A DNA stretch of 64,000 bases from an uncultured Acidimicrobiaceae bacterium (GTDB lineage Bacteria > Actinomycetota > Acidimicrobiia > Acidimicrobiales > Aldehydirespiratoraceae). The stretch is taken from NCBI GenBank assembly GCA_913041415.1, contig CAJWHS010000001.1, positions 3,844 to 67,843 on the forward strand, written 5' to 3'. The notes under the pieces were generated by a model. It was given only the letters and a program-made list of their open reading frames with translations. It searched no databases and had not been told where the DNA came from. The position numbers were made by a program, and so were the translations under genes. Below, piece after piece: positions 1 to 64,000 of this stretch (its first letter is position 1; every line of letters starts with the position of its first letter).

Positions 1-127
1 GTCGAGCCGGAGTTCGACCTCGACGCCGCGCGCGTCGGCGACAGCAGCGACGACGGCAGCGACCGTGCCGGCGGGATCGGTTCGGCCCGACTCGGCCCAG
101 TGGGCGACAAGGTCGGCGACGACGGGA

Positions 128-1294
128 TCAGGCGTCGGCAGGATCCCACTCGGTCAGATCGGCCAGGCGGGCGTCGTTCGAGAACATCTCGACGATCGGC
201 ATCACACAATCGATGCGCTTCTGGAGTCGCTTGATCTCCAACTCCTCGTCCCACAGCGACAAGGTCACAACCAGGCCGGACTCGCCGGCACGCGCCGTGC
301 GGCCCGCTCGGTGCAGGTAGGTCTTGTGATCGTTGGGCGGGTCGTACTGGATCACCACGTCGACATCATCGACGTGGATGCCGCGAGCAGCGACGTCGGT
401 GGCCACGAGCGTGTGAAGCTTGCCGTCACTGAAGTCCTTCAGTGACTTCTCGCGGCTCGACTGACGCAGGTCACCGTGGATCGGTGCAGCCTTCACGTCG
501 AGCTCCTCGAGCTCTCGGGCGAGCCGATCAGCCATTGCCTTGGTACGGGTGAACATGATCGTGCGCTCGGCCGACTTGGCGATACTCGCTGCGACCTTCG
601 CCTTGTCCATCTTGTGCACGGCGACGAACCGGTGGGTCATCTGCTCAACGGTGACCTCTTCGGACACGACCTCGTGCATGGACGGATCGGTCTGGTACCG
701 CTTGATCAACGTGTTGACCACACCGTCGAGCGTGGCCGAGAACAACAGCGTCTGGTGATCGAACTCGACATTCCGCAGGATCCATTCGACCTGCGGAAGA
801 AAGCCCATATCGGCCATACGGTCGGCTTCGTCGACCACCACATGGTTGACGGCGGCCACCGAGATGGCGCCGCGCTCGATCAGATCGATCATGCGGCCCG
901 GGGTGGCCACGACGAGGTCGACGCCCCGCTCGAGTTTCTCGATCTGTTTCTCGATCGGCGCGCCGCCGTAAATGGCAAGGGCGGTGCGGTCGACCGCCTC
1001 GGCGGCGGGCGCCAGTTCGTCGCACACCTGATTGGCGAGCTCACGGGTGGGCACGAGTACGAGCCCGGTTGGCTTCTTCGGCTCGGCCTTCGCCATCAAC
1101 TGCAGAACGGGCAGGCCAAAGGCAAGGGTCTTGCCCGAACCGGTCTTGGCCTTGCCGCAGACATCTCGGCCGGCGAGTGCGTCGGGGATGGTGAGGGCTT
1201 GGACAGGGAAGGGGGCGGTGATCCCCCGCTCGGACAGGGCGCCGGTGATGGCATCGGCCAGCCCCAAGTCCGCGAACGTTTGTGTTTCGGTCAT
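128..1294 (-). CDS. DEAD-box ATP-dependent RNA helicase
   Basis: 388-aa ORF with Walker A AKTGSGKTLAFGLP, DEAD box VVVDEADRM, SAT motif (LFSATL) and motif VI HRAGRTARAG. Confidence 0.9.
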   Translation of the reverse strand: MTETQTFADLGLADAITGALSERGITAPFPVQALTIPDALAGRDVCGKAKTGSGKTLAFGLPVLQLMAKAEPKKPTGLVLVPTRELANQVCDELAPAAEAVDRTALAIYGGAPIEKQIEKLERGVDLVVATPGRMIDLIERGAISVAAVNHVVVDEADRMADMGFLPQVEWILRNVEFDHQTLLFSATLDGVVNTLIKRYQTDPSMHEVVSEEVTVEQMTHRFVAVHKMDKAKVAASIAKSAERTIMFTRTKAMADRLARELEELDVKAAPIHGDLRQSSREKSLKDFSDGKLHTLVATDVAARGIHVDDVDVVIQYDPPNDHKTYLHRAGRTARAGESGLVVTLSLWDEELEIKRLQKRIDCVMPIVEMFSNDARLADLTEWDPADA

Positions 1295-1394
1295 CTCTTC
1301 TCAGGGGAGCCGGGGTCCGGGAAGCGGGGTCCCCCAGCGGGTCGGGTCGTCGTGGGGTGACGACGACATCGCAAGGGTACAAGCGACCGGGCCG

Positions 1395-1685
1395 CTACGG
1401 GACGATCCGGCCGTCACGCACCTCGACCCCTTCCCTCCGCAGCCGCGCCGTCTGCTCCACCTCGTGGCTCGCCAGCAGGCGACCACTTGCTGCGATTACC
1501 CGCCACCACGCAAACGTGCCGGTGGGAGCACGTCGCAGCAACAAGCCCACGGCACGACCTGCGCCGGGGTACCCGGCCTCGGCTGCGACTTCGCCGTAGG
1601 TCACGAGGTCTCCGGGTTGCAGGGCGTCGAGTACGGCGCCCGCCGCTCGTTCGAAATTGGTCCAGGTCGAGCGGTCGGGGTCCAC
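1395..1685 (-). CDS. MGMT-fold alkyltransferase-like (ATL) protein lacking the catalytic Cys
   Basis: C-terminal 96 codons of the 156-aa ORF. The helix-turn-helix region reads YGEVAAEAGYPGAGRAVG, and AWWRV occupies the position of the PCHRV active site. The GTG start at 1685 lies 1 nt after the upstream cyclase stop. Confidence 0.65.
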   Translation of the reverse strand: MDPDRSTWTNFERAAGAVLDALQPGDLVTYGEVAAEAGYPGAGRAVGLLLRRAPTGTFAWWRVIAASGRLLASHEVEQTARLRREGVEVRDGRIVP

Positions 1686-1686
1686 G

Positions 1687-2214
1687 TCAGCGTCGGATCG
1701 CGACGACGTCGACGGGGTCCTCGACACCGGGAATCTCGCGTCGACCGGCCGGCACCGACACGATGTCGGTGTAGAGGTGGACGATGTCGTCGGCGATGGC
1801 AAGTACCTGCCGAGGTTCGGCCGCAGCGCACAACCGGGCCGCAAGGTTGACCGCATGGCCGACATAGTCGTCGCCGTCGATCAAGATCACGGGCCCCGTC
1901 GTGAAGCCAGCACGCAACGGCAGTGGCGAGCCGGAATCGGTGATCAGCCCTTCGATCTCGACCAGTGCTTCCAAGAGCGGTTCGGGCTCGACGCCGACGA
2001 GCATCGCACCGTCGCCCAACCACTTCGCGATGCGAACCCCGTGGGTCGACGCAACACCTCGAACGACCGCACGGAACGCCGACAGGATGTCGACCGCCTC
2101 ATCGTCCCCCTGCACGTCGGTGAACCGGGTGAAACCGGAGAGGTCGACGAACGCGAACGATCGCTCAACCCGGGTTGCCCGGGGATGCGAGGCATCGTGC
2201 GGCACATCGGTCAT
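1687..2214 (-). CDS. Stand-alone class III adenylate/guanylate cyclase catalytic domain protein
   Basis: Internal ATG at 2214 (MTDVPHD...). Class III cyclase motifs are FAFVDLSGFT, WLGDGAM and GHAVNLAARL. The upstream ORF extension is Arg-rich and looks non-coding. Confidence 0.75.
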   Translation of the reverse strand: MTDVPHDASHPRATRVERSFAFVDLSGFTRFTDVQGDDEAVDILSAFRAVVRGVASTHGVRIAKWLGDGAMLVGVEPEPLLEALVEIEGLITDSGSPLPLRAGFTTGPVILIDGDDYVGHAVNLAARLCAAAEPRQVLAIADDIVHLYTDIVSVPAGRREIPGVEDPVDVVAIRR

Positions 2215-2273
2215 GGCGCCACCGTAGCGATCCGATCCAGCTGGCTCCGCAATCATCGCCGTACCATCGCCCT

Positions 2274-3080
2274 GTGGACCCCTTCGCCACCCTCTCCGAC
2301 TGGCCCGGTCGTGCCGCCGCTGCCGTCGTGCAACCCGACGGCAGCGTCGATCGATGGGGTGACACCACCGAGCCGTTTGCGCTGGCATCGGTCACCAAAC
2401 TGCTCACCGCCTTGACCGTGCTGATCGCCCACGAGGAGGGCACCCTCGATCTCGACGAGCCGATCGGACCCGGCGGCTCGACCACCACCGACCTGCTCGC
2501 TCACACCGCCGGAGTCGCCCCTGACACGCTCGACCAACTCGCACCACCCCGCACCCGCCGCATCTACTCAACCTCGGCCTACGACCTCGCTGCCAACGCC
2601 GTGACCGAACGCTCCGGGATCGCCTTTCAGGACTATCTCGACGAGGCGCTGACCATCCCGCTCGGCCTGTGCGCCACCCGCCTCAGCGGATCCGCCGGTG
2701 CCGGGGCACGGGCCTCCGTCGAAGATCTCGTCCGGGTGATCGACGCCTGGCGCCGGCCCGTCCTCATCGGTGAGCCCACCTTGCAGCGGGCCGTCACTTC
2801 CCATCTCCCCGATCTCGACGGCGTGCTTCCCGGATTCGGTACCCAACGCCCGAACCCATGGGGTATCGGCCCGGAGATTCGGGGCCACAAGAATCCCCAC
2901 TGGACGGCCGCCGGCAACAGCCCTCGCACCTACGGCCACTTCGGGCAGGCGGGCACGATGCTGTGGATCGACCCGGATGCCCGCACCGCAGCCGTGGCGT
3001 TGTGCACCGAACCGTTCGGCCCCTGGGCAGCTGCGGCGTGGCCCCGTTTCAGCGCCGACGCGCTGGCATCGGCGACCTGA
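2274..3080 (+). CDS. Serine hydrolase, beta-lactamase/transpeptidase-like family
   Basis: S-x-x-K motif (ASVTKLLTA) near the N-terminus. A GTG start at 2274 is assumed; the track ORF begins at 2175. Confidence 0.65.
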   Translation: MDPFATLSDWPGRAAAAVVQPDGSVDRWGDTTEPFALASVTKLLTALTVLIAHEEGTLDLDEPIGPGGSTTTDLLAHTAGVAPDTLDQLAPPRTRRIYSTSAYDLAANAVTERSGIAFQDYLDEALTIPLGLCATRLSGSAGAGARASVEDLVRVIDAWRRPVLIGEPTLQRAVTSHLPDLDGVLPGFGTQRPNPWGIGPEIRGHKNPHWTAAGNSPRTYGHFGQAGTMLWIDPDARTAAVALCTEPFGPWAAAAWPRFSADALASAT

Positions 3081-3132
3081 GCGCCCTCCGCAACACGACA
3101 ACCACTCCCGGATCGACGAAGGCGGTCGACCG

Positions 3133-4119
3133 TCAGGTCTGGTGGTGGCGATCAGCGATGAGGCTGATGATCTCGAACATGATCGCCATCGAGCGATAGC
3201 TGGTGATCTGGTTCGGCGAATCGACGGTCGGCATGAGACATACGACATCACCGCCGATGACGTTCTTGCCGCGAACGCAACGAAGGAGTTCCATCACCTG
3301 ATCGATGCCGAACCCTTCGATGCCGGCCTCGATGTTGGCCACCCCGGGGGCGACCATCGGATCGAGGCAGTCGAGGTCGAAGGTGATGTAGACGGGGCGA
3401 TCACCGATCGTTTCGTCGATGACCTCCATCACCTGCTCGGCACCCATGGAGTCGTAGTCGGTCTTCTTGATGACCGTGTAGCCGAGGTCGTAGGACGGGT
3501 CGAGCCATTCCAGACTTCGGGTGTTGCCGCGGATGCCCACCTGCACCGAGTGTTGAGGGTCGACATGACCCTCGGTCACCAGATAACTCGCCCAATGGGC
3601 TGCCGACTTCACCGCCCCCATGAAATGGGGGATGTTGTGAAAGGCGTCGGTATGAGCGTCGAAGTGCAGGAGGCACGCCTTCTCACCACCGGTCAGGTTG
3701 CCGCCACCGAGCGCTTGGAGAATGCCTCCGGTGATCGAATGGTCACCGCCGATGGACACCGGCCGACAGCCGGCGGCGTCGAGTCGGGCGTAGTACTCGG
3801 TGATCATCTCGATCGAGCGCTCGTTGTTGTTGCCTTCGCTCAGCGGCACGTCACCCAGGTCACGGACCCGGGCCATCTCCCACGGGTCGATGCCGAAGTG
3901 GTTGTGGACCCGGCGGCCGATCGCCGACACATTGCGGACGGCGCGGGGTCCGAGATGCTGGTCACGTTGTGTCGTCCCGTTGCCGGTCGAGTGCGGGACA
4001 CCGACCAGACCGATGTCGGCGTTGGCGGGATCCTCGTCGTGCTCGCATCGGAACAGGGTCGGGATCCCGTACCAAAAGATCCCGTTCATCAAGCGCTGCT
4101 GGTCGTCGAGCTCGGTCAT
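3133..4119 (-). CDS. Agmatinase/ureohydrolase (arginase family)
   Basis: Mn-binding motifs HFDAHTDAF, GGDHSITGG and TFDLDCLDP. Confidence 0.85.
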   Translation of the reverse strand: MTELDDQQRLMNGIFWYGIPTLFRCEHDEDPANADIGLVGVPHSTGNGTTQRDQHLGPRAVRNVSAIGRRVHNHFGIDPWEMARVRDLGDVPLSEGNNNERSIEMITEYYARLDAAGCRPVSIGGDHSITGGILQALGGGNLTGGEKACLLHFDAHTDAFHNIPHFMGAVKSAAHWASYLVTEGHVDPQHSVQVGIRGNTRSLEWLDPSYDLGYTVIKKTDYDSMGAEQVMEVIDETIGDRPVYITFDLDCLDPMVAPGVANIEAGIEGFGIDQVMELLRCVRGKNVIGGDVVCLMPTVDSPNQITSYRSMAIMFEIISLIADRHHQT

Positions 4120-4164
4120 GACCGCACGCTAGATCAGCCGACCCCGACCGATCAGCTCGACGGG

Positions 4165-5001
4165 CTACGCGCCGTCGATGGAGTCCGCAGCGCCGACGAT
4201 GTCGTCGGCCGAGTCATCCTCGGGACGGCGACCCCGCAACAGGAGCCAGGCGCCCGCGATCGCAATGCCGATGATGCTCATCCAGATATTGATGCGCACC
4301 CCACCGACCTCGGTGGCCGGATCGATACGAATCGTCTCAAGCCACAGTCGGGCGACCAAGTAACCGACGACGTAGACCGCGAGCAGTGCACCGCGGCGTA
4401 GCTTGCCCGTGCGATCGACCCACACCAGGAACAGCGTGAGCCCGAGGTTCCACAGCGATTCGTAGAGGAAGGTCGGGTGGAACGTCTCGACCCCGCGATG
4501 GCCGGCTGAGGCCGCCACATCAGGGTCGATCTCGACCGCCCACGGAAGCTCGCTCGGGCCGCCGAAGAGTTCCTGGTTGAAGTAGTTGCCCCAGCGTCCG
4601 ATCGCCTGCGCCAGAGGAAGCCCGGGGACGATCGCATCGAGCAACGTCGGTTGGTCCCAGCCATTGCGGCGGATCATCCAGAGACCGACGAGCACACCGG
4701 CAGCGATACCGCCCGGAATACCGAGGCCGCCCTCCCAGATCTTGAACGGCTGCGCCCAACCCTCGTCGAAGCGCCAGTCGGTGAGGACGTGGTAGGCGCG
4801 GGCGCCGATCAGCCCGGCGGGCACCGCCCACAGCGCAATGGTCGAGATGTCGTCGGGATTGCCGCCGCGGGCCGTCCACCGCCGCTGCGAGAGCAGGACG
4901 GCGGCCACCACACCCAAGGCGATCATCACGCCGTAGGCCCGAAGGGTGAGCGGCCCGAGTTCGATAACGCTCTCGGACGGGCTGGGGATCGAAGCGAGCA
5001 T
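4165..5001 (-). CDS. lgt: Prolipoprotein diacylglyceryl transferase
   Basis: Polytopic membrane protein with the Lgt signatures WEGGLGIPGG and GRWGNYFNQELFG. Confidence 0.9.
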   Translation of the reverse strand: MLASIPSPSESVIELGPLTLRAYGVMIALGVVAAVLLSQRRWTARGGNPDDISTIALWAVPAGLIGARAYHVLTDWRFDEGWAQPFKIWEGGLGIPGGIAAGVLVGLWMIRRNGWDQPTLLDAIVPGLPLAQAIGRWGNYFNQELFGGPSELPWAVEIDPDVAASAGHRGVETFHPTFLYESLWNLGLTLFLVWVDRTGKLRRGALLAVYVVGYLVARLWLETIRIDPATEVGGVRINIWMSIIGIAIAGAWLLLRGRRPEDDSADDIVGAADSIDGA

Positions 5002-5069
5002 GCGGAGACAACCCTACGCGTCGCCGACGGATTCCAACGGCGCGCCCGACCCCAGGCGGGGTCATCGGT

Positions 5070-6881
5070 TCAGGTCGACAACAAACGACCGCGAGCGGCG
5101 CTGAGATCGCCGGCGCCGGCGATGACGGCCGGCAACAAACCAGGAACACCGGCGAGCCGGTTGGCGGCAAAGAAGCGGGCCATCACGGCGCGGTCCTCGG
5201 CTTCCTCGGCGCCAAGCGAACGAGCTGAAAGTGCCGCGTCGGCCAGGATCTGACCACCTGTGGTGATGGCCATCATGTTCAGGTACGCCATCGCACCGGC
5301 GAGCATGTCGGACGGGTTCGAGCCCGACACCTCGAGGAGATACTCGGTCGCCGCACGGAGCGCATCGAGCGCGAGCAACAATTGCTCCCGCACCGACTCA
5401 AGCTCCTCGACACCCTCGAGGGAGGCGATGGTGGCGCCAATCTCGGCGAGGTGGTCACGAACGACCCCGCCCTGACGCATTCCGAGCTTGCGACCAGCGA
5501 GATCGATCGCCTGGATGCCGTTGGTGCCCTCGTAGATCGGGGCGATGCGGGCGTCGCGGAAGTGCTGAGCAGCGCCGGTCTCCTCGACGAAGCCCATGCC
5601 GCCGTGGATCTGCACACCGATGGACGCGAGCTCGACACCCATGTCGGTGCACCAGCTCTTCGACAGCGGGGTGAGCAATGCGGCTCGTTCGTCGCCCTTG
5701 GTGCGCGCGTTGTCGTCGGCACCGTGGTGGGCATGATCGAGCGCCTCGGCGTTGCGATACGTGAGGCCTCGCATCGCGGCGATCGTCGACTTCATGTCGA
5801 GCAGCATGCGCTGAACGTCGGGATGATCGATGATCGGCGACTCGGTGCCGGGCGCCGCGCCGATCGCGCGGCCCTGGGTGCGCTCATGGGCGTAGCCGAG
5901 CGCCTGCTGGTAGGCCCGCTCGGCGATGCCGACGCCCTCGACGCCCACGCCGAGACGGGCGTTGTTCATCATCGTGAACATGCAGCGCATGCCTTGATGC
6001 TCCTCACCGAGGAGGTAGCCCACCGCACCACCGTTGTCGCCGTACTGCATGACGCACGTCGGGCTGCCATGAATGCCGAGCTTGTGTTCGATGCTCACGC
6101 AGGTGAGGTCGTTGCGCTCGCCGAGCGTGCCATCGTCGTTGACGAGGAACTTCGGGACGATGAAGAGGCTGATGCCCTTCGTGCCGGGAGGGGAACCAGG
6201 GGTTCGGGCGAGCACCAGGTGCACGATGTTGTCGGCAACATCATGCTCACCCCAGGTGATGAAGATCTTCTGGCCGAAGATGCGCCAGGTGCCATCGTCG
6301 GCTGGTTCGGCCTTGGAGGTGAGCGCGCCCACGTCGGAGCCGGCGTGTGGCTCGGTGAGGTTCATCGTGCCGGTCCATTCACCGCTGACGAGCTTCTGGA
6401 GGTAGATCTCCTTCTGGCTCTCGTCGCCGTGATGCATGATCGCTTCGATGGCACCCCGGCTGAGCAGCGGGCCCAGCGCAAGCGCCATGTTGGCTGTCGT
6501 GGTCATCTCCTCCACGGCCGTGGAGAGCAGCTGCGGGAACCCACCGCCGCCGTAGGCCTCAGGGAACCCGATGCCGTTCCAGCCAGACTCGACGAGCTTT
6601 CCGTAGGCCGCAGCGAAACCGGGGGCAGTGGTGATGCTGCCGTCCTCATTGAGCTTGGTGCCGACCGTGTCGCCGTCGCGGTTGGTCGGGGCCACCACCT
6701 CATCGAAGAAACGACCCGCCTCAGCAACGAGACCGTCGATGAGATCAGGGTCGGCGTGCTCGTACCCCTCGAGCTTGGCGAGGGCGTCGAGATCGGCCAC
6801 GTGCCGAAGGGTGAACGTGATGTCCTCGATGGGGCTCCGGAAGTCGCTCATGGTGGCAAAGGGTAGTGGCTCACCTGGCAC
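5070..6881 (-). CDS. Long-form acyl-CoA dehydrogenase
   Basis: 603 aa with [14 protein letters not shown] and [12 protein letters not shown]...YEGTNGIQ motifs plus an extended C-terminal domain. Confidence 0.9.
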
Positions 6882-6887
6882 CCCGGG

Positions 6888-7898
6888 CTATCGGCGCAGT
6901 GCCCGTTTCACCCAACGATCGAGCCGTTCCCGCGGCACCGCTTCGAGGATCACGCCGCGGCGGGTCGCGATGATGGAGTTGACCTCTGCACCGAGCAGCA
7001 GGCCCATGGCCATCAGGTAGAGCCAAAAGAGCAGGCTCAGCGCGCCGCCGAGAAAACCGAAGATGGCGTTTGCACCACGTGACGCAAGCCCGAGGTAGGT
7101 GCCGAAGCCGAGCGACACGACGGTCCACCACACCGATGCCAACAGGGCACCCGGAAGCTCGTACTTCCACGGCGACCGATGGTTCGGCGCGATGTTGTAC
7201 AGCGAGGCGGCCCAGCCGATCAGTGCAAGGAAGACAACCGGCCAGCGGAACCATGTCCACAGCACGGTGAACCACCCATCGACACCGAGCCGCTCGGCGA
7301 GCTCGGCACCCTCGCCGAAGAGCGGGCCCACGACGATCAGCATGAGCACGATGGCGGCGACCACGATCGTCATCGCGGTCAGTCCGATCCCGACGATCCG
7401 AGTCGACAGCCAGTTCCGCTGTTGTTCGTGGTCGTAGGCGACATCGAGTGCCCGGACGACGGCCGTGAAGCCACGCGACGCGGCATACGCCGCAAGCGCC
7501 ACACCGACCGTGAAGGCACTGCCGTTGTCGGAGGCGAACAGATCACGCACGACACCCTCGACGTTGCTGTCACCGCCGAGCACGGTCGTGACCTGATCGA
7601 CCAGCCAGGTCTCGATGTCGGTGGCTGCGGCTGTGCCGAGAATCCCGTCAGCCGAGCCCAGTGCGGCGGCCAGCACGATCAACGCCGGGAAGAAACCGAG
7701 CAGGGCGAAGAACGCGATCTCGGCGGCGAGGCCACCGACGCGGTCCTTGGACCACTCGTCGATGATGTCACGCACAAACCGGTACGACCATCGCCCTCCC
7801 CGCCCGGCGACGTCGCCGATCCAACGCTGCGCACTCGCTCGGCCCACGGCCCAAAGGGTACGGTGCCCGCCGATGGACAACGTCGCGGCATGCATCAA
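6888..7898 (-). CDS. YihY/BrkB family inner-membrane protein
   Basis: Motif GGLAAEIAFFALLGFFPALI and a multi-TM profile. The start is uncertain because it overlaps the next gene's start by 26 nt. Confidence 0.75.
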   Translation of the reverse strand: MMHAATLSIGGHRTLWAVGRASAQRWIGDVAGRGGRWSYRFVRDIIDEWSKDRVGGLAAEIAFFALLGFFPALIVLAAALGSADGILGTAAATDIETWLVDQVTTVLGGDSNVEGVVRDLFASDNGSAFTVGVALAAYAASRGFTAVVRALDVAYDHEQQRNWLSTRIVGIGLTAMTIVVAAIVLMLIVVGPLFGEGAELAERLGVDGWFTVLWTWFRWPVVFLALIGWAASLYNIAPNHRSPWKYELPGALLASVWWTVVSLGFGTYLGLASRGANAIFGFLGGALSLLFWLYLMAMGLLLGAEVNSIIATRRGVILEAVPRERLDRWVKRALRR

Positions 7899-8307
7899 CG
7901 TGCTTTTCGAGATCGCTGAAGCGATGGACGCCGCGGCCTACGACACCCTCGAGTCGCTGCTCGAACACGCAGCGCTCATCGACGGCGCGAGCGGCTCGGT
8001 GCTCGCCGAGGGCGGCGCAGCAGCAGTCGCCCATTTCCGTTCGGTCGTCAAGGTCCACCCCGATGGCACCTGGCGAACCAAACACGTCACCACCAACCCG
8101 ATCGTCGCCGTGAACGACGACGAGGCGACAATTCGCTCGATGTACACCGTCTTCCAGCAGACCGAGGCGCTGCCGATGCAGGCGATCATTGCGGGTCGCT
8201 ACCACGACACCCTGCGCCGAATCGACGGCACGTGGCGCCTCGTCGAGCGTCGCTACTTCGCCGACCTGATCGGAGATCTCTCCGACCACCTCACCTTCGA
8301 GCTCTGA
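7873..8307 (+). CDS. NTF2/SnoaL-like small protein
   Basis: Last 144 codons of the 230-aa ORF, starting at ATG 7873. The SnoaL_4-like C-terminus reads GRYHDTLRRIDGTWRLVERRY. Confidence 0.5.
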   Translation: MDNVAACINVLFEIAEAMDAAAYDTLESLLEHAALIDGASGSVLAEGGAAAVAHFRSVVKVHPDGTWRTKHVTTNPIVAVNDDEATIRSMYTVFQQTEALPMQAIIAGRYHDTLRRIDGTWRLVERRYFADLIGDLSDHLTFEL

Positions 8308-8406
8308 ACCTCGAATGTCGCCGACAGGCAGCAAGCGACAGGTATCGGGCGGCGGGAACATCTCGGGATCCGCATCGGTTGAACCAGTCCCGGCCGTAAG
8401 CGCATC

Positions 8407-9336
8407 GTGACCGATCACACCGTCTCACCCATCGACGCCGTCGATCGTGTCGCCCTCGATCAGCCCCGACGCTTCGAAGCCAGCGACTTCGACCTCACGC
8501 GTCTGTGCGAACTCAAGGGCGCCACCACCGTTTCGGTGTGCGTGCCTGCTCGCGACGAGGCCGAGACCGTGGGGCCGATCGTGCAGACGATCTCGACCCT
8601 TCAGCACCGTGGTCTCGTCGACGAGATCGTGGTGATGGACGATCGCAGCACGGACGCAACAGCCGAGGTCGCCGCCGCCGCCGGAGCACGAGTGGTCTCG
8701 GTCCCCGACGTGCTCCCCGAGGCCGGCACCGCCACCGGCAAGGGCAATGTGTTGTGGGCCAGCGTCGCTGCCAGCGCGGGCGATGTGATCGTCTGGATCG
8801 ACGCCGACCTGCGCAGCTTCACACCCGACTACGTGATCGGCTTGCTCGGCCCACTGCTCACCGACCCCGAGGTCACCCTCGTCAAGGGCTCCTTCGACCG
8901 CCCCACGGCCGGTGGCGCCGGCGGCGGGCGCACGACCGAACTGATGGCTCGCCCCGTGCTCGCCACCTTTTTCCCCGAACTCGGCGTGATCGAGCAGCCG
9001 CTGGGCGGCGAGTACGCGAGTCGCCGCTCGATCCTCGAACAACTCCCCTTCCCGCAGGGCTACGGCGTCGAGACCGGACTCTTGATCGACATCGCTCACC
9101 GCTGGGGTGTCGGTCGCATCGCCCAGGTTGACCTCGGCGTTCGCGAGCACCGCCATCAGTCATTGAGCGCGCTGTCCTCGCAGGCGATGGAAGTTCTCCA
9201 CGCCGCCCTCCTTCGAACCGGGGCCGACAGGGCCACGCTCAGCCGAGTGCTGATGCGCCCCGACGCGGCGCCGGTCGAGGTGCGGGTCGACGAACGGCCC
9301 CCGCTGATCGAGATACCGGGCTATCGCGACCGCTGA
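8407..9336 (+). CDS. gpgS: Glucosyl-3-phosphoglycerate synthase-like GT-A glycosyltransferase
   Basis: VSVCVPARDEAETVG, VVMDDRSTDATA, GKGNVLW and WIDADL (DxD) match the GT81 GpgS layout from memory. Confidence 0.7.
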   Translation: MTDHTVSPIDAVDRVALDQPRRFEASDFDLTRLCELKGATTVSVCVPARDEAETVGPIVQTISTLQHRGLVDEIVVMDDRSTDATAEVAAAAGARVVSVPDVLPEAGTATGKGNVLWASVAASAGDVIVWIDADLRSFTPDYVIGLLGPLLTDPEVTLVKGSFDRPTAGGAGGGRTTELMARPVLATFFPELGVIEQPLGGEYASRRSILEQLPFPQGYGVETGLLIDIAHRWGVGRIAQVDLGVREHRHQSLSALSSQAMEVLHAALLRTGADRATLSRVLMRPDAAPVEVRVDERPPLIEIPGYRDR

Positions 9337-9376
9337 CCGTCGAGTGGCCAGCGGGCGGGACCTACACTCGCCTCTC

Positions 9377-10609
9377 ATGTTCGAGACCCTGCGCTCCACG
9401 GTTCGGTTCCGCCGCTTCCGGTTCGGTCGCGCGACTCGACAACTCGATCGAGCAGCGAACGTCACGGACCTGCGGGCGATAGCGAAGCGTCGCCTGCCGG
9501 GTGGGGTGTTCGACTACATCGACGGCGCGGCCGAGGACGAGCGCAGCCTCGCTCGTTCGATGACCGCGTTCGCCGACATCGAGTTCAAGCCCCGGGTGCT
9601 GCGCGACGTCTCCGAGATCGACCCGACCACCACGCTGCTCGGTGAGCCGATGGCCTTCCCGTTCATCGCCGCCCCCACCGGCTTCACCCGCATCGCTCAC
9701 AGCGAGGGTGAACTCGCCGTCGCTCGAGCCGCCGGGCGCGCCGGCATTCCCTTCACCCTCTCGACCCTCTCGACCCGCTCGACCGAAGAGATCGCGGCGG
9801 TGAACCCAGGCCGCAACTGGTTCCAGGTCTATGTCTGGAAGGACCGCGGACTCGTCGAGGAGATGGTGCGGCGGGCAGGAGCCGCCGGCTTCGACACGAT
9901 CGTGCCGACCGTCGACCTCGCCACATTCGGGCGCCGCGAGCGCGACGTACGGCGCGGGTTCGAGTTGCCACCAAAAATCGGGCTCGACACGATCATCGAC
10001 GGGATCCGCCACCCGGGCTGGACCTGGGACTTCCTGACGGGTGGTCCCATTCGCTTCGCCAACGTCGCCGCCTCCGACGGCTCCGGCAAACGCGACGGCA
10101 CCGACGCGATCAACCTCGCCGCCTATGCCAACGAGCAGCTCGACCCATCACTCAGTTGGGACGACATCGAATGGTTCCGATCGATCTGGAACGGCCCGAT
10201 CGTGGTCAAGGGCGTGCAGTCCGTCGCCGACGCCCGCATCGCCGCCGATCTCGGCATCGAAGCGATCGCCATCTCGAACCACGGTGGCCGCCAACTCGAG
10301 GGTTCCCCACCGCCGATCGAACTCATCGCCCCCGTTCGCGATGCGATCGGTGACGCCTGCGAACTCATCTGCGACGGCGGCATCCGACGGGGCGCCGACA
10401 TCGTGAAGGCACTTGCACTCGGCGCCGACGCCACCATGGGCGGACGGGCGCACTTCTTCGGCCTTGGAGCCGCAGGCGAACGAGGTGTCGAACTCGCCTT
10501 CGGATTCCTGAGCGACGAGTTCCGTCGCGCGATGGCGCTCAACGGGCTGCGCTCGGTGAGCGAGATCACCCCAGACGTGGTGTCGCCACCCCGAAATCGG
10601 ACAGACTGA
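9377..10609 (+). CDS. FMN-dependent alpha-hydroxy-acid oxidase/dehydrogenase (LldD/glycolate oxidase family)
   Basis: Motifs ISNHGGRQLEG and DGGIRRGADIVKALALGA. Start taken at the second Met (MFETLRS). Confidence 0.85.
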   Translation: MFETLRSTVRFRRFRFGRATRQLDRAANVTDLRAIAKRRLPGGVFDYIDGAAEDERSLARSMTAFADIEFKPRVLRDVSEIDPTTTLLGEPMAFPFIAAPTGFTRIAHSEGELAVARAAGRAGIPFTLSTLSTRSTEEIAAVNPGRNWFQVYVWKDRGLVEEMVRRAGAAGFDTIVPTVDLATFGRRERDVRRGFELPPKIGLDTIIDGIRHPGWTWDFLTGGPIRFANVAASDGSGKRDGTDAINLAAYANEQLDPSLSWDDIEWFRSIWNGPIVVKGVQSVADARIAADLGIEAIAISNHGGRQLEGSPPPIELIAPVRDAIGDACELICDGGIRRGADIVKALALGADATMGGRAHFFGLGAAGERGVELAFGFLSDEFRRAMALNGLRSVSEITPDVVSPPRNRTD

Positions 10610-10614
10610 CCCCG

Positions 10615-12075
10615 ATGCCGCTGTTCCGCTCGACGCGCGAACCAACCGATCCGCTCGTCGCTGACCTCACCGCAGTGCTTGATGCCGATCGAGTCCGTGC
10701 CGACGGCGCTCAGCGGTCACTTGCAGCGCACGACGCCTCCGTGTTCGACGGCGGCATCGCCGGCCCGGTGTGCTTCCCGGAGACCACCGAAGAGGTCCAG
10801 GCGATCATGCGCATCGCCGAACAGCACGGTTCGGCCGTGGTCCCCCGTGGCGCAGGCACCGGCCTCGCCGGTGGCGCAATCCCGCTGGGGCGGCCCGTCG
10901 TCGTGTCGACCGGCCGGATGAACAAGGTGCTGTCGGTCGATACCAACAACCGCATCGCCTGGGTGCAACCCGGCGTCATCAATCTCGACCTCTCGAAGAA
11001 GCTGCGACCCAAGGGGTTCCACTTCGCCCCCGATCCGTCAAGCCAACAGGTCTGCACGCTCGGCGGCAATGTCGCCAACAATTCCGGAGGCCCCCACTGC
11101 CTCGCCTACGGCGTCACCGATGCCCACGTCGTGTCGCTGGAAGTCGTACTGCCCGACGGGCAGGTCGCCGTGCTCGGCGGCGCCGAGGACGAGACCCCCG
11201 GCCTTGACCTTCGCGGCGCGTTCGTTGGCAGCGAGGGCACGCTCGGCATCGCCACCAAGATCGGGGTCCGCATCACACCCAACGCCCCGGCCGTGCGCAC
11301 CCTGCTGCTGTCGTTCGCAACGGTCCGCGACGCCGCTCAGACCGTCAGCGACATCATCGCCGCCGGCGTCGTACCCGCCGCGCTCGAGGTGATGGATCAA
11401 CGCATGACCGTTGCGGTCGAGAACTATGTCGCCGCCGGTTACCCCACCGATGCCGCCGCCGTGCTGCTCGCCGAGGTCGAAGGACTCGAAGGTGGGGTCG
11501 AGATCGATGCCGCCCGCATCGAGGAACTTGGGCGGGCCAATTCCGCCACCGACGTACGTCTCGCCGGCTCCGAGGAGGAGCGAGCTGCGCTCTGGAAGGG
11601 CCGCAAGACCGCATTCGGTGCCGTCGCCCAGATCGCACCCGACTACTACCTGCACGACACCGTCGTTCCCCGGGCCCAGCTTGCCGACATCCTCGAGCAG
11701 ATCTACGAGATCACCGACCGCCATGAGGTCACGGTGATGAATGTCTTTCACGCAGGCGACGGGAACCTGCATCCACTCCTCGTCTTCGACGCCCGCGAGG
11801 AAGGCACCCTCGAACGGGTCCACGCCGCCGGTGCCGAGATCCTTCGAGCCTCGCTTGCGGCGGGCGGCGTGCTGTCCGGCGAACACGGCATCGGAGTCGA
11901 GAAGCAGGCCTATATGGACGAACTCTTCTCCCCGGCCGACCTCGACCACCAGAACCGTCTTCGCCAGGCCTTCGACCCCGCCTGTCGGGCGAACCCCGGC
12001 AAGGTCTTGCCGATAGGTCACAGTTGCGCCGACATCCAGGCACTCCGCGAAATGCCCACCGGGGTGTGGGGATGA
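10615..12075 (+). CDS. glcD: FAD-linked oxidase, glycolate oxidase subunit GlcD-like
   Basis: PCMH FAD-binding motif VVPRGAGTGLAGGA. Typical length of 486 aa, followed by glcE- and glcF-like genes. Confidence 0.85.
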   Translation: MPLFRSTREPTDPLVADLTAVLDADRVRADGAQRSLAAHDASVFDGGIAGPVCFPETTEEVQAIMRIAEQHGSAVVPRGAGTGLAGGAIPLGRPVVVSTGRMNKVLSVDTNNRIAWVQPGVINLDLSKKLRPKGFHFAPDPSSQQVCTLGGNVANNSGGPHCLAYGVTDAHVVSLEVVLPDGQVAVLGGAEDETPGLDLRGAFVGSEGTLGIATKIGVRITPNAPAVRTLLLSFATVRDAAQTVSDIIAAGVVPAALEVMDQRMTVAVENYVAAGYPTDAAAVLLAEVEGLEGGVEIDAARIEELGRANSATDVRLAGSEEERAALWKGRKTAFGAVAQIAPDYYLHDTVVPRAQLADILEQIYEITDRHEVTVMNVFHAGDGNLHPLLVFDAREEGTLERVHAAGAEILRASLAAGGVLSGEHGIGVEKQAYMDELFSPADLDHQNRLRQAFDPACRANPGKVLPIGHSCADIQALREMPTGVWG

Positions 12076-12995
12076 GCACGCTCACCTCCGCCGACCGGGC
12101 TCTGCACGAGTTCGGGGCGCTGGTCGGCGCCGACGACCCCATCGCCGTGGAGGGCAACCGCACTCGTTGGCATCTCGGCGGCCCACTTGACGAGTCCGCC
12201 CGACTCGTCAAGGCCCCCACTGGCATCGTCGACTACCAGCCCTCAGAGATGGTGGTCACCGTCCGCGCCGGCACGACCGTCGCCGAACTCCACGAAACGC
12301 TCGCCGCTGCCGGCCAGACCTCGGCACTGCCCGACCGGGGCGGCACCGTCGGCGGGGCAGTCGCTGTCGGAGAGAACCGGCTCGACCGACTCGGCCGCGG
12401 GTCGGTACGCGACGCGGTTTTGCAGGTCCGGTACGTGTCGGCCGAAGGCGAGATCGTCACCGGCGGTGGCCCGGTCGTGAAGAACGTCAGCGGCTTCAAC
12501 CTCCCCAAGCTCATCGTCGGCTCGCTCGGCACGCTCGGGCTCATCGGCGAGGTCGTGTTGCGCACCAACCCGATTCCGCCCGTCCAACGCTGGATCCGGG
12601 TCGAGCGGGTCGACCCTCGCGACATCCGGGATGCACTTCTGCGACCTGGAGCCATGCTGTGGGACGGCACCAGCAGCTGGGCGCTCGTTGAGGGTCACGA
12701 AGTGGATGTCGTCGCTGAGGTCGACAAGCTTGCGACGCTCGTCGACATCGCCAATGTCGACGGCCCGCCCGAGTTGCCGCCGCACCGTTGGCTTCTCTCC
12801 CCCCAGGGGGCAGCGCACGTCGACACGATGACCGACGGGGCATTCATCGCGAGCATCGGCGTCGGAACGGTCTGGGCCGAAGAACCACCCGAACCCACCG
12901 AGCCCGACCCCGTTGCCGGCCAGATCGCCGAACGGACGAAGCGACTGTTCGACCCCTCCGGGCGACTGAACCCCGGCCGCCGGGCAGGAGCCTGA
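12072..12995 (+). CDS. glcE: Glycolate oxidase FAD-binding subunit GlcE-like
   Basis: ATGA start/stop overlap with glcD at 12072-12075. FAD-binding domain protein of about 307 aa. Confidence 0.75.
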   Translation: MSTLTSADRALHEFGALVGADDPIAVEGNRTRWHLGGPLDESARLVKAPTGIVDYQPSEMVVTVRAGTTVAELHETLAAAGQTSALPDRGGTVGGAVAVGENRLDRLGRGSVRDAVLQVRYVSAEGEIVTGGGPVVKNVSGFNLPKLIVGSLGTLGLIGEVVLRTNPIPPVQRWIRVERVDPRDIRDALLRPGAMLWDGTSSWALVEGHEVDVVAEVDKLATLVDIANVDGPPELPPHRWLLSPQGAAHVDTMTDGAFIASIGVGTVWAEEPPEPTEPDPVAGQIAERTKRLFDPSGRLNPGRRAGA

Positions 12996-12996
12996 C

Positions 12997-14154
12997 ATGG
13001 ATCTCGGGATCGACGCCGACGACCTCAACGCATGCGTGCAGTGCGGGCTCTGCCTCCCCCACTGCCCCACCTACCGCGTCACGGGCGACGAGGCCCTCTC
13101 GCCACGGGGCCGTATCCACCTCATGCGCGAGGTTCAGGACAACGCTGCTCCCGTCACTCCTGAGGTCGTCGACGCGTTCGACACCTGCGTGCAGTGCCGG
13201 GGATGCGAGCCTGCGTGTCCGAGCGGCGTTCCCTACGGCCGTCTCATCGAATCGACCCGAGCCGTGCTCGCCGACACGGGTGCCGTCTCCACCCGTCGTC
13301 AGCGGCTCGCCTTCTGGGCGCTGAGCAGGCCTCGCACTCTGCGGCTCGGCAGCAGCCTGCTGGCCATCGCTGCACGACTGCGACTCGTTCCCAAACGGCT
13401 CGGCGTGCCCACCGACCTGCCCCTCACCCGAGGTCACCGCCGCATCTCCGGCGACGACGTCTACCTCTTCACCGGTTGTGTCATGGACGCCTGGCAGCGC
13501 AGTGTCCACGATGCTGGCCAACGGGTGCTCGAAGCCGCCGGCGTCGGTGTGACCCCCACGGGCGATCTCGCGCCGTGCTGCGGAGCCCTCCACACCCACG
13601 CCGGACTCGGCGATCCCGCCCGGCAGCGAGCGGAAGCGACGATCACGGCGCTCTCAAACGATGATCGACCGATCCTCGTCGACTCGGCCGGCTGTGGCGC
13701 CGCGATGAAGGAGTACGGCCATCTGCTCGGCACACCGGAAGCCGAAGCCTTCAGCGCCCGGGTGTTCGACATTCACGAGTGGCTCGCCACCCGCCTCGAC
13801 GATCTGCCGACCACCGCCAAACTCGATCTGTGTGTCGCAGTCCAGGATCCCTGCCATCAACGCCATGTGCAACGAGTCCACGACGCGACGCGCGCCGTGC
13901 TCGCCCCCTATGTTCACAAAATCATCGAACTCGACGATGACGGGCTGTGCTGCGGTGCCGGCGGCGCCTTCTCGGTGCTCCACCCGCAACTCGCCACCGA
14001 CATCCGCGGCCGCAAGATCGACGCGATCGAACGGGTGTCGCCCGACATCGTGGCGAGCGCGAACCCTGGTTGTTCACTGCACCTCGCCGCCGGCGGCGTT
14101 GAGGTCGTGCACCCGATGCAACTCATCGACCAGGCCCTCCGACAACGCACCTGA
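12997..14154 (+). CDS. glcF: Glycolate oxidase iron-sulfur subunit GlcF-like
   Basis: Two ferredoxin-type clusters (CVQCGLCLPHCP and CVQCRGCEPACP) plus C-terminal CCG domains. Confidence 0.85.
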   Translation: MDLGIDADDLNACVQCGLCLPHCPTYRVTGDEALSPRGRIHLMREVQDNAAPVTPEVVDAFDTCVQCRGCEPACPSGVPYGRLIESTRAVLADTGAVSTRRQRLAFWALSRPRTLRLGSSLLAIAARLRLVPKRLGVPTDLPLTRGHRRISGDDVYLFTGCVMDAWQRSVHDAGQRVLEAAGVGVTPTGDLAPCCGALHTHAGLGDPARQRAEATITALSNDDRPILVDSAGCGAAMKEYGHLLGTPEAEAFSARVFDIHEWLATRLDDLPTTAKLDLCVAVQDPCHQRHVQRVHDATRAVLAPYVHKIIELDDDGLCCGAGGAFSVLHPQLATDIRGRKIDAIERVSPDIVASANPGCSLHLAAGGVEVVHPMQLIDQALRQRT

Positions 14155-14170
14155 GCGCTGAGGTCACCCG

Positions 14171-14221
14171 ATCCCTGGCGAACCTACGGTTCGACAATCC
14201 CTGGCGAACCTACGGTTCGAC
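14171..14221. repeat. Exact 25-nt direct repeat x2 (period 26), each copy containing the hairpin CGAACC-TAC-GGTTCG
   Basis: ATCCCTGGCGAACCTACGGTTCGAC occurs at 14171-14195 and again at 14197-14221. The second copy contains the sulfatase stop codon (14210-14212). Confidence 0.9.
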
Positions 14222-16105
14222 GATCCCGAACTCGCTGCTGAACTGGTCGAGGTTCTCGAACAGCATCCGCGCCGGACCATCGTCACTCGCCGACACGCCC
14301 TCGATCGCAAGGAAGCCATCGACGTCGACCGCCCCCTTCACCACCTCGGCCAACGCCGCCTTCGTGCAGGTGATCGACGGCGCTCCCTCGATCGCCACCC
14401 CCGGGCGATGATGGATCGCACAGTTGTCGAGCCCAATCGCATGGTGCTCATCGACGTCGGAGAAGTACCAGTTCGACTCGAACGACTCGCCCTCCACGTT
14501 CTCCGCCTGCAAGCGGATCCCGATCAGCTCCACCAACATGTCGACGTCGAGCTGATCGGTGATCGAACGACCCACGAACATCGGGAAGCCCTTGCTGCCA
14601 GTACGCAGCTCCATCGCACCCATCAGGTACGAATCACGCCACGGACCCGACTCCGACTGGTAGCCGAGCTGCTCGAACGTATCGGCCTGCAACAACCGAC
14701 CCGGCTCATCGGTCGGATCGGCGAACACGAGATGGTTGAGCAGTTCCGCCGCCCACCGGTAATCACCCTCGTTGAAGGCCCGCTGTGCTTCGGCGTGCAC
14801 CCGGTCGGGGCCGCCCATCGCGGCGACGTAACGCTTCCCACTCTCCTCAGGCGTGTGCGGGTTGAGGTTGGCCGGGTTGCCGTCGTACCAGCCGATGTAG
14901 CGCTGATACACCGCCTTCGCGTTGTGGCTGACCGTCCCGTAGTAGCCACGCGTGTGGCTCTGGGTGGCGAAACACTCGGGCTGCTGGAGATCCTCGGCGA
15001 TCTCACGCATCGTCATACCGTGGTTTGCTCGACGCATTGTCTGATCGTGCAACCAGCGGTACATGTCGCGTTGAAGCTCGAGATAGCGCACCGCGTCATC
15101 GCGACCGAATCGCGGCCAGTTATGGGTGGAAAAGAGCACATCCATGTCGCCACCGAAGAGATCGAGCGCCTCCTGGATGTACTTGCTCCAGCTCAGCGTG
15201 TCGCGGGCCTGCGCCCCACGGAACGGCAAGGTGTTGTGCATCGTGTGGGTGCAGTTTTCGGCGATGCAGAGCGCGCCGAGATCTGGGAACATGAAGTTCA
15301 TCTCTGCCGGCGCTTCGGTGCCTGGCGTGTTCTGAAAGACGACCCGCACGCCATCGAGCACGAGTTCGGTTCCAGTGAGCGCGATCTCCTCGGTGGGTGC
15401 GACTAGGTCGGGCCGGGCACGCGGAATCCACTTGCCGAGGCCGCAATCGATATGGCCATGCGGGCCGGGCTGAAGCAGCATGCCGAACTGGTAGAAGGCT
15501 CGGCGGCCCATTGCGGGACCGGCGATCAGGTTTTCGGCGACGGCCTCACGCATGAACCCCTCGGGCGCCAGGATGCGCACATTGCCCTTGTCGACCTCGT
15601 CGGTGCTGGTCACACCGAGAATGCCGCCGTAATGATCGGTATGGCTATGGGTGTACAGCACAGTGGTGACGGGACGCTCCCCGAGCGTGGCGTTGGCGAG
15701 ATCGAGACACGCCTCGGCCGTGAACGACGTGGTGAGCGGATCGATGATGACCCACCCCTCATCACCCTTGATGAAGGTGATGTTGGAGATGTCGTAGCCG
15801 CGCGCTTGCCAGACGTTCTCGGTGACCTCGAACAGGCCGTGGATCGCGTTATGGCGACCGTGACGCCACAGGCTCGGGTTGACCGACTCGGGCGGGTCCT
15901 CCTGCTCGCGCAGGAAGTTCCAGTCGTTGGTGTTCCACGACAGGCCGAGTGGCCCCTCGATCTCGCCGGAATCGTGCTGAGCGACCAGCCCCCGTGTTGC
16001 GCGTTCCCAGTCGTCCTCCAGACGAAGTGATGCAGCCAAGGCGGCGTTGACCGACGCCGTATAGGGAGTAGCGGGCTTGGCGGCGCGGGGATCGAGGTCA
16101 CTCAT
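14210..16105 (-). CDS. Metallo-beta-lactamase-fold alkyl/aryl sulfatase (SdsA1/BDS1 type)
   Basis: 631 aa with the HxHxDH motif HSHTDHYGG, followed by a dimerisation region and an SCP2-like C-terminal region. Confidence 0.85.
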   Translation of the reverse strand: MSDLDPRAAKPATPYTASVNAALAASLRLEDDWERATRGLVAQHDSGEIEGPLGLSWNTNDWNFLREQEDPPESVNPSLWRHGRHNAIHGLFEVTENVWQARGYDISNITFIKGDEGWVIIDPLTTSFTAEACLDLANATLGERPVTTVLYTHSHTDHYGGILGVTSTDEVDKGNVRILAPEGFMREAVAENLIAGPAMGRRAFYQFGMLLQPGPHGHIDCGLGKWIPRARPDLVAPTEEIALTGTELVLDGVRVVFQNTPGTEAPAEMNFMFPDLGALCIAENCTHTMHNTLPFRGAQARDTLSWSKYIQEALDLFGGDMDVLFSTHNWPRFGRDDAVRYLELQRDMYRWLHDQTMRRANHGMTMREIAEDLQQPECFATQSHTRGYYGTVSHNAKAVYQRYIGWYDGNPANLNPHTPEESGKRYVAAMGGPDRVHAEAQRAFNEGDYRWAAELLNHLVFADPTDEPGRLLQADTFEQLGYQSESGPWRDSYLMGAMELRTGSKGFPMFVGRSITDQLDVDMLVELIGIRLQAENVEGESFESNWYFSDVDEHHAIGLDNCAIHHRPGVAIEGAPSITCTKAALAEVVKGAVDVDGFLAIEGVSASDDGPARMLFENLDQFSSEFGIVEP

Positions 16106-16174
16106 GGCGGCGAGTATGGCTCAGTCCGCGCCGGGCAGACGCATACGAGACCACCTCTCGGCCGGTGCCGTCGC

Positions 16175-16999
16175 TCAGCCGATCGGCTCGAGTGAGGTCA
16201 CCCACCACTCGTATTCTTCGGTGTAGCCGGCATCGCCGAGGGGGGTGTCGAGCACGAACTCGTAGGTACGCCGCTCCTGCACCGTCATCCCCGTCGCCAC
16301 CTCCACCCACAGTTCGATGAATTCCACATTGTCGGGGTGATCGCCTTCGACGAGTTCGGCAGTGAAAACGATCACCTCACGCTCCTCGCCAGCAATCACG
16401 CGCACCACGCGTTCGGTGGTGACGGCACGATCGGCGACGGAGGTCTCGCTCTGACAACGCCATGACGTGGCATCAACCGACACGGGACTCGCGCTGCAGG
16501 AACGAACGGCGAGGTCGTCGAGTCCGAAGAAGCTGTGGAAGATCCGCTCGGTTCCGAGTTCGATGCCGTTTTCGGTCTCGCAGAACTCGAGGCTTTGCCA
16601 ACGCTCGACGACAAAGTCGGTTCGGATTTCAACGCCACACTCGACCGGTGTGACGGTGACGAATCCCTCGTCGGGGTACGTCCGCTCGGCGCCGGTGGCG
16701 AGATCCAGCTGCTCGCCACCCCGCAACGCCACCGGGTAGACACCGGGTTTCGGCAGGGGAACTCCCGCCGTCGCGGGTTCGGTCGGCACTGTGGTGATCG
16801 TCGTGGTGGTCGTCAAGGTGGTCGCCGGCTCGCTGGAGCCGTCGGCCCCACCGTCCTCTACGGCGCGCTCGTGGCGATCGACGACCTCAGCGACGCTGAT
16901 CTCGGTTGTCGTCGTCCGCAAGGCGCGTACGCCAACGACGCCAACGGCCAGCACGAGTGCGGCCAAGAACAGGAGTGTCCGACGGGAGGGACGGGTCAT
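16175..16999 (-). CDS. Hypothetical N-terminally anchored/secreted protein
   Basis: Internal ATG at 16999 gives MTRPSRRTLLFLAALVLAVGVVGV (signal/anchor), then a Thr-rich linker. The upstream part of the track ORF looks non-coding. Confidence 0.5.
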   Translation of the reverse strand: MTRPSRRTLLFLAALVLAVGVVGVRALRTTTTEISVAEVVDRHERAVEDGGADGSSEPATTLTTTTTITTVPTEPATAGVPLPKPGVYPVALRGGEQLDLATGAERTYPDEGFVTVTPVECGVEIRTDFVVERWQSLEFCETENGIELGTERIFHSFFGLDDLAVRSCSASPVSVDATSWRCQSETSVADRAVTTERVVRVIAGEEREVIVFTAELVEGDHPDNVEFIELWVEVATGMTVQERRTYEFVLDTPLGDAGYTEEYEWWVTSLEPIG

Positions 17000-17271
17000 A
17001 AGCGAGATCCTTAAGGGGCGTTTTGGGAGTGTCGACGACTGGAGTGGACAGCTCTGAGCAGAGCCGCTTGCGCTGAGCTTGCCACCACCCAGCTGGCACG
17101 TTGTGCACAGCCACCAGCTCGGCGAGTGCGGCGTCCACCAGGGCTTAACGCCGCGCCCCGACCAGATTTCGGAGATTGAGCAGAAGGACCGGGTCAGGAG
17201 TAGCGACGTTTCGCTGCACGTTGTGGATCTTGACCGACCACGCCTTGCCAAACCGAACCCTCCGGAGGCGC

Positions 17272-17370
17272 CAAAACAACCGCACGCCGGCCCAGGGGGG
17301 AGGGCCGGCGTGGGTGCAGGGAGCCCTTCGGTGCGGTGTTGGGGGGGGGAGCAACACTGCACCGACTGTC
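17272..17370 (-). ncRNA. 6C-type small RNA candidate
   Basis: On the minus strand, hairpin A (17329-17364) has a 6+5 bp stem with one A-C mismatch and the loop GCUCCCCCCCCC. Hairpin B (17283-17312) has a perfect 11-bp GC stem and the loop UCCCCCCU, followed 2 nt later by GUUGUUUUGG, which fits an intrinsic terminator. Two C-rich loops are the defining trait of actinobacterial 6C RNA. Confidence 0.55.
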
Positions 17371-17635
17371 AGGGCAACCCGTTCGAGATCGGACAACGCT
17401 CACTGCCAGGGGGGTATGGGGACGGCGGCGGTCGTGGTTTCAGCGATCTCGACCGATGTATTCAGGTCGTGGTCTTCGTCTTGATGGCTATTTTCTCCTG
17501 AATGAGGGATGGTTGGACGGTGCCGGGGGAAGCACCATCAGCGGGAATGTTGACCAACCACAACAAGGTCAAACACAACCGACGCATTTTTCTGGCGGGA
17601 CATGGTCGGGCGCGTCCGACCAGACTGGGGGGACT

Positions 17636-19183
17636 GTGAACTCCGACCGTGGACCGCTGTTTGAGATCGACGCCATAGCCGACGGCCATGCACTCCCCCG
17701 CGTGCTCATTGCGGCACTCGAGGAGACCAGTTCACCGGTCTGCATCACCACCGCCGACCTTGATGCGCCCGGCCCCACGATCGTGTACGTCAACCCGGCC
17801 TACAGCCAGATGACCCGCCGCAACCGCGCCGATGTGATCGGCCGATCCCCGCGAATCATGCAAGGGCCGCTCACCGACCGTGCCGTCCTCGATCGTCTCC
17901 GAGATGATCTCGCCGGCGGGCGGCCCTTCAGCGGCGAGACGATCAACTACCGCGCCGACGGCGAACCGTTCCACATCGCATGGAGCATCGACCCAGTGCT
18001 CGACGATCACGGTGTTGCCACCCACTATGTGGCAACCCAGCGAGATGTCACCGCCGAGGTTGTTGCGGAGCGGGTGCGTCTCGCCGAGGAGGGTCTCGAC
18101 ACTGCGCTCGTCGATGCACTCGGCTCGCCCTCGGACACCGAGGCTGCGCTTGCGCTCCTGCTCGACGCAGTCGCCGTCGGCGCAGGACGAGTCACCGGCT
18201 ACGGAACGGCCGAAGTGACATTGCGAGATCCGGCGCTCGGGCCGCTCCGAGCGAGCGCTGACACCAGTGCCGAGCCGCCGACGAATCCCAACGTCACCGT
18301 CGAGGTTCGAGTCCCGATGACGCGGGTCGATGGCGTGACGATCGGAAGAATCACCATCGGAAACCTCCGCGTCGACGAGCGCAACATGATCGATCGACCG
18401 AGCCTCAACCGGGTCGCCGAGCGGGCGGCAGCGGTAATCACCGGTCTTGCCGAGTACCAGCGTCAGCGGCGCACTGCCCTTCGCCTGCAGGAGGCGATGC
18501 TCCCCCGGGTCGATGTAGCGCCCGACGGCTTCGAGATCGTCAGTCGCTACATCCCCGGCGACGATGGCGTCTACGTCGGCGGCGACTGGTTCGACGTGAT
18601 CGAGACGCCAACCGCCATCGTCCTTGTCGTGGGTGACGTGAGCGGCCACGGCATCGAAGCCGCCACCACCATGGCGCGGCTCCAGATACTCACTGCCGCT
18701 GAGATCCGAGCGGGGCGGCCGATCGATCAGGTTTTCGACGTTCTCGACCGTGCGTGCCGCGACGACGCCACGATGGCCACGATGACACTCGCCACGATCT
18801 CGACCGGCAGCGAGGAAGCCCTGATCTGGTCGGCCGGACACCTTCCGCCGGTTTGCTTTGGGCCCAGTGGCGCGACGCTGGTCTCGGTTTGCCCGACCCC
18901 ACCGCTCGGACATCTACGGGGCGAACAACCAACCGCCACGACCACACCGCTCTCTGATGGCGAGAGCCTGCTCTTCTTCACCGACGGACTCGTCGAGCAA
19001 CGGCGGGAGCCCCTCCCCGAGGGACTCGATCGCCTCTGTGCTGCGCTCGCACGCGCCGTTGGCCCACTCGACGACATCGTCGATTCGGTCATCGCGTCTC
19101 GCAGCACCGAGGACGATACGGCGGTCGTGGCCGTTCGGCGGCGCCCGTCATCCGAGGAGGAAGAATCGCTATCACCTCGCTAG
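17636..19183 (+). CDS. PAS(LOV-like)-GAF-like-PP2C (SpoIIE/RsbU-type) phosphatase
   Basis: A GTG start at 17636 is assumed, since codons upstream end in A/T. The LOV-like block reads IVYVNPAYSQMT...GRSPRIMQG...INYRADGEPF...ATQRDVT. PP2C motifs are GGDWFDV and VGDVSGHG. Confidence 0.8.
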   Translation: MNSDRGPLFEIDAIADGHALPRVLIAALEETSSPVCITTADLDAPGPTIVYVNPAYSQMTRRNRADVIGRSPRIMQGPLTDRAVLDRLRDDLAGGRPFSGETINYRADGEPFHIAWSIDPVLDDHGVATHYVATQRDVTAEVVAERVRLAEEGLDTALVDALGSPSDTEAALALLLDAVAVGAGRVTGYGTAEVTLRDPALGPLRASADTSAEPPTNPNVTVEVRVPMTRVDGVTIGRITIGNLRVDERNMIDRPSLNRVAERAAAVITGLAEYQRQRRTALRLQEAMLPRVDVAPDGFEIVSRYIPGDDGVYVGGDWFDVIETPTAIVLVVGDVSGHGIEAATTMARLQILTAAEIRAGRPIDQVFDVLDRACRDDATMATMTLATISTGSEEALIWSAGHLPPVCFGPSGATLVSVCPTPPLGHLRGEQPTATTTPLSDGESLLFFTDGLVEQRREPLPEGLDRLCAALARAVGPLDDIVDSVIASRSTEDDTAVVAVRRRPSSEEEESLSPR

Positions 19184-19192
19184 TCTCCGCTC

Positions 19193-19513
19193 ATGGCTGC
19201 TGAGCTGCTCGTTGACGAACCAGGCCCCGATCTTCTCCGCGTGGTCGGAGAGATCGACACCCACACCGCCCCGACGCTTGCGGAGCGGCTTGCCGACGTT
19301 CCGGCTCACATGGCACTCGGCATCGACCTCACCAACACGAGTTTCATCTCGTCCGCAGGTCTCGCCGTGCTGCTCGCTGCTGCAGAACGACTCGAAGCTG
19401 GTGGCGGCTCGCTCCGCCTCCTCGGCGCAAGCGAGACCGTGGTCCGGCTGCTCGAGCTGTCAGGCCTCGCAGGCCGGCTGCCGCTCGCCGACGAGCTCGG
19501 CGACAACCACTGA
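19193..19513 (+). CDS. STAS-domain anti-sigma-factor antagonist (RsbV/SpoIIAA-like)
   Basis: 106 aa. DLTNTSFISSAGLAVLL resembles the phosphorylatable DSSG loop, followed by RLLGASETVVRLLELSGL. Confidence 0.85.
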   Translation: MAAELLVDEPGPDLLRVVGEIDTHTAPTLAERLADVPAHMALGIDLTNTSFISSAGLAVLLAAAERLEAGGGSLRLLGASETVVRLLELSGLAGRLPLADELGDNH

Positions 19514-19873
19514 CCGACCATTCTCGGTCCGCAGCCGCAGATCGGCGCTGAGCGCCGCCACGATTCGCAAACCGCGGCCCCGCGCACCCGACTCGGCCCA
19601 CGCGCTCGCGAGCACAGGCTCCTCGGCCCCACGGTCGTTGACGACCTCTACTCGCAAGGTCGGACCCTCAGCCACCACAGTCAGATCGATCGCCGGAGCG
19701 TCGGTGTGGTCGATTGCGTTGGCAACGAGTTCGGTGACCACGATGTCGACATCGACCGACGGCGGTCGATCAAGGTCGGGTCGGGCATTGAGCCACGCTC
19801 GAACCTCGTGTCGAAGCGACGACAGATCGAGGTGCGACGGAGGAATCGACGCGTGGAATGAGGCGGCAGACAT
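19460..19873 (-). CDS. RsbW/SpoIIAB-type anti-sigma serine kinase (HATPase_c)
   Basis: 137 aa with N-box VVTELVANAIDH, G1-like NDRGAEEP and G2 GRGLRIV. Confidence 0.8.
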   Translation of the reverse strand: MSAASFHASIPPSHLDLSSLRHEVRAWLNARPDLDRPPSVDVDIVVTELVANAIDHTDAPAIDLTVVAEGPTLRVEVVNDRGAEEPVLASAWAESGARGRGLRIVAALSADLRLRTENGRSVVVAELVGERQPACEA

Positions 19874-19976
19874 GACATGAGAAGTCTTGCCGTTCCGGAC
19901 GTCGATGAAACCAATAGCTGAGAGTCAGCCCCTTCACGACAGGTACGCTGTCGCCAATGTCCCTTGGAGTTACGTG

Positions 19977-20357
19977 ATGTCGCCGCCCCCCACCCCAGCC
20001 GTTCCCGACGAAGCGGTCGTCGTCTCGGTGCCCGCCGACCCCGCCTACTTTCGTGTGCTTCGTCTCACCGCTGTGGTGGTCGCCGGCGAGCTCCTCGATG
20101 TGGAAGCGGTCGAGGACGCCCAGATCGGCGTCGAGGAGGCGGCGTCGATCCTGCTCGACGCAGGGCCGACCAGTCGGATTGAGGCCTCCTTCTGGTGCTC
20201 GAACGAGCGGCTCAGCGTCCGGCTTCGAAGCGGGACCGGCCCCGTGGCGGACACTGCTGACGATTTCCGCCGCACGATCCTCTCGGCCGTCGTCGACAGC
20301 GTAGCGATCGACCACGTCGCCGGCGCAACGACGGTCGAGTTCGATAAATCGGCGTGA
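19977..20357 (+). CDS. UsfX/RsbW-like anti-sigma factor with a degenerate ATP site
   Basis: 126 aa from ATG 19977. It has the RsbW-like layout, but the N-box position reads VEEAASILLD with no Asn. Its stop overlaps the sigma gene's GTG (GTGA at 20354-20357). Confidence 0.6.
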   Translation: MSPPPTPAVPDEAVVVSVPADPAYFRVLRLTAVVVAGELLDVEAVEDAQIGVEEAASILLDAGPTSRIEASFWCSNERLSVRLRSGTGPVADTADDFRRTILSAVVDSVAIDHVAGATTVEFDKSA

Positions 20358-21046
20358 GCGACGCGCCACTTGACGACCGTTTCGTCCGCTTTGCCGCTAA
20401 CGGCGACGAGACGTTGCGCAACGAACTGGTGCTCGAGCATCAGGGGCTTGCGATCGCGTTCGCTCGCCGTTACGCCCGCAGCGGGCGTGACAATGATCTT
20501 GAACAAATCGCCCTCGAGGCGCTGATCCTCGCCATCAACCGCTTCGACCCCGAGCGAGAAGTTCGCTTTTCGACCTACGCCGCTCGAGTCATCGATGGTC
20601 GACTCAAGCAGCACTTCCGCGACGACGGTTGGGACATCCGGGTTCCCCGCTCGATCAAACAGCTCGCGGTCGCCGTCCGCTCGACAACCGGCGAGCTGAC
20701 CAACGAACTGGGCAGAGTGCCGTTACCCGCAGAGCTCGCCGACCGTCTCGGTGTCACGGTCGACCAGATCGCACTTGCGCTCGACGCAGCCAACGCCCAC
20801 CGAGCCGGCGAACTCGATACCGATCCATCCCACGACGAAACATGGGATGTCGTCGACACCGGCCTCGTTGTTCCCGAACTGCTCGACGGGCTGCCCGAGC
20901 AGGAACGTGCGGTCGTCTCCCTCCGGTTCTTCGGCGAGCTCTCCCAGAGTCAGATTGCGGAGCGGATCGGCGTCAGCCAAATGCAGGTGTCGCGCCTGCT
21001 TCGTCGTGCCCTGGTGAGACTCCGCACCGAGATCGGCGACGCCTGA
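20354..21046 (+). CDS. SigF/SigB-family group 3 sigma-70 factor
   Basis: Region 2 reads DLEQIALEALILAINRFDPEREVRFSTYA. Region 4 HTH reads SQSQIAERIGVSQMQVSRLLRRAL. Confidence 0.9.
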   Translation: MSDAPLDDRFVRFAANGDETLRNELVLEHQGLAIAFARRYARSGRDNDLEQIALEALILAINRFDPEREVRFSTYAARVIDGRLKQHFRDDGWDIRVPRSIKQLAVAVRSTTGELTNELGRVPLPAELADRLGVTVDQIALALDAANAHRAGELDTDPSHDETWDVVDTGLVVPELLDGLPEQERAVVSLRFFGELSQSQIAERIGVSQMQVSRLLRRALVRLRTEIGDA

Positions 21047-21351
21047 CAGAGTGGCGAGTCGGCGTTCGTGCCGGCATGATGGCCGTGGCGGGCGGATCAA
21101 CCTGGGTCAGAGGGCAGCATTGACATGCAGCTTCCCCACACCCCCCTCGGCGTAGGGCCCCCAAGGAGCAGAGTTCGACTCACACCGAGACGTCTCGCCA
21201 CCACCATCCTGATGGACCCGACCGCCACAGCGACCCTCACCCTAGGGAAGGTCGCATGTGAACGAAAAGGGAACTTCATGTGGATTGCGCGGGGATTTCG
21301 CGGCGCTTGTCCACAAGCGTTCACAACCCCGTCGCGGTACGGTCAATCTTC

Positions 21352-22101
21352 GTGCGCCAACTGCTTCCCACCCCACTCGACGCGGTCGACCCGCTCACCC
21401 TCTATCCCTTCGATCATCGCCCCCGCCCGAGCAGCCGACCGTGGCTCATGGCGAACATGGTGGCGAGTGTCGATGGCGCGATCGCGATCGACGGTGTGAG
21501 CGGTGGGCTCGGCGGTGATGGTGACTCGATGGCCTTCCGGGCGATCCGAGCGAGCTGCGACTGGATCGTGGCGGCGGCGGGCACCATTCGGGCCGAGCGC
21601 TATCGGATCCCCCGAGCCACGGAGGAAACCGCAGCAGTGCGCGTCGTCACGGGCCGCAGTGAAGCACCGCGACTTGCGGTGGTGAGCGCTTCGGTCGATC
21701 TCGACCCCGAACTCCCGCTCTTCGCAGACCAGCGCGACGGCGAGGCCTGGCCGCTCGTGATCACCGGCGCAAACCCGCCGGCGGATCGCGTCGAGGCCCT
21801 CGAGGGACGAGCCGAGTGGCATCACACCGATACGGAACGCCCGACCGCTGAGGGTGTGCTTGCTGCGCTCGGCGAACGGGGTGCGGACGTGGTGCTCGCC
21901 GAAGGTGGCCCGATGTTCAATGGTCAGCTGGTCGACAGCGGCTTCATCGACGAACTCTGCCTTTCGATCTCGCCACACCTGGTGGGCGGAGGCTCCAGCC
22001 GTATCGTCAACGGAAGCGCAGCCACGATCCCTGCCGACCTGCGGCTGGATCGCTTGCTCGAACACGACGATGCACTATTCGCCCGATACGTCCGGGCGTG
22101 A
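21352..22101 (+). CDS. RibD C-terminal domain / dihydrofolate reductase-like pyrimidine reductase family protein
   Basis: Motifs NMVASVDGAIA and VLAEGGPMFNGQLVDSGFIDELCLSISPHLVGGG. GTG start assumed at 21352. Confidence 0.7.
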   Translation: MRQLLPTPLDAVDPLTLYPFDHRPRPSSRPWLMANMVASVDGAIAIDGVSGGLGGDGDSMAFRAIRASCDWIVAAAGTIRAERYRIPRATEETAAVRVVTGRSEAPRLAVVSASVDLDPELPLFADQRDGEAWPLVITGANPPADRVEALEGRAEWHHTDTERPTAEGVLAALGERGADVVLAEGGPMFNGQLVDSGFIDELCLSISPHLVGGGSSRIVNGSAATIPADLRLDRLLEHDDALFARYVRA

Positions 22102-22110
22102 CCGGCAGGC

Positions 22111-22575
22111 TCAGTCGAGCCAGTGGACCGGCACCACAAGCTGCTGGCCAGGCTGAATCTGGGATCCACCAGCAAGATCGCTGAGCTGGTCGACGAGTGC
22201 CCGGGGATCGCTCTCTGGCGCGAGGGCGCTTGCAATACCCCACAGGGTGTCACCGGGCTGCACGACAACGCTGACCGACTCGGTGAGCTGACCCTCGGGG
22301 GTCGGCGTGGCGTCGGCCTGCTGCATGAAGGACGCCACCCCGAGCACGAGGCCGACCACTATGGCCAGCACTGCAAGCCGGCGACGCCGATAGACGTTCG
22401 CTTGATCGGTGACCGGCAGGCGGTAAACGACGGCCAAGGGCGCAACCTCGGCGGGCGTCTCATCGAGTGCCGGCACGATCTGCAACGCCGGACGCTGGGC
22501 CGGGGCAAGCGCGGGATCGTCAACGGTGCGGGGCCGGAAGGTGGTCTGCAGGGCGGGAGCGAAAGCAGCGGTCAT
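22111..22575 (-). CDS. LysM-domain protein divergent from lexA (ChiZ/Rv2719c-like position)
   Basis: C-terminal LysM domain (VVVQPGDTLWGIASAL...IQPGQQLVVP) and one TM segment. The ATG at 22575 lies 7 nt after a -10-like hexamer. Divergent pairing with lexA matches the mycobacterial arrangement. Confidence 0.7.
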   Translation of the reverse strand: MTAAFAPALQTTFRPRTVDDPALAPAQRPALQIVPALDETPAEVAPLAVVYRLPVTDQANVYRRRRLAVLAIVVGLVLGVASFMQQADATPTPEGQLTESVSVVVQPGDTLWGIASALAPESDPRALVDQLSDLAGGSQIQPGQQLVVPVHWLD

Positions 22576-22582
22576 GGCAGTC

Positions 22583-22604
22583 AGTCTCTTCAGGGGGTGT
22601 GACA
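22583..22604 (-). promoter_or_regulatory. RecA-NDp-like promoter element upstream of the LysM gene
   Basis: Gene strand reads TGTCACAC-CCCCTGAA-GAGACT, then 7 nt, then ATG, which fits a leaderless transcript. Confidence 0.5.
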
Positions 22605-22685
22605 CACCCATGGGCGATGGAAGGTTGTCACCGCCCTGGACCCCTCCAAAAGGAATTCGGAGCGGAGTTCCCGGGTACTTGACAC

Positions 22686-22754
22686 CGAACGAATGTTTGG
22701 CGAACATGTGTGCGGCGAACAACCGTTCGATCATTTAACCCGAACACCTGTTCG
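22686..22754. promoter_or_regulatory. LexA operator cluster (SOS boxes)
   Basis: Perfect GAAC-N4-GTTC palindromes CGAACAACCGTTCG (22716-22729) and CGAACACCTGTTCG (22741-22754). Degenerate copies are CGAACGAATGTTTG (22686-22699) and CGAACATGTGTGCG (22701-22714). A TTGACA hexamer lies at 22679-22684. Confidence 0.85.
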
Positions 22755-22839
22755 TTTGTCAACCATCGATCACAAGAAATCCCCACCTTGTCCACAGGCC
22801 GCCCGCCAGGGGTGGGAAAACGGCCCAACGGAGGTCCCT

Positions 22840-23469
22840 ATGCCCGACTCACTCACCACTCGACAGCGAGAAATCCTCGACTGCATCGTCGAGCATCAGA
22901 ACGACCGGGGCTACCCCCCGTCGGTGCGTGAGATCGGCGAGGCGGTCGGCCTGAAGTCCCCGGCAACCGTCAAGGCCCACCTCGACAACCTCAAAGACGC
23001 TGGCTATCTCGTGCGCGACCCTGCCAAGCCCCGCGCCATCCAGGTGCGCTACGAAGGCCTTTCCGGTGCGAGCGCCGAGCGCCGCCCCGTCCGCCATGTC
23101 CCACTCGTCGGCGACGTCGCCGCCGGCACCGATGTGCTCGCCTCCGAGAACATCGAAGAGGTCGTCCCGATGCCGGCCGACCTCACCGGCGACGGCGAGC
23201 TGTTCATGCTGCGAGTACGAGGCGAATCGATGATCGACATCGGGATCTTCGACGGTGACTTCGTGGTCTGCCAGAGCCAGACCACCGCCACGAAGGGTGA
23301 CATCGTCATCGCTGGTATCCCTGGCGAGGAAGCCACGGTGAAGACCTACCAGGAGCGCGACGGCAAGATCGTGCTCGTGCCCCACAACGCATCGCTCAGC
23401 GATATGGTGTTTGATCCGGCCGAGGTGCAGATCTTCGGTAAGGTCGTCACTATGATGCGCAAGCTCTGA
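22840..23469 (+). CDS. lexA: LexA repressor
   Basis: ATG at 22840 follows a GGAGG RBS. It has an N-terminal wHTH (LTTRQREILDCI...SVREIG) and the S24 peptidase motifs RVRGESM and GKVV. Confidence 0.95.
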   Translation: MPDSLTTRQREILDCIVEHQNDRGYPPSVREIGEAVGLKSPATVKAHLDNLKDAGYLVRDPAKPRAIQVRYEGLSGASAERRPVRHVPLVGDVAAGTDVLASENIEEVVPMPADLTGDGELFMLRVRGESMIDIGIFDGDFVVCQSQTTATKGDIVIAGIPGEEATVKTYQERDGKIVLVPHNASLSDMVFDPAEVQIFGKVVTMMRKL

Positions 23470-23535
23470 TCCGAGCAGAGCGAGCGGCCTACTCGCCCCG
23501 TCCACCGAACCGCTGTACGGCCGGGCGGCTGAAGA

Positions 23536-24630
23536 TCAGACGCCGTTGGTGATCACGTCGAGCAGCGCAGCGTGGGTGTCGACCACCCACGCTCGCTCGA
23601 CATATTCGCTCTGGGTGTGCGCGATGGTGGCGTCGCCAGGGCCAAAATTCGAAGCGGGCACACCCCGCTCGGCAAAGAACGCAACGTCGGTCCAGCCCAG
23701 CTTGGCGCGCACCTCGAGGCCGTTCCGTTCGACGAGCGCCTCGATGAGCGGATCACCGAGTCCGGGTCGGGCGGCGGGCGAGAGATCGGTGACCTCGACG
23801 GTGTCGCCGTCCTCCAGCGCCGGTGCGAGCACGGAATGCACGTGGGCCACGGCCTCCTCGCTGGATCGATCGGGGGCAAAACGATGGTTGATCCGCACCA
23901 TGGCCGAGTCGGGCACGACATTGCCGGCAACGCCACCTTCGACATGCACCGCTTGCAGTGCCTCGCTGTACTCGCACCCTTCGACGACGGGATGGCGGGC
24001 CTCGTAGGCCCCGACGATCGCAAGAAGCTCACCAAGGCGATGAATCGCATTGCGTCCCATCCACGGGCGAGCGGTGTGGGCTCGGGCTCCCTGAAGGGTG
24101 ACTTCGACCCGCAGGGTTCCCTGGCAACCGGCTTCGAGCGCCCCGAGGGTCGGCTCGCCGAGCAAGGCGATATCGCCATGGAGCAGATCGGGTCGCTCGG
24201 CTTCGATCTCGCGCAGCCCGTTGTGGATCACCGCCACTTCCTCGCGCGCGTAGAACACGTAGGTGAGGTCGACGGCTGGTTCGGTGACGGTGCGGGCGAG
24301 CTCGAGCATCGTCGCCAGTCCGCCCTTCATGTCGCTGGTGCCAACGCCGTACATTCGGTCGCCCTCGATGCGGGCCACGGCGTTGCCACTGGCCGGCACG
24401 GTGTCGGTGTGGCCACCGAGAACGAGTCGCCGATCACGGCCGAGCATGGTGCGGGCGACCAGGTTATCGCCGATGCGATCGACGGTGAGGTGTGGGCACG
24501 CCCGAAGCTCCGCCTCGATGACCGCCACGATTTCCTGCTCGTTGAAGCTTTCGGACGCGATGTCGACGAGCGCGGCCGTGAGGGCGAACACGTCGCCGGT
24601 GGGCAGCCTCGGGGCGAGCACGTCGGTCAC
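23536..24630 (-). CDS. dapE: Succinyl-diaminopimelate desuccinylase (M20)
   Basis: GTG at 24630 lies 4 nt after the dapD stop. Motifs are LGGHTDTVP and EEV, with an M20 dimerisation domain. Confidence 0.85.
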   Translation of the reverse strand: MTDVLAPRLPTGDVFALTAALVDIASESFNEQEIVAVIEAELRACPHLTVDRIGDNLVARTMLGRDRRLVLGGHTDTVPASGNAVARIEGDRMYGVGTSDMKGGLATMLELARTVTEPAVDLTYVFYAREEVAVIHNGLREIEAERPDLLHGDIALLGEPTLGALEAGCQGTLRVEVTLQGARAHTARPWMGRNAIHRLGELLAIVGAYEARHPVVEGCEYSEALQAVHVEGGVAGNVVPDSAMVRINHRFAPDRSSEEAVAHVHSVLAPALEDGDTVEVTDLSPAARPGLGDPLIEALVERNGLEVRAKLGWTDVAFFAERGVPASNFGPGDATIAHTQSEYVERAWVVDTHAALLDVITNGV

Positions 24631-24634
24631 GAGA

Positions 24635-25459
24635 TCAGACCGCTTGCCCGTGATCGCGGAGGATGTCGTTGAGGGTGGACTTGTCGTGTCGCTGCCCCTC
24701 TTCGAGACGCTTGAGGACGAGCACCGCAGGAAGTCCGAACTCACCGCCCGGGAAGCGCTTCGGGCGGGTGCCGGCGACGGCGACGCACCAGGACGGCACC
24801 TCGCCTCGACCGAGTTCCTCACCCGTCTCGACATCGATCACGGGCATGGAGCCGGTGAGGATCGCGCCGGCGCCGAGCACCGTGCCCTCACCCACCCGGG
24901 CACCCTCGGCCACGATGGCCCGACTGCCGATCATGCACTCATTACCGATCATCACGGGAGCGGCCTGAGCGGGCTCGAGCACGCCACCGATCCCGACGCC
25001 ACCGGACAGATGGACGTTCTTGCCGATCTGGGCGCACGAACCGACGGTGGCCCACGTGTCGACCATGGTGCCTTCGCCGACGTAGGCGCCAATGTTGGTG
25101 TAGCTCGGCATCATCACCACGCCGGGGGCCTGATAGCTACCCCACCGGGCCTGGGCTCCGGGCACCACGCGGACACCGCGCTCCATGTAGTCGCTCTTGA
25201 GGGGGATCTTGTCGGCGTACTCGAACGGTGCGTGTTCGATGGTCTCCATCTTGGAGATTTTGAACAGCAACAGGACGGCGTATTTGCACCACTGGTTCAC
25301 GGTGACCGAGCCGTCGAGGTTCCACTCCGCAACACGGGCCGCGCCGGTGTCGAGGGCGTCGATCGCCTCGTGCACGGTGGCGACGACCTCCAGGTCGTGG
25401 GCGCCCAGGCTGTCGCGGTCCTCCCACAGGACTTCGATCCGAGATTGCAGATCACTCAT
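24635..25459 (-). CDS. dapD: Tetrahydrodipicolinate N-succinyltransferase
   Basis: 274 aa with left-handed beta-helix hexapeptide repeats. The N-terminus MSDLQSRIEVLWE is typical of DapD. Confidence 0.9.
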   Translation of the reverse strand: MSDLQSRIEVLWEDRDSLGAHDLEVVATVHEAIDALDTGAARVAEWNLDGSVTVNQWCKYAVLLLFKISKMETIEHAPFEYADKIPLKSDYMERGVRVVPGAQARWGSYQAPGVVMMPSYTNIGAYVGEGTMVDTWATVGSCAQIGKNVHLSGGVGIGGVLEPAQAAPVMIGNECMIGSRAIVAEGARVGEGTVLGAGAILTGSMPVIDVETGEELGRGEVPSWCVAVAGTRPKRFPGGEFGLPAVLVLKRLEEGQRHDKSTLNDILRDHGQAV

Positions 25460-25510
25460 AGGGCAGCAGGCTAGCTGGGCGATTCCGACAGGCCGTGGTC
25501 GGCGAGTCGC

Positions 25511-26644
25511 TTACGCCGTGAGTCGATCCGTTGCGGTGCGGAGATCGTCGGAGGGCTGGACGGCGGCGAACCGGACGTGGTCAGTGCGGCTGCCGTAGAA
25601 CTCGCTCGGGCTGACGATCACGCCGGCTCGCTCGGCGAGAGTTCGGGCGAGCGCCCAGGAATCACCGTCGGGGGCTGCGGCCCACAGGTAGAAGCCCCCA
25701 CCAGGAAGCTCGACATCAGCGCCGGTCGCCCGCAACAGGGCGAGGCCGAGTTCGAGACGTTCTCGATAGATCTCCCGCTGCGCGTCGACGTGCTGCTGAT
25801 CGTTGAAGGCGGCAACGGCTGCCGCCTGGACCGGGCCGGGCACCATCAAGCCTGCGTGCTTTCGGACTTCGCGCAGATACTGCACAAGGTCGGTGTCGCC
25901 GGCGTAGAAGCCGGCTCGGCCGCCGGCGAGGTTCGAGCGTTTGGAGAGCGAGTGCAACGCGAGCACGCTGTCGGTGCCGTGTTGCAGGATCGACTGTGGC
26001 GCTCCGTCCCAGGTGAATTCGACGTAGCACTCGTCGGAGAGCACGGTGACGTCGTGTTCTCGACCGAACGCTGCGGCAGCAGCGAGATCGTCGATGCCGC
26101 CCGCTGGATTTCCGGGCGTGTTGACCCACAGGCACAGTGCTCGGGCGGCGTCATCAGGATCGATGGCGGTGAGGTCGATGCGCCACTGCCCGTCAACAGG
26201 CACCGCGACGGCTCGACAGCCCGAGAAGATGGCACCCTGCTCGTAGCTCGGGTACGACACCTCGGGGTAGAGGACGGTGTCGCGATCGGGCCGACGCATC
26301 CGCAGATAGTGCGGGGTACCAGCGACGAACTCCTTGGTGCCGACGGTGGCCCCGATCTGTGTCGTAGGGTCGACATGGGCATCGACGATACGAGCCATCC
26401 ATCGGGCGGCAGCCTCGCGAAAGGCGAGTGATCCGATCGAAGGCGGATAACCCCGTTCGGCGTTCGACGACGACAGCGCCTTGATCACCGACGCTGGTGG
26501 CGGATCGATCGGTGCGCCGATCGAGCAGTCGATAACCGCACCGAAACGACCCCGGGCGACCGCTCGCAGTTCGTCGAGCAGGTCGTAGGGATACGGCGGT
26601 GGGTCGTACGGCGTCTGGTACGGGTGCGTCGTATCACTCACCAT
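25511..26644 (-). CDS. dapC: Succinyldiaminopimelate aminotransferase (class I aminotransferase)
   Basis: 377 aa with the DapC-like N-terminus PPYPYDLLDEL...IDCSIGAPIDPPP and the SLSKRSNLAGGR PLP-Lys region. It lies adjacent to dapD/dapE. Confidence 0.8.
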   Translation of the reverse strand: MVSDTTHPYQTPYDPPPYPYDLLDELRAVARGRFGAVIDCSIGAPIDPPPASVIKALSSSNAERGYPPSIGSLAFREAAARWMARIVDAHVDPTTQIGATVGTKEFVAGTPHYLRMRRPDRDTVLYPEVSYPSYEQGAIFSGCRAVAVPVDGQWRIDLTAIDPDDAARALCLWVNTPGNPAGGIDDLAAAAAFGREHDVTVLSDECYVEFTWDGAPQSILQHGTDSVLALHSLSKRSNLAGGRAGFYAGDTDLVQYLREVRKHAGLMVPGPVQAAAVAAFNDQQHVDAQREIYRERLELGLALLRATGADVELPGGGFYLWAAAPDGDSWALARTLAERAGVIVSPSEFYGSRTDHVRFAAVQPSDDLRTATDRLTA

Positions 26645-28143
26645 TCGTCCTCTTCGTGGAGCTGCTGTGACGGTACGTCGCCGTCGACAGTCAGCACGTA
26701 CTCGTGCAAGTGTCCGAGCGACGCCGGCTCAAGCCGGGCCTTGAGCCGCATCCCGTGTTCCTCCGCGCGCTCCGATAAGACCTGACCCTCGCGGTGTACC
26801 GAGGCGAGCACGTCGCCGCGATCCCAGGGGATCATCAGCTCGGCGAGAGCGGTCATCGACCGAACCCGATCCCCGATTACCGCCGTTAGGTGTTCGAGGT
26901 TGAAGCCGGAGTGGGCCGAAACAGCGACGCTGCCCTCATACTTTTCGGCCAAGCGCTCGGAACCATCGCCTTGGTCGGCCTTGTTGAAGACGAGGAGCTC
27001 AGGCACATCACCTGCCCCGATCTCCTCGAGCACCTCACGTACGGCGTCCATCCACCCGACCGGGTCGTGTCCATTCCCGTCGACAACGTGAACGAGCAGG
27101 TCGGCATCGCGAACAACGTCGAGGGTGGTCTTGAACGCGGTGACGAGCTGGTGAGGCAGCTTGCGGACGAACCCGACCGTGTCGGTGGCGAAGACCGTCT
27201 CACCGCCTGGCAGGGCGAGGCGTCGAGTGGTGGCGTCGAGCGTGGCGAAGAGTCGATCCTCGACATGAACATCGGCACCGGCAAGGCGGTTCAGTAGCGA
27301 CGATTTGCCGGCGTTGGTGTACCCGACGAGGGCGATCGCCCGGTTGCGGTTGCGAGAGCGCTGTTTCGACTGTGTCTCGCGATGCGCCTGGACCTTGCGC
27401 AGGTCGGCTTCGAGCTTGTGTACCCGACGCACGAGACGGCGACGGTCGACCTCGAGCTGGGTCTCGCCCGGGCCTCTGGTGCCGATACCGCCGCCCTGCT
27501 GGGAGAAGGTGCGGCCGCTTGAGCGAAGACGCGGGAGGCGGTATCGCAGTTGGGCGAGTTCCACCTGGGCCTTGCCTTCCTGGCTGCTGGCGTTCTGGGC
27601 GAAAATGTCGAGTATGACGGCGGTGCGGTCGAGCGCCGACCGGCCGAGAATCTTCTCGAGGTTGTATTGCTGGGCCGGGGTGAGCTCGTCGTCGAAGACG
27701 ACCGTGTCGGCATCGATCGCGTTGGCGGCTGCCTTGATCTCCTTGGCCTTACCTGAACCGACGTAGGTGGCCGCATCGGGTGACACGCGGCGCTGCACGA
27801 CGCGGTCGAGCGCGTCGGCACCGGCGGTGTCGACCAGCAGCGCCAGCTCGTCGAGCGAGGCATCGGTCTCCTCTGGATCGTCGCCGCCAAGGGTGACGCC
27901 GACGAGCACGATGCGCTCCCGGAAGGTCCGCTCGATGAGGCCACCGGACTCGCCGCCATAGTCGCCGAACGCGCCGCGGTGGCTATCTTCGGCCTCGACG
28001 ATGAGATCGGACACGTCGTCGTCCCGGTCGAACTCGTCGATCAGGCCGTCGGTGTCGAAGATGTTCGGGGGCTCGCGCTCGCCGCTGCTGCCCTGGTCAG
28101 GCACCCGGCCCCCCAAGGTCAGGGACGAGGAGATCGGCGACAT
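26638..28143 (-). CDS. hflX: GTPase HflX
   Basis: G1 GYTNAGKSSLLN, G3 DTVGF, G4 NKAD and an HflX N-domain. The start is uncertain, with candidates at 28194, 28143 and 28104. Confidence 0.9.
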   Translation of the reverse strand: MSPISSSLTLGGRVPDQGSSGEREPPNIFDTDGLIDEFDRDDDVSDLIVEAEDSHRGAFGDYGGESGGLIERTFRERIVLVGVTLGGDDPEETDASLDELALLVDTAGADALDRVVQRRVSPDAATYVGSGKAKEIKAAANAIDADTVVFDDELTPAQQYNLEKILGRSALDRTAVILDIFAQNASSQEGKAQVELAQLRYRLPRLRSSGRTFSQQGGGIGTRGPGETQLEVDRRRLVRRVHKLEADLRKVQAHRETQSKQRSRNRNRAIALVGYTNAGKSSLLNRLAGADVHVEDRLFATLDATTRRLALPGGETVFATDTVGFVRKLPHQLVTAFKTTLDVVRDADLLVHVVDGNGHDPVGWMDAVREVLEEIGAGDVPELLVFNKADQGDGSERLAEKYEGSVAVSAHSGFNLEHLTAVIGDRVRSMTALAELMIPWDRGDVLASVHREGQVLSERAEEHGMRLKARLEPASLGHLHEYVLTVDGDVPSQQLHEEDEW

Positions 28144-28954
28144 AGGTCGCCGGGCCGGTGAGGGTGGTGGGATCGCCCACGTCGACCAGTGCATCGCCGC
28201 CGGGCATGCGCACGATCACCTTGCGATCGACGAGGCCCCAGCGATGGAAGATGTCGGCCGAGACGGTGGCGCCAGTGCCGCATGCGTTGGTGATGCCGGC
28301 GCCTCGCTCCCAGATGCGGTGGTAGAGCTCGTCGGTGCCGCTCACGGTCACGAAGTGCACATTGGCGCCGTCTTCGAAGTGGCCTTCGATCGCGGGTCCG
28401 GCGAGGGCCAGGTCGATCTCGTCAGGGTCGTCGACCTCGCAGACGACATGCGGATTGCCGATGTCGCCCATTTCCCAGCGCTTCACCGACGCAACTGGCG
28501 CACCGACGGCCTCCATGAGTTCGGCGACGTCGGGAGCAGGCCCGGGGCGCACCACGCCCATGTCGACCGTGGCGGTCACGACGTGAGGCTCATCGGTGTC
28601 CTGCACCGTACACTCCCGCACGCCGGCCGGGGTGGAGACCGAGAGGTGGAGATCGGCGACATCATGCGCCCGGGCGACCGCCTGAGCGAAGCAGCGCAAG
28701 CCGTTGCCGCTCAGCGCGGCGGGGCTGCCATCACTGTTGAACAGCCGCATGACGATCTCGCCCTCATCGTCATGGTTGGGTCCGGGTGGCAGGCCGAAGA
28801 TCAGCCCGTCGGCCCCGATGCCGGTGCGGCGATCACACCAGGTGCGGGCGCGCGTGACGGCGTCGAGAGGAAGGTGTTCGGCGAGACAAACGAGAAAATC
28901 GTTGCCAAGACCGTGGTGTTTGGAGAGACGGATTGGTGTCGGCGCAAGGGCCAT
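28097..28954 (-). CDS. dapF: Diaminopimelate epimerase
   Basis: ATG at 28954 gives MALAPTPIRLSKHHGLGNDFLV. The two catalytic Cys regions are SGNGLRC and NACGTGA. Confidence 0.9.
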   Translation of the reverse strand: MALAPTPIRLSKHHGLGNDFLVCLAEHLPLDAVTRARTWCDRRTGIGADGLIFGLPPGPNHDDEGEIVMRLFNSDGSPAALSGNGLRCFAQAVARAHDVADLHLSVSTPAGVRECTVQDTDEPHVVTATVDMGVVRPGPAPDVAELMEAVGAPVASVKRWEMGDIGNPHVVCEVDDPDEIDLALAGPAIEGHFEDGANVHFVTVSGTDELYHRIWERGAGITNACGTGATVSADIFHRWGLVDRKVIVRMPGGDALVDVGDPTTLTGPATYVADLLVPDLGGPGA

Positions 28955-29010
28955 GTCCCCATCATCGCAGGGAACGGGCGAACTTCGACACGTTGCCCGG
29001 CCGATTGCGA

Positions 29011-29946
29011 TCAGCGACCGGCAGCCGCCGACCAGTGTTCGATGACTGCGTCGACATCCGGCGGAGCGTCGACCCAGTGGATGCGGGGATCGCGTCGGAA
29101 CCAGCGCTCCTGCCGGCGGGCGAACTGACGGGTTCGGGTGATCGCGAGATCGAGCGCTTCCTCGAGGCTGCATTCGCCGGCGACATGCATGAGGAGCTCT
29201 CGGTACCCCAGTGCCTGCCTGGCCGTTCGGCTCGGGGCCCGCTGGGCGAGCCATCGGACCTCGTCCAGGAACCCCTCGGCCATCTGCTGCTCGTGCCGCG
29301 CGGCGATTCGCACGTCGAGGTCGGCTCGATCCCATCGCAGGGCGACCTGCACGAACTCGGACTCGCCGTAAGTGTCGAGCCCGGGCCCGAACGACGAGAA
29401 CGGCCGCCCTGAACCCAGTGTGACCTCGAGCGCCCGCACGACACGGCGCCGGTTCGTGGGCTCCATCCGTGACGCAGCAGTGGGGTCGAGCTCGGCAAGG
29501 CGGGCGTGAAGCCCCGCCGTATTGAGGTCGGTCTCCAACTCGACCGCCACGTCGGGAAACTGTCCCGGGATCTCCAAGTCGTCGATGACCGCTCGGAGGT
29601 AAAGGCCAGTCCCGCCGACGAGGATCGGCACCGCTCCTCGCCGGCGGGCGCTGTCGATCGCGCTGCGGGCGAGCGACTGGAACTCGCTAACGGTGAAGGC
29701 GTGGGACGGGTCGACCAGATCGATCAGGTGATGTCGGACGTGGGCCTGCTCTGCTGCCGCGGGTGTGGCGGTGCCGACGTTCATCCCGCAGTAGACCTGC
29801 ATCGAGTCGATCGAGATCAGTTCTGCCTCGCCGCCCCCTGCGCGAATGCGATCGACGAGCGCAAGCGCGAGCGCCGACTTGCCAGACGCAGTGGAACCGA
29901 GGATCGCCAGCGGGTGGTTCCGGTGGGGAGCCCAAATGTCGGTCAT
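29011..29946 (-). CDS. miaA: tRNA dimethylallyltransferase
   Basis: P-loop GSTASGKSALA and the DSMQVY motif. Confidence 0.9.
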   Translation of the reverse strand: MTDIWAPHRNHPLAILGSTASGKSALALALVDRIRAGGGEAELISIDSMQVYCGMNVGTATPAAAEQAHVRHHLIDLVDPSHAFTVSEFQSLARSAIDSARRRGAVPILVGGTGLYLRAVIDDLEIPGQFPDVAVELETDLNTAGLHARLAELDPTAASRMEPTNRRRVVRALEVTLGSGRPFSSFGPGLDTYGESEFVQVALRWDRADLDVRIAARHEQQMAEGFLDEVRWLAQRAPSRTARQALGYRELLMHVAGECSLEEALDLAITRTRQFARRQERWFRRDPRIHWVDAPPDVDAVIEHWSAAAGR

Positions 29947-30509
29947 GACGCGTCTACTGGTTCGGCGACGCCGACCTCCTCGGCGATCGAGCCGAGGAGC
30001 TGGCAGGTGTCGAGACGGCGAACATCGATGTCATCAAGCCCGTACGTATCGAGGAACGGGGCAACGACGGCGGGCCCGAACCGAAGCGCCAACGCAACGG
30101 CCGCTCGCGCAAGATCGAGGTGACGATCGCCTGCCACGGTGTCTCCCAGCACGATCATCGAACCGTCCCGCTGCAGCTCGACCATGCCGAGGTCGAGACC
30201 CGGCGTGATCGCCACCTCGGCGGTGTCGGTCTCGGGGAGGGCGGTAACGGTCTCGACGGCGAGGCGCGCCATCTCGTGGCGGGAACGGTCGAGGTACGGA
30301 CCGGAGTCGAAGATGGCGTCGTCCTCGGCCTCGGCGGCAGCCCGCACGACAGACGCGAAGACCGCCAGATCGACCCGGCCATCGGTGCTCGGCGTTGCAG
30401 TGTGCTTGGCAGCGAGGGTGCGTCCGAGGGCGCGGGCGGCCTGTTCGGGATCGATCGGAACGGTCGGATCCGAGAGGGAAATGCCCTCGGTGTCGGCGGG
30501 GCCAGCCAT
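29943..30509 (-). CDS. Hypothetical protein with a degenerate phosphotransferase (APH-like) C-lobe
   Basis: ATG at 30509. ITPGLDLGMVELQRDGSMIVLGDTVAGDRHLDLA resembles the HGDxxxxN...D...GD..DLA region of APH kinases but lacks the His-x-Asp. It has an ATGA overlap with miaA. Confidence 0.45.
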   Translation of the reverse strand: MAGPADTEGISLSDPTVPIDPEQAARALGRTLAAKHTATPSTDGRVDLAVFASVVRAAAEAEDDAIFDSGPYLDRSRHEMARLAVETVTALPETDTAEVAITPGLDLGMVELQRDGSMIVLGDTVAGDRHLDLARAAVALALRFGPAVVAPFLDTYGLDDIDVRRLDTCQLLGSIAEEVGVAEPVDAS

Positions 30510-30513
30510 CGGC

Positions 30514-32034
30514 TCAGCCCGAGACGACCGGGATCCGGGTGCGGTGACGGGCCGGAATCGTGATCTCGACGAGCTCGCCCAGCAGATGATTCGTTTTCGC
30601 GTCGAGCACACGAACGGTGGCGTAGGTGCCGGGCTTGATCGGTGACGGACTCGGGAAATGGATGAGGGTGTTGCGGCGGGTCCGGCCGGTGAGCACCGAC
30701 AGATCCTTCTTGCTGGGCCCTTCGACTGTCACTTCCTCCACCACGCCGACCCGGCTGTGGTTGGCCTTCAGACTGGAGCGCTCGATCACCGTGCGCAGGC
30801 GTTCATAGCGTTCGACGGCGACCTTGTGAGGTACCGCGAGCTCGGGCTGTTGGTCGAGCAGTTCAGCTGCTTCGGTGCCCGGGCGGGGAGAGAACACGAA
30901 GGTGAAGGCGCTCGCGAACTCGGCTGCGGCCGCCACCTCAAGGGTGCGCTCGAAGTCCTCGTCGGTCTCGCCGGGGAACCCGACGATGATGTCGGTGGAG
31001 ACGGCCAGGCTGGGAATGGTCGCCCGGGCCTCTGCGAGCTTTTCGAGGAAGCGCTCGCTCGTGTAACCCCGATGCATCAGCTTCAGGACCCGGTCGGATC
31101 CGGCCTGCAGCGGGAAGTGCAGGTGTTCACAGACCTCGGGCGTCTCGGCCATGGCCTCAAAGGTCTCGGTGCGCATGTCCTTGGGGTGCGGTGAGGTGTA
31201 GCGGATCCGGTGCACACCCTCGATCGCTCCGATGTCGCGGAGCAGGTCACCAAACAACGGACGGGCACGACGGTCAGTTGCCCAACGGTCGCCACACCAG
31301 AACGATTCGTCCTCATCGGCGGCGCCGTCGCTGATGTCTAGGGCCCGGCGGGCAAGAGCGAGGTCGCGGCCATAGCTGTTGACGTTTTGACCGAGGAGCG
31401 TGATCTCGCTGACCCCGTCGGCGGCGAGATCGCGTGCTTCATCGACAAGTTCGCCGAATGGACGAGAGATTTCGGGGCCGCGAACGGCGGGCACGATGCA
31501 GAACGCGCAGGTGTTGTCGCAGCCGATCTGGATCGTGAGCCAACCGGCGTGGTCCACCTCTCGCCGGGCAGGCAATGCCGACGGGAAGGCCTCCTGGTTG
31601 TCGCGGGCGGTCGCCTCGAGGATCTCGACGGTCGGGCCGTGCTCTTGGGCGTGGTCGAGGAGTTCGAGCGCGCGGTGCACATTGTGTGTGCCGAAGACGA
31701 CGTCGACATGGCCCGCACGATCCATGATCGTGTCGCGGTCTTTTTGGGCCAGACAGCCACCGACGGCGATCTGAACGTCGGGGTTCTGTTCTTTCAGCAC
31801 CTTGAGGTGGCCGAGGGCGCCGTAGAGCTTGTTGTCGGCGTTTTCTCGAATGCAGCAGGTGTTGAGGACGATCACGTCGGCGTCGGCGACGTCGTCGACG
31901 CGGTTCATCCCGTCGGCCTCGAGCAGGCCGGAGATCCGCTCAGAGTCGTGCTCGTTCATCTGACAGCCGTACGTCTTGACGACGTAGGACTTGCCTTGAC
32001 GGCTCACAGCGGTGTCGTTCACCTGATCGGTCAC
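30514..32034 (-). CDS. miaB: tRNA-i6A37 methylthiotransferase
   Basis: N-terminal KTYGCQMNEHDSE, radical-SAM CDNTCAFCIVP and a TRAM C-terminus. GTG start. Confidence 0.95.
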   Translation of the reverse strand: MTDQVNDTAVSRQGKSYVVKTYGCQMNEHDSERISGLLEADGMNRVDDVADADVIVLNTCCIRENADNKLYGALGHLKVLKEQNPDVQIAVGGCLAQKDRDTIMDRAGHVDVVFGTHNVHRALELLDHAQEHGPTVEILEATARDNQEAFPSALPARREVDHAGWLTIQIGCDNTCAFCIVPAVRGPEISRPFGELVDEARDLAADGVSEITLLGQNVNSYGRDLALARRALDISDGAADEDESFWCGDRWATDRRARPLFGDLLRDIGAIEGVHRIRYTSPHPKDMRTETFEAMAETPEVCEHLHFPLQAGSDRVLKLMHRGYTSERFLEKLAEARATIPSLAVSTDIIVGFPGETDEDFERTLEVAAAAEFASAFTFVFSPRPGTEAAELLDQQPELAVPHKVAVERYERLRTVIERSSLKANHSRVGVVEEVTVEGPSKKDLSVLTGRTRRNTLIHFPSPSPIKPGTYATVRVLDAKTNHLLGELVEITIPARHRTRIPVVSG

Positions 32035-32116
32035 GCCTCAGAGGTTACCGACAGCAGCACGCAGGCCGTGGTGCGGGCGGTAACCGACTCCAGCGCCACC
32101 GGCTGACCTACTGCCG

Positions 32117-32155
32117 GAAAACCTGAAGCGGACCACCCCGAGAGGAGTGGCCCGC
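32117..32155 (-). terminator. Intrinsic terminator candidate downstream of recA
   Basis: The minus strand reads GCGGGCCAC-(10 nt)-GUGGUCCGC, a 9-bp stem with one G-U pair, followed by UUCAGGUUUUCC. A second perfect 9-bp hairpin lies at 32241-32268. Confidence 0.5.
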
Positions 32156-32313
32156 TCTCACGCCCGTGCGCTCGCCGATTGGCGCCGCCGGAATCGGGGA
32201 AGAATCCAGACAGCACCGTGCGTCACGCACAGGCGGGGAAACGAAGGTGGGTCGTTGTTCACCTTCGTGTGATCGGTCGGCCAGATCGTGTCGGCAGTGG
32301 GGTCGCTGCTCGG

Positions 32314-33384
32314 CTAGTCGTCGAGGGCGATCGGCATGTCGTCGGCGTCGGAGAACTCTTCGTCCTCATCGACGTCAGTGACATCGGTCGCCTCTTCCTC
32401 GTCGGGCATGACAGTCTTCCAGACACGGTCGGAGATCTCGACCATGACCTCGGGGTTCTCCGTGAGGTACTTCTTGGCGTTCTCTCGGCCCTGGCCGAGT
32501 TGCTCGCCGTCGTAGGTGTACCAGGCACCCGACTTTTTCACGATCGCCTCTTCGACGGCAAGGTCGAGGACGGAACCCTCACGGGAGATACCGGTGCCGT
32601 ACATGATGTCGAACTCGGCCTGCTTGAACGGCGGGCTGACCTTGTTCTTCACGACCTTCACCCGAGTGCGGTTGCCCACGACCTCGACGCCGTCCTTGAT
32701 CGACTCGATACGGCGGATGTCGAGACGTACCGACGAGTAGAACTTCAGCGCACGGCCGCCCGGAGTGGTTTCGGGCGAGCCGAACATGACACCGATCTTC
32801 TCGCGCAGTTGGTTGATGAAGATGCAGATTGTCTTGGACTTGTTGAGGTTGCCGGTGAGCTTGCGCAACGCCTGCGACATGAGTCGGGCCTGGAGACCGA
32901 CGTGGGTGTCGCCCATCTCGCCTTCGATCTCAGCGCGGGGCGTGAGCGCCGCCACCGAGTCGATCACGACGACGTCGAGCGCACCGGAGCGGATGAGCAT
33001 GTCGGTGATCTCGAGCGCCTGTTCGCCGGTGTCGGGCTGCGAGATCAGCAGCTCATCGATGTCGACACCGATGGCCTTGGCGTAGACCGGATCCATGGCG
33101 TGCTCGGCATCGATGTAGGCACAGGTGCCGCCATTGCGCTGCGCCTCGGCCACGACATGGGTGGCGAGGGTGGACTTGCCCGAGGACTCCGGGCCGTAGA
33201 TCTCGGTGATACGGCCTCGCGGCAAGCCGCCGATACCGAGCGCGAGGTCGAGGGCCAGGGCGCCGGTCGGCACCGACTCGATGGCCATTGTTGTCTTGTC
33301 CCCCATCTTCATGACGGAGCCCTTGCCGAACTGCTTCTCGATCTGGCCGAGTGCCATGTCCAGCGCCTTGTCTCGTTCCACCAT
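32314..33384 (-). CDS. recA: Recombinase RecA
   Basis: ATG at 33384 gives [25 protein letters not shown]. Walker A is [11 protein letters not shown]. The C-terminal tail is acidic. No intein. Confidence 0.97.
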
Positions 33385-33451
33385 CGTTTGTCCTCTGCTG
33401 TGTGCTGCCCGGCTGAACCGGGCGTTGGTTGCCTTGGGGGGTGTGGGGTCG

Positions 33452-33473
33452 AACCTACGGAGGGGGTGTGACA
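33452..33473 (-). promoter_or_regulatory. RecA-NDp-like promoter element upstream of recA
   Basis: Gene strand reads TGTCACAC-CCCCTCCG-TAGGTT. Compare the mycobacterial motif TGTCRGTG-N8-TAnnnT. Confidence 0.55.
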
Positions 33474-33502
33474 CGCCCGGACCTGTGGGAACGAATGACA
33501 TC

Positions 33503-33531
33503 AACGTAATTGCGAACAGCTGTTCGGTCAA
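33503..33531 (-). promoter_or_regulatory. LexA-repressible recA promoter with an embedded SOS box
   Basis: Gene strand reads TTGACC-N17-TACGTT. The 17-nt spacer contains the perfect box CGAACAGCTGTTCG (33513-33526). Confidence 0.8.
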
Positions 33532-33682
33532 GGACCAAACGCAAGGAAATCACGAGAACGCGTCACCCAGCGGGGTTTTCCGCGAAAACGAGATCAGAAC
33601 CAGCCCCTCCCGCGTTTCCGCTTACGGGTCCGTTGATGCGAAACTTGCAGGACGCCACGCACTGAAGACGCCAGGAGGCCCC

Positions 33683-34090
33683 ATGGCTGAGACCAGCAGC
33701 TACAACGACGCCGAACTCCGTGAGCGTCTGACCCCCGAGCAGTACACCGTCACCCAGCAAGCGGGTACCGAACGAGCCTTCACCGGCGAGTACTGGGACT
33801 GCCACGACGACGGCACCTACCGCTGCGTCGTCTGCGACATCCCACTCTTCTCCAGCGACACCAAGTACGAGTCCGGCTCAGGCTGGCCGTCGTTCTTCGA
33901 AGCCGTCGGCCCTGACGTCATCGAGGTCCGCAGCGACACCAGCCATGGCATGATCCGCGAGGAAGCCGTATGCGCCAACTGCGGTGCGCACCTCGGTCAC
34001 CGGTTCCCCGACGGCCCGGCTCCGACCGGTGAGCGCTACTGCATGAACAGTGCAGCCATGCGTCTCGACCGAGACACCGCCGAGGAGTGA
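33683..34090 (+). CDS. msrB: Peptide-methionine (R)-S-oxide reductase
   Basis: ATG at 33683 follows an AGGAGG RBS. Zn-binding pairs are CVVC and CANC, and the catalytic region is RYCMNS. Confidence 0.95.
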   Translation: MAETSSYNDAELRERLTPEQYTVTQQAGTERAFTGEYWDCHDDGTYRCVVCDIPLFSSDTKYESGSGWPSFFEAVGPDVIEVRSDTSHGMIREEAVCANCGAHLGHRFPDGPAPTGERYCMNSAAMRLDRDTAEE

Positions 34091-34109
34091 CCCGACGTCC
34101 TCTATCGCA

Positions 34110-34130
34110 GTGGGTGTCAGCGACACCCAC
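34110..34130. terminator. Perfect 9-bp inverted repeat (GTGGGTGTC-AGC-GACACCCAC) after msrB
   Basis: Read directly from the sequence, 20 nt after the msrB stop and 25 nt before the helicase ATG. Confidence 0.4.
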
Positions 34131-34154
34131 CGGGCCAGCCGGTACGGTGAGTGG

Positions 34155-35735
34155 ATGCCCCGCCCGACGTCGTTCGCCGAGCTCGGTGTCCCGGTGGCCA
34201 TCGTCGAGGCACTGAGCACCTCTGGAATCACGCAGCCGTTCGCCATCCAGGCCGAGACCATCCCCGATCTGGTCGACGGACGCGACGTCATCGGTCGGGC
34301 CCCGACCGGATCGGGAAAGACGCTGGCGTTCGGCATCCCTGCCGTCGCGATGGCGCTCGAACGCGGCCCGGCCCGCAAGAAACGCCCACGGGTCCTGATC
34401 CTTGCGCCGACCCGCGAACTCGCCGGCCAGATTCACGACGACCTCGCGCCGATGCTCGCCGCTGTCGGGCGCCACGGACTCGCCGTCTATGGCGGTGTCG
34501 GCCTTCAACCCCAGATCAACCGACTCTCCAGCGGCGTCGACGTGCTCGTCGCAACGCCCGGCCGACTCGAGGATCTGATCCAGCAACGGGTCGTGTCGCT
34601 CGCCGAGGTCGAGTACGTGGTCATCGACGAGGCCGACCGCATGGCCGACATGGGCTTCATGCCGGCGGTGAAGCGACTGCTCGACCAGGCCGGCGACGAC
34701 CCACAAACTGTGCTCTATTCGGCGACACTCGACGGCGAGGTCGCCAAGCTCACGAAGGCCTACCAGTCCAATCCAGTTCGGCACGAGGTCGGTGAAGCCT
34801 CCCCCGATCTCGACAAGATGACCCACTACTTTTGGAAGCTTCCCCGCCCGGAACGCATTTCGCTATGCGCATCGGTTATCGCCACATTCGGCCGCACGAT
34901 CGTGTTCACCCGCACCCGCCATGGCGCCGACCGTGCTGCGCGCCAACTCACCCGGGCCGGCGTGACAGCGGTGCCGATCCATGGCAACCGCTCACAAAGC
35001 CAGCGACAACGAGCCCTCGACGACTTCGGCCGGGGCAAGGCAGCGGCCCTGGTCGCCACCGATGTCGCTGCCCGGGGCATCCATGTCGACGCAGTCGAGT
35101 GTGTCGTGCACTTCGACCCGGTCGACGAGGACTCCGCCTACGTCCACCGTTCCGGGCGCACGGCCCGAGCGGGCGCTCGCGGCACGGTCGTGTCGTTCGT
35201 GGATCCCGGCCAGATCAAGGACGTCCAGAAGATGAAGCGGCGGCTCGAACTGCCGCAGGAGATCACTCCGCCGCCCGACATTGACGGCACACCACTCCCT
35301 CATGAGGAGACGGCCACCGACATGGCGCCAATCCAGGGACGCACGGCACCACATGATCGCGAACGAGCGCGCGACGACCGTCCCCGCAGGTCCAGCGGCC
35401 AGGCTCAGAAGCGGGGCGCCAAGCCCGGCGCCAAAGCCAAGAAGGGCAAGCCAAATCGGGGGAACCAGGGCGGCCAGCGTCGTGATCAACCCAGCGAGGG
35501 CGGCCGCAAGCCCCATCGCAAGGGCGGCAACGGCCAGGGGCCGAAACCGGGCGCAAGGGCCACCAAGAAGCGTGCTGACTCGAATCGAGGCCCCAAGCAG
35601 GGTGGACCGAAGGCGGGTGGTGGGCGGCCGCCCCAGAAGCGTTCAGGTGGTCGATCCGGTCAAGGCAAGGAGGGCCAGGGTGGCCGGGGAAGCCAGAGCG
35701 GCGAGCGCCGCCGTGGTCAGGGCCGCACCTCGTAG
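34155..35735 (+). CDS. DEAD-box RNA helicase with a long basic Gly/Lys/Arg-rich C-terminal tail
   Basis: ATG at 34155 lies 6 nt after TACGGT. Motifs are APTGSGKTLAFGIP, VIDEADRM, SAT (YSATL) and HRSGRTARAG. The last ~140 aa are low-complexity (G/K/R/Q/P). Confidence 0.9.
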   Translation: MPRPTSFAELGVPVAIVEALSTSGITQPFAIQAETIPDLVDGRDVIGRAPTGSGKTLAFGIPAVAMALERGPARKKRPRVLILAPTRELAGQIHDDLAPMLAAVGRHGLAVYGGVGLQPQINRLSSGVDVLVATPGRLEDLIQQRVVSLAEVEYVVIDEADRMADMGFMPAVKRLLDQAGDDPQTVLYSATLDGEVAKLTKAYQSNPVRHEVGEASPDLDKMTHYFWKLPRPERISLCASVIATFGRTIVFTRTRHGADRAARQLTRAGVTAVPIHGNRSQSQRQRALDDFGRGKAAALVATDVAARGIHVDAVECVVHFDPVDEDSAYVHRSGRTARAGARGTVVSFVDPGQIKDVQKMKRRLELPQEITPPPDIDGTPLPHEETATDMAPIQGRTAPHDRERARDDRPRRSSGQAQKRGAKPGAKAKKGKPNRGNQGGQRRDQPSEGGRKPHRKGGNGQGPKPGARATKKRADSNRGPKQGGPKAGGGRPPQKRSGGRSGQGKEGQGGRGSQSGERRRGQGRTS

Positions 35736-36784
35736 TACCGGTTCATCACGTCGACATCGAACTCTCGACTGACGAACCCGGTAAAGCCGGCGGCCTGCGT
35801 CATCTCCTCGAACACGCCGGTGGTCAGACCGAGTGTGCCGAGTCCTGCGCCACCGGGCTCCGACATTGCCGACGACATGCAGTACAGGATCGACATGCCG
35901 TACATCAGCGGCAGGACAGGGATGGCCCGGTTGTCCTCGAGGCCGCCGCGTGCGCGAATGTCGGCGACCATCCAGACGCCGTGGTCGGCGAGGCATTCGC
36001 GCGCCGACCGCACCGCTGCACCGGGACGGGGAAGGTCATGGATGACGTCGAGCGTGAGGAGCAGGTCGACATCGGCGAACTCCCCGAGGTCGTCGAAGGT
36101 GCCCTGCCGGAACGACAGATTGTCGAGGCCCGCTTCGGCGGCACGAGCGGATGCGGCAGCGATCGCGTGGCTCGAGGGATCCACCCCGATCACGGTGGTG
36201 TTTGGAAACGCCTGCGCGACCGTCGTGGCGGCGACGCCGGCGCCACACCCGATGTCGACAACGGTCGCCCCAGCCCGGAGGCGTTCGGTCATGGCCTCGA
36301 TCGAGTCCAAGATGACCGGGACGAGATAGGCCTTCTGCCCGCCTGCGCCCATCGCAGCCTGGAAGTGACATGTCTCGGCCCCGTGTTCGTCCCAGGTCAT
36401 GCCGATGCCGCTGGAGAACGCCCCGATCGTGCGGTCGATCTCGTGCTGGGTGATGGGTGGCCCGAAAACACCCGCCTGGTATTGGGGATGATCGGATTGG
36501 GCCAGCACCACGGAGGCCTCGGGCGTCAGCATGAACTCGCCGTCGTCATGTTGGGCGAGGTCGAGAGAGCTCAGAAGGAACAGAAACTCTCGAAGCCAGC
36601 GCTCGTGGAGGCCGGTCGTCTCGGCGAAGGCGGCCGAGGTCGTCGGCCCGGCCTCTTCGAGCGCAGTGAAGAGGTCGAGTTTGTGACCGACGTGCAGCAC
36701 TGCACTGGCGACCTCGCCCTCCTTGAGCTTGAAGAGGCTGAGGACCGTGAGCCCCAACTGACCGGGATCGAGTTCCGTACGCAT
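35717..36784 (-). CDS. Class I SAM-dependent methyltransferase with an N-terminal wHTH-like dimerisation domain
   Basis: SAM motif I VVDIGCGAG. 355 aa. Confidence 0.8.
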   Translation of the reverse strand: MRTELDPGQLGLTVLSLFKLKEGEVASAVLHVGHKLDLFTALEEAGPTTSAAFAETTGLHERWLREFLFLLSSLDLAQHDDGEFMLTPEASVVLAQSDHPQYQAGVFGPPITQHEIDRTIGAFSSGIGMTWDEHGAETCHFQAAMGAGGQKAYLVPVILDSIEAMTERLRAGATVVDIGCGAGVAATTVAQAFPNTTVIGVDPSSHAIAAASARAAEAGLDNLSFRQGTFDDLGEFADVDLLLTLDVIHDLPRPGAAVRSARECLADHGVWMVADIRARGGLEDNRAIPVLPLMYGMSILYCMSSAMSEPGGAGLGTLGLTTGVFEEMTQAAGFTGFVSREFDVDVMNRYYEVRP

Positions 36785-36873
36785 GTCCGGGAGTATCCCT
36801 CGTGCCTGCGCCGGGCACCACCCGCGGAGCCCGGCGAGATCAAACCCGCTGGATGTCGAACGGCTTCACGGTG

Positions 36874-39309
36874 TCACCAGCGACTGGGGGCGAGGACCAT
36901 GACCTGACGCTCGGTCTTGGTGGGCACAAGATCTCGCTTCGAGGCCTCGATATCGAATGGCACCGGGTTGGGGTCGAGCTTCTTGGGGTCCTCGTCGTCG
37001 GCCATCTGGACAAGAAGATCACCCAGCCCGCCGATCGAACCGAGCGAACCAAACCACGCGAGCGTGACAGTTTCGGCGGTTCCCAGTTTGGCGACCCGCA
37101 CCCCTTGCCCGCCTCGGCCCTTGGACTCGAATTCCTCATACGGCGTGGCCTTCGCAGCCGAGTCGGACGTGATTGCAAGCACGACGCCGTCGCCGATCAC
37201 CGGACCGGCGCCAACGACCTCGGCCCCTGTCTTGAGCTTTATGCCTGCGACACCTCCAGCACCTCGACCCTGCACGGAAATGGAGTCGAGTGGCATGCGC
37301 AGAACCTGGCCATCGGAGGCGACGGCGATCACATCGACCCCAGCAGGTGCCCGGAACGCAGCGACCACCCGATCGCCGTCCTTGAGTCCGATCACCGGCT
37401 TGCCAGACTTCGTTGCGAGCACCTCGTCGGCGGTGACCTGCTTCGCGACGCCCCGGGCAGTGACGAGGACGAGATTCTCCTCGCCCACCCCGACGAGTGC
37501 GAGTGCATCCTCGCCCTTGTTCAGGCCGAGCTGCTGCGCGGCGGCGTTGCCGCGAGTGCGGCCACCGGCGTCGGCGGCTTCGCCGGCGTGGAAGATGAAC
37601 GCCCGACCCTCGGAGGTTACTGCAGCGATCGCGATGCCGGTCGACGTGACCAGCGCGGACGCTACGAGGTCGTGGCGGCCGGCCACGCCCTTCCTGGCGC
37701 CTTCGGTCGGGACTCGGCCGAGGTTGCCCGAGGACGACAGGGTGACGACACACGGTTCGTTGCTGTCGGTGTCGAACGAGGTGTCGTTCTCCTTGGGGCG
37801 CTCGAAGACCGGTATGTCGTCGGCGTTGATGATCTCGGCCCGGCGATCCTGGCCATGCTTGTTGACGAGTTCGCCGAGCTCTTTCAGCACGAGCTTGCGA
37901 CGGCGATCCTCGCTGTCGAGCAACCATTCGTACTCGGCGATGTCGGTGCGCAGGCCGGCGGCTTCGTCTTCGAGCTCGAGCTTGGCGAGCGCAGTGAGGC
38001 GACGCAGCGCCATGTCGAGGATGTGTGTGGCCTGGATGACCGACAGCTCGAAGCGTTCAATGAGGCGGTCACGGGCTTCGCCGGCGTTTTCCGACGAGCG
38101 AATGATGGCAACCACATCGTCGATCGCATCGAGGGCGATCAGGAGACCTTCGAGGATGTGGAGGCGATCCTGCGCCTTCTCCAGTCGGAACTGGGTTCGG
38201 CGGACGATGACCTCGAGGCGGTGCTCGATGTAGGCGCGGCACAGGTCGGAGAGCCCGAGCGTGGTGGGTACGCCTTCGACGAGCACCACATTGTTGATGC
38301 CGAACGACTCCTCGAGCGGGGTGAGGCGATACAGCTCCTGGAGCACGGCCTGCGGATTGACGGCTGGCTTCACATCGATCTGGATCATGAGGCCGTTCAT
38401 GTCCGACAGGTCGGCAATGCCCTCGATGCCAATGAGCTTGCCGTTGTTGGCGAGTTCCTGAACCTTGCCGATCACCCGCTCCGGACCCACGAGGTAGGGC
38501 AACTCAGTGACGATGATCGACTGGCGATTGCGTGAGGTCTGTTCGACGTGGGCTTTCGCCCGGATGCGGAACGTGCCGCGGCCCGTCTCATAGGCCTCGC
38601 GGAGGCCGTCGTCGACGACGATGCCGCCCGACGGGAAGTCGGGGCCGGGCAGCACGGCCATGAGTTCGTCGATTGTCGGCTTGGGCCGACGTTTGGTCAT
38701 GACGATCTCGATCGCATCGGCGACCTCGCGAAGGTTGTGTGGGGCCATGTTCGTGGCCATGCCCACGGCAATGCCGCTGGTGCCGTTGACGAGAATGTTG
38801 GGCAGCGCCGCCGGCAACACAATTGGCTCATCGCCCTCGCCGTCGTAGGTGGTGCGGAAGTCGACCGTGTCCTCGTCAAGTTCGCGGACCATGTCCATCG
38901 CCGGCTCGGCCAGACGGCACTCGGTGTAACGCGCAGCGGCGGGCGGATCGTCGAGCGAACCGAAATTGCCCTGCGGATCGATGAGCGGGACCATCCGCGA
39001 AAAGTCCTGGCCCATGCGGGTCAAGGTGTCGTAGATGGCCGCGTCGCCGTGCGGGTGGTAGCGACCCATCGTGTCGCCCACGATGCGGGCCGACTTGCGA
39101 TACGGCGTGCCGGGGCGGATGCCCATCTGCAGCATCGACCAGAGGATGCGGCGCTGCACCGGCTTGAGGCCGTCGCGAGCATCGGGAATGGCACGAGATG
39201 TGATGACCGAGAGGGAATAGGCGAGGAAACTCTCGCTCATCTCCTCGGCAACGGAGACCTCAACGACTTCGCGAGCGAACCCGCCGTCGAATTCGAGCTG
39301 TCGAGACAT
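36874..39309 (-). CDS. Type IIA topoisomerase subunit A, ParC-like (no GyrA box seen)
   Basis: 811 aa with RAIPDARDGLKPVQRRILW, GRYHPHGD, catalytic Tyr region AAARYTE and a beta-pinwheel CTD lacking a QRRGGKG-type GyrA box. No B-subunit gene lies adjacent. Confidence 0.85.
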   Translation of the reverse strand: MSRQLEFDGGFAREVVEVSVAEEMSESFLAYSLSVITSRAIPDARDGLKPVQRRILWSMLQMGIRPGTPYRKSARIVGDTMGRYHPHGDAAIYDTLTRMGQDFSRMVPLIDPQGNFGSLDDPPAAARYTECRLAEPAMDMVRELDEDTVDFRTTYDGEGDEPIVLPAALPNILVNGTSGIAVGMATNMAPHNLREVADAIEIVMTKRRPKPTIDELMAVLPGPDFPSGGIVVDDGLREAYETGRGTFRIRAKAHVEQTSRNRQSIIVTELPYLVGPERVIGKVQELANNGKLIGIEGIADLSDMNGLMIQIDVKPAVNPQAVLQELYRLTPLEESFGINNVVLVEGVPTTLGLSDLCRAYIEHRLEVIVRRTQFRLEKAQDRLHILEGLLIALDAIDDVVAIIRSSENAGEARDRLIERFELSVIQATHILDMALRRLTALAKLELEDEAAGLRTDIAEYEWLLDSEDRRRKLVLKELGELVNKHGQDRRAEIINADDIPVFERPKENDTSFDTDSNEPCVVTLSSSGNLGRVPTEGARKGVAGRHDLVASALVTSTGIAIAAVTSEGRAFIFHAGEAADAGGRTRGNAAAQQLGLNKGEDALALVGVGEENLVLVTARGVAKQVTADEVLATKSGKPVIGLKDGDRVVAAFRAPAGVDVIAVASDGQVLRMPLDSISVQGRGAGGVAGIKLKTGAEVVGAGPVIGDGVVLAITSDSAAKATPYEEFESKGRGGQGVRVAKLGTAETVTLAWFGSLGSIGGLGDLLVQMADDEDPKKLDPNPVPFDIEASKRDLVPTKTERQVMVLAPSRW

Positions 39310-39316
39310 GGCGCCG

Positions 39317-39338
39317 ACCGTAGTCAGGGGCTGTGACC
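39317..39338 (-). promoter_or_regulatory. RecA-NDp-like promoter element upstream of the ParC-like gene
   Basis: Gene strand reads GGTCACAG-CCCCTGAC-TACGGT, then 7 nt, then ATG (39309). Confidence 0.5.
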
Positions 39339-39376
39339 CTCAGGTGGAGGGGCGGACGTCTCGGCTCGTCGTGTGC

Positions 39377-40501
39377 TCAGCTCAGCGTGTCGAGGTACTC
39401 GGTGACAAGCGGCAAGCCGGCGTCGAAGACCTCCGAGTTGTTCCCGAAACCGACCCGAACGAAGCCCTCCATGCCCAAGGCGCTGCCGGGCGTGAACATC
39501 ACACTGCCGGCGCCCTCGACGAGGCCGACACAGAACTCGCGAGAGGTCAGGTCGGCGTCGTAGCGCAGCAAGGTGACCGTGCCGCCCTGCGGACGGGTCC
39601 ACAAGACACGCGACTCTGTGTCGACCCAGGCAGCGAGGGTGTCGAGGTTGGCTCGCACGAGCGCGCGGTTGCGACCGAGGATCGCCTCGGCGTTCTCCAG
39701 CGCGAGCGACGCAAGATGATCGTCGATCATGCCGACGCTGATCGTGTTGTAATCTCGGTGGATCGTGACGTCGTGAAGGAGCCCGGCTGGTCCCGCGATC
39801 CAGCCGAGGCGAAGCCCGGCGAGCGAGAACGCTTTCGACATCGACCCGACGGCGATCGCCCGATCGGAGAGATCGACCACCGACACCGTCGTGCCGCTCC
39901 CCTGCTGATCGATACCCCGGTAGACCTCATCGCAGAGCAGCCAGGCACCGGCTCGCTCACACGCATCGGCGATGGTCTGCAGCGTCGGGCGCTCGAGCAG
40001 TGCTCCGGTCGGGTTGTTCGGGTTGGTGAGCGAGACGACCTTCGTGCCTGGCGTGATCGCAGCCACGAGCTTATCGATATCGAGCTGCCAACCGTGCTCC
40101 TCGCGCAAGGGCACCCGGGTGACGTTCGCCCCGAGCGACTCGGGGATCGACGTGTGCTGCTGATAGCTCGGGACGACCGACACGACATGGTCGCCCGGCT
40201 CGACCAGCGCCAGGTACACAAGCTGATTCGCCCCGATGGCGCCGTGGGTAACCAGGGTGTTCTTCCCGGTCTGGTGCTCGTATAGGGCGGCAATGGCCAA
40301 GCGCAGACGATCGGATCCCTCGATCGCGCCGTACGTCAGCCTCATGCCGAGGAGTTCGTGGAGATGCTCGGGGCTCTGGTCTGACAGCTGCAGGAGCTCC
40401 TCGACCGTGATCGAGTCACAGCAGGTCTCGGCCAGGTTGTGTCGGCAGCGGGTCTCGTATTCGTTCATCCACTGCTCGACACCGAACGGGGCGATCTGCA
40501 T
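39377..40501 (-). CDS. PLP-dependent aminotransferase, class I/II
   Basis: 374 aa with the PLP-lysine region GSMSKAFSLAGLRLGW. Confidence 0.85.
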   Translation of the reverse strand: MQIAPFGVEQWMNEYETRCRHNLAETCCDSITVEELLQLSDQSPEHLHELLGMRLTYGAIEGSDRLRLAIAALYEHQTGKNTLVTHGAIGANQLVYLALVEPGDHVVSVVPSYQQHTSIPESLGANVTRVPLREEHGWQLDIDKLVAAITPGTKVVSLTNPNNPTGALLERPTLQTIADACERAGAWLLCDEVYRGIDQQGSGTTVSVVDLSDRAIAVGSMSKAFSLAGLRLGWIAGPAGLLHDVTIHRDYNTISVGMIDDHLASLALENAEAILGRNRALVRANLDTLAAWVDTESRVLWTRPQGGTVTLLRYDADLTSREFCVGLVEGAGSVMFTPGSALGMEGFVRVGFGNNSEVFDAGLPLVTEYLDTLS

Positions 40502-40534
40502 GGCGGTGAGGCTAGACCAGCGATGGCGCCCGGC

Positions 40535-41788
40535 TCAGATCGGTTGCCAGGCTCGCACTAGCGCAGCCGGCAGCACTGCGGCGCCAAAGTCGGTGAGGCA
40601 GTGGTCGAGATCGACGACGCCGAGCGGGCCCCAGGCCTCGACCGCCACGGCAAACGCCCGGGCGACCCGGGCCCGATCGGCCTTTGGGATCGTCGAGGTG
40701 ACCTCCGGACAACGGTTCACGTGGTCGACTAGGACGTCGGGGTCGACATGGGTCCCAGCGCCGGCCCGCACGACACCGAGGACAGCACCGAGCCAGTCGG
40801 CGAACTCGAGTTCCAGCACGGCCTGCCGGGCATCGCTGTTCAATGGCACGAGCGATGCCGGCGCGAGAGCGGCAGCAAGCACCGCGAGTACGACATCGGC
40901 GTCGGGTTCGTCGAGATCAATCGGCCCGACCGAGGCGGCCAGCCACTGGGCAAGTTCGTCATCGGTGTCAGCCGCAGCGCGCAGTGTCGCAGCAGCAGCA
41001 GAGACGGCAGCCGGATCGAGTGCGTCGGGCGCCAGAGGCTCCCCGAGGGCCCGACGCACCACGTCCGCAGCCCAGGCAGCGTCGTCGGGATCCCGCTCGG
41101 GAAGATCGGGCACATCGGGTTCGATCCAGGCAGGCGGTTCGAGGTCGTCGATGCCGAAGGACGAGAGTCGGGCCAACACCACCCGACCGACAGCAACGAA
41201 CGACGCCGAGGGTTCGGACGTCGCCCGCATCGCCCGAGCGACACGTTCTGCTAGTTCGGGCGCCGGAACCGAACGGCTCTTCAGGCCCGCCGACTCGTCC
41301 GCAGTGGCGTCGAGGAGTTCGGCGGGGCCGACGGTGGCCTCGCCGATTGTCTCACCGGTGTCGCCTGCGCCGGGCACCAGGTCAAGGACGAGCACGTGGC
41401 GTTCGTCGGCGGCATCAACGAAGCGGAACGCTGCCGAATCGCCCCGCCAGTCGCCGACGATCCACGCCGCCTCGCAGATCGACGTCAGCAACTGATCGGC
41501 CCAGGTCGGTGCCGGTTCGAGCGCGGGGTCGTCGAGGTCGACGAGATCCGACACGGCGCCGATCGCCCAGAGTCCGGCGGCAGGGCCCGGGCCACCGGCG
41601 ACGGCGAGTGCCTCGGCCACCGCTGGAGGCCCGTCGGGGTCGAGCTCGGCCGCAAGCGCAACAAGGTCGGCGGCCCAGACCTCGGCACGAACGGCGTCGA
41701 GGTCGAGGAGCTCGTCAGCCTGCTCGATCGCATCTGCAATCAGGGCGGCGAGGGCGGGGGCTAGGGGGTCGGGGCGGTGGTCAGGCAC
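40535..41788 (-). CDS. Hypothetical acidic Ala/Asp/Leu-rich protein
   Basis: 417-aa ORF with strong GC3 codon bias. I recognise no motif. Confidence 0.5.
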   Translation of the reverse strand: MPDHRPDPLAPALAALIADAIEQADELLDLDAVRAEVWAADLVALAAELDPDGPPAVAEALAVAGGPGPAAGLWAIGAVSDLVDLDDPALEPAPTWADQLLTSICEAAWIVGDWRGDSAAFRFVDAADERHVLVLDLVPGAGDTGETIGEATVGPAELLDATADESAGLKSRSVPAPELAERVARAMRATSEPSASFVAVGRVVLARLSSFGIDDLEPPAWIEPDVPDLPERDPDDAAWAADVVRRALGEPLAPDALDPAAVSAAAATLRAAADTDDELAQWLAASVGPIDLDEPDADVVLAVLAAALAPASLVPLNSDARQAVLELEFADWLGAVLGVVRAGAGTHVDPDVLVDHVNRCPEVTSTIPKADRARVARAFAVAVEAWGPLGVVDLDHCLTDFGAAVLPAALVRAWQPI

Positions 41789-41879
41789 GGGCGGCTGAGC
41801 CTACCGGCGTGTCTCGGGCCGGACCGGTGAGGCAGGCTGCGACGTCTCGGGGAGAAAGCGGCGGGCGTAGGGTGCAGCC

Positions 41880-42722
41880 GTGCCTGAACTGCCCGAGGTC
41901 GAGACGATCCGCCGTCAACTCGAACCAAAGCTGATCGACACAGCGATCGTCGACGCGGGCTCACACTGGTCGGCGAAGTTCACGCCAGCTCTCGATGCCG
42001 TCGGCACCGAGGTCGTCGGCGCCCGTCGACGCGGCAAGTATCTGCTGTTCGATCTCGACCCGGGCGTCGATGGTGGACCACTGCGTGAACTCGTCGTCCA
42101 TCTCGGGATGACGGGTCGTCTCGCCGTCCACCAACCCGGCAATGCGCTTGCGCTCGACAACCCGGCCGCCGAGCCGCACCTTCGGGCCTGGTGGCGGCTC
42201 GATGACGACCGGGTGTTGACATTCCACGACATCCGCCGGTTCGGGCGCATCCACGTCGTCGACGCAGGCGACTACTGCACCATTCCGACACTTCACGCCT
42301 TGGGGCCCGAGCCGTGGGATCCCAACTTCAGCGGGAAGTACCTTGCTGCGTTCGTGAAACGCAGCGACCGGTGCCTCAAGACCATTCTGCTGGCGCAGCG
42401 GGCCGTGGCCGGTGTCGGCAACATCTACGCCGATGAGGCGCTGTGGGATGCTCGCATCAACCCGGCAACCCGGCGGCTCTCACGCCAACGGGCTGATGAG
42501 CTCGTCGTTGCGATCCGGCGAACACTCGAATCCGGACTTGCGCATGGCGGCACGACCCTTCGAGACTACGTCGATTCCAACGGAGAGCAGGGCGGCAATC
42601 AGCACGAACTCGCCTGCTATGGGCGAGGAGGCGAACCGTGCCTGCGCTGTGGTGAGGAGCTCCGCACCCGGGTCATCGACGCTCGCACGACCACCTGGTG
42701 CCTGGCCTGCCAAGCCCGGTAA
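41880..42722 (+). CDS. mutM: Formamidopyrimidine-DNA glycosylase (Fpg/Nei family)
   Basis: N-terminal (M)PELPEVE, an H2TH region and the C-terminal zinc finger CLRCG...CLACQ. The GTG start lies 6 nt after TAGGGT. Confidence 0.9.
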   Translation: MPELPEVETIRRQLEPKLIDTAIVDAGSHWSAKFTPALDAVGTEVVGARRRGKYLLFDLDPGVDGGPLRELVVHLGMTGRLAVHQPGNALALDNPAAEPHLRAWWRLDDDRVLTFHDIRRFGRIHVVDAGDYCTIPTLHALGPEPWDPNFSGKYLAAFVKRSDRCLKTILLAQRAVAGVGNIYADEALWDARINPATRRLSRQRADELVVAIRRTLESGLAHGGTTLRDYVDSNGEQGGNQHELACYGRGGEPCLRCGEELRTRVIDARTTTWCLACQAR

Positions 42723-42783
42723 TCGGTATCAGCCGGTGTGAGCTCGGGGTGCCATCCGTTGAGGTCGGCACCGATGGCAACGC

Positions 42784-43356
42784 TCAGGAGCCGGTCACCC
42801 GAGCGGACTTGCGGGCATCGAGGGCTTCGGGCAGGGCTGTGAACACGACGAGTTCAAGCCCGGCGAGCACACCAATCGCAGCGACGAAGCCGACACCAGC
42901 GGCGGGCTGGTCCTCCATGACCTCGAGCGGGGAACGGCCGGCGACCGCACCGAACGAGCACATGGAAAGGGCGAGGTTGCCGAAGACGTGCAGCCACGTG
43001 GGCGGCGCGTCGACACGACCGAAACAGCCGCACGACTCGGCACCGACGGATATCGCCCGCCACACCGCAGCGGCAAACACGACATAGAGCACGCCGACGA
43101 CAACACGAAGCGCCGCCATATCGCTCAACAGGGCGGCGATTCCGAGCGTGATCTCGGCGAGGCCGAGCGCTCGCGCAAGAGGGGTTCCGGCGACCGGCCT
43201 GCGCGGGAATGCGCCCAGAATCTCAATCAACGCAGCTGTGGCCGTTGGCCGGATCACCTTCACTGCCCCGGCGATCACCATCAAAACCGCAGCCGACGCA
43301 TACAAGACCGTGACGGCGTCCATGACGAGCACCACCCTAACCAGGGCTGGCGGCAC
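42784..43356 (-). CDS. MauE/DoxX-family membrane protein
   Basis: Four to five TM segments and a CGCFG motif. An alternative start lies at 43323. Confidence 0.6.
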   Translation of the reverse strand: MPPALVRVVLVMDAVTVLYASAAVLMVIAGAVKVIRPTATAALIEILGAFPRRPVAGTPLARALGLAEITLGIAALLSDMAALRVVVGVLYVVFAAAVWRAISVGAESCGCFGRVDAPPTWLHVFGNLALSMCSFGAVAGRSPLEVMEDQPAAGVGFVAAIGVLAGLELVVFTALPEALDARKSARVTGS

Positions 43357-43388
43357 CGCAACGAACCCGGCACCGGTACGGTGGCCTC

Positions 43389-44690
43389 ATGGCTGAGCGG
43401 CCCGACTTCTTCGATCTGATCGCCCAGAACCGGCGTCGAACCTGGGTGCTGATGTTCTCGTTCTTCGTCCTGCTCGTGCTGGTCGGTATCGCCGTCAGCA
43501 TCATCGTGGGCGGTGGACTCATCGGCGTGATGTTCGCCGTCGCGATCTCGTTCGGCATCACGTTCAGTTCGTACTTTTCCTCGGCGTCGATCGCGCTCAC
43601 CGCCACCCGGGCGCAGCCAGCCGCTCGAGAGGAATTCGGGCGCCTGCACAATCTGGTCGAGGAGGTCTCGATCGCTGCTGGCGTCCCTAAGCCGGGTGTC
43701 TATGTCGTCCACGACCCCTCCCCCAACGCCTTCGCCACCGGCCGCAACGCCGATAACGCAGCGGTTGCCGTCACCACGGGCTTGATGGACAAGATGAACC
43801 GGGCGGAACTCGAAGGGGTGATTGCCCACGAAGTTGCACACATACGCAATGGCGACATCTTGGTGATGACCGTCGCCGTCGCCACCGTCGGCGCCATCGC
43901 AATGATCTCCGACATCTTCTTTCGGATGCTCTACTGGGGTGGCTTTACCGGCGGCGGCGCCTCACACCGAAGGCGCAGCAGCAGTGACAACAACAACGGC
44001 GCCATGCTACTGATCGTCCTGGCAGCGATTGTCTTCGTTGCGGTACTCGCTCCACTCGCAGCAACCCTGCTCAAGGCCGCTGTATCGCGAAGCCGGGAGT
44101 CGCTCGCTGATGCCACGGCTGTCGAGATCACCCGCTACCCGGGCGGCCTCCGCAGCGCGCTCGAAAAACTCGACGCCGACATCACCGTCATGAAGCGCAC
44201 CTCCCACGCCACTTCACATCTGTGGATCGAGTCGCCCGACGACCACGAGACCGACGACCGAGGCCGCAAGTTCAACGATCGGTTCTCGACCCATCCACCC
44301 CTCGCCGAGCGGATCAACATCCTTCGCAAGATGGAGGGCATACCGCCGTATGAGGGCCCCGACCCGGCCGTGTCTGAGGCGCTGCGCACCATGCAAGACG
44401 ACCGCAACCACCCCGAGTCGGTGGCCGCCATGGTCGGGACCCCAGGCCGGGCGGCGCTCTTCGAGGGCGCGGCTGCCCGCTCAGTCGATCTCGACTCGGT
44501 CTTCGCCGGTGCCGGCGAGGTCGCCGACGAGGACGGCGATCCCGATCACGCCCGGGCCGGTTGGTACGCCGATCCGTCGGGTGAACCCGCGACCCTGCGC
44601 TACTGGAACGGCTCGGACTGGACCGACCACGTCCACAAGATCCCTGGCGGCAACGATCTCTGCGACTCCGGCGCACGCCAGACCCAGTGA
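43389..44690 (+). CDS. htpX: HtpX-like M48 zinc metalloprotease with a C-terminal DUF2510-like extension
   Basis: HEVAHIRNGD (HExxH), TM segments, and the C-terminal block GWYADPSGEPATLRYWNGSDWTDHV. Confidence 0.85.
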   Translation: MAERPDFFDLIAQNRRRTWVLMFSFFVLLVLVGIAVSIIVGGGLIGVMFAVAISFGITFSSYFSSASIALTATRAQPAAREEFGRLHNLVEEVSIAAGVPKPGVYVVHDPSPNAFATGRNADNAAVAVTTGLMDKMNRAELEGVIAHEVAHIRNGDILVMTVAVATVGAIAMISDIFFRMLYWGGFTGGGASHRRRSSSDNNNGAMLLIVLAAIVFVAVLAPLAATLLKAAVSRSRESLADATAVEITRYPGGLRSALEKLDADITVMKRTSHATSHLWIESPDDHETDDRGRKFNDRFSTHPPLAERINILRKMEGIPPYEGPDPAVSEALRTMQDDRNHPESVAAMVGTPGRAALFEGAAARSVDLDSVFAGAGEVADEDGDPDHARAGWYADPSGEPATLRYWNGSDWTDHVHKIPGGNDLCDSGARQTQ

Positions 44691-45331
44691 CGGGCCCCGA
44701 AGCAACTGCCGACGTCGAGCCAGAGCCGACCGTCGGCGTCGGGCCTCATCCCGAACCGTGGCCCGACGACCCGCGCCTCGATGCGTTGCTGTTGGCCGAT
44801 GGCGATCGCCGCAATGTGCTCGACGTCTACCGGTACTGGTCGGTCGAGGCGATTGTCGCCGACCTCGACACCCGTCGGCATCCGTTTCACGTTGCGATCG
44901 AGAACTGGGAACACGATCGCAACATCGGCACGGTTGTGCGGACGGCGAACGCGTTCCTAGCCGCCGAGGTGCACATCGTCGGGAAACGGAAGTGGAACCG
45001 GCGCGGCGCAATGATGACCGACATCTACCAGCACGTCCGGCAACACGAATCGATCGAGGCGTTGCTCGACTGGGCTGCCGCTCATGACGACGGCCCGCTT
45101 CCGGTGATCGGGGTTGACAACCTGCCGGGATCCGTGCCGATCGAGTCGACCGAACTGCCCAAGCGATGCCTCCTGCTCTTCGGTCAGGAGGGTCCGGGCC
45201 TGTCGGACGCCGCTCATGCCGCCGCCGAGCAGGTGTGTTCCATCGCCCAGTTCGGCTCGACCCGCAGCATCAACGCCGGCGTCGCCGCCGGCATCGCGAT
45301 GCACGCCTGGGTGCGCCGCTGGGCTGACTGA
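44687..45331 (+). CDS. TrmH/SpoU-family RNA 2-prime-O-methyltransferase
   Basis: Motifs NIGTVVRTANAF, LLFGQEGPGLS and STRSINAGVAAGIAMH. It has a GTGA overlap with htpX. Confidence 0.8.
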   Translation: MTGPEATADVEPEPTVGVGPHPEPWPDDPRLDALLLADGDRRNVLDVYRYWSVEAIVADLDTRRHPFHVAIENWEHDRNIGTVVRTANAFLAAEVHIVGKRKWNRRGAMMTDIYQHVRQHESIEALLDWAAAHDDGPLPVIGVDNLPGSVPIESTELPKRCLLLFGQEGPGLSDAAHAAAEQVCSIAQFGSTRSINAGVAAGIAMHAWVRRWAD

Positions 45332-45396
45332 AGCGTCTGCCGGAGGCGGATTCTGGGCGGAGATGGAGATCGAGGACGGAGGCGAGACGCCGCCTA

Positions 45397-45726
45397 CTAC
45401 TCGACCATGGCGATGAGTTCCTCGTCGGACGGGATCTCCACGCCCGGGAGGTAGTACGTGTACAGCCCACCGATGACGGTCTCGAGATCGCCGAAGTCCG
45501 ACGAGGCGAGCGTGACCGTGACCATGGAGCCGTAGACGTGCACTGCCGAGACGCCACCGGCATCGAAGAGTCGCTTGGCCAGCTCGGAGGCCGGGTCATC
45601 GGCTTGGATCTCGTCGTCCATCTCGTAGCGGACGTGGCCCATCCCGGTGAGGCTGCGATTCAGCTCGAAGCGCAGGATGCCCGGACGGGGCGACGATGTC
45701 GTGATGAGGGTGACCGGCTGTCCCAT
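45397..45726 (-). CDS. Small Nfu/NifU-N-terminal-like protein
   Basis: 109 aa. SSPRPGILRFELNRSL resembles the Nfu_N start. This is a weak by-eye call. Confidence 0.4.
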   Translation of the reverse strand: MGQPVTLITTSSPRPGILRFELNRSLTGMGHVRYEMDDEIQADDPASELAKRLFDAGGVSAVHVYGSMVTVTLASSDFGDLETVIGGLYTYYLPGVEIPSDEELIAMVE

Positions 45727-45739
45727 AGCGCCTCGAAGA

Positions 45740-46099
45740 CTAGCGACTCCGCGTCCGCCAGACCCACATCGCAGCGCCGATCGAGATGACCATCAGCACC
45801 GAGTGGACCACCTTGAACGAGGCATCGTGGTTGGCATCGAGCACGATGCCGCCACCGCGGACGAGCCAGTAGCCGATCGTCCACCAGATCAGTACCGGCA
45901 GGACCCGATTCCGAGCGGATCGACGAAGGGCGACCACGGCCATCGCGACGAACACGACGACCACCCCGAGGCGCCAGGCAGTCCCCCAGGCCGACAGCTC
46001 ATCGTTCGACACGACGTTTCGGGTTCGCGACGCCCAGAGGAAGAGGGTCCAGCCGATCAAGACGGTGAACGCCGGCCAGGCGCGGAGACGGTCGAGCAC
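45740..46099 (-). CDS. Small hypothetical membrane protein
   Basis: GTG at 46099 lies just after the rnhB stop. Three to four hydrophobic segments are visible. The upstream part of the track ORF overlaps rnhB. Confidence 0.4.
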   Translation of the reverse strand: MLDRLRAWPAFTVLIGWTLFLWASRTRNVVSNDELSAWGTAWRLGVVVVFVAMAVVALRRSARNRVLPVLIWWTIGYWLVRGGGIVLDANHDASFKVVHSVLMVISIGAAMWVWRTRSR

Positions 46100-46101
46100 G
46101 A

Positions 46102-46797
46102 TCAAAACAGTCCGAGCTGGGTGTCGTCGACGGTGCGGACTTGGCCGGTCCAGCGGAGTTCGTCCATGAAAGCCCATCGTCGACGATGGATTGCCGAGGG
46201 GCCGAACCCGGCGAGCGCCGCCTTGTGGCGGGGGCACGGGTACCCCTTGTTTCCGGCAAAGGCGTACGCCGGATAGGTGCGGTGCCAGCGCTCCATCATG
46301 CGGTCGCGGGTGACCTTGGCGACGATCGATGCCGCTGCAATCGACAACGAGACGGTGTCGCCCTTCACCAGCATCGTGGTCGGATGGGTCTCAACGAAGT
46401 CCCAGTTGCCGTCGACGAGGACATGATCCACTGCGATACCGATCCCGCTGATGGCCCGCTGCGCCGCAAGCTTCTGGGCTGCCGACATGCCGAGTTCGTC
46501 GCACTCGGCCTGGCTCGCATGGGCGACGCTGACATGGTCGGCCCATTCGTTCACCCGGTCGAACATGACCTCGCGCTCTGCGGCAGTGAGCATCTTGGAG
46601 TCGCGCACCTTGTAGAGCCGTTTGCCACGCGGCACGACGACAGCTGCCAGCGTGAGTGGCCCAGCCCATGCCCCGCGACCGACCTCGTCGATACCGACGA
46701 CGATCTCATCGCCGACATCCCAACGTGCGCGTTCGACTCGAAGGCCGGGCGCCTTCGCTTTCAGCGCTCCGCGCAGCTGCGGCGCTCTCGAGCTCAC
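46102..46797 (-). CDS. rnhB: Ribonuclease HII
   Basis: Motifs GIDEVGRGAWAGPL and DSKML. Confidence 0.9.
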   Translation of the reverse strand: MSSRAPQLRGALKAKAPGLRVERARWDVGDEIVVGIDEVGRGAWAGPLTLAAVVVPRGKRLYKVRDSKMLTAAEREVMFDRVNEWADHVSVAHASQAECDELGMSAAQKLAAQRAISGIGIAVDHVLVDGNWDFVETHPTTMLVKGDTVSLSIAAASIVAKVTRDRMMERWHRTYPAYAFAGNKGYPCPRHKAALAGFGPSAIHRRRWAFMDELRWTGQVRTVDDTQLGLF

Positions 46798-48305
46798 AAC
46801 AGCGACGGTGGCGGATCGTTCGGGTCGAGCCGGACACCTTCCCGCCGCGCCTCGGGGGCCGACGTTGCGACGGGTTCCTCGTCCACATCAGCGACGAACA
46901 TCATCTCGGCCCCGGCCGGCGCCGCAAGCAGTGCCTCGCCGGACCGTTCGGAGCTCGACCAGTCCGGATCGAGGCCAGGGCAGCGGAGCACAGCGCCATC
47001 GGGGCCACCGTCTCGCTGCCACAAGACCGCGGGGCGTTCGCGATGCCATCGGACACTGAACGAGAGAGCACCGAGGCCGGTCACCATGCCGCGAACGTCG
47101 ACCGGCTGACCGAACCAGGTCGTGGGCACCTCGGGCAACATGTCGATCCGTTCGACGAGATCGATGTCGCGGAAGAGATGGCCGAGCACTCGCTCGGCAC
47201 CACGGGCGACGGCAGAACTCATGGCCCGATCTGCGAGGGTCAGCGTGTCGAGCAGGGCACGGGCGTCGGCGGCGGCTCCGGGATGGGAGCCATCGAGCGC
47301 CCGGGCAACGAGCGACACGGTCCGGCGGTCGAGCCGATTGCGGGCGAGTTTGGCGAGCGGGCCGGCGACCTCGGCGAGCTCCGACGGTACGCCCTGACGC
47401 AACTCCTTCGACGCAAACGCCCGCAGGGCCACGACGGCGGCATCGGAGCCGAGTCGGTTGCGGTCAGCGGCGGCGAGGACCGCCTTGCGGCCCCGGTCGG
47501 CTTCGTCGTGCATGCCGGCCAGGTCGAGCCACCAGGCTGCTTCGCCGGCAGCGATCGGGTCGTCGTCGCCGACGGCGAGCACGAGGTCGCCCAGCACGCG
47601 GCGCCAGGCGGCGGACAGATCGACGTCGGGAACATCGACAGTCATGGCGTCGGCGGTGATGGCCTTCCACCCTGCGGCGACGTCCTCGGGCGCAGTGGGG
47701 CGGGCCGGCAGGTCGCCGGTGATCGACACGAGCACCGTGATGGTCTGACGGTGTGGGAGCGGGACGAGCACGGCAGCTTCGTTCTCTCCATCGGCCGACG
47801 CTGCAGAGGGATCGGCCTCCACCAGGGTCCAGACCTCGGGTCCGGCGACGACCGCACCAGCATCGACACACGGCCGGATCCAGGGCACGCCATCAAGTTT
47901 GGTACACGATAGTTCAGCGCGAATGCGCCCGTTCGTGAGGCCGACAACGGCGACCACGACAGCGTCGGGTGAGGCGTTCTCGAACTGCCACTCCAGGGTG
48001 CGGCCGTTGCCATCGGTGGTGATAGCGGACCTCTGGATGACATCGCCGCCCGGGACCCGCATCCACGTCTCGTAGACGGGCGCGTCGTCCAGACGGTTCT
48101 GGCGCACGGCGGCCGACGTCGACGAGCGCTTCCACTCACGAGCGGTGCGGACACCCCATTCGAGACGCCACGATCCGTCGAGGGTGGCGACGGCACCGTC
48201 GGGGGCAATCCGGGCGATCGGTCCGGCGAGGTCGCCGATCAGGGCGCCAAACGATGGGTCGAGTGGCGTGAGGTTCCGGCGCCGGAGGCGATCGAGGAGT
48301 CCCAT
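46794..48305 (-). CDS. Hypothetical 503-aa protein
   Basis: Long ORF with coding-type GC3 bias and a 4-nt overlap with rnhB. I recognise no motif. Confidence 0.55.
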   Translation of the reverse strand: MGLLDRLRRRNLTPLDPSFGALIGDLAGPIARIAPDGAVATLDGSWRLEWGVRTAREWKRSSTSAAVRQNRLDDAPVYETWMRVPGGDVIQRSAITTDGNGRTLEWQFENASPDAVVVAVVGLTNGRIRAELSCTKLDGVPWIRPCVDAGAVVAGPEVWTLVEADPSAASADGENEAAVLVPLPHRQTITVLVSITGDLPARPTAPEDVAAGWKAITADAMTVDVPDVDLSAAWRRVLGDLVLAVGDDDPIAAGEAAWWLDLAGMHDEADRGRKAVLAAADRNRLGSDAAVVALRAFASKELRQGVPSELAEVAGPLAKLARNRLDRRTVSLVARALDGSHPGAAADARALLDTLTLADRAMSSAVARGAERVLGHLFRDIDLVERIDMLPEVPTTWFGQPVDVRGMVTGLGALSFSVRWHRERPAVLWQRDGGPDGAVLRCPGLDPDWSSSERSGEALLAAPAGAEMMFVADVDEEPVATSAPEARREGVRLDPNDPPPSLL

Positions 48306-48333
48306 GGGTTCGTTCGTCGTCCTTTCGAGCGCC

Positions 48334-48510
48334 CTAGTCGGGATCGATCTCTCTGGCAGCGGGAGTGTTCACGAGGCCGGCATAGGCCTCGAGGGCAGTG
48401 CGGCCGTCCTGGGCGCAAGCCCGCATCTGGCCGGCGATCAGCGTACGGGTGGGGTGGGCGACCATGGTGCCCCAGGATCCGGCGCCGACGACGGCCACAC
48501 GCATGGACAT
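48334..48510 (-). pseudogene. 58-codon ORF whose first ~17 codons look like the gpsA N-terminus
   Basis: MSMRVAVVGAGSWGT is a GxGxxG Rossmann start typical of glycerol-3-phosphate dehydrogenase, and the remainder is unrelated. It lies divergent from cofC, as gpsA does from fbiD in mycobacteria. It falls below the ORF-track cutoff and I translated it by hand. Confidence 0.35.
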
Positions 48511-48532
48511 GGCCCCACCCTAGACTCGCGCC

Positions 48533-49111
48533 GTGGTCGCCACCGACGCCGCCGTGCTGATCCCACTCCGGTCGTTCGACGACGCCAAGACCCGCCTCGC
48601 CGACGTGTTGTCCCCTGACGACCGTCGGCGCCTTGCGATGGCGATGGCGGAACGCGTCGTCAGGGCGGCACGAGATCTTCCGGTGTACGTGGTGAGCGAC
48701 GACGCCGACGTGCTGCGCTGGGCCGAGCGCCTGGGCGCCGACGGGCTTGCACCTGCCGTCAACGGACTCAACGAAAGCATCGACGCGGCCATCGCTCTCG
48801 TCATCGCCGACGACGATCCACCGACCCGGGTAATCATCGCCCACGCCGACCTGCCGCTCGCCGACGACCTTCGAGTGGTCGACGGACCCGGCCTCGCCAT
48901 TGCGCCCGACCAGGCGCGCGACGGCAGCAATGTGTTGTCGATCCCGCTCGGGTCGGGCTTCGAATTCCACTACGGGCCCGGTTCATTTGCCGCCCACTGT
49001 GCTGAGGCTGAGCGCCTCGGGCTCGAGATCACCGTCGTTGACGAGCCCTCGCTTGCACTCGACGTCGACGATCCCGGCGACCTTGCCCACCTCCAGGTGG
49101 AAGGATCCTGA
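48533..49111 (+). CDS. cofC: 2-phospho-L-lactate / phosphoenolpyruvate guanylyltransferase (F420 biosynthesis)
   Basis: 192 aa. AVLIPLRSFDDAKTRL...HADLPL matches the CofC/FbiD layout. Confidence 0.75.
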   Translation: MVATDAAVLIPLRSFDDAKTRLADVLSPDDRRRLAMAMAERVVRAARDLPVYVVSDDADVLRWAERLGADGLAPAVNGLNESIDAAIALVIADDDPPTRVIIAHADLPLADDLRVVDGPGLAIAPDQARDGSNVLSIPLGSGFEFHYGPGSFAAHCAEAERLGLEITVVDEPSLALDVDDPGDLAHLQVEGS

Positions 49112-49113
49112 CG

Positions 49114-49854
49114 ATGCGTGTCGATCTGCCCGGGCCGACCAGCGCGCTCGCAGTCGGCGCCCATCCCGACGACATCGAGTTCGAGTGTGGCGGCACGCTT
49201 GCGAAGTGGGGCGCCGCCGGCGCTGCGATCCATCTTCTGATCTGCACCGACGGGTCCAAAGGGACGTGGGACGTCGATGCCGACACCGCCGTCCTCATCG
49301 CACGCCGGCAGACTGAACAACGAGAGGCCGCCCGCCGTATCCACCCCGACGCCCAGGTCCACTTCCTCGGCGAAGTCGACGGCGAACTCGCCAACACGGT
49401 CGAGCTTCGAGGCCGCGTTGCCCGCGTGATCCGCGAGACCGCTCCCAGCATCGTGCTCGGCCACGACCCCTGGCGCCGGTGGCGCATGCACCCCGACCAC
49501 CGCAACGCCGGTTTCCTCACTGTCGACGCCGTCGTTGCCGCCCGTGATCCGCACTACCACCGTGAGCACATGGCCGACGGCCTCACCCACCACCGCCCAC
49601 GAGCGCTTCTCCTGTTCGAGTGCGAGGAGCCCGATCATGTCGAGCGCATCGAGCAGCGACATGTCGACGCCAAGGTGGATGCGCTGCTCGCCCACGAAAG
49701 CCAGTTCGAGACGACGATGCTGATCGCCGACAACGACGATGGCACCCAGGCAGCTTCGTTCCGTGAGCGAACCGTGCGCGAGGCCCGCAATCATGGGCGA
49801 ATCGGTGGTGTCGGGCTTGGCGAGGCATTCCGCCACATGGACCCGGCGTCCTGA
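49114..49854 (+). CDS. PIG-L/LmbE-family deacetylase
   Basis: VGAHPDDIEF motif and the HPDH region. Confidence 0.8.
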   Translation: MRVDLPGPTSALAVGAHPDDIEFECGGTLAKWGAAGAAIHLLICTDGSKGTWDVDADTAVLIARRQTEQREAARRIHPDAQVHFLGEVDGELANTVELRGRVARVIRETAPSIVLGHDPWRRWRMHPDHRNAGFLTVDAVVAARDPHYHREHMADGLTHHRPRALLLFECEEPDHVERIEQRHVDAKVDALLAHESQFETTMLIADNDDGTQAASFRERTVREARNHGRIGGVGLGEAFRHMDPAS

Positions 49855-49949
49855 GCCGGTCGGTCGTGCGCGGAACGCAGTGAAACGCTCCGCCGGTCCG
49901 GCACGCGTCCGGCAGCGTTCTGCGACACGCGGGTGCACGTCGAGGTTGT

Positions 49950-50411
49950 TTGACGCTCGGCGATCCGGTCGACCATGAAGAGGTGACCGTCACACTTGTC
50001 CACGCTGCGGCGACCTGGTTTCTCGTCGGATTGATCTGGATCATCCAGGTCGTCCACTATCCGCTATTCAGCCGGGTCGGCGAGGACGGCTTCGTTGCGT
50101 ACGAGGCAGCCCACACCCGTCTCATCTCCCTCGTCGTCGGTCCGGCGATGCTCACCGAAGGCGTCGCCACCTTGTGGCTCTTCTTCGCCCCGCCCGACGG
50201 GCTGACGCGCACCCTGCCCCTGATCGCCGGACTGGTGCTCGCGGCCGTACACCTGTCGACCATCACCCTCCAAGTGCCCGCCCACGGACGGCTCGAGCTC
50301 GGATGGGATCCCATCGTCGCCGCCCGGCTCGTGCGGACGAACTGGATCCGCACCATTGGCTGGACCATCCGGGGGGTACTCGCTCTGTTCATGATCGAGG
50401 CCATCGCATGA
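49950..50411 (+). CDS. Hypothetical 4-TM membrane protein (DUF1772-like?)
   Basis: Hydrophobic profile, and an ATGA overlap with the photolyase-family gene. The start is uncertain. Confidence 0.5.
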   Translation: MTLGDPVDHEEVTVTLVHAAATWFLVGLIWIIQVVHYPLFSRVGEDGFVAYEAAHTRLISLVVGPAMLTEGVATLWLFFAPPDGLTRTLPLIAGLVLAAVHLSTITLQVPAHGRLELGWDPIVAARLVRTNWIRTIGWTIRGVLALFMIEAIA

Positions 50412-51919
50412 CCGACGCTCGCCCTACGGTCTGGGTCCTCGGTGACCAGCTACGTCGTGCGGCGGGTGTGCTCGCCGACCACACTCCCGACACCTGTCGG
50501 GTCCTGCTCGTCGAGAGTGAATCGATTCTCGCCCGCCACCGGTGGCACCGTCAGCGGGCCCACATGGTGATCTCCGCGATGCGGCACTTCGCCGCCGAAC
50601 TCGAAGCGGAGGGCTTCGACGTCGACCACCGACGGGTACCGACGCTCGCTGCGGGGTTGCGAGCCCACAGCGACGAGTTCGGGGTCGAACGGGTACTCGC
50701 CACCTCGCCGTCGAGTCACAACGCAGTCGCCCGGCTCGAAGCGCTCGGTGTCGAACTCTCAGCCAACACGTTCTTCATCACCGATTACCGCGAGTTCGGC
50801 GAGTGGGCCGACGGCCGAAAACGCCTCCGGATGGAGGATTTCTACCGTCGGCAGCGCATCGATCTCGACGTCTTGATGGACGGCGACAAACCCGCCGGCG
50901 GGACATGGAACTTTGACCACGAGAATCGCGAACCGCCACCCAGGGACGGGCGGGCGTGGCCGACGCTCGATCCGTTCCCGCTTGATGACATCGACCGTGA
51001 CGTGATGGCCGAGCTGGAAGCGAGCGACGACATCGCACTTTGGGGGGCCACTCCCGACGGCCGTTGGCCGGTCACCCGGGTACAGGCGCTCGATCGGCTG
51101 CAGCGCTTTGTCGACGAAGGACTGCCGGGCTTCGGCGCCCACGAGGACGCCATGCTTGCGGCCGAATGGAAGCTCGCCCACAGTGTGCTCAGCAGCGCCA
51201 TGAACATCGGTCTGCTCGACCCGATGGAGGTGGTCCGGGCGGCCGAGCTCGCGTATCGAGAGGGCCGAGCCCCGATCAACAGTGTCGAGGGCTTCATTCG
51301 CCAGGTGATGGGCTGGCGGGAGTACGTCTGGGGTCTCTACTGGTTCTTCGGGCCCGAGTACCGCACCGAAAACCAGCTGGAAGCCCACCGCCCGGTGCCA
51401 TCATCGTTCACGGGTGATGCCCCCACCGAGATGGCGTGCGTGTCGTCGGTCGTGCAGGGCATCCACGACCGGGCCTATGCCCATCACATCGAACGGCTAA
51501 TGGTGATCGGTAACTTCTCACTGCTCACCGGTGTCGACCCCTGGGCGCTCACGGAGTGGATGTGGGCGAACTTCATCGACGGCGCCGAATGGGTAATGCT
51601 GCCCAATGTGATCGGCATGGCGTTGCATGCCGACGGCGGACGCATGGCCACCAAGCCCTATGCGGCCGGCGGGGCGTACATCAACAAGATGAGCGACCAC
51701 TGCAAGGGCTGCCGGTTCAACCCGAAGAAGCGCACGGGGGACGACGCCTGCCCGTTCACCTCGCTCTATTGGGACTTCCTCGCCCGCAATGAGCACCGGC
51801 TGAAGGGCAACGCCCGGCTAGGCCAGCAGCTCGCCGGCATGCGACGACTCGCCGATCTTGAGGCGACTCGCGAGCGGGCGGCCGAGGTGCTGGTCGGCCT
51901 GGATCGCGGCGAGATCTGA
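50408..51919 (+). CDS. Cryptochrome/photolyase-family protein of the FeS-BCP / (6-4) photolyase-related type
   Basis: ATG at 50408. COG3046-like N-terminus VWVLGDQL, with a C-terminal Cys set including CKGCRFNP...DACPF. Confidence 0.8.
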   Translation: MTDARPTVWVLGDQLRRAAGVLADHTPDTCRVLLVESESILARHRWHRQRAHMVISAMRHFAAELEAEGFDVDHRRVPTLAAGLRAHSDEFGVERVLATSPSSHNAVARLEALGVELSANTFFITDYREFGEWADGRKRLRMEDFYRRQRIDLDVLMDGDKPAGGTWNFDHENREPPPRDGRAWPTLDPFPLDDIDRDVMAELEASDDIALWGATPDGRWPVTRVQALDRLQRFVDEGLPGFGAHEDAMLAAEWKLAHSVLSSAMNIGLLDPMEVVRAAELAYREGRAPINSVEGFIRQVMGWREYVWGLYWFFGPEYRTENQLEAHRPVPSSFTGDAPTEMACVSSVVQGIHDRAYAHHIERLMVIGNFSLLTGVDPWALTEWMWANFIDGAEWVMLPNVIGMALHADGGRMATKPYAAGGAYINKMSDHCKGCRFNPKKRTGDDACPFTSLYWDFLARNEHRLKGNARLGQQLAGMRRLADLEATRERAAEVLVGLDRGEI

Positions 51920-51965
51920 TTCGCCTGCCAACACTCGGCTGTGGCCGAGGGCGCTCGGTATCTGA

Positions 51966-53063
51966 TCAGTCTGATCGGGTCGGGAAATCGATGTAGCCCT
52001 GCGGTCCGGGGTCGTAGATGTGGTGGGCGCGGGTGGACGCCAACTCGTGCCCGCCGGCGATGCGATCGACGAGATCCGGGTTGGTGATGAAACGCCGTCC
52101 GAACGCAACGGCGTCACCGCGTCCCTCGGCAAGGGCCTGGTTCGCCTCAGCTGGCTCGTAACTGTCATTGATGATCAGCGGGCCCGAGAACCCCTGTCGG
52201 CACAGTGCCTCGTTGTCGACCGGTCCCGTCGGCAGACGGATTGTGTGGCAGTACGCGAGCCCGAGCGGATCAAGCGCAGCCAGCAAGGCGCGAAATGTCT
52301 CCTCGGGATCGTCGTCGTGGAGATCGTTGTAGGGATTGCCGGGACAGATCCGAAAGCCGATGCGGTCTGCGCCGTCGACGTCGGCCATTGCGCTTGCCAC
52401 CTCGACGACGAAGCGGATCCGGCCGGCGACCGATCCACCCCAGTCGTCGTCGCGATGGTTCGCGCCGGTCGACAGGAACTGGGCCGGCAGGTAGCCGCTG
52501 GTGCCGTGAAGTTCGACGCCATCGAAGCCGGCCTCGAACGCGAGTTCCGTGCTGCGCTCGTAGTCGGCGATCACGCTGGCGATCTCGTCGGCGTCGAGCG
52601 CTCGAGGGGGATCGCAGGGCTGCATGGTGCCACCGTCGACGCCGGTGTACATTCGCTGACGAGCAGCGACAGCCGAGGGCGCAATCGTCTCGGCATCGGC
52701 CGCCTTGTTGGCAGCCGCCGCAACACGGCCAACGTGCATCATCTGCATCACGATCGTGCCGCCCTCGGCATGAACCGCCTCGGTGACCCGTCGCCACCCC
52801 GCCGCGTGGTCGCTGCTCACCAGCCCCGGCGTTCGGCAATAGCCCTTGCCGTCCTCGGACGGATAGACACCCTCGGTTATGATCAGGCCGGCGCCGGCTC
52901 GCTGACGGTAGTACTCGACCATGATGTCGGTGACCGCTCCGTCGGGGGTCGCTTGTGAGCGGGTCATCGGCGCCATCACGACGCGATTTCGGAGTCCGAT
53001 CCGACCGAACCGGGCCGGAGTCATGAGGTTAACGAATCGGGCGTCGCCGTCGGTGGAGCTCAT
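51966..53063 (-). CDS. Old Yellow Enzyme family NADH:flavin oxidoreductase / alkene reductase
   Basis: Motifs VMAPMTR and ELHGTSGYLPAQFLS. Confidence 0.9.
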   Translation of the reverse strand: MSSTDGDARFVNLMTPARFGRIGLRNRVVMAPMTRSQATPDGAVTDIMVEYYRQRAGAGLIITEGVYPSEDGKGYCRTPGLVSSDHAAGWRRVTEAVHAEGGTIVMQMMHVGRVAAAANKAADAETIAPSAVAARQRMYTGVDGGTMQPCDPPRALDADEIASVIADYERSTELAFEAGFDGVELHGTSGYLPAQFLSTGANHRDDDWGGSVAGRIRFVVEVASAMADVDGADRIGFRICPGNPYNDLHDDDPEETFRALLAALDPLGLAYCHTIRLPTGPVDNEALCRQGFSGPLIINDSYEPAEANQALAEGRGDAVAFGRRFITNPDLVDRIAGGHELASTRAHHIYDPGPQGYIDFPTRSD

Positions 53064-53953
53064 CGAGCCATCAGCGCCTCAATCAGAACCGCCAGCTCGA
53101 GTGGTTTGTCTCCTTGGATCGAGTGCCCGGCGCCGTCGACCACGACGTGAACCGTGTCGGGTCGGCGACCCATCCACTCGGCGACGTCTTCGTCGTCGAT
53201 CACACTCCACTTCCCGCCCTGCCACAGGGTGATCGGCACCTGGACCAGGTTGACTTTTCCCCACAGGTCGTCGAAGGACGGCGCTGCCTCGCCGCCGACC
53301 TTCCAGTCGCGCATGCGGTCGTACCGCCAGGTCCAACTGCCGTCGGGAAGCGGCTTGGCGTTGTGGAGGATCCCCCGACGCAGGCTCGACTCGCTCCGCC
53401 CTGGGTTGAACTCGATCGTGCGATTGAGCATCGCCTGGAACGACTCGAACGCTTCGGGGCCATCGACGAACGTGATGATCGGCTCGGCCTTGGCGTGGTC
53501 GGTTCCCGGGGTGACATCGACGACACCGAGGCGGCGAACGAGGTGGGGATGATCCGCAGCCAGACAGATCGAGGTCATCCCGCCGAGCGACATGCCTACG
53601 ACCGCCTCGGCGGCCGGTGCCAGTCCCTCGACCGCGACGGCGAGGTCGGCCGCCATCGAGGTCGGTGTGTAGTCGTGGGCTGGTCGATGGTCGCTGTGGC
53701 CGTGTCCGGGCAGGTCGATCGCCGCAAGTGGGCGTCCAAGCGCCATCGCCACCGTGTCCCAGGTATGGGCGTTCTGGGCGCCACCGTGGACCAGCACCAG
53801 TTCGGGGTCGCCCTCGCCCCATACCAGCGCCGAGATGCCGAGGCCGGACGGCAACTCGATGCGCTCCCGTCGCACGGTCGGTGGCGCAGCGAACGGCAGA
53901 TCGTATTCGGCGGCGTTCTCGTGGAACAGCCCGAACTCGTCGTAGTCGTGCAC
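53060..53953 (-). CDS. Alpha/beta hydrolase
   Basis: HGGAQNAHTWD and the nucleophile elbow GMSLGG. It has a 4-nt overlap with the OYE gene. Confidence 0.85.
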   Translation of the reverse strand: MHDYDEFGLFHENAAEYDLPFAAPPTVRRERIELPSGLGISALVWGEGDPELVLVHGGAQNAHTWDTVAMALGRPLAAIDLPGHGHSDHRPAHDYTPTSMAADLAVAVEGLAPAAEAVVGMSLGGMTSICLAADHPHLVRRLGVVDVTPGTDHAKAEPIITFVDGPEAFESFQAMLNRTIEFNPGRSESSLRRGILHNAKPLPDGSWTWRYDRMRDWKVGGEAAPSFDDLWGKVNLVQVPITLWQGGKWSVIDDEDVAEWMGRRPDTVHVVVDGAGHSIQGDKPLELAVLIEALMAR

Positions 53954-54056
53954 GTCGGGACCCTAGAGCAGTCCCTGGCTCACGCTCACGTCGGTGGTCG
54001 AACGTAAGCCACGGGAACCGTCGGCGAGTTCGTGATCCGGCACCACCGGATACTTC

Positions 54057-55208
54057 TCAGTCGTAGGTCGGGGCGGCGAAGAATCCCTCGAGTCCGTAGG
54101 GCGCATACGGGCCGAGAATGTTCTGTTCGAGCACACCAATACCGGTTCGCTCGACCCCGGCACCGTCGGTGTAGATGGCTCGCACGAGGTGCTGACAGTG
54201 CTGGTTCTCATATGCCGTGTCGTCGACATAGTCGAGCGCCCACGACTCGCTCGCCATCGCAAGTTCGTCGTGCCACTTGCCGTGAACCCAGATGGGGTGG
54301 GTGTAGCCGATGCCCTTCATCCGGAACGTGAAGATCGGTTCGAGGCGGACCTCGTGGCGAGCGCCGTCGACCACCGAGGTCATCGCGATCGTGGCGCCGG
54401 TGATCATGCGATTACCGGAAGCGAACGTCACCTCGTGTTCGAGATTGCGCATATGCTCGACCGCCGGGTCCTCGACACCGGGAAGCTCATCGGGTGAGCC
54501 GTACACCGGTAACCGGGCACCGACCTGGAACAGCGGACGGCCGACATTGTCGTCGAACAATTGGTAGTGCAGGCAGAGGTCGTCGAAGTTCAACGGCGCC
54601 CAGAGGAAGAAAATGCCACCCATCTGCGAGGCCGCCGGCGCGCCGCGGGTGTCGCCACCGATGAGCGGCCGGACCCCCCACGAACGATCCTTGGTGCCGA
54701 CAACCTCCGACGGGTCGAGTGCGATCCGGACATCGCCGAACTGGACCCATCCCGTCCACCGGCCGAGCTGGGTGAACCGGGTCGTGTCCATGATCTTGCG
54801 AAGACCTCGACCGAGATGATGACGGGGTTCCTCCACATTGCCGGTGCGCCCCTCCCACAGCAGGTCACAGGTGAAGTCGGTGTCGTTTTCGGCCACGGTG
54901 ATCCGGCACGAACGCATTGGTTCGATGATCTCGAGGGAGTACGGACCGATGGTGAGATCGCTCGGTTCGTCGCTTCGCCGCCCCGACACGTGGAAGGCGT
55001 ACTGCCGTCCCTCATGGATGAACGACACATGGGCATCCTTCAAGCCCAGGTGCTGGTAGAGCGCTGCACCGGCGCCGAGGTAGAAGTCGCCCAAGGTCGA
55101 GTAGCCGTTGAACCAATACCGCTCGTAGACGTCCTTGTCGCTCGTCGCCGGGTGGGCAACGGGGTCGGGGGTTTGGTGGATCGGATAGTCGTCGAACCTC
55201 GAGAGCAT
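54057..55208 (-). CDS. Conserved hypothetical protein
   Basis: ATG at 55208 (MLSRFDDYPIHQTPDP...). The upstream ORF extension overlaps the permease gene and looks non-coding. Confidence 0.55.
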   Translation of the reverse strand: MLSRFDDYPIHQTPDPVAHPATSDKDVYERYWFNGYSTLGDFYLGAGAALYQHLGLKDAHVSFIHEGRQYAFHVSGRRSDEPSDLTIGPYSLEIIEPMRSCRITVAENDTDFTCDLLWEGRTGNVEEPRHHLGRGLRKIMDTTRFTQLGRWTGWVQFGDVRIALDPSEVVGTKDRSWGVRPLIGGDTRGAPAASQMGGIFFLWAPLNFDDLCLHYQLFDDNVGRPLFQVGARLPVYGSPDELPGVEDPAVEHMRNLEHEVTFASGNRMITGATIAMTSVVDGARHEVRLEPIFTFRMKGIGYTHPIWVHGKWHDELAMASESWALDYVDDTAYENQHCQHLVRAIYTDGAGVERTGIGVLEQNILGPYAPYGLEGFFAAPTYD

Positions 55209-55225
55209 GACCCGCAGTGTGACGG

Positions 55226-56107
55226 CTAGGCGGCGCCGCGTCGATTCAGTCGGCCTCGTCCCCGCCGAGATGCACCGGGCACAGGCTCCCATCGGAAGCG
55301 TTTCGTAGCGACGAACGCACCAACGAGTGTCCAGGCGATCAGGACGACGAGGCGGTCCCACTCGAAGGCGGGGGCATCGCTGATCGGCGACATCGCCTCG
55401 GTGAAGGCAACCGCGAACGGCTTCAGCGGGAAGAGGTCGCCGATCAGGTTCAGCCACGATGGTGGATCATCGAGGGGGACAAAGACGTTCGAGAGGAACG
55501 CCAAGGGGAGGATCGTCGCGTTTGCGATTGCGGGGGCCGCTGACGCGGTCTTCGAGACAGCAGCGAGGGCGACGCCAAGGGTTGAGAAGCAGACCGTACC
55601 GGCGAGGAATGCAACGATCATCGCCGGCAGCTGAGCAAGCTGGACGTCGACGCCGTAGACGATGATGCCGATCCCCACCATCAGGGCCGTGGCGAACGCT
55701 GCGATCCACATACCGGACAAGATCGCGCCGGCGAGGAACAGCCACGGCGGGATCGGCGTGCCCCGGACCCGCTTCAGCACACCGTCGTCTCGGCGCATGG
55801 TCAGGTTGATCGCCAGGTTCGTGTACGTAGCCGACGCCGCCGCGAACACCCCGAGGCTCGCCGCATAGAACTGGGAGGTGGCGAACTCGCCGTAGCTCGT
55901 GCCGATCGGATCGTTGCCGAAGATGGCGACGAAGATCACCAACATGACGAGCGGTAGCCCGATCGTGAAGAACGCACCGATCGGGGTTCGCCAGAACAGG
56001 CGATTCTCGGCCCGGACCGAACGCACGATCAACTGCAGATCACGCCGGAACGGGGATCGCCGGTCGGGTGCGAGAGTGGCTCTGGCGTCGCTCATGGACC
56101 CCATCAT
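55226..56107 (-). CDS. ABC-2 type transporter permease
   Basis: Six TM segments and an ABC-2 (DrrB-like) profile. Possible starts lie at 56107, 56104 and 56095. Confidence 0.8.
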   Translation of the reverse strand: MMGSMSDARATLAPDRRSPFRRDLQLIVRSVRAENRLFWRTPIGAFFTIGLPLVMLVIFVAIFGNDPIGTSYGEFATSQFYAASLGVFAAASATYTNLAINLTMRRDDGVLKRVRGTPIPPWLFLAGAILSGMWIAAFATALMVGIGIIVYGVDVQLAQLPAMIVAFLAGTVCFSTLGVALAAVSKTASAAPAIANATILPLAFLSNVFVPLDDPPSWLNLIGDLFPLKPFAVAFTEAMSPISDAPAFEWDRLVVLIAWTLVGAFVATKRFRWEPVPGASRRGRGRLNRRGAA

Positions 56108-57605
56108 GGCGCCCCGGCAGGCTCATGACGACCGGGGCATCTACGCTCTGGACGTGGCCGACCTACCCGACCCCCTCGGACCTCCCGGCGAGCGACACGA
56201 CGTCGTCATCGCCGCCAACCGACTCCCCGTTCGCTTCGACGGCGACGGCGGCTGGGCGCTGAGCCCCGGCGGGCTCGTCACGGCGGTGACCGCCGTGATG
56301 GAGGGCCGCGATGCGGTCTGGGTCGGCTGGGACGGCGGTCTGGGCGATGCTGCCGCCAGCGCACCGCCGGCCCGTTTCGGTGACATGGCCCTACGGTCGG
56401 TGTCGCTCAGCAAGACCGACTATGCCGACTACTACGAAGGGTTCTCCAACGGCACCCTGTGGCCGCTCTATCACAACGGCCTTTTGTCGACCCGCTTTCG
56501 TCGATCCTGGTGGGCTGCCTATCGACGGGTCAACGAGCAGTTCGCCAAGATCGCAATCGAGACCACCGAACAGGACGGCACGCTCTGGATCCACGACTAC
56601 CACCTGCAGTTGATGCCGGCGTTCGTGCGTGAGGCCCGGCCCGACATCCGTATCGGCCTCTTCCTCCACACGCCCTTCCCGCCCTCACAGCTACTGATGC
56701 GTCTGCCGTGGCGCGAAGCGATCACCGACGGCCTGCTCGCCACCGACGTAATCGGCTTCCAAACCCCGACCGACGCCCGCAACTTCCTCTCTCTCGCCCA
56801 TCGCATGGGCCGCACTGAGGAGGTCATGCCGGTCGATCCTGTCACCGAGATCATCGTCGAGGGTCGCCGCGTCGCCGTCGGATCGTTCCCGATCTCGGTC
56901 GACGTCAACCGCATCGACGAGATGGTCCGCGACCCGGCCGCCAGGGAGGCAGCCAACGCGTTCCGAGCATCGCTCGGCTCGCCCAAACACCTGCTGCTAG
57001 GCGTCGACCGCCTCGACTACACCAAGGGCATCGACGCCCGGCTCAAGGCCTTTGAGGAACTGCTCCGCGACGGCACGCTCGACCCTGCCGAGGTTGCGTT
57101 CGTCCAGGTCGCCACGCCCAGCCGTGACGATGTGCGGGGCTACTCCAACACCCGCACCGAGATCGAACAGCTGGTCGGTTCGATCAATGGCAACTACGCC
57201 CAGCTCGGCAAGCCAGTGCTGCACTATCTGCACCAGAGCCTGCCCTTCGAGGATCTCGTATATCTGTTCCTCGCCGCCGACGTCATGCTGGTGACCCCGT
57301 TCGAGGACGGCATGAACCTCGTCGCCAAGGAATACATCGCCTGTCGCCCCGACGGCACCGGCGTGTTGGTGCTGTCGGAATTCGCCGGCACGGCGGTCGA
57401 GCTTCATCAGGCGTTGCTCTGCAACCCGTTCGATACCGCCGGGATGAAGCGAGTGATCGAGACGGCGCTCACGCTACCGGTTGAGGAACAGCGACACCGT
57501 GTGCGGGCGATGCGCACCCACCTGTGGGCGAACACCGTGCACGACTGGGCCGAGGGGTTCTTCCGCCACCTCGACGAGGTCCACCCCCGCGGCCAGCGAG
57601 GCTGA
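56094..57605 (+). CDS. otsA: Alpha,alpha-trehalose-phosphate synthase (GT20)
   Basis: Motifs [16 protein letters not shown] and [16 protein letters not shown]. An alternative ATG lies at 56106. Confidence 0.85.
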
Positions 57606-57617
57606 GCACCCCGACGG

Positions 57618-58529
57618 TCAGGAGTCGGCGCCGACGAGACGCAGGTAGACGCCCTCGAGGGTGACGCTCTCGATCGACAGCCCGTCGAGTTCGATGCCCT
57701 GCTTCAGCGCCCACCCGGTGATGTGGGCGAGGTCGGCGGTCGGTTTCGTGGTGGAGATCTCGAGACGCCGATCACGCCCCGAGGCATCACCGTGGAGCGG
57801 GTCGAGAAGGCCGGCGAGCGAAGCGTCGATGCTGGGGAGTGCGAACCGGATGATGGTTGCCTCGCCGGCCTGGTCGCGTAATGACTCGGGCGTGCCCGCT
57901 GCGACGATTGTGCCCCCTGCCATCACGATGAGGTGATCGGCGAGTTCCTCGGCCTCCTCGAGGTAGTGGGTGGTGAGCACGATGGTGGTGCCGTTGCCAG
58001 CGAGATCGCGCACCAGTTCCCAGCTCCGCCGGCGGGCAGCGGGGTCGAAGCCGGTGGTCGGCTCGTCGAGGAAGAGGACATCGGGTGTGCCGATGACGCC
58101 AAGCGCGAGATCGACTCGTCGTTGCTGTCCTCCAGAGAGACGGGAGATGCGTTCGTCGAGCTTGTCGGCGAGTTCGACCATCTCGATGACCTCGTCGATG
58201 CTCCGGCGACGGGTGTATGCGGTGCTGTAGAGATCGAGGGTCTCGCGAACGGTGAGCTCCTTGTCGACACCCGCCTCCTGCAACACGATGCCGATGCGGT
58301 TGCGGAACGCTTGACCTCCGTCGGTGGGGTCGACCCCGAGGACGGAAACCCGTCCGCTGTCGCGACGGCGATGTCCCTCGAGGATTTCGACCGTGGTGGA
58401 CTTTCCGGCACCGTTGGGACCGAGGATGGCGAACACCTCCCCGGGCTCGACGGAAAAGGACACGCCATCGACGGCCCGAAGGTCGCCGTAGGACTTGGAG
58501 AGATCCTCAACCTCGATCGCCGTGGTCAC
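57618..58529 (-). CDS. ABC transporter ATP-binding protein (DrrA-like)
   Basis: GTG at 58529. Walker A GPNGAGKSTT, signature LSGGQQRR and Walker B LFLDEPTTGFD. Confidence 0.9.
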   Translation of the reverse strand: MTTAIEVEDLSKSYGDLRAVDGVSFSVEPGEVFAILGPNGAGKSTTVEILEGHRRRDSGRVSVLGVDPTDGGQAFRNRIGIVLQEAGVDKELTVRETLDLYSTAYTRRRSIDEVIEMVELADKLDERISRLSGGQQRRVDLALGVIGTPDVLFLDEPTTGFDPAARRRSWELVRDLAGNGTTIVLTTHYLEEAEELADHLIVMAGGTIVAAGTPESLRDQAGEATIIRFALPSIDASLAGLLDPLHGDASGRDRRLEISTTKPTADLAHITGWALKQGIELDGLSIESVTLEGVYLRLVGADS

Positions 58530-58622
58530 GGTCCCGACGCTACCCGAGCAGCCGAAGACCGGTGCTGCGTGGAGCGCATCGATGCGTCCACATGCGCGGC
58601 ATGTCCGACTACGGTCCCGGCG

Positions 58623-59213
58623 ATGCGTCACCCCGTCGCCTCGTTCCTGGCCGAATGCAGCCACCTCCTCGGAGCTGTCGATGAGGCGATGGCCCAGCGC
58701 TTTGCCTCGCTGCTTGCCGTCGCGGCGGATACCGAAGGTGATCCCTCGGAACTCGCGTCGCCGTTCCCGCTGGGACCACATCCCGACATGGGCGCCATCA
58801 CCACAGCACGGACCGCTGCTGCGCTCGCCGGTCTGGTCGCCGCCGATCCTCATATCGGGTGGCGCCATCCGCCCGAGGAGCACGTGCCGCCGGGATGGGC
58901 ACATTCGGCGGCTGCCGCCGAGCTGTTGGGGCCCGATGGCTCGATCACGGGGCCGGACCCGGAGCGATTTGGGCTCTTCTTCCTCAATCCCGGGGTCACC
59001 TATCCCGACCACTGGCACGACGCCGACGAGTTCTATTACGTGCTCGCCGGTTCCGCGGTGTGGACCGTCGGCGATGAGACCACCCGTTCCCCGGCGGGCT
59101 CGTACATCCGAACCCCGTCGCAGGCGGTTCACCGCATCATCACCGACGACGAGCCCGTGCCCACGGTGTGGGGCTGGTCGGGCGACACCAGCTTCGATTC
59201 CTACGGCTACTGA
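58623..59213 (+). CDS. Cupin-domain protein (DMSP-lyase-like family)
   Basis: Cupin motif YPDHWHDADEFYYVLAG...H. An alternative GTG start lies at 58569. The N-terminal 230 codons of the track ORF are antisense to the ABC ATPase gene. Confidence 0.5.
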   Translation: MRHPVASFLAECSHLLGAVDEAMAQRFASLLAVAADTEGDPSELASPFPLGPHPDMGAITTARTAAALAGLVAADPHIGWRHPPEEHVPPGWAHSAAAAELLGPDGSITGPDPERFGLFFLNPGVTYPDHWHDADEFYYVLAGSAVWTVGDETTRSPAGSYIRTPSQAVHRIITDDEPVPTVWGWSGDTSFDSYGY

Positions 59214-60103
59214 TCGACCTCGTCGGGAAGCAACGACCAGAACGCATCCACGAGCGGGTTGTGCAGGTGACGCTTCAGGGTGAACAACCCGAGTTCGTAG
59301 GGCTCCAGCACAGGGTCGACCTCGAGCACGCGAACACGTTCGGCATGAGGGCTGTTGTCGAGCACGATCTTCGGCACCACACCGAGGCCGAGCCCGAGAC
59401 TGACCATGCTGACGATCGCCTCGTTACCGGCCACCTGGGCGTAGATCTTCGGCGTGACGTCGAGCCGGCGAAACCAGGCATCGATTCGGCGACGGGCGAT
59501 ACCGCCGGCCGCAAGAATCATCGGGACCTCCGCCCAGGCCTCGCGATCATCCGGCGGCAGGCGCGACGGCATCGGGTCGGCGGTCTCGACCGGCTCGATG
59601 AAGACGAGCGGTGAAACCCGGATCGGCTTGAACCGCACACCAGCGGGCAAGTTGGCGGGCCGGGCCGCGATCGCAAGATCTTCCTCCAACGCCTGCACCC
59701 GCGCGATCGCATATTCGGGATCGCCGGTCTGGAGCCGGATCTCGACTCCCGGATGGGCGGGACGGAAGCGGTTCAACAGATCGAACAAGATGCTGTGGCT
59801 GGCCGTGACCGAGCAGTAGAGGCTGATCTCGCCCCGCAGTTGGTCAGCAGAGTCGGTGAGCTCGAAGCGGATCTGGTCCCACTGCTGCACGGCATCACGG
59901 GCGTAACGCTGAAACCGGTAGCCGGCCGGCGTCAGCTCAACGGTTCGGTTGTCACGATTGAACAACGCCACGTTGAGTTCGGCTTCAAGCTGTCGGATGT
60001 GGCGTGATAACGCCGACGTGCTGATGTTCGCCCGGGCGCTCGCCCGCCCGAAGTGCAGCGTCTCGCTCAGCTCGACGAAGTGGCGCAACACCGTGATGTT
60101 CAC
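59207..60103 (-). CDS. ilvY: LysR-family activator IlvY
   Basis: Colinear by eye with my recollection of E. coli IlvY (HFGRA..., [40 protein letters not shown]). It is divergent from ilvC. GTG start at 60103. Confidence 0.85.
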
Positions 60104-60210
60104 ACATCCATCGTTGCAGGTATCGGGACACAGCGTTGCACATATGTCCATTTACGAAACATGCACCGATCGGTAGCATTCGTGCGTTCGATCTCTCGTG
60201 GAGACCTGCC
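60104..60210. promoter_or_regulatory. ilvY-ilvC divergent control region
   Basis: 107-bp segment, visibly less GC-rich than its surroundings. It contains the 10-bp perfect palindrome ACCGATCGGT (60165-60174) inside ATGC-N10-AGCAT, and the repeated CGTTGCA at 60108 and 60130. Confidence 0.5.
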
Positions 60211-61683
60211 ATGGCCAACTACTTCAACACCCTTCCGCTTCGAGCACAACTCGCCGAACTCGGCAAGTGCCGCTTCATGCACCTCGACGAGTTCTCCGAC
60301 GGCGTGGAGGCACTCCGCGGCAAGAAGATGGTCGTGATCGGTTGTGGCGCCCAGGGCCTCAACCAGGGTCTCAACCTCCGCGACAGCGGCCTCGACGTGT
60401 CGTACGCCCTTCGCGACGAGGCCATCGCCCAACAACGCCAGTCGTGGAAGAACGCCACCGAGAACGGCTTCACCGTCGGCACCTACGAGGAACTGCTGAC
60501 CACCGCCGACGTGGTGCTCAACCTCACCCCGGACAAGCAGCACACCAACGTCGTCGAGACGATCATGCCGATGATGAAGCACGGTGCCTGCCTCTCGTAC
60601 TCGCACGGCTTCAACATCGTCGAGGAAGGCATGCAGATCCGTGACGACATCACCGTCATCATGGTTGCGCCCAAGTGCCCCGGCTCCGAAGTCCGGGCCG
60701 AATACGTCCGTGGCTTCGGCGTGCCGACCCTGATCGCCGTTCACGAGGACAACGACCCCAACGGAGAAGGCCTCGCCCTCGCCAAGGCCTACGCCGTCGG
60801 CACCGGCGGTCACAAGGCCGGCGTGTTGATGTCGTCGTTCATCGCCGAGGTCAAGTCCGACCTCATGGGCGAGCAGACCATCCTCTGCGGGATGCTGCAG
60901 ACCGGCTCGTTGCTGTGCTTCGACAAGATGGTCGACGAGGGCATCGACCCGGCCTACGCCTCGAAGCTCATCCAGTACGGCTGGGAGACCACCACCGAGG
61001 CACTCAAGTACGGCGGGGTCACCAACATGATGGACCGCCTGTCGAACCCGGCGAAGATCCGCGCCTTCGAGCTCTCCGAGGAGCTCAAGGACATCCTGCG
61101 GGACCTCTACAACAAGCACCAGGACGACATCATGACCGGCGCCTTCTCGTCCGGCATGATGGCCGACTGGGTCGACGACGACGCCAAGCTGCTCGGCTGG
61201 CGCGCCGATACCGCCGAGACCGCCTTCGAGAAGACGGCGGCCGGCGACATGGAGATCGCCGAACAGGAATACTTCGACAACGGCATCCTCGTGGTCGCCA
61301 TGGTGAAGGCCGGTGTCGAACTCGCCTTCGAGACGATGACCGCCGCCGGCATCATCGCCGAGTCGGCCTACTACGAGTCGCTGCACGAGACCCCGCTGAT
61401 CGCCAACACGATCGCTCGCAAGAAGCTCTACGAGATGAACGCCACGATCTCCGACACGGCCGAGTACGGGTGCTACCTGTACACCCACGCATGCGTTCCG
61501 TTGCTCGCCGACTTCATGACCAGCATCACGAGCGACGTGATCGGCAAGGGCCTCGACGTGACCGACAACGGCGTCGACAACGCCCGCTTGATCGAGGTCA
61601 ACGAAGCCATCCGAAGCCACCCGGTCGAGGCGATCGGCTCCGTGCTCCGGGGCCACATGGCCAACATGAAGCGCATCGTCTGA
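60211..61683 (+). CDS. ilvC: Ketol-acid reductoisomerase, class II (long, enterobacterial type)
   Basis: 490 aa, colinear from MANYFNTL... to ...MKRI with my recollection of E. coli IlvC. Motifs include [21 protein letters not shown] and [15 protein letters not shown]. Confidence 0.95.
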
Positions 61684-61693
61684 TCGTTCTCGC

Positions 61694-63118
61694 ATGATCC
61701 GTCTGGACGCGCTGTCGGTCGACTTCGACGAGCGCTTTCAGCTCCTCGACATCGACTGGACAATCCGTCCGGGCGAGCACTGGCTGATTACGGGCGCCAA
61801 CGGCTCCGGCAAGTCGGCGCTCGCCGCGGTGCTGGCCGGCGACGGAGACGTCCTGTCGGGGAGCATCGAGGGAGTTCCCGAGCGGGTCGCGCTCGTGTCC
61901 TATGAGCGGCAGGCCGAGCTGATCGCCGCCGAACGCCGAAAAGACGACGCCGACATCCTCGACGTGATCTCCGAAGGCACACCGGTCGCCGAGATCATCG
62001 AGGGCGGCTGCGAGGACCTCGATCTGGCTCGGAGCCTGATCGATACGCTGGGCCTACGGCCCCTGATGAGCCGGGCGTTCCGCAAGCTCTCGACCGGCGA
62101 GACCCGCAAGGTCATGTTGATCCGAGCGCTCACGAGCCGGCCTGATCTGCTCGTCCTCGACGAGCCGTTCGACGGCCTCGACCACGACTCACTCGTCTGG
62201 CTCCAGGGCCATCTGCGCAAGCTGGCCGAGACGACACCGATGGTGATCGTGCTCAACCGCTTCGACGAGTGCCCCGACTTCGTCACCCATGTCGCCTTCG
62301 TCGACGACGGCCGACTTCCGCTCTGTGTCGAGCGAGCCGACGAGCAGGCCTACGCCGAGCTTTACCAATTCCTCCATCTCAAGACGAGCGATCTCGAGAT
62401 CCCAGCGGCCGACCCCGCGGCGCAACTGCCGGCGCTCGATCCCGACGCGCCGCTCGTGCAACTCACCGGCGCCACCGTCCGCTACACCGACAACACGGTG
62501 TTCGAGGGCCTCGACTGGACGATCGAGCCGAACCAGAGCTGGCAACTGAGCGGCCCCAACGGCAGCGGCAAGACCTGCCTGCTGCAGCTGATCACCGGCG
62601 ATCACCCGCAGTGCTATGTCAACGGCATCAACGTCTTCGGCTACCAGCGTGGCACCGGCGAGAGCATCTGGGAGATCAAGCAGTTCATTGGGTACGTCTC
62701 CACCGCCCTCCAGTGGGAGTACACGGTGAGCACCGGCCTCCGGAACGTCATCATCTCCGGCTTCCACGACAGCATCGGGCTCTACACGAAAAGCACCGAC
62801 ACCGAGAAGGCCATCGCCGACGAGTGGCTCGCCCTGCTCGGCATGTCCGACCGAGCCGACGAGCCGTTCAACCGGCTCTCGTTCGGCGACCAACGCCTCG
62901 TGTTGATCGCTCGCGCCATGGTGAAGCACCCACCACTCCTGATCCTCGACGAGCCGTGCCTCGGCCTCGATGACATGAATCGGCAGCTGGTGCTCGCCCT
63001 CGTCGAGCGGATCTGTCTCGGCAGCGAGACGAGCGTGCTCTATGTCAACCATCGCGAGCAGGATCGCGTCACCGGGATCGACAACCACCTGACCTTGCGT
63101 GACAACATCGTCGCGTGA
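61694..63118 (+). CDS. Twin-ATPase ABC protein, ModF-like
   Basis: Two Walker A sites (GANGSGKSAL and GPNGSGKTCL), LSTGETRK, ITGDHPQ and LSFGDQRL. There is no permease partner. Confidence 0.8.
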   Translation: MIRLDALSVDFDERFQLLDIDWTIRPGEHWLITGANGSGKSALAAVLAGDGDVLSGSIEGVPERVALVSYERQAELIAAERRKDDADILDVISEGTPVAEIIEGGCEDLDLARSLIDTLGLRPLMSRAFRKLSTGETRKVMLIRALTSRPDLLVLDEPFDGLDHDSLVWLQGHLRKLAETTPMVIVLNRFDECPDFVTHVAFVDDGRLPLCVERADEQAYAELYQFLHLKTSDLEIPAADPAAQLPALDPDAPLVQLTGATVRYTDNTVFEGLDWTIEPNQSWQLSGPNGSGKTCLLQLITGDHPQCYVNGINVFGYQRGTGESIWEIKQFIGYVSTALQWEYTVSTGLRNVIISGFHDSIGLYTKSTDTEKAIADEWLALLGMSDRADEPFNRLSFGDQRLVLIARAMVKHPPLLILDEPCLGLDDMNRQLVLALVERICLGSETSVLYVNHREQDRVTGIDNHLTLRDNIVA

Positions 63119-63170
63119 CCGCGTTGGTGGGTCGAGCTGCCCGGCGGTACCGGGCGCCACGGAGGCTGGA

Positions 63171-63671
63171 TCAGGTGCCGAGCGACGGGAGGGCCACGCG
63201 GCCGGTGCGCTGCATGTCGATGATGCCGAAGGGACGCAGCCGCGCCTCGAACTCATCGAGACGTGCCGGGCGAGCCGACCACGACATCAGGACCTTGCCG
63301 TCGCCCTCGTTGAGGACGTAGGCGCAGTAGTAGTCGACGATCTCCATCAGTTCCTTGCGCTGCTCCCCCACCTCGACGATGACAAGCATGAGTTCACGCT
63401 CGACCGACGCATCGGGATCAAGCTGGGAGATGTCGACGACATTGATCAGCTTGTCGAGCTGCTTCACCACCTGATCGAGCGGCGTGCCTTCGATGTCGAC
63501 GGTGAAAGTGATGCGACTGAACTTCTCGTTCTCGGTGGGCGCGACGGCCAACGAGTGGATGTTGAAGCCACGACGGGAGAACAACCCGGCGACGCGAGCG
63601 AGCACACCCGGCTTGTTTTCGACGGTGACGGCGATCGTGTGCCAGCGCGGGCTACTGGGCGAGGCGTTCAT
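63171..63671 (-). CDS. ilvN: Acetolactate synthase small (regulatory) subunit
   Basis: ACT domain HTIAVTVENKPGVLARVAGLFSRRGFNI. It has an ATGA overlap with ilvB. Confidence 0.9.
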   Translation of the reverse strand: MNASPSSPRWHTIAVTVENKPGVLARVAGLFSRRGFNIHSLAVAPTENEKFSRITFTVDIEGTPLDQVVKQLDKLINVVDISQLDPDASVERELMLVIVEVGEQRKELMEIVDYYCAYVLNEGDGKVLMSWSARPARLDEFEARLRPFGIIDMQRTGRVALPSLGT

Positions 63672-64000
63672 GACGCTGCTCCCTTCCCGGCGTTGCCGTC
63701 GGAGGCGTCCCCGTCGATCAGGTGCTGCTGGCTCGGGTCGACGACCAGCTCGGAGTTGGTCTTGCCGGCCGGGACCATCGGGAACACGTTCTCCCGGGCG
63801 TCGGTGACGAACTCGACGACGACCGAACGGTCGTCGATCTCGTTGGCCTTGGCGATCGCCGGGGCGACCTCCTCCGGCGACTCGACCCGGATGCCGACAG
63901 CGCCCATCGCCTCGGCCCACTTCACATAGTCCGGGACGTTGTCGCTGAGGTGCACCTCGGAGAAGCGCTCGTCGTAGAACATCTCCTGCCACTGGCGAAC
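63668..64000 (-). CDS. ilvB: Acetolactate synthase large subunit, C-terminal part (partial at window edge)
   Basis: The ThDP-enzyme C-terminus (...EVAPAIAKANEIDDRSVVVEFV...) runs off the window end. Confidence 0.85.
   Translation of the reverse strand, partial: VRQWQEMFYDERFSEVHLSDNVPDYVKWAEAMGAVGIRVESPEEVAPAIAKANEIDDRSVVVEFVTDARENVFPMVPAGKTNSELVVDPSQQHLIDGDASDGNAGKGAAS

Follow-up and report, generated by a model that had tools for sequence, protein, structure and literature searches.

The analysed window, a 64,000-nucleotide stretch of DNA from an uncultured marine Acidimicrobiaceae bacterium (order Acidimicrobiales), carries a block of three genes (59207-63118) beside ilvB-ilvN. The gene for IlvY, the LysR-type activator of ilvC, lies on the minus strand (59207-60103; 298 aa counted from GTG 60103). 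A class II ilvC (60211-61683; 490 aa), whose ketol-acid reductoisomerase (KARI) serves valine/isoleucine synthesis, and a gene for a ModF-like twin ABC ATPase (61694-63118; 474 aa) lie on the plus strand, the latter starting 10 nt past the ilvC stop. All three open reading frames stand where a sequence-only reading of this DNA had placed them, and all score above their NCBIfam equivalog cut-offs: IlvY at 372.5 bits for NF008722 (cut-off 246), IlvC at 910.8 bits for the class II KARI model NF003557 (cut-off 713), and the ModF-like protein, barely, at 476.3 bits for NF008186 (cut-off 459). Pfam domains were HTH_1 and LysR_substrate in IlvY, KARI_N and two copies of KARI_C in IlvC, and two ABC_tran domains in the ModF-like protein. 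The colinearity with Escherichia coli IlvC proposed in that reading was borne out by alignment (71% identity, residues 1-489 to 1-487), and the top solved structure for IlvC was E. coli KARI (1YRL/3ULK; 1YRL at E 5e-239). Against their E. coli counterparts, IlvY shows 44% identity with colinearity over its full length of 298 aa, and the ModF-like protein shows 42% identity. The modF-like gene is probably co-transcribed with ilvC.

The divergent ilvY-ilvC control region (60104-60210) measures 107 bp if ilvY starts at GTG 60103. Automatic gene calls in sister assemblies start at ATG 60151 instead, which lengthens the protein to 314 aa and narrows the gap to 59 bp; the IlvY model and homology to E. 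coli IlvY support the GTG start, with which the 107-bp spacing proposed earlier holds.

To the left lies a host cupin gene (58689-59213, plus strand) with a DMSP-lyase-like Pfam match (PF16867/PF07883), which is also called in sister assembly L093 (8479-9003). The cupin and ilvY stop codons overlap by 7 bp, and the left edge of the cassette is accordingly set at this junction. The right boundary is a 52-bp convergent spacer (63119-63170) from the modF stop to the ilvN stop, which contains a GC hairpin (GCCCGG-CGGTA-CCGGGC, 63139-63155); in the sister strains L001 and L093, this spacer is about 0.6-0.7 kb longer and holds a PemK-like gene. No integrase, transposase, tRNA, flanking repeat or donor-DNA remnant was found at the insertion.

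Beyond the spacer, ilvN, encoding the acetolactate synthase small subunit (63171-63671, minus strand; 166 aa; NF008864, 165.7 bits against 119), is followed by the 3' end of ilvB (63668-64000, minus strand), whose open reading frame continues beyond the window end. IlvN shares 53-66% identity with its other acidimicrobial counterparts versus just 35-41% with gammaproteobacterial IlvN/IlvH, and all named homologues of acidimicrobial IlvN belong to Acidimicrobiales or Actinomycetota. The full-length IlvB of the same-species locus L001 is 70-74% identical to acidimicrobial IlvB versus 43-46% to gammaproteobacterial IlvB, and scores best with the actinobacterial model PRK07789 (868.6 bits). The gene order in L001 and L093 is gatCAB-...-CTP_transf<->ilvB-ilvN. 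Judged by these identities and model scores, the ilvB-ilvN pair of the window is native and of actinobacterial type.

The cassette itself has a different affinity. The nearest non-acidimicrobial IlvC proteins are those of marine Gammaproteobacteria: in the set of 80 GTDB loci whose IlvC is most similar, the 84-87% identity level is made up of Marinomonas, Halomonas, Amphritea, Motiliproteus, Hahellaceae and Granulosicoccaceae. These genomes also carry ilvY<->ilvC-modF, with IlvY 61-69% and ModF 60-70% identical, so the ilvC-modF linkage is kept in the putative donor clade as well. Phylogenetic analysis, by neighbour-joining on tblastn segments from MAG contigs, placed the acidimicrobial copies as one clade inside gammaproteobacterial diversity in the IlvY, ModF and concatenated trees. 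In the concatenated IlvY+IlvC+ModF tree, the acidimicrobial copies and locus L002 form a 100% clade that is sister, again at 100%, to Granulosicoccaceae, and both values were unchanged under Dayhoff-6 recoding. The nearest sampled relatives of the cassette are thus Granulosicoccaceae, followed by Oceanospirillales-type genera. The foreign origin proposed in the sequence-only reading is upheld by these trees and identities, but its label of an enterobacterial-type block is not: the linkage of modF to ilvC belongs to marine Gammaproteobacteria, whereas the gene after ilvC in E. coli is ppiC, with modF sitting beside modE elsewhere on the chromosome.

Composition analysis demonstrated that GC is equal in the block and its flanks, with a GC3 of 0.82-0.93, in agreement with the GC3-rich codon usage reported earlier; the cassette is fully ameliorated. 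This host-like composition is what would be expected if class II ilvC and ilvY were ancestral in the lineage and the gammaproteobacterial likeness reflected conservation. Such vertical inheritance is nevertheless highly improbable: identity to gammaproteobacterial proteins is 84-87% for IlvC but only 43-46% and 35-41% for the adjoining IlvB and IlvN, the cassette nests within the gammaproteobacterial tree, and related Acidimicrobiales hold a class I ilvC and lack ilvY at the locus. Comparison of the acidimicrobial copies gave dN/dS values of 0.13-0.19 for ilvY, 0.04-0.15 for ilvC and 0.07-0.21 for the modF-like gene, so that purifying selection acts on the entire cassette (0.04-0.21). Ameliorated composition together with purifying selection on all three genes indicates an old transfer, as does the sharing of the cassette by diverged acidimicrobial lineages; this supports the old transfer offered earlier as one explanation of the codon usage.

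Since the lineage is uncultured and known mostly from metagenome assemblies, we also considered whether assembly or binning had joined gammaproteobacterial to acidimicrobial DNA. To this we give almost no credence: identical junctions recur at 95-96% nucleotide identity in L001, an independent MAG, and in three long polished contigs (1.06-2.84 Mb; those of 2.83 Mb are ENA ERZ28548061 arlington_4__contig_4698_pilon and ERZ28548074 grub_3__contig_1704_pilon), GC3 is host-like throughout the block, and there is a 7-bp overlap between the ilvY stop and a host gene.

Synteny analysis identified what occupies this position in relatives. Six related acidimicrobial loci (L085, L086, L087, L089, L090 and L091) carry a class I ilvC, encoding a KARI of 341-344 aa, in the order ilvB-ilvN-ilvC, at a site homologous to that of the window cassette. 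L089 and the cassette-bearing L083 both have a MalK-type ABC gene upstream and genes for a binding protein and a DUF87 protein downstream, and their sole difference is ilvC(I) in the former versus <-ilvY ilvC(II) modF in the latter; they form a before/after pair for cassette entry. Neither the window (64 kb) nor locus L001 (21 kb) contains a class I ilvC or a remnant of one. Because a class I ilvC still fills the slot in related Acidimicrobiales, we regard the native gene as displaced by the cassette. On this reading, which we put at roughly 80%, a horizontally acquired ilvY<->ilvC-modF cassette from marine Gammaproteobacteria would have taken the slot directly downstream of native ilvB-ilvN, a xenologous displacement of class I ilvC in situ. 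By extension, the class I gene would be gone from the whole genome.

The cassette could instead be an extra inducible isozyme beside ilvBN, with the class I ilvC kept elsewhere, and the extent of the sequence in view (the 64-kb window and the L001 and L093 flanks) leaves some weight on this paralogue addition. We consider it unlikely: the class I gene occupies the exact cassette position in the six related contigs, neither the window nor L001 has that gene or a remnant, and the very strong purifying selection on class II ilvC is expected of a sole KARI. The in situ xenologous replacement suggested earlier is thus supported, with two corrections beyond the marine rather than enterobacterial origin: the cassette is not private to this genome, and more than one transfer was probably involved.

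A second acidimicrobial clade carries a cassette of the same lineage adjoining ilvN, in the opposite orientation to that of the window. In the ilvBN tree, the two lineages that carry the cassette stand apart; since the second clade is not the closest relative of the window lineage by ilvBN and the orientations are opposite, the cassette probably entered the ilvC slot at least twice. It would have moved between acidimicrobial lineages, landing in this slot more than once, although we infer both the number and the direction of the transfers.

A possible but doubtful alternative is that a common ancestor of both lineages acquired the cassette once and that a simple inversion then took place on the way to the window; under this view the class I genes of intervening lineages would reflect differential loss from a two-gene ancestor or a misleading ilvBN tree. 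The cassette copies are monophyletic, the cassette touches the ilvN 3' end in both lineages, one inversion suffices to interconvert the arrangements, and the host tree, built by neighbour-joining, uses just ilvB and ilvN, which are linked. In that tree, however, the class I locus L089 falls with the cassette clade of L003, L081 and L083 (100% bootstrap), leaving the window lineage outside, and monophyly of the cassette hosts received 0%, also under Dayhoff-6 recoding. The class I IlvC of L089 is as diverged as the IlvB of L089 and hence bears no sign of re-acquisition. Furthermore, cassette divergence is equal for window-L083 and L083-L081 (IlvC 0.886 and 0.888, IlvY 0.70 and 0.70, ModF 0.77 and 0.78), whereas host divergence is far larger for the first pair (IlvB 0.70 and 0.82, IlvN 0.57 and 0.78). 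These comparisons are more readily accommodated by repeated entry of the cassette.

The control region was aligned to gammaproteobacterial and E. coli intergenic regions. In E. coli, the LysR activator IlvY acts at ilvY-ilvC through tandem operators O1 and O2 (Wek & Hatfield 1988, Rhee et al. 1998; summarised in PMC5002191). An O1-like site in the window (60112-60129; CGTTGCAGGTATCGGGAC) is in register with E. coli O1 (ACgTTGCAAaaaTTGCAAtGT; PMC5002191) and fits TTGCA-N7-GGGAC, the form common to all marine copies. An O2-like site (60134-60160; CGTTGCACATATGTCCATTTACGAAAC) aligns with E. coli GACGTTGTGAATATATCAATTTCCGCAAT and with the donor-clade sequence. The 50-nt operator core is 68-78% identical to other copies, versus 40-66% for the following 50 nt. 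A putative ilvC promoter (60151-60179, plus strand) was read from the sequence, with a -35 hexamer TTTACG (60151-60156) overlapped by the O2-like operator, a 17-nt spacer and a -10 hexamer TAGCAT (60174-60179); the -10 in other acidimicrobial copies is TAGAAT, and an ilvC Shine-Dalgarno GGAGA lies at 60200-60204. This promoter matches 8/12 consensus positions, and a promoter scan with a threshold of 9/12 returned nothing; its geometry is identical to that of the E. coli ilvC promoter (TTTCCG-17-TATAGT). In the alignment, E. coli, the donor clade and the window all retain, in register, the O1/O2 core as well as the -35/17 nt/-10 geometry. This supports the earlier proposal of imported IlvY control: the cassette brought its own regulatory DNA along. 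IlvY is predicted to bind tandem operators O1 and O2 and to repress its own promoter; once bound to acetolactate or acetohydroxybutyrate, it would switch on transcription from the ilvC(-modF) promoter, which has its -35 hexamer within O2. IlvY may thus still regulate ilvC in its actinobacterial host, where it would have to work with an actinobacterial RNA polymerase.

The window system shares with E. coli ilvY-ilvC the divergent, full-length colinear genes, the two tandem operator-like sites in register, the -35 inside O2 and the 17-nt spacer. It differs in its actinobacterial host and its predicted regulation, in the right half of O1 (GGGAC, the marine form, versus TTGCAA in E. coli), and in a short leader of about 50 nt past O2. 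The marine gammaproteobacterial block (Granulosicoccaceae, Marinomonas, Halomonas, Motiliproteus, Hahellaceae and Halopseudomonas) matches it in genes, order, orientation and operator core, but there GC3 is 0.4-0.8 rather than the host-like 0.82-0.93, the ilvC-modF gap is roughly 100-300 nt rather than 10 nt, and the ilvC leader is longer; the window block is also set among actinobacterial genes. Actinobacterial ilvBNC loci with a class I KARI, such as those of the six relatives (the class I KARI of Mycobacterium tuberculosis is 337 aa long; PMC8985424), share the ilvB-ilvN type and the upstream divergent CTP_transf-like gene; in the window, a foreign cassette on the opposite strand replaces the co-oriented class I ilvC. 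A reported parallel is 'MtKARI-II', a class II KARI from an M. tuberculosis variant assembly (PMC8985424), likewise assigned to an actinobacterium and interpreted as a horizontal acquisition from a gammaproteobacterial donor. According to that paper, its DNA is 100% identical to that of Morganella morganii, and it is therefore very recent or, as we read it, contamination, whereas the window case is ancient, ameliorated, present in many independent assemblies and set in a defined chromosomal context.

The locus thus offers a clean case of gene replacement by horizontal transfer, with precedents: both the type of event and the type of system are known, and the phylum is new. If the predicted IlvY control is real, ilvC expression in this lineage would be uncoupled from ilvBN and inducible by substrate.

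All the genes named in the sequence-only reading were recovered in the ORF list and profile searches. The minus-strand ilvY (59207-60103) scored 372.5 bits against the equivalog model NF008722 (cut-off 246), with the second-best family at only 122.5 bits; its product carries the Pfam domains HTH_1 and LysR_substrate and is 44% identical to E. coli K-12 IlvY. On the plus strand, ilvC (60211-61683) encodes a 490-aa protein that matched NF003557 (PRK05225) at 910.8 bits (cut-off 713) over model positions 1-488 of 491, with Pfam KARI_N and KARI_C in two stretches, and a class I ketol-acid reductoisomerase (KARI) query in tblastn matched two successive regions of the gene. Class II KARIs are single chains of about 490 aa in which a Rossmann domain at the N terminus is joined to a duplicated, knotted C-terminal domain; the KARI reaction converts acetolactate to 2,3-dihydroxyisovalerate with NAD(P)H and Mg2+. 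Colinearity with E. coli K-12 IlvC, as stated in the sequence-only reading, was confirmed by alignment (71% identity, residues 1-489 to 1-487, 2 gaps), and the closest solved structure is the E. coli KARI (PDB 1YRL/3ULK, E 5.4e-239). By length, domains and kinship to this solved enzyme, the window protein is assigned to class II, with KARI activity predicted.

The third gene (61694-63118, plus strand) encodes a twin ABC ATPase with two ABC_tran stretches, which passed NF008186 marginally (476.3 bits, cut-off 459) and is 42% identical to E. coli ModF over 449 aa. ModF proteins carry two ABC ATPase domains on one chain and lack a membrane domain. In E. coli, modF follows modE and is linked to modE/modABC, whereas in the window and in the gammaproteobacterial donor clade the gene follows ilvC. 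Because the sequence test was passed only marginally and the modE/modABC linkage failed, we name the gene ModF-like. Many marine Gammaproteobacteria, some with ilvY and some lacking it, also have a ModF-like ATPase gene directly 3' of class II ilvC (loci L004-L030 and L036; e.g. L008, L011, L012, L025-L028, L030). The persistence of this gene pairing is a hint that the ATPase acts in connection with ilvC and not with molybdate, and offers a small lead on what ModF-like ATPases may do. Next to the cassette, the minus strand carries ilvN (63171-63671) and, from 63668 to the window end, the 3' end of ilvB.

The cassette is tightly packed: the stop codons of ilvY and a host cupin gene overlap by 7 bp, ilvC and modF are 10 nt apart, and 52 bp holding a small GC hairpin separate the modF and ilvN stops. 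Direct and inverted repeats around the cassette were at chance level, no tRNA gene and no convincing terminator were found around it, and no Rfam family was found in the whole window; thus, no integration mechanism could be identified. The modF/ilvN junction differs between strains by an indel: the spacer is 52 bp in the window (63119-63170) and about 0.6-0.7 kb longer in sister strains of 95-96% nucleotide identity (12906-13475 in the same-species contig L001, 12909-13619 in the sister assembly L093), where the extra DNA includes a 64-aa ORF and a gene for a PemK/MazF-like toxin (L093 13285-13608). The cupin gene abutting ilvY (58689-59213, plus strand, 174 aa) matches Pfam DMSP_lyase (PF16867, E 4.7e-16) and Cupin_2, and may encode a DMSP lyase of this marine acidimicrobial genome.

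The arrangement recurs in independent assemblies. The gene order is shared, at 95-96% nucleotide identity, by L001 (MAG MOX_bin82) and by three polished contigs, two of them 2.83-2.84 Mb long and the third 1.06 Mb, which rules out a chimeric assembly. Near-identical IlvC proteins occur in many ENA, JGI, NCBI and TARA assemblies, the named ones being Acidimicrobiaceae, Acidimicrobiales or Actinomycetota; this homologue search was dominated by metagenome proteins at least 97% identical to the window IlvC and had no phylogenetic spread. Read past the window end, the order runs ilvN, ilvB, a divergent CTP_transf-like gene, a MatE gene and gatB-gatA-gatC. IlvB has the actinobacterial model PRK07789 as its best match, and other window genes, such as those for an Rv3169-family protein and OtsA, are consistent with an actinobacterial host.

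The state of the locus before the cassette is preserved in relatives, all of them MAGs or metagenome contigs. Probing with IlvN from L003, a rarer lineage, yielded a graded acidimicrobial series. In L081, L082 and L083 (IlvN 83-90% identical to that of L003), a leftward CTP_transf gene is followed by rightward ilvB-ilvN, leftward ilvY, rightward ilvC (490-491 aa), modF and a Peripla_BP_6 gene, and a leftward DUF87 gene. In L085, L086, L087, L089, L090 and L091 (IlvN 66-79%), a class I KARI gene of 341-344 aa directly follows ilvB-ilvN, so that six acidimicrobial loci hold a native equivalent at the same position. L089 and the cassette-bearing L083 form a before/after pair: both have a MalK-type ABC gene upstream and the DUF87 gene, and the 460-aa gene downstream in L089 matches the Peripla_BP_6 gene located after modF at 45-50% identity. 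Since these loci share their flanks and differ solely in class I ilvC versus leftward ilvY, class II ilvC and modF, the pair is direct evidence for replacement in situ. No class I ilvC or remnant of one was found in the 64-kb window or in about 21 kb around the locus in L001.

The source of the cassette was sought by scanning one genome per GTDB species with the window IlvC. Among Acidimicrobiales MAGs, L001 and L003 carried IlvC at 97% and 88% identity, and marine Gammaproteobacteria (Marinomonas, Halomonas, Amphritea, Motiliproteus, Hahellaceae, Halopseudomonas, Granulosicoccaceae) followed at 84-87%. In these gammaproteobacteria, tblastn of the neighbouring proteins revealed the same divergent ilvY and ilvC-modF block, with IlvY 61-69% and ModF 60-70% identical, and some of them had ilvC-modF without ilvY. 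The host proteins IlvB and IlvN were only 43-46% and 35-41% identical to their gammaproteobacterial counterparts. In neighbour-joining trees built on tblastn segments, acidimicrobial IlvY and ModF formed one clade with 100% bootstrap support. The concatenated tree, to which L081 and L083 were added, united the window, L001, L083, L081, L003 and L002 (a contig labelled as a Pseudomonadales MAG) at 100%, with Granulosicoccaceae as sister at 100%, and both values persisted under Dayhoff-6 recoding. Within the clade, support for grouping the window cassette with L083 fell from 93% on raw amino acids to 42% after recoding, and the grouping is possibly an effect of GC composition. Taken together, the nesting of the cassette in Gammaproteobacteria, the actinobacterial IlvB and IlvN, and the class I ilvC at this locus in relatives uphold the xenologous replacement in situ first proposed from the sequence; comparison of the sequences places a cassette of foreign affinity between native flanks, as displacement would predict. 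The transfer had also been suspected to be old, and this too stands: the GC and GC3 of the block equal those of the host in every genome examined (GC3 0.82-0.93 in the window), indicating an old event.

Several further distributions were recorded. Marine Verrucomicrobiaceae (with IlvY at 46%), Planctomycetota and many Flavobacteriia (in which ilvC sits downstream of ilvN and ilvY is absent) also have class II IlvC at 74-77% identity (L075, L078, L045-L080); class II KARI is widely distributed among marine phyla. In the Granulosicoccaceae contig L012 (6068-12988), ilvB-ilvN is followed by a 1.1-kb gap without a recognisable gene and then by class II ilvC-modF, placing a class II gene downstream of ilvBN in the possible donor family too. 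A 342-aa ORF between ilvN and ilvC in L012 was considered as a class I ilvC intermediate and rejected, as it matched no family; no ilvY remnant was found in this gap. Halieaceae have divergent ilvY and ilvC converging on ilvN-ilvB, which resembles the window layout but lacks modF. The cassette-bearing 'Granulosicoccus' contig L029 carries a DUF87/HerA-like gene (195-2588) that is 55% identical by tblastn, with local tblastx segments up to about 76%, to the DUF87 gene flanking the acidimicrobial ilv locus; this likeness could reflect a mis-binned contig or another shared gene.

We then considered how many transfers the acidimicrobial copies represent. The window cassette is inverted relative to ilvBN, with ilvBN and modF convergent, and ilvC of the L003 clade is co-oriented with ilvBN. 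In a neighbour-joining host tree of ilvB and ilvN alone, two linked genes, the class I-bearing L089 joined the L003/L081/L083 cassette clade with 100% bootstrap support to the exclusion of the window lineage, and monophyly of the cassette-bearing hosts received 0%; both results recurred with recoded data. The class I IlvC of L089 has diverged from the other class I enzymes to the same degree as L089 IlvB has from the corresponding IlvB proteins, indicating that it was inherited with ilvB and not re-acquired. Pairwise comparison of the window lineage (IlvB taken from L001) with L083 gave 0.886 for IlvC, 0.70 for IlvY and 0.77 for ModF, and 0.70 and 0.57 for the host IlvB and IlvN; L083 with L081 gave 0.888, 0.70 and 0.78 for the cassette, and 0.82 and 0.78 for the host proteins. 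The two comparisons thus agree in cassette divergence, but the host proteins are far more diverged in the one that involves the window. On the simplest reading, to which we assign a probability of roughly 55-60%, the window cassette was derived from, or was the source of, the copy in the L003 clade around the radiation of that clade, in a second transfer into the same slot. A single acquisition followed by inversion and differential loss appears about half as likely, as it would have to accommodate the lack of support for cassette-host monophyly and the position of L089 inside the L003-clade side of the host tree.

The L002 contig bears on the direction of movement. Its cassette (8984-12924) is nested among acidimicrobial copies, grouping with L003 and L081 at 99% (87% recoded), and has a short ilvC leader of the acidimicrobial type. 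The enoyl-CoA hydratase gene beside modF is 86% identical to that of the gammaproteobacterial MAG L036, and all its named homologues are from Pseudomonadales or Pseudomonadota, indicating proteobacterial flanks. L002 therefore suggests that the cassette passed back from Acidimicrobiales to Gammaproteobacteria, although it could instead represent a donor lineage. We tentatively suggest, at somewhat less than even odds, that one cassette lineage acts as a shuttle that has repeatedly overwritten the resident ilvC slot in three moves. In the first, one acidimicrobial clade would have received it from a gammaproteobacterium akin to Granulosicoccaceae, as an exact swap for class I ilvC between ilvN and the binding-protein gene. 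In the second, it would have crossed from one acidimicrobial lineage to another and taken the same slot, in the inverted orientation seen in the window. In the third, it would have gone back into a gammaproteobacterium (L002), to a position at which relatives have ilvC-modF without ilvY. If true, such a history would imply that selection drove slot-specific replacement, because a genome could afford to lose its resident ilvC only if the incoming DNA brought a substitute; it would also imply a LysR activator and operators that function across a phylum boundary.

The control region between ilvY and ilvC appears to have travelled with the genes. Its length of 107 bp, as given by the sequence-only reading, holds if ilvY starts at GTG 60103, where homology begins; automatic gene calls in sister assemblies start ilvY at an upstream ATG, yielding 314 aa. 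A core of about 50 nt could be aligned in register across the intergenic DNA of E. coli, of the donor clade and of every acidimicrobial copy. Within it, ilvY diverges from ilvC across tandem sites in the window, an O1-like CGTTGCAGGTATCGGGAC at 60112-60129 and an O2-like CGTTGCACATATGTCCATTTACGAAAC at 60134-60160; the E. coli counterpart has O1 ACGTTGCAAAAATTGCAATGT followed by the O2 region GACGTTGTGAATATATCAATTTCCGCAAT, operators footprinted by Wek and Hatfield according to the summary in PMC5002191. The window core is 68-78% identical to the other copies (same-species L001 left out), and the following 50 nt are 40-66% identical. A putative ilvC -35 element, TTTACG (60151-60156), lies inside O2, 17 nt upstream of a putative -10 element, TAGCAT (60174-60179; TAGAAT in other acidimicrobial copies), a geometry identical to that of the E. 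coli ilvC promoter (TTTCCG-17-TATAGT). A promoter scan returned no match to this proposed promoter, which agrees with the consensus at 8 of 12 positions against a threshold of 9; a weak consensus match is usual in activator-dependent promoters. With GTG 60103 as the start, just 8 nt lead from ilvY to the O1-like site, and the ilvY mRNA would have little or no leader; this stretch (60104-60151 in the window) is 10-50 nt longer in other copies.

All three cassette genes are under purifying selection (dN/dS 0.04-0.21, synonymous sites near saturation), and gene identity and operator conservation are likewise demonstrated. The window system passed the membership tests run for the E. coli IlvY/IlvC system and is of the same type. 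On the model of the E. coli mechanism, IlvY bound to O1/O2 would repress ilvY and, with acetolactate or acetohydroxybutyrate, activate ilvC; given the 10-nt ilvC-modF gap, ligand-bound IlvY would activate modF as well. By the same analogy, IlvY binding, induction and a fit with actinobacterial RNA polymerase are predicted. As ilvC is not co-oriented with ilvBN, its expression would track its substrate and not ilvBN transcription.

Xenologous gene displacement is an already known phenomenon, and the cassette is no new kind of system. Full-text literature searches turned up no account of either class II KARI or IlvY from Acidimicrobiia. The sole actinobacterial class II KARI report found concerns a M. 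tuberculosis 'variant' gene that, according to PMC8985424, is 100% identical to Morganella DNA; this is possibly contamination, and the situation is very different from that of the window cassette. Here, a core biosynthetic gene was most probably swapped for a non-orthologous, structurally different isozyme together with its own regulator and operator DNA, across a phylum boundary from Pseudomonadota to Actinomycetota, with the 'before' state kept in relatives. The case is well documented by its preserved before/after pair and co-transferred operators, and repeated use of the slot is probable; it bears on the portability of LysR-type activators between distant RNA polymerases and on the recurrence of replacement at one slot. 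The ancestral ilvC was co-oriented, and probably co-transcribed, with ilvBN. In this abundant marine acidimicrobial lineage, the replacement is therefore predicted to have altered branched-chain amino acid control, toward a substrate-induced, IlvY-dependent ilvC on the opposite strand.
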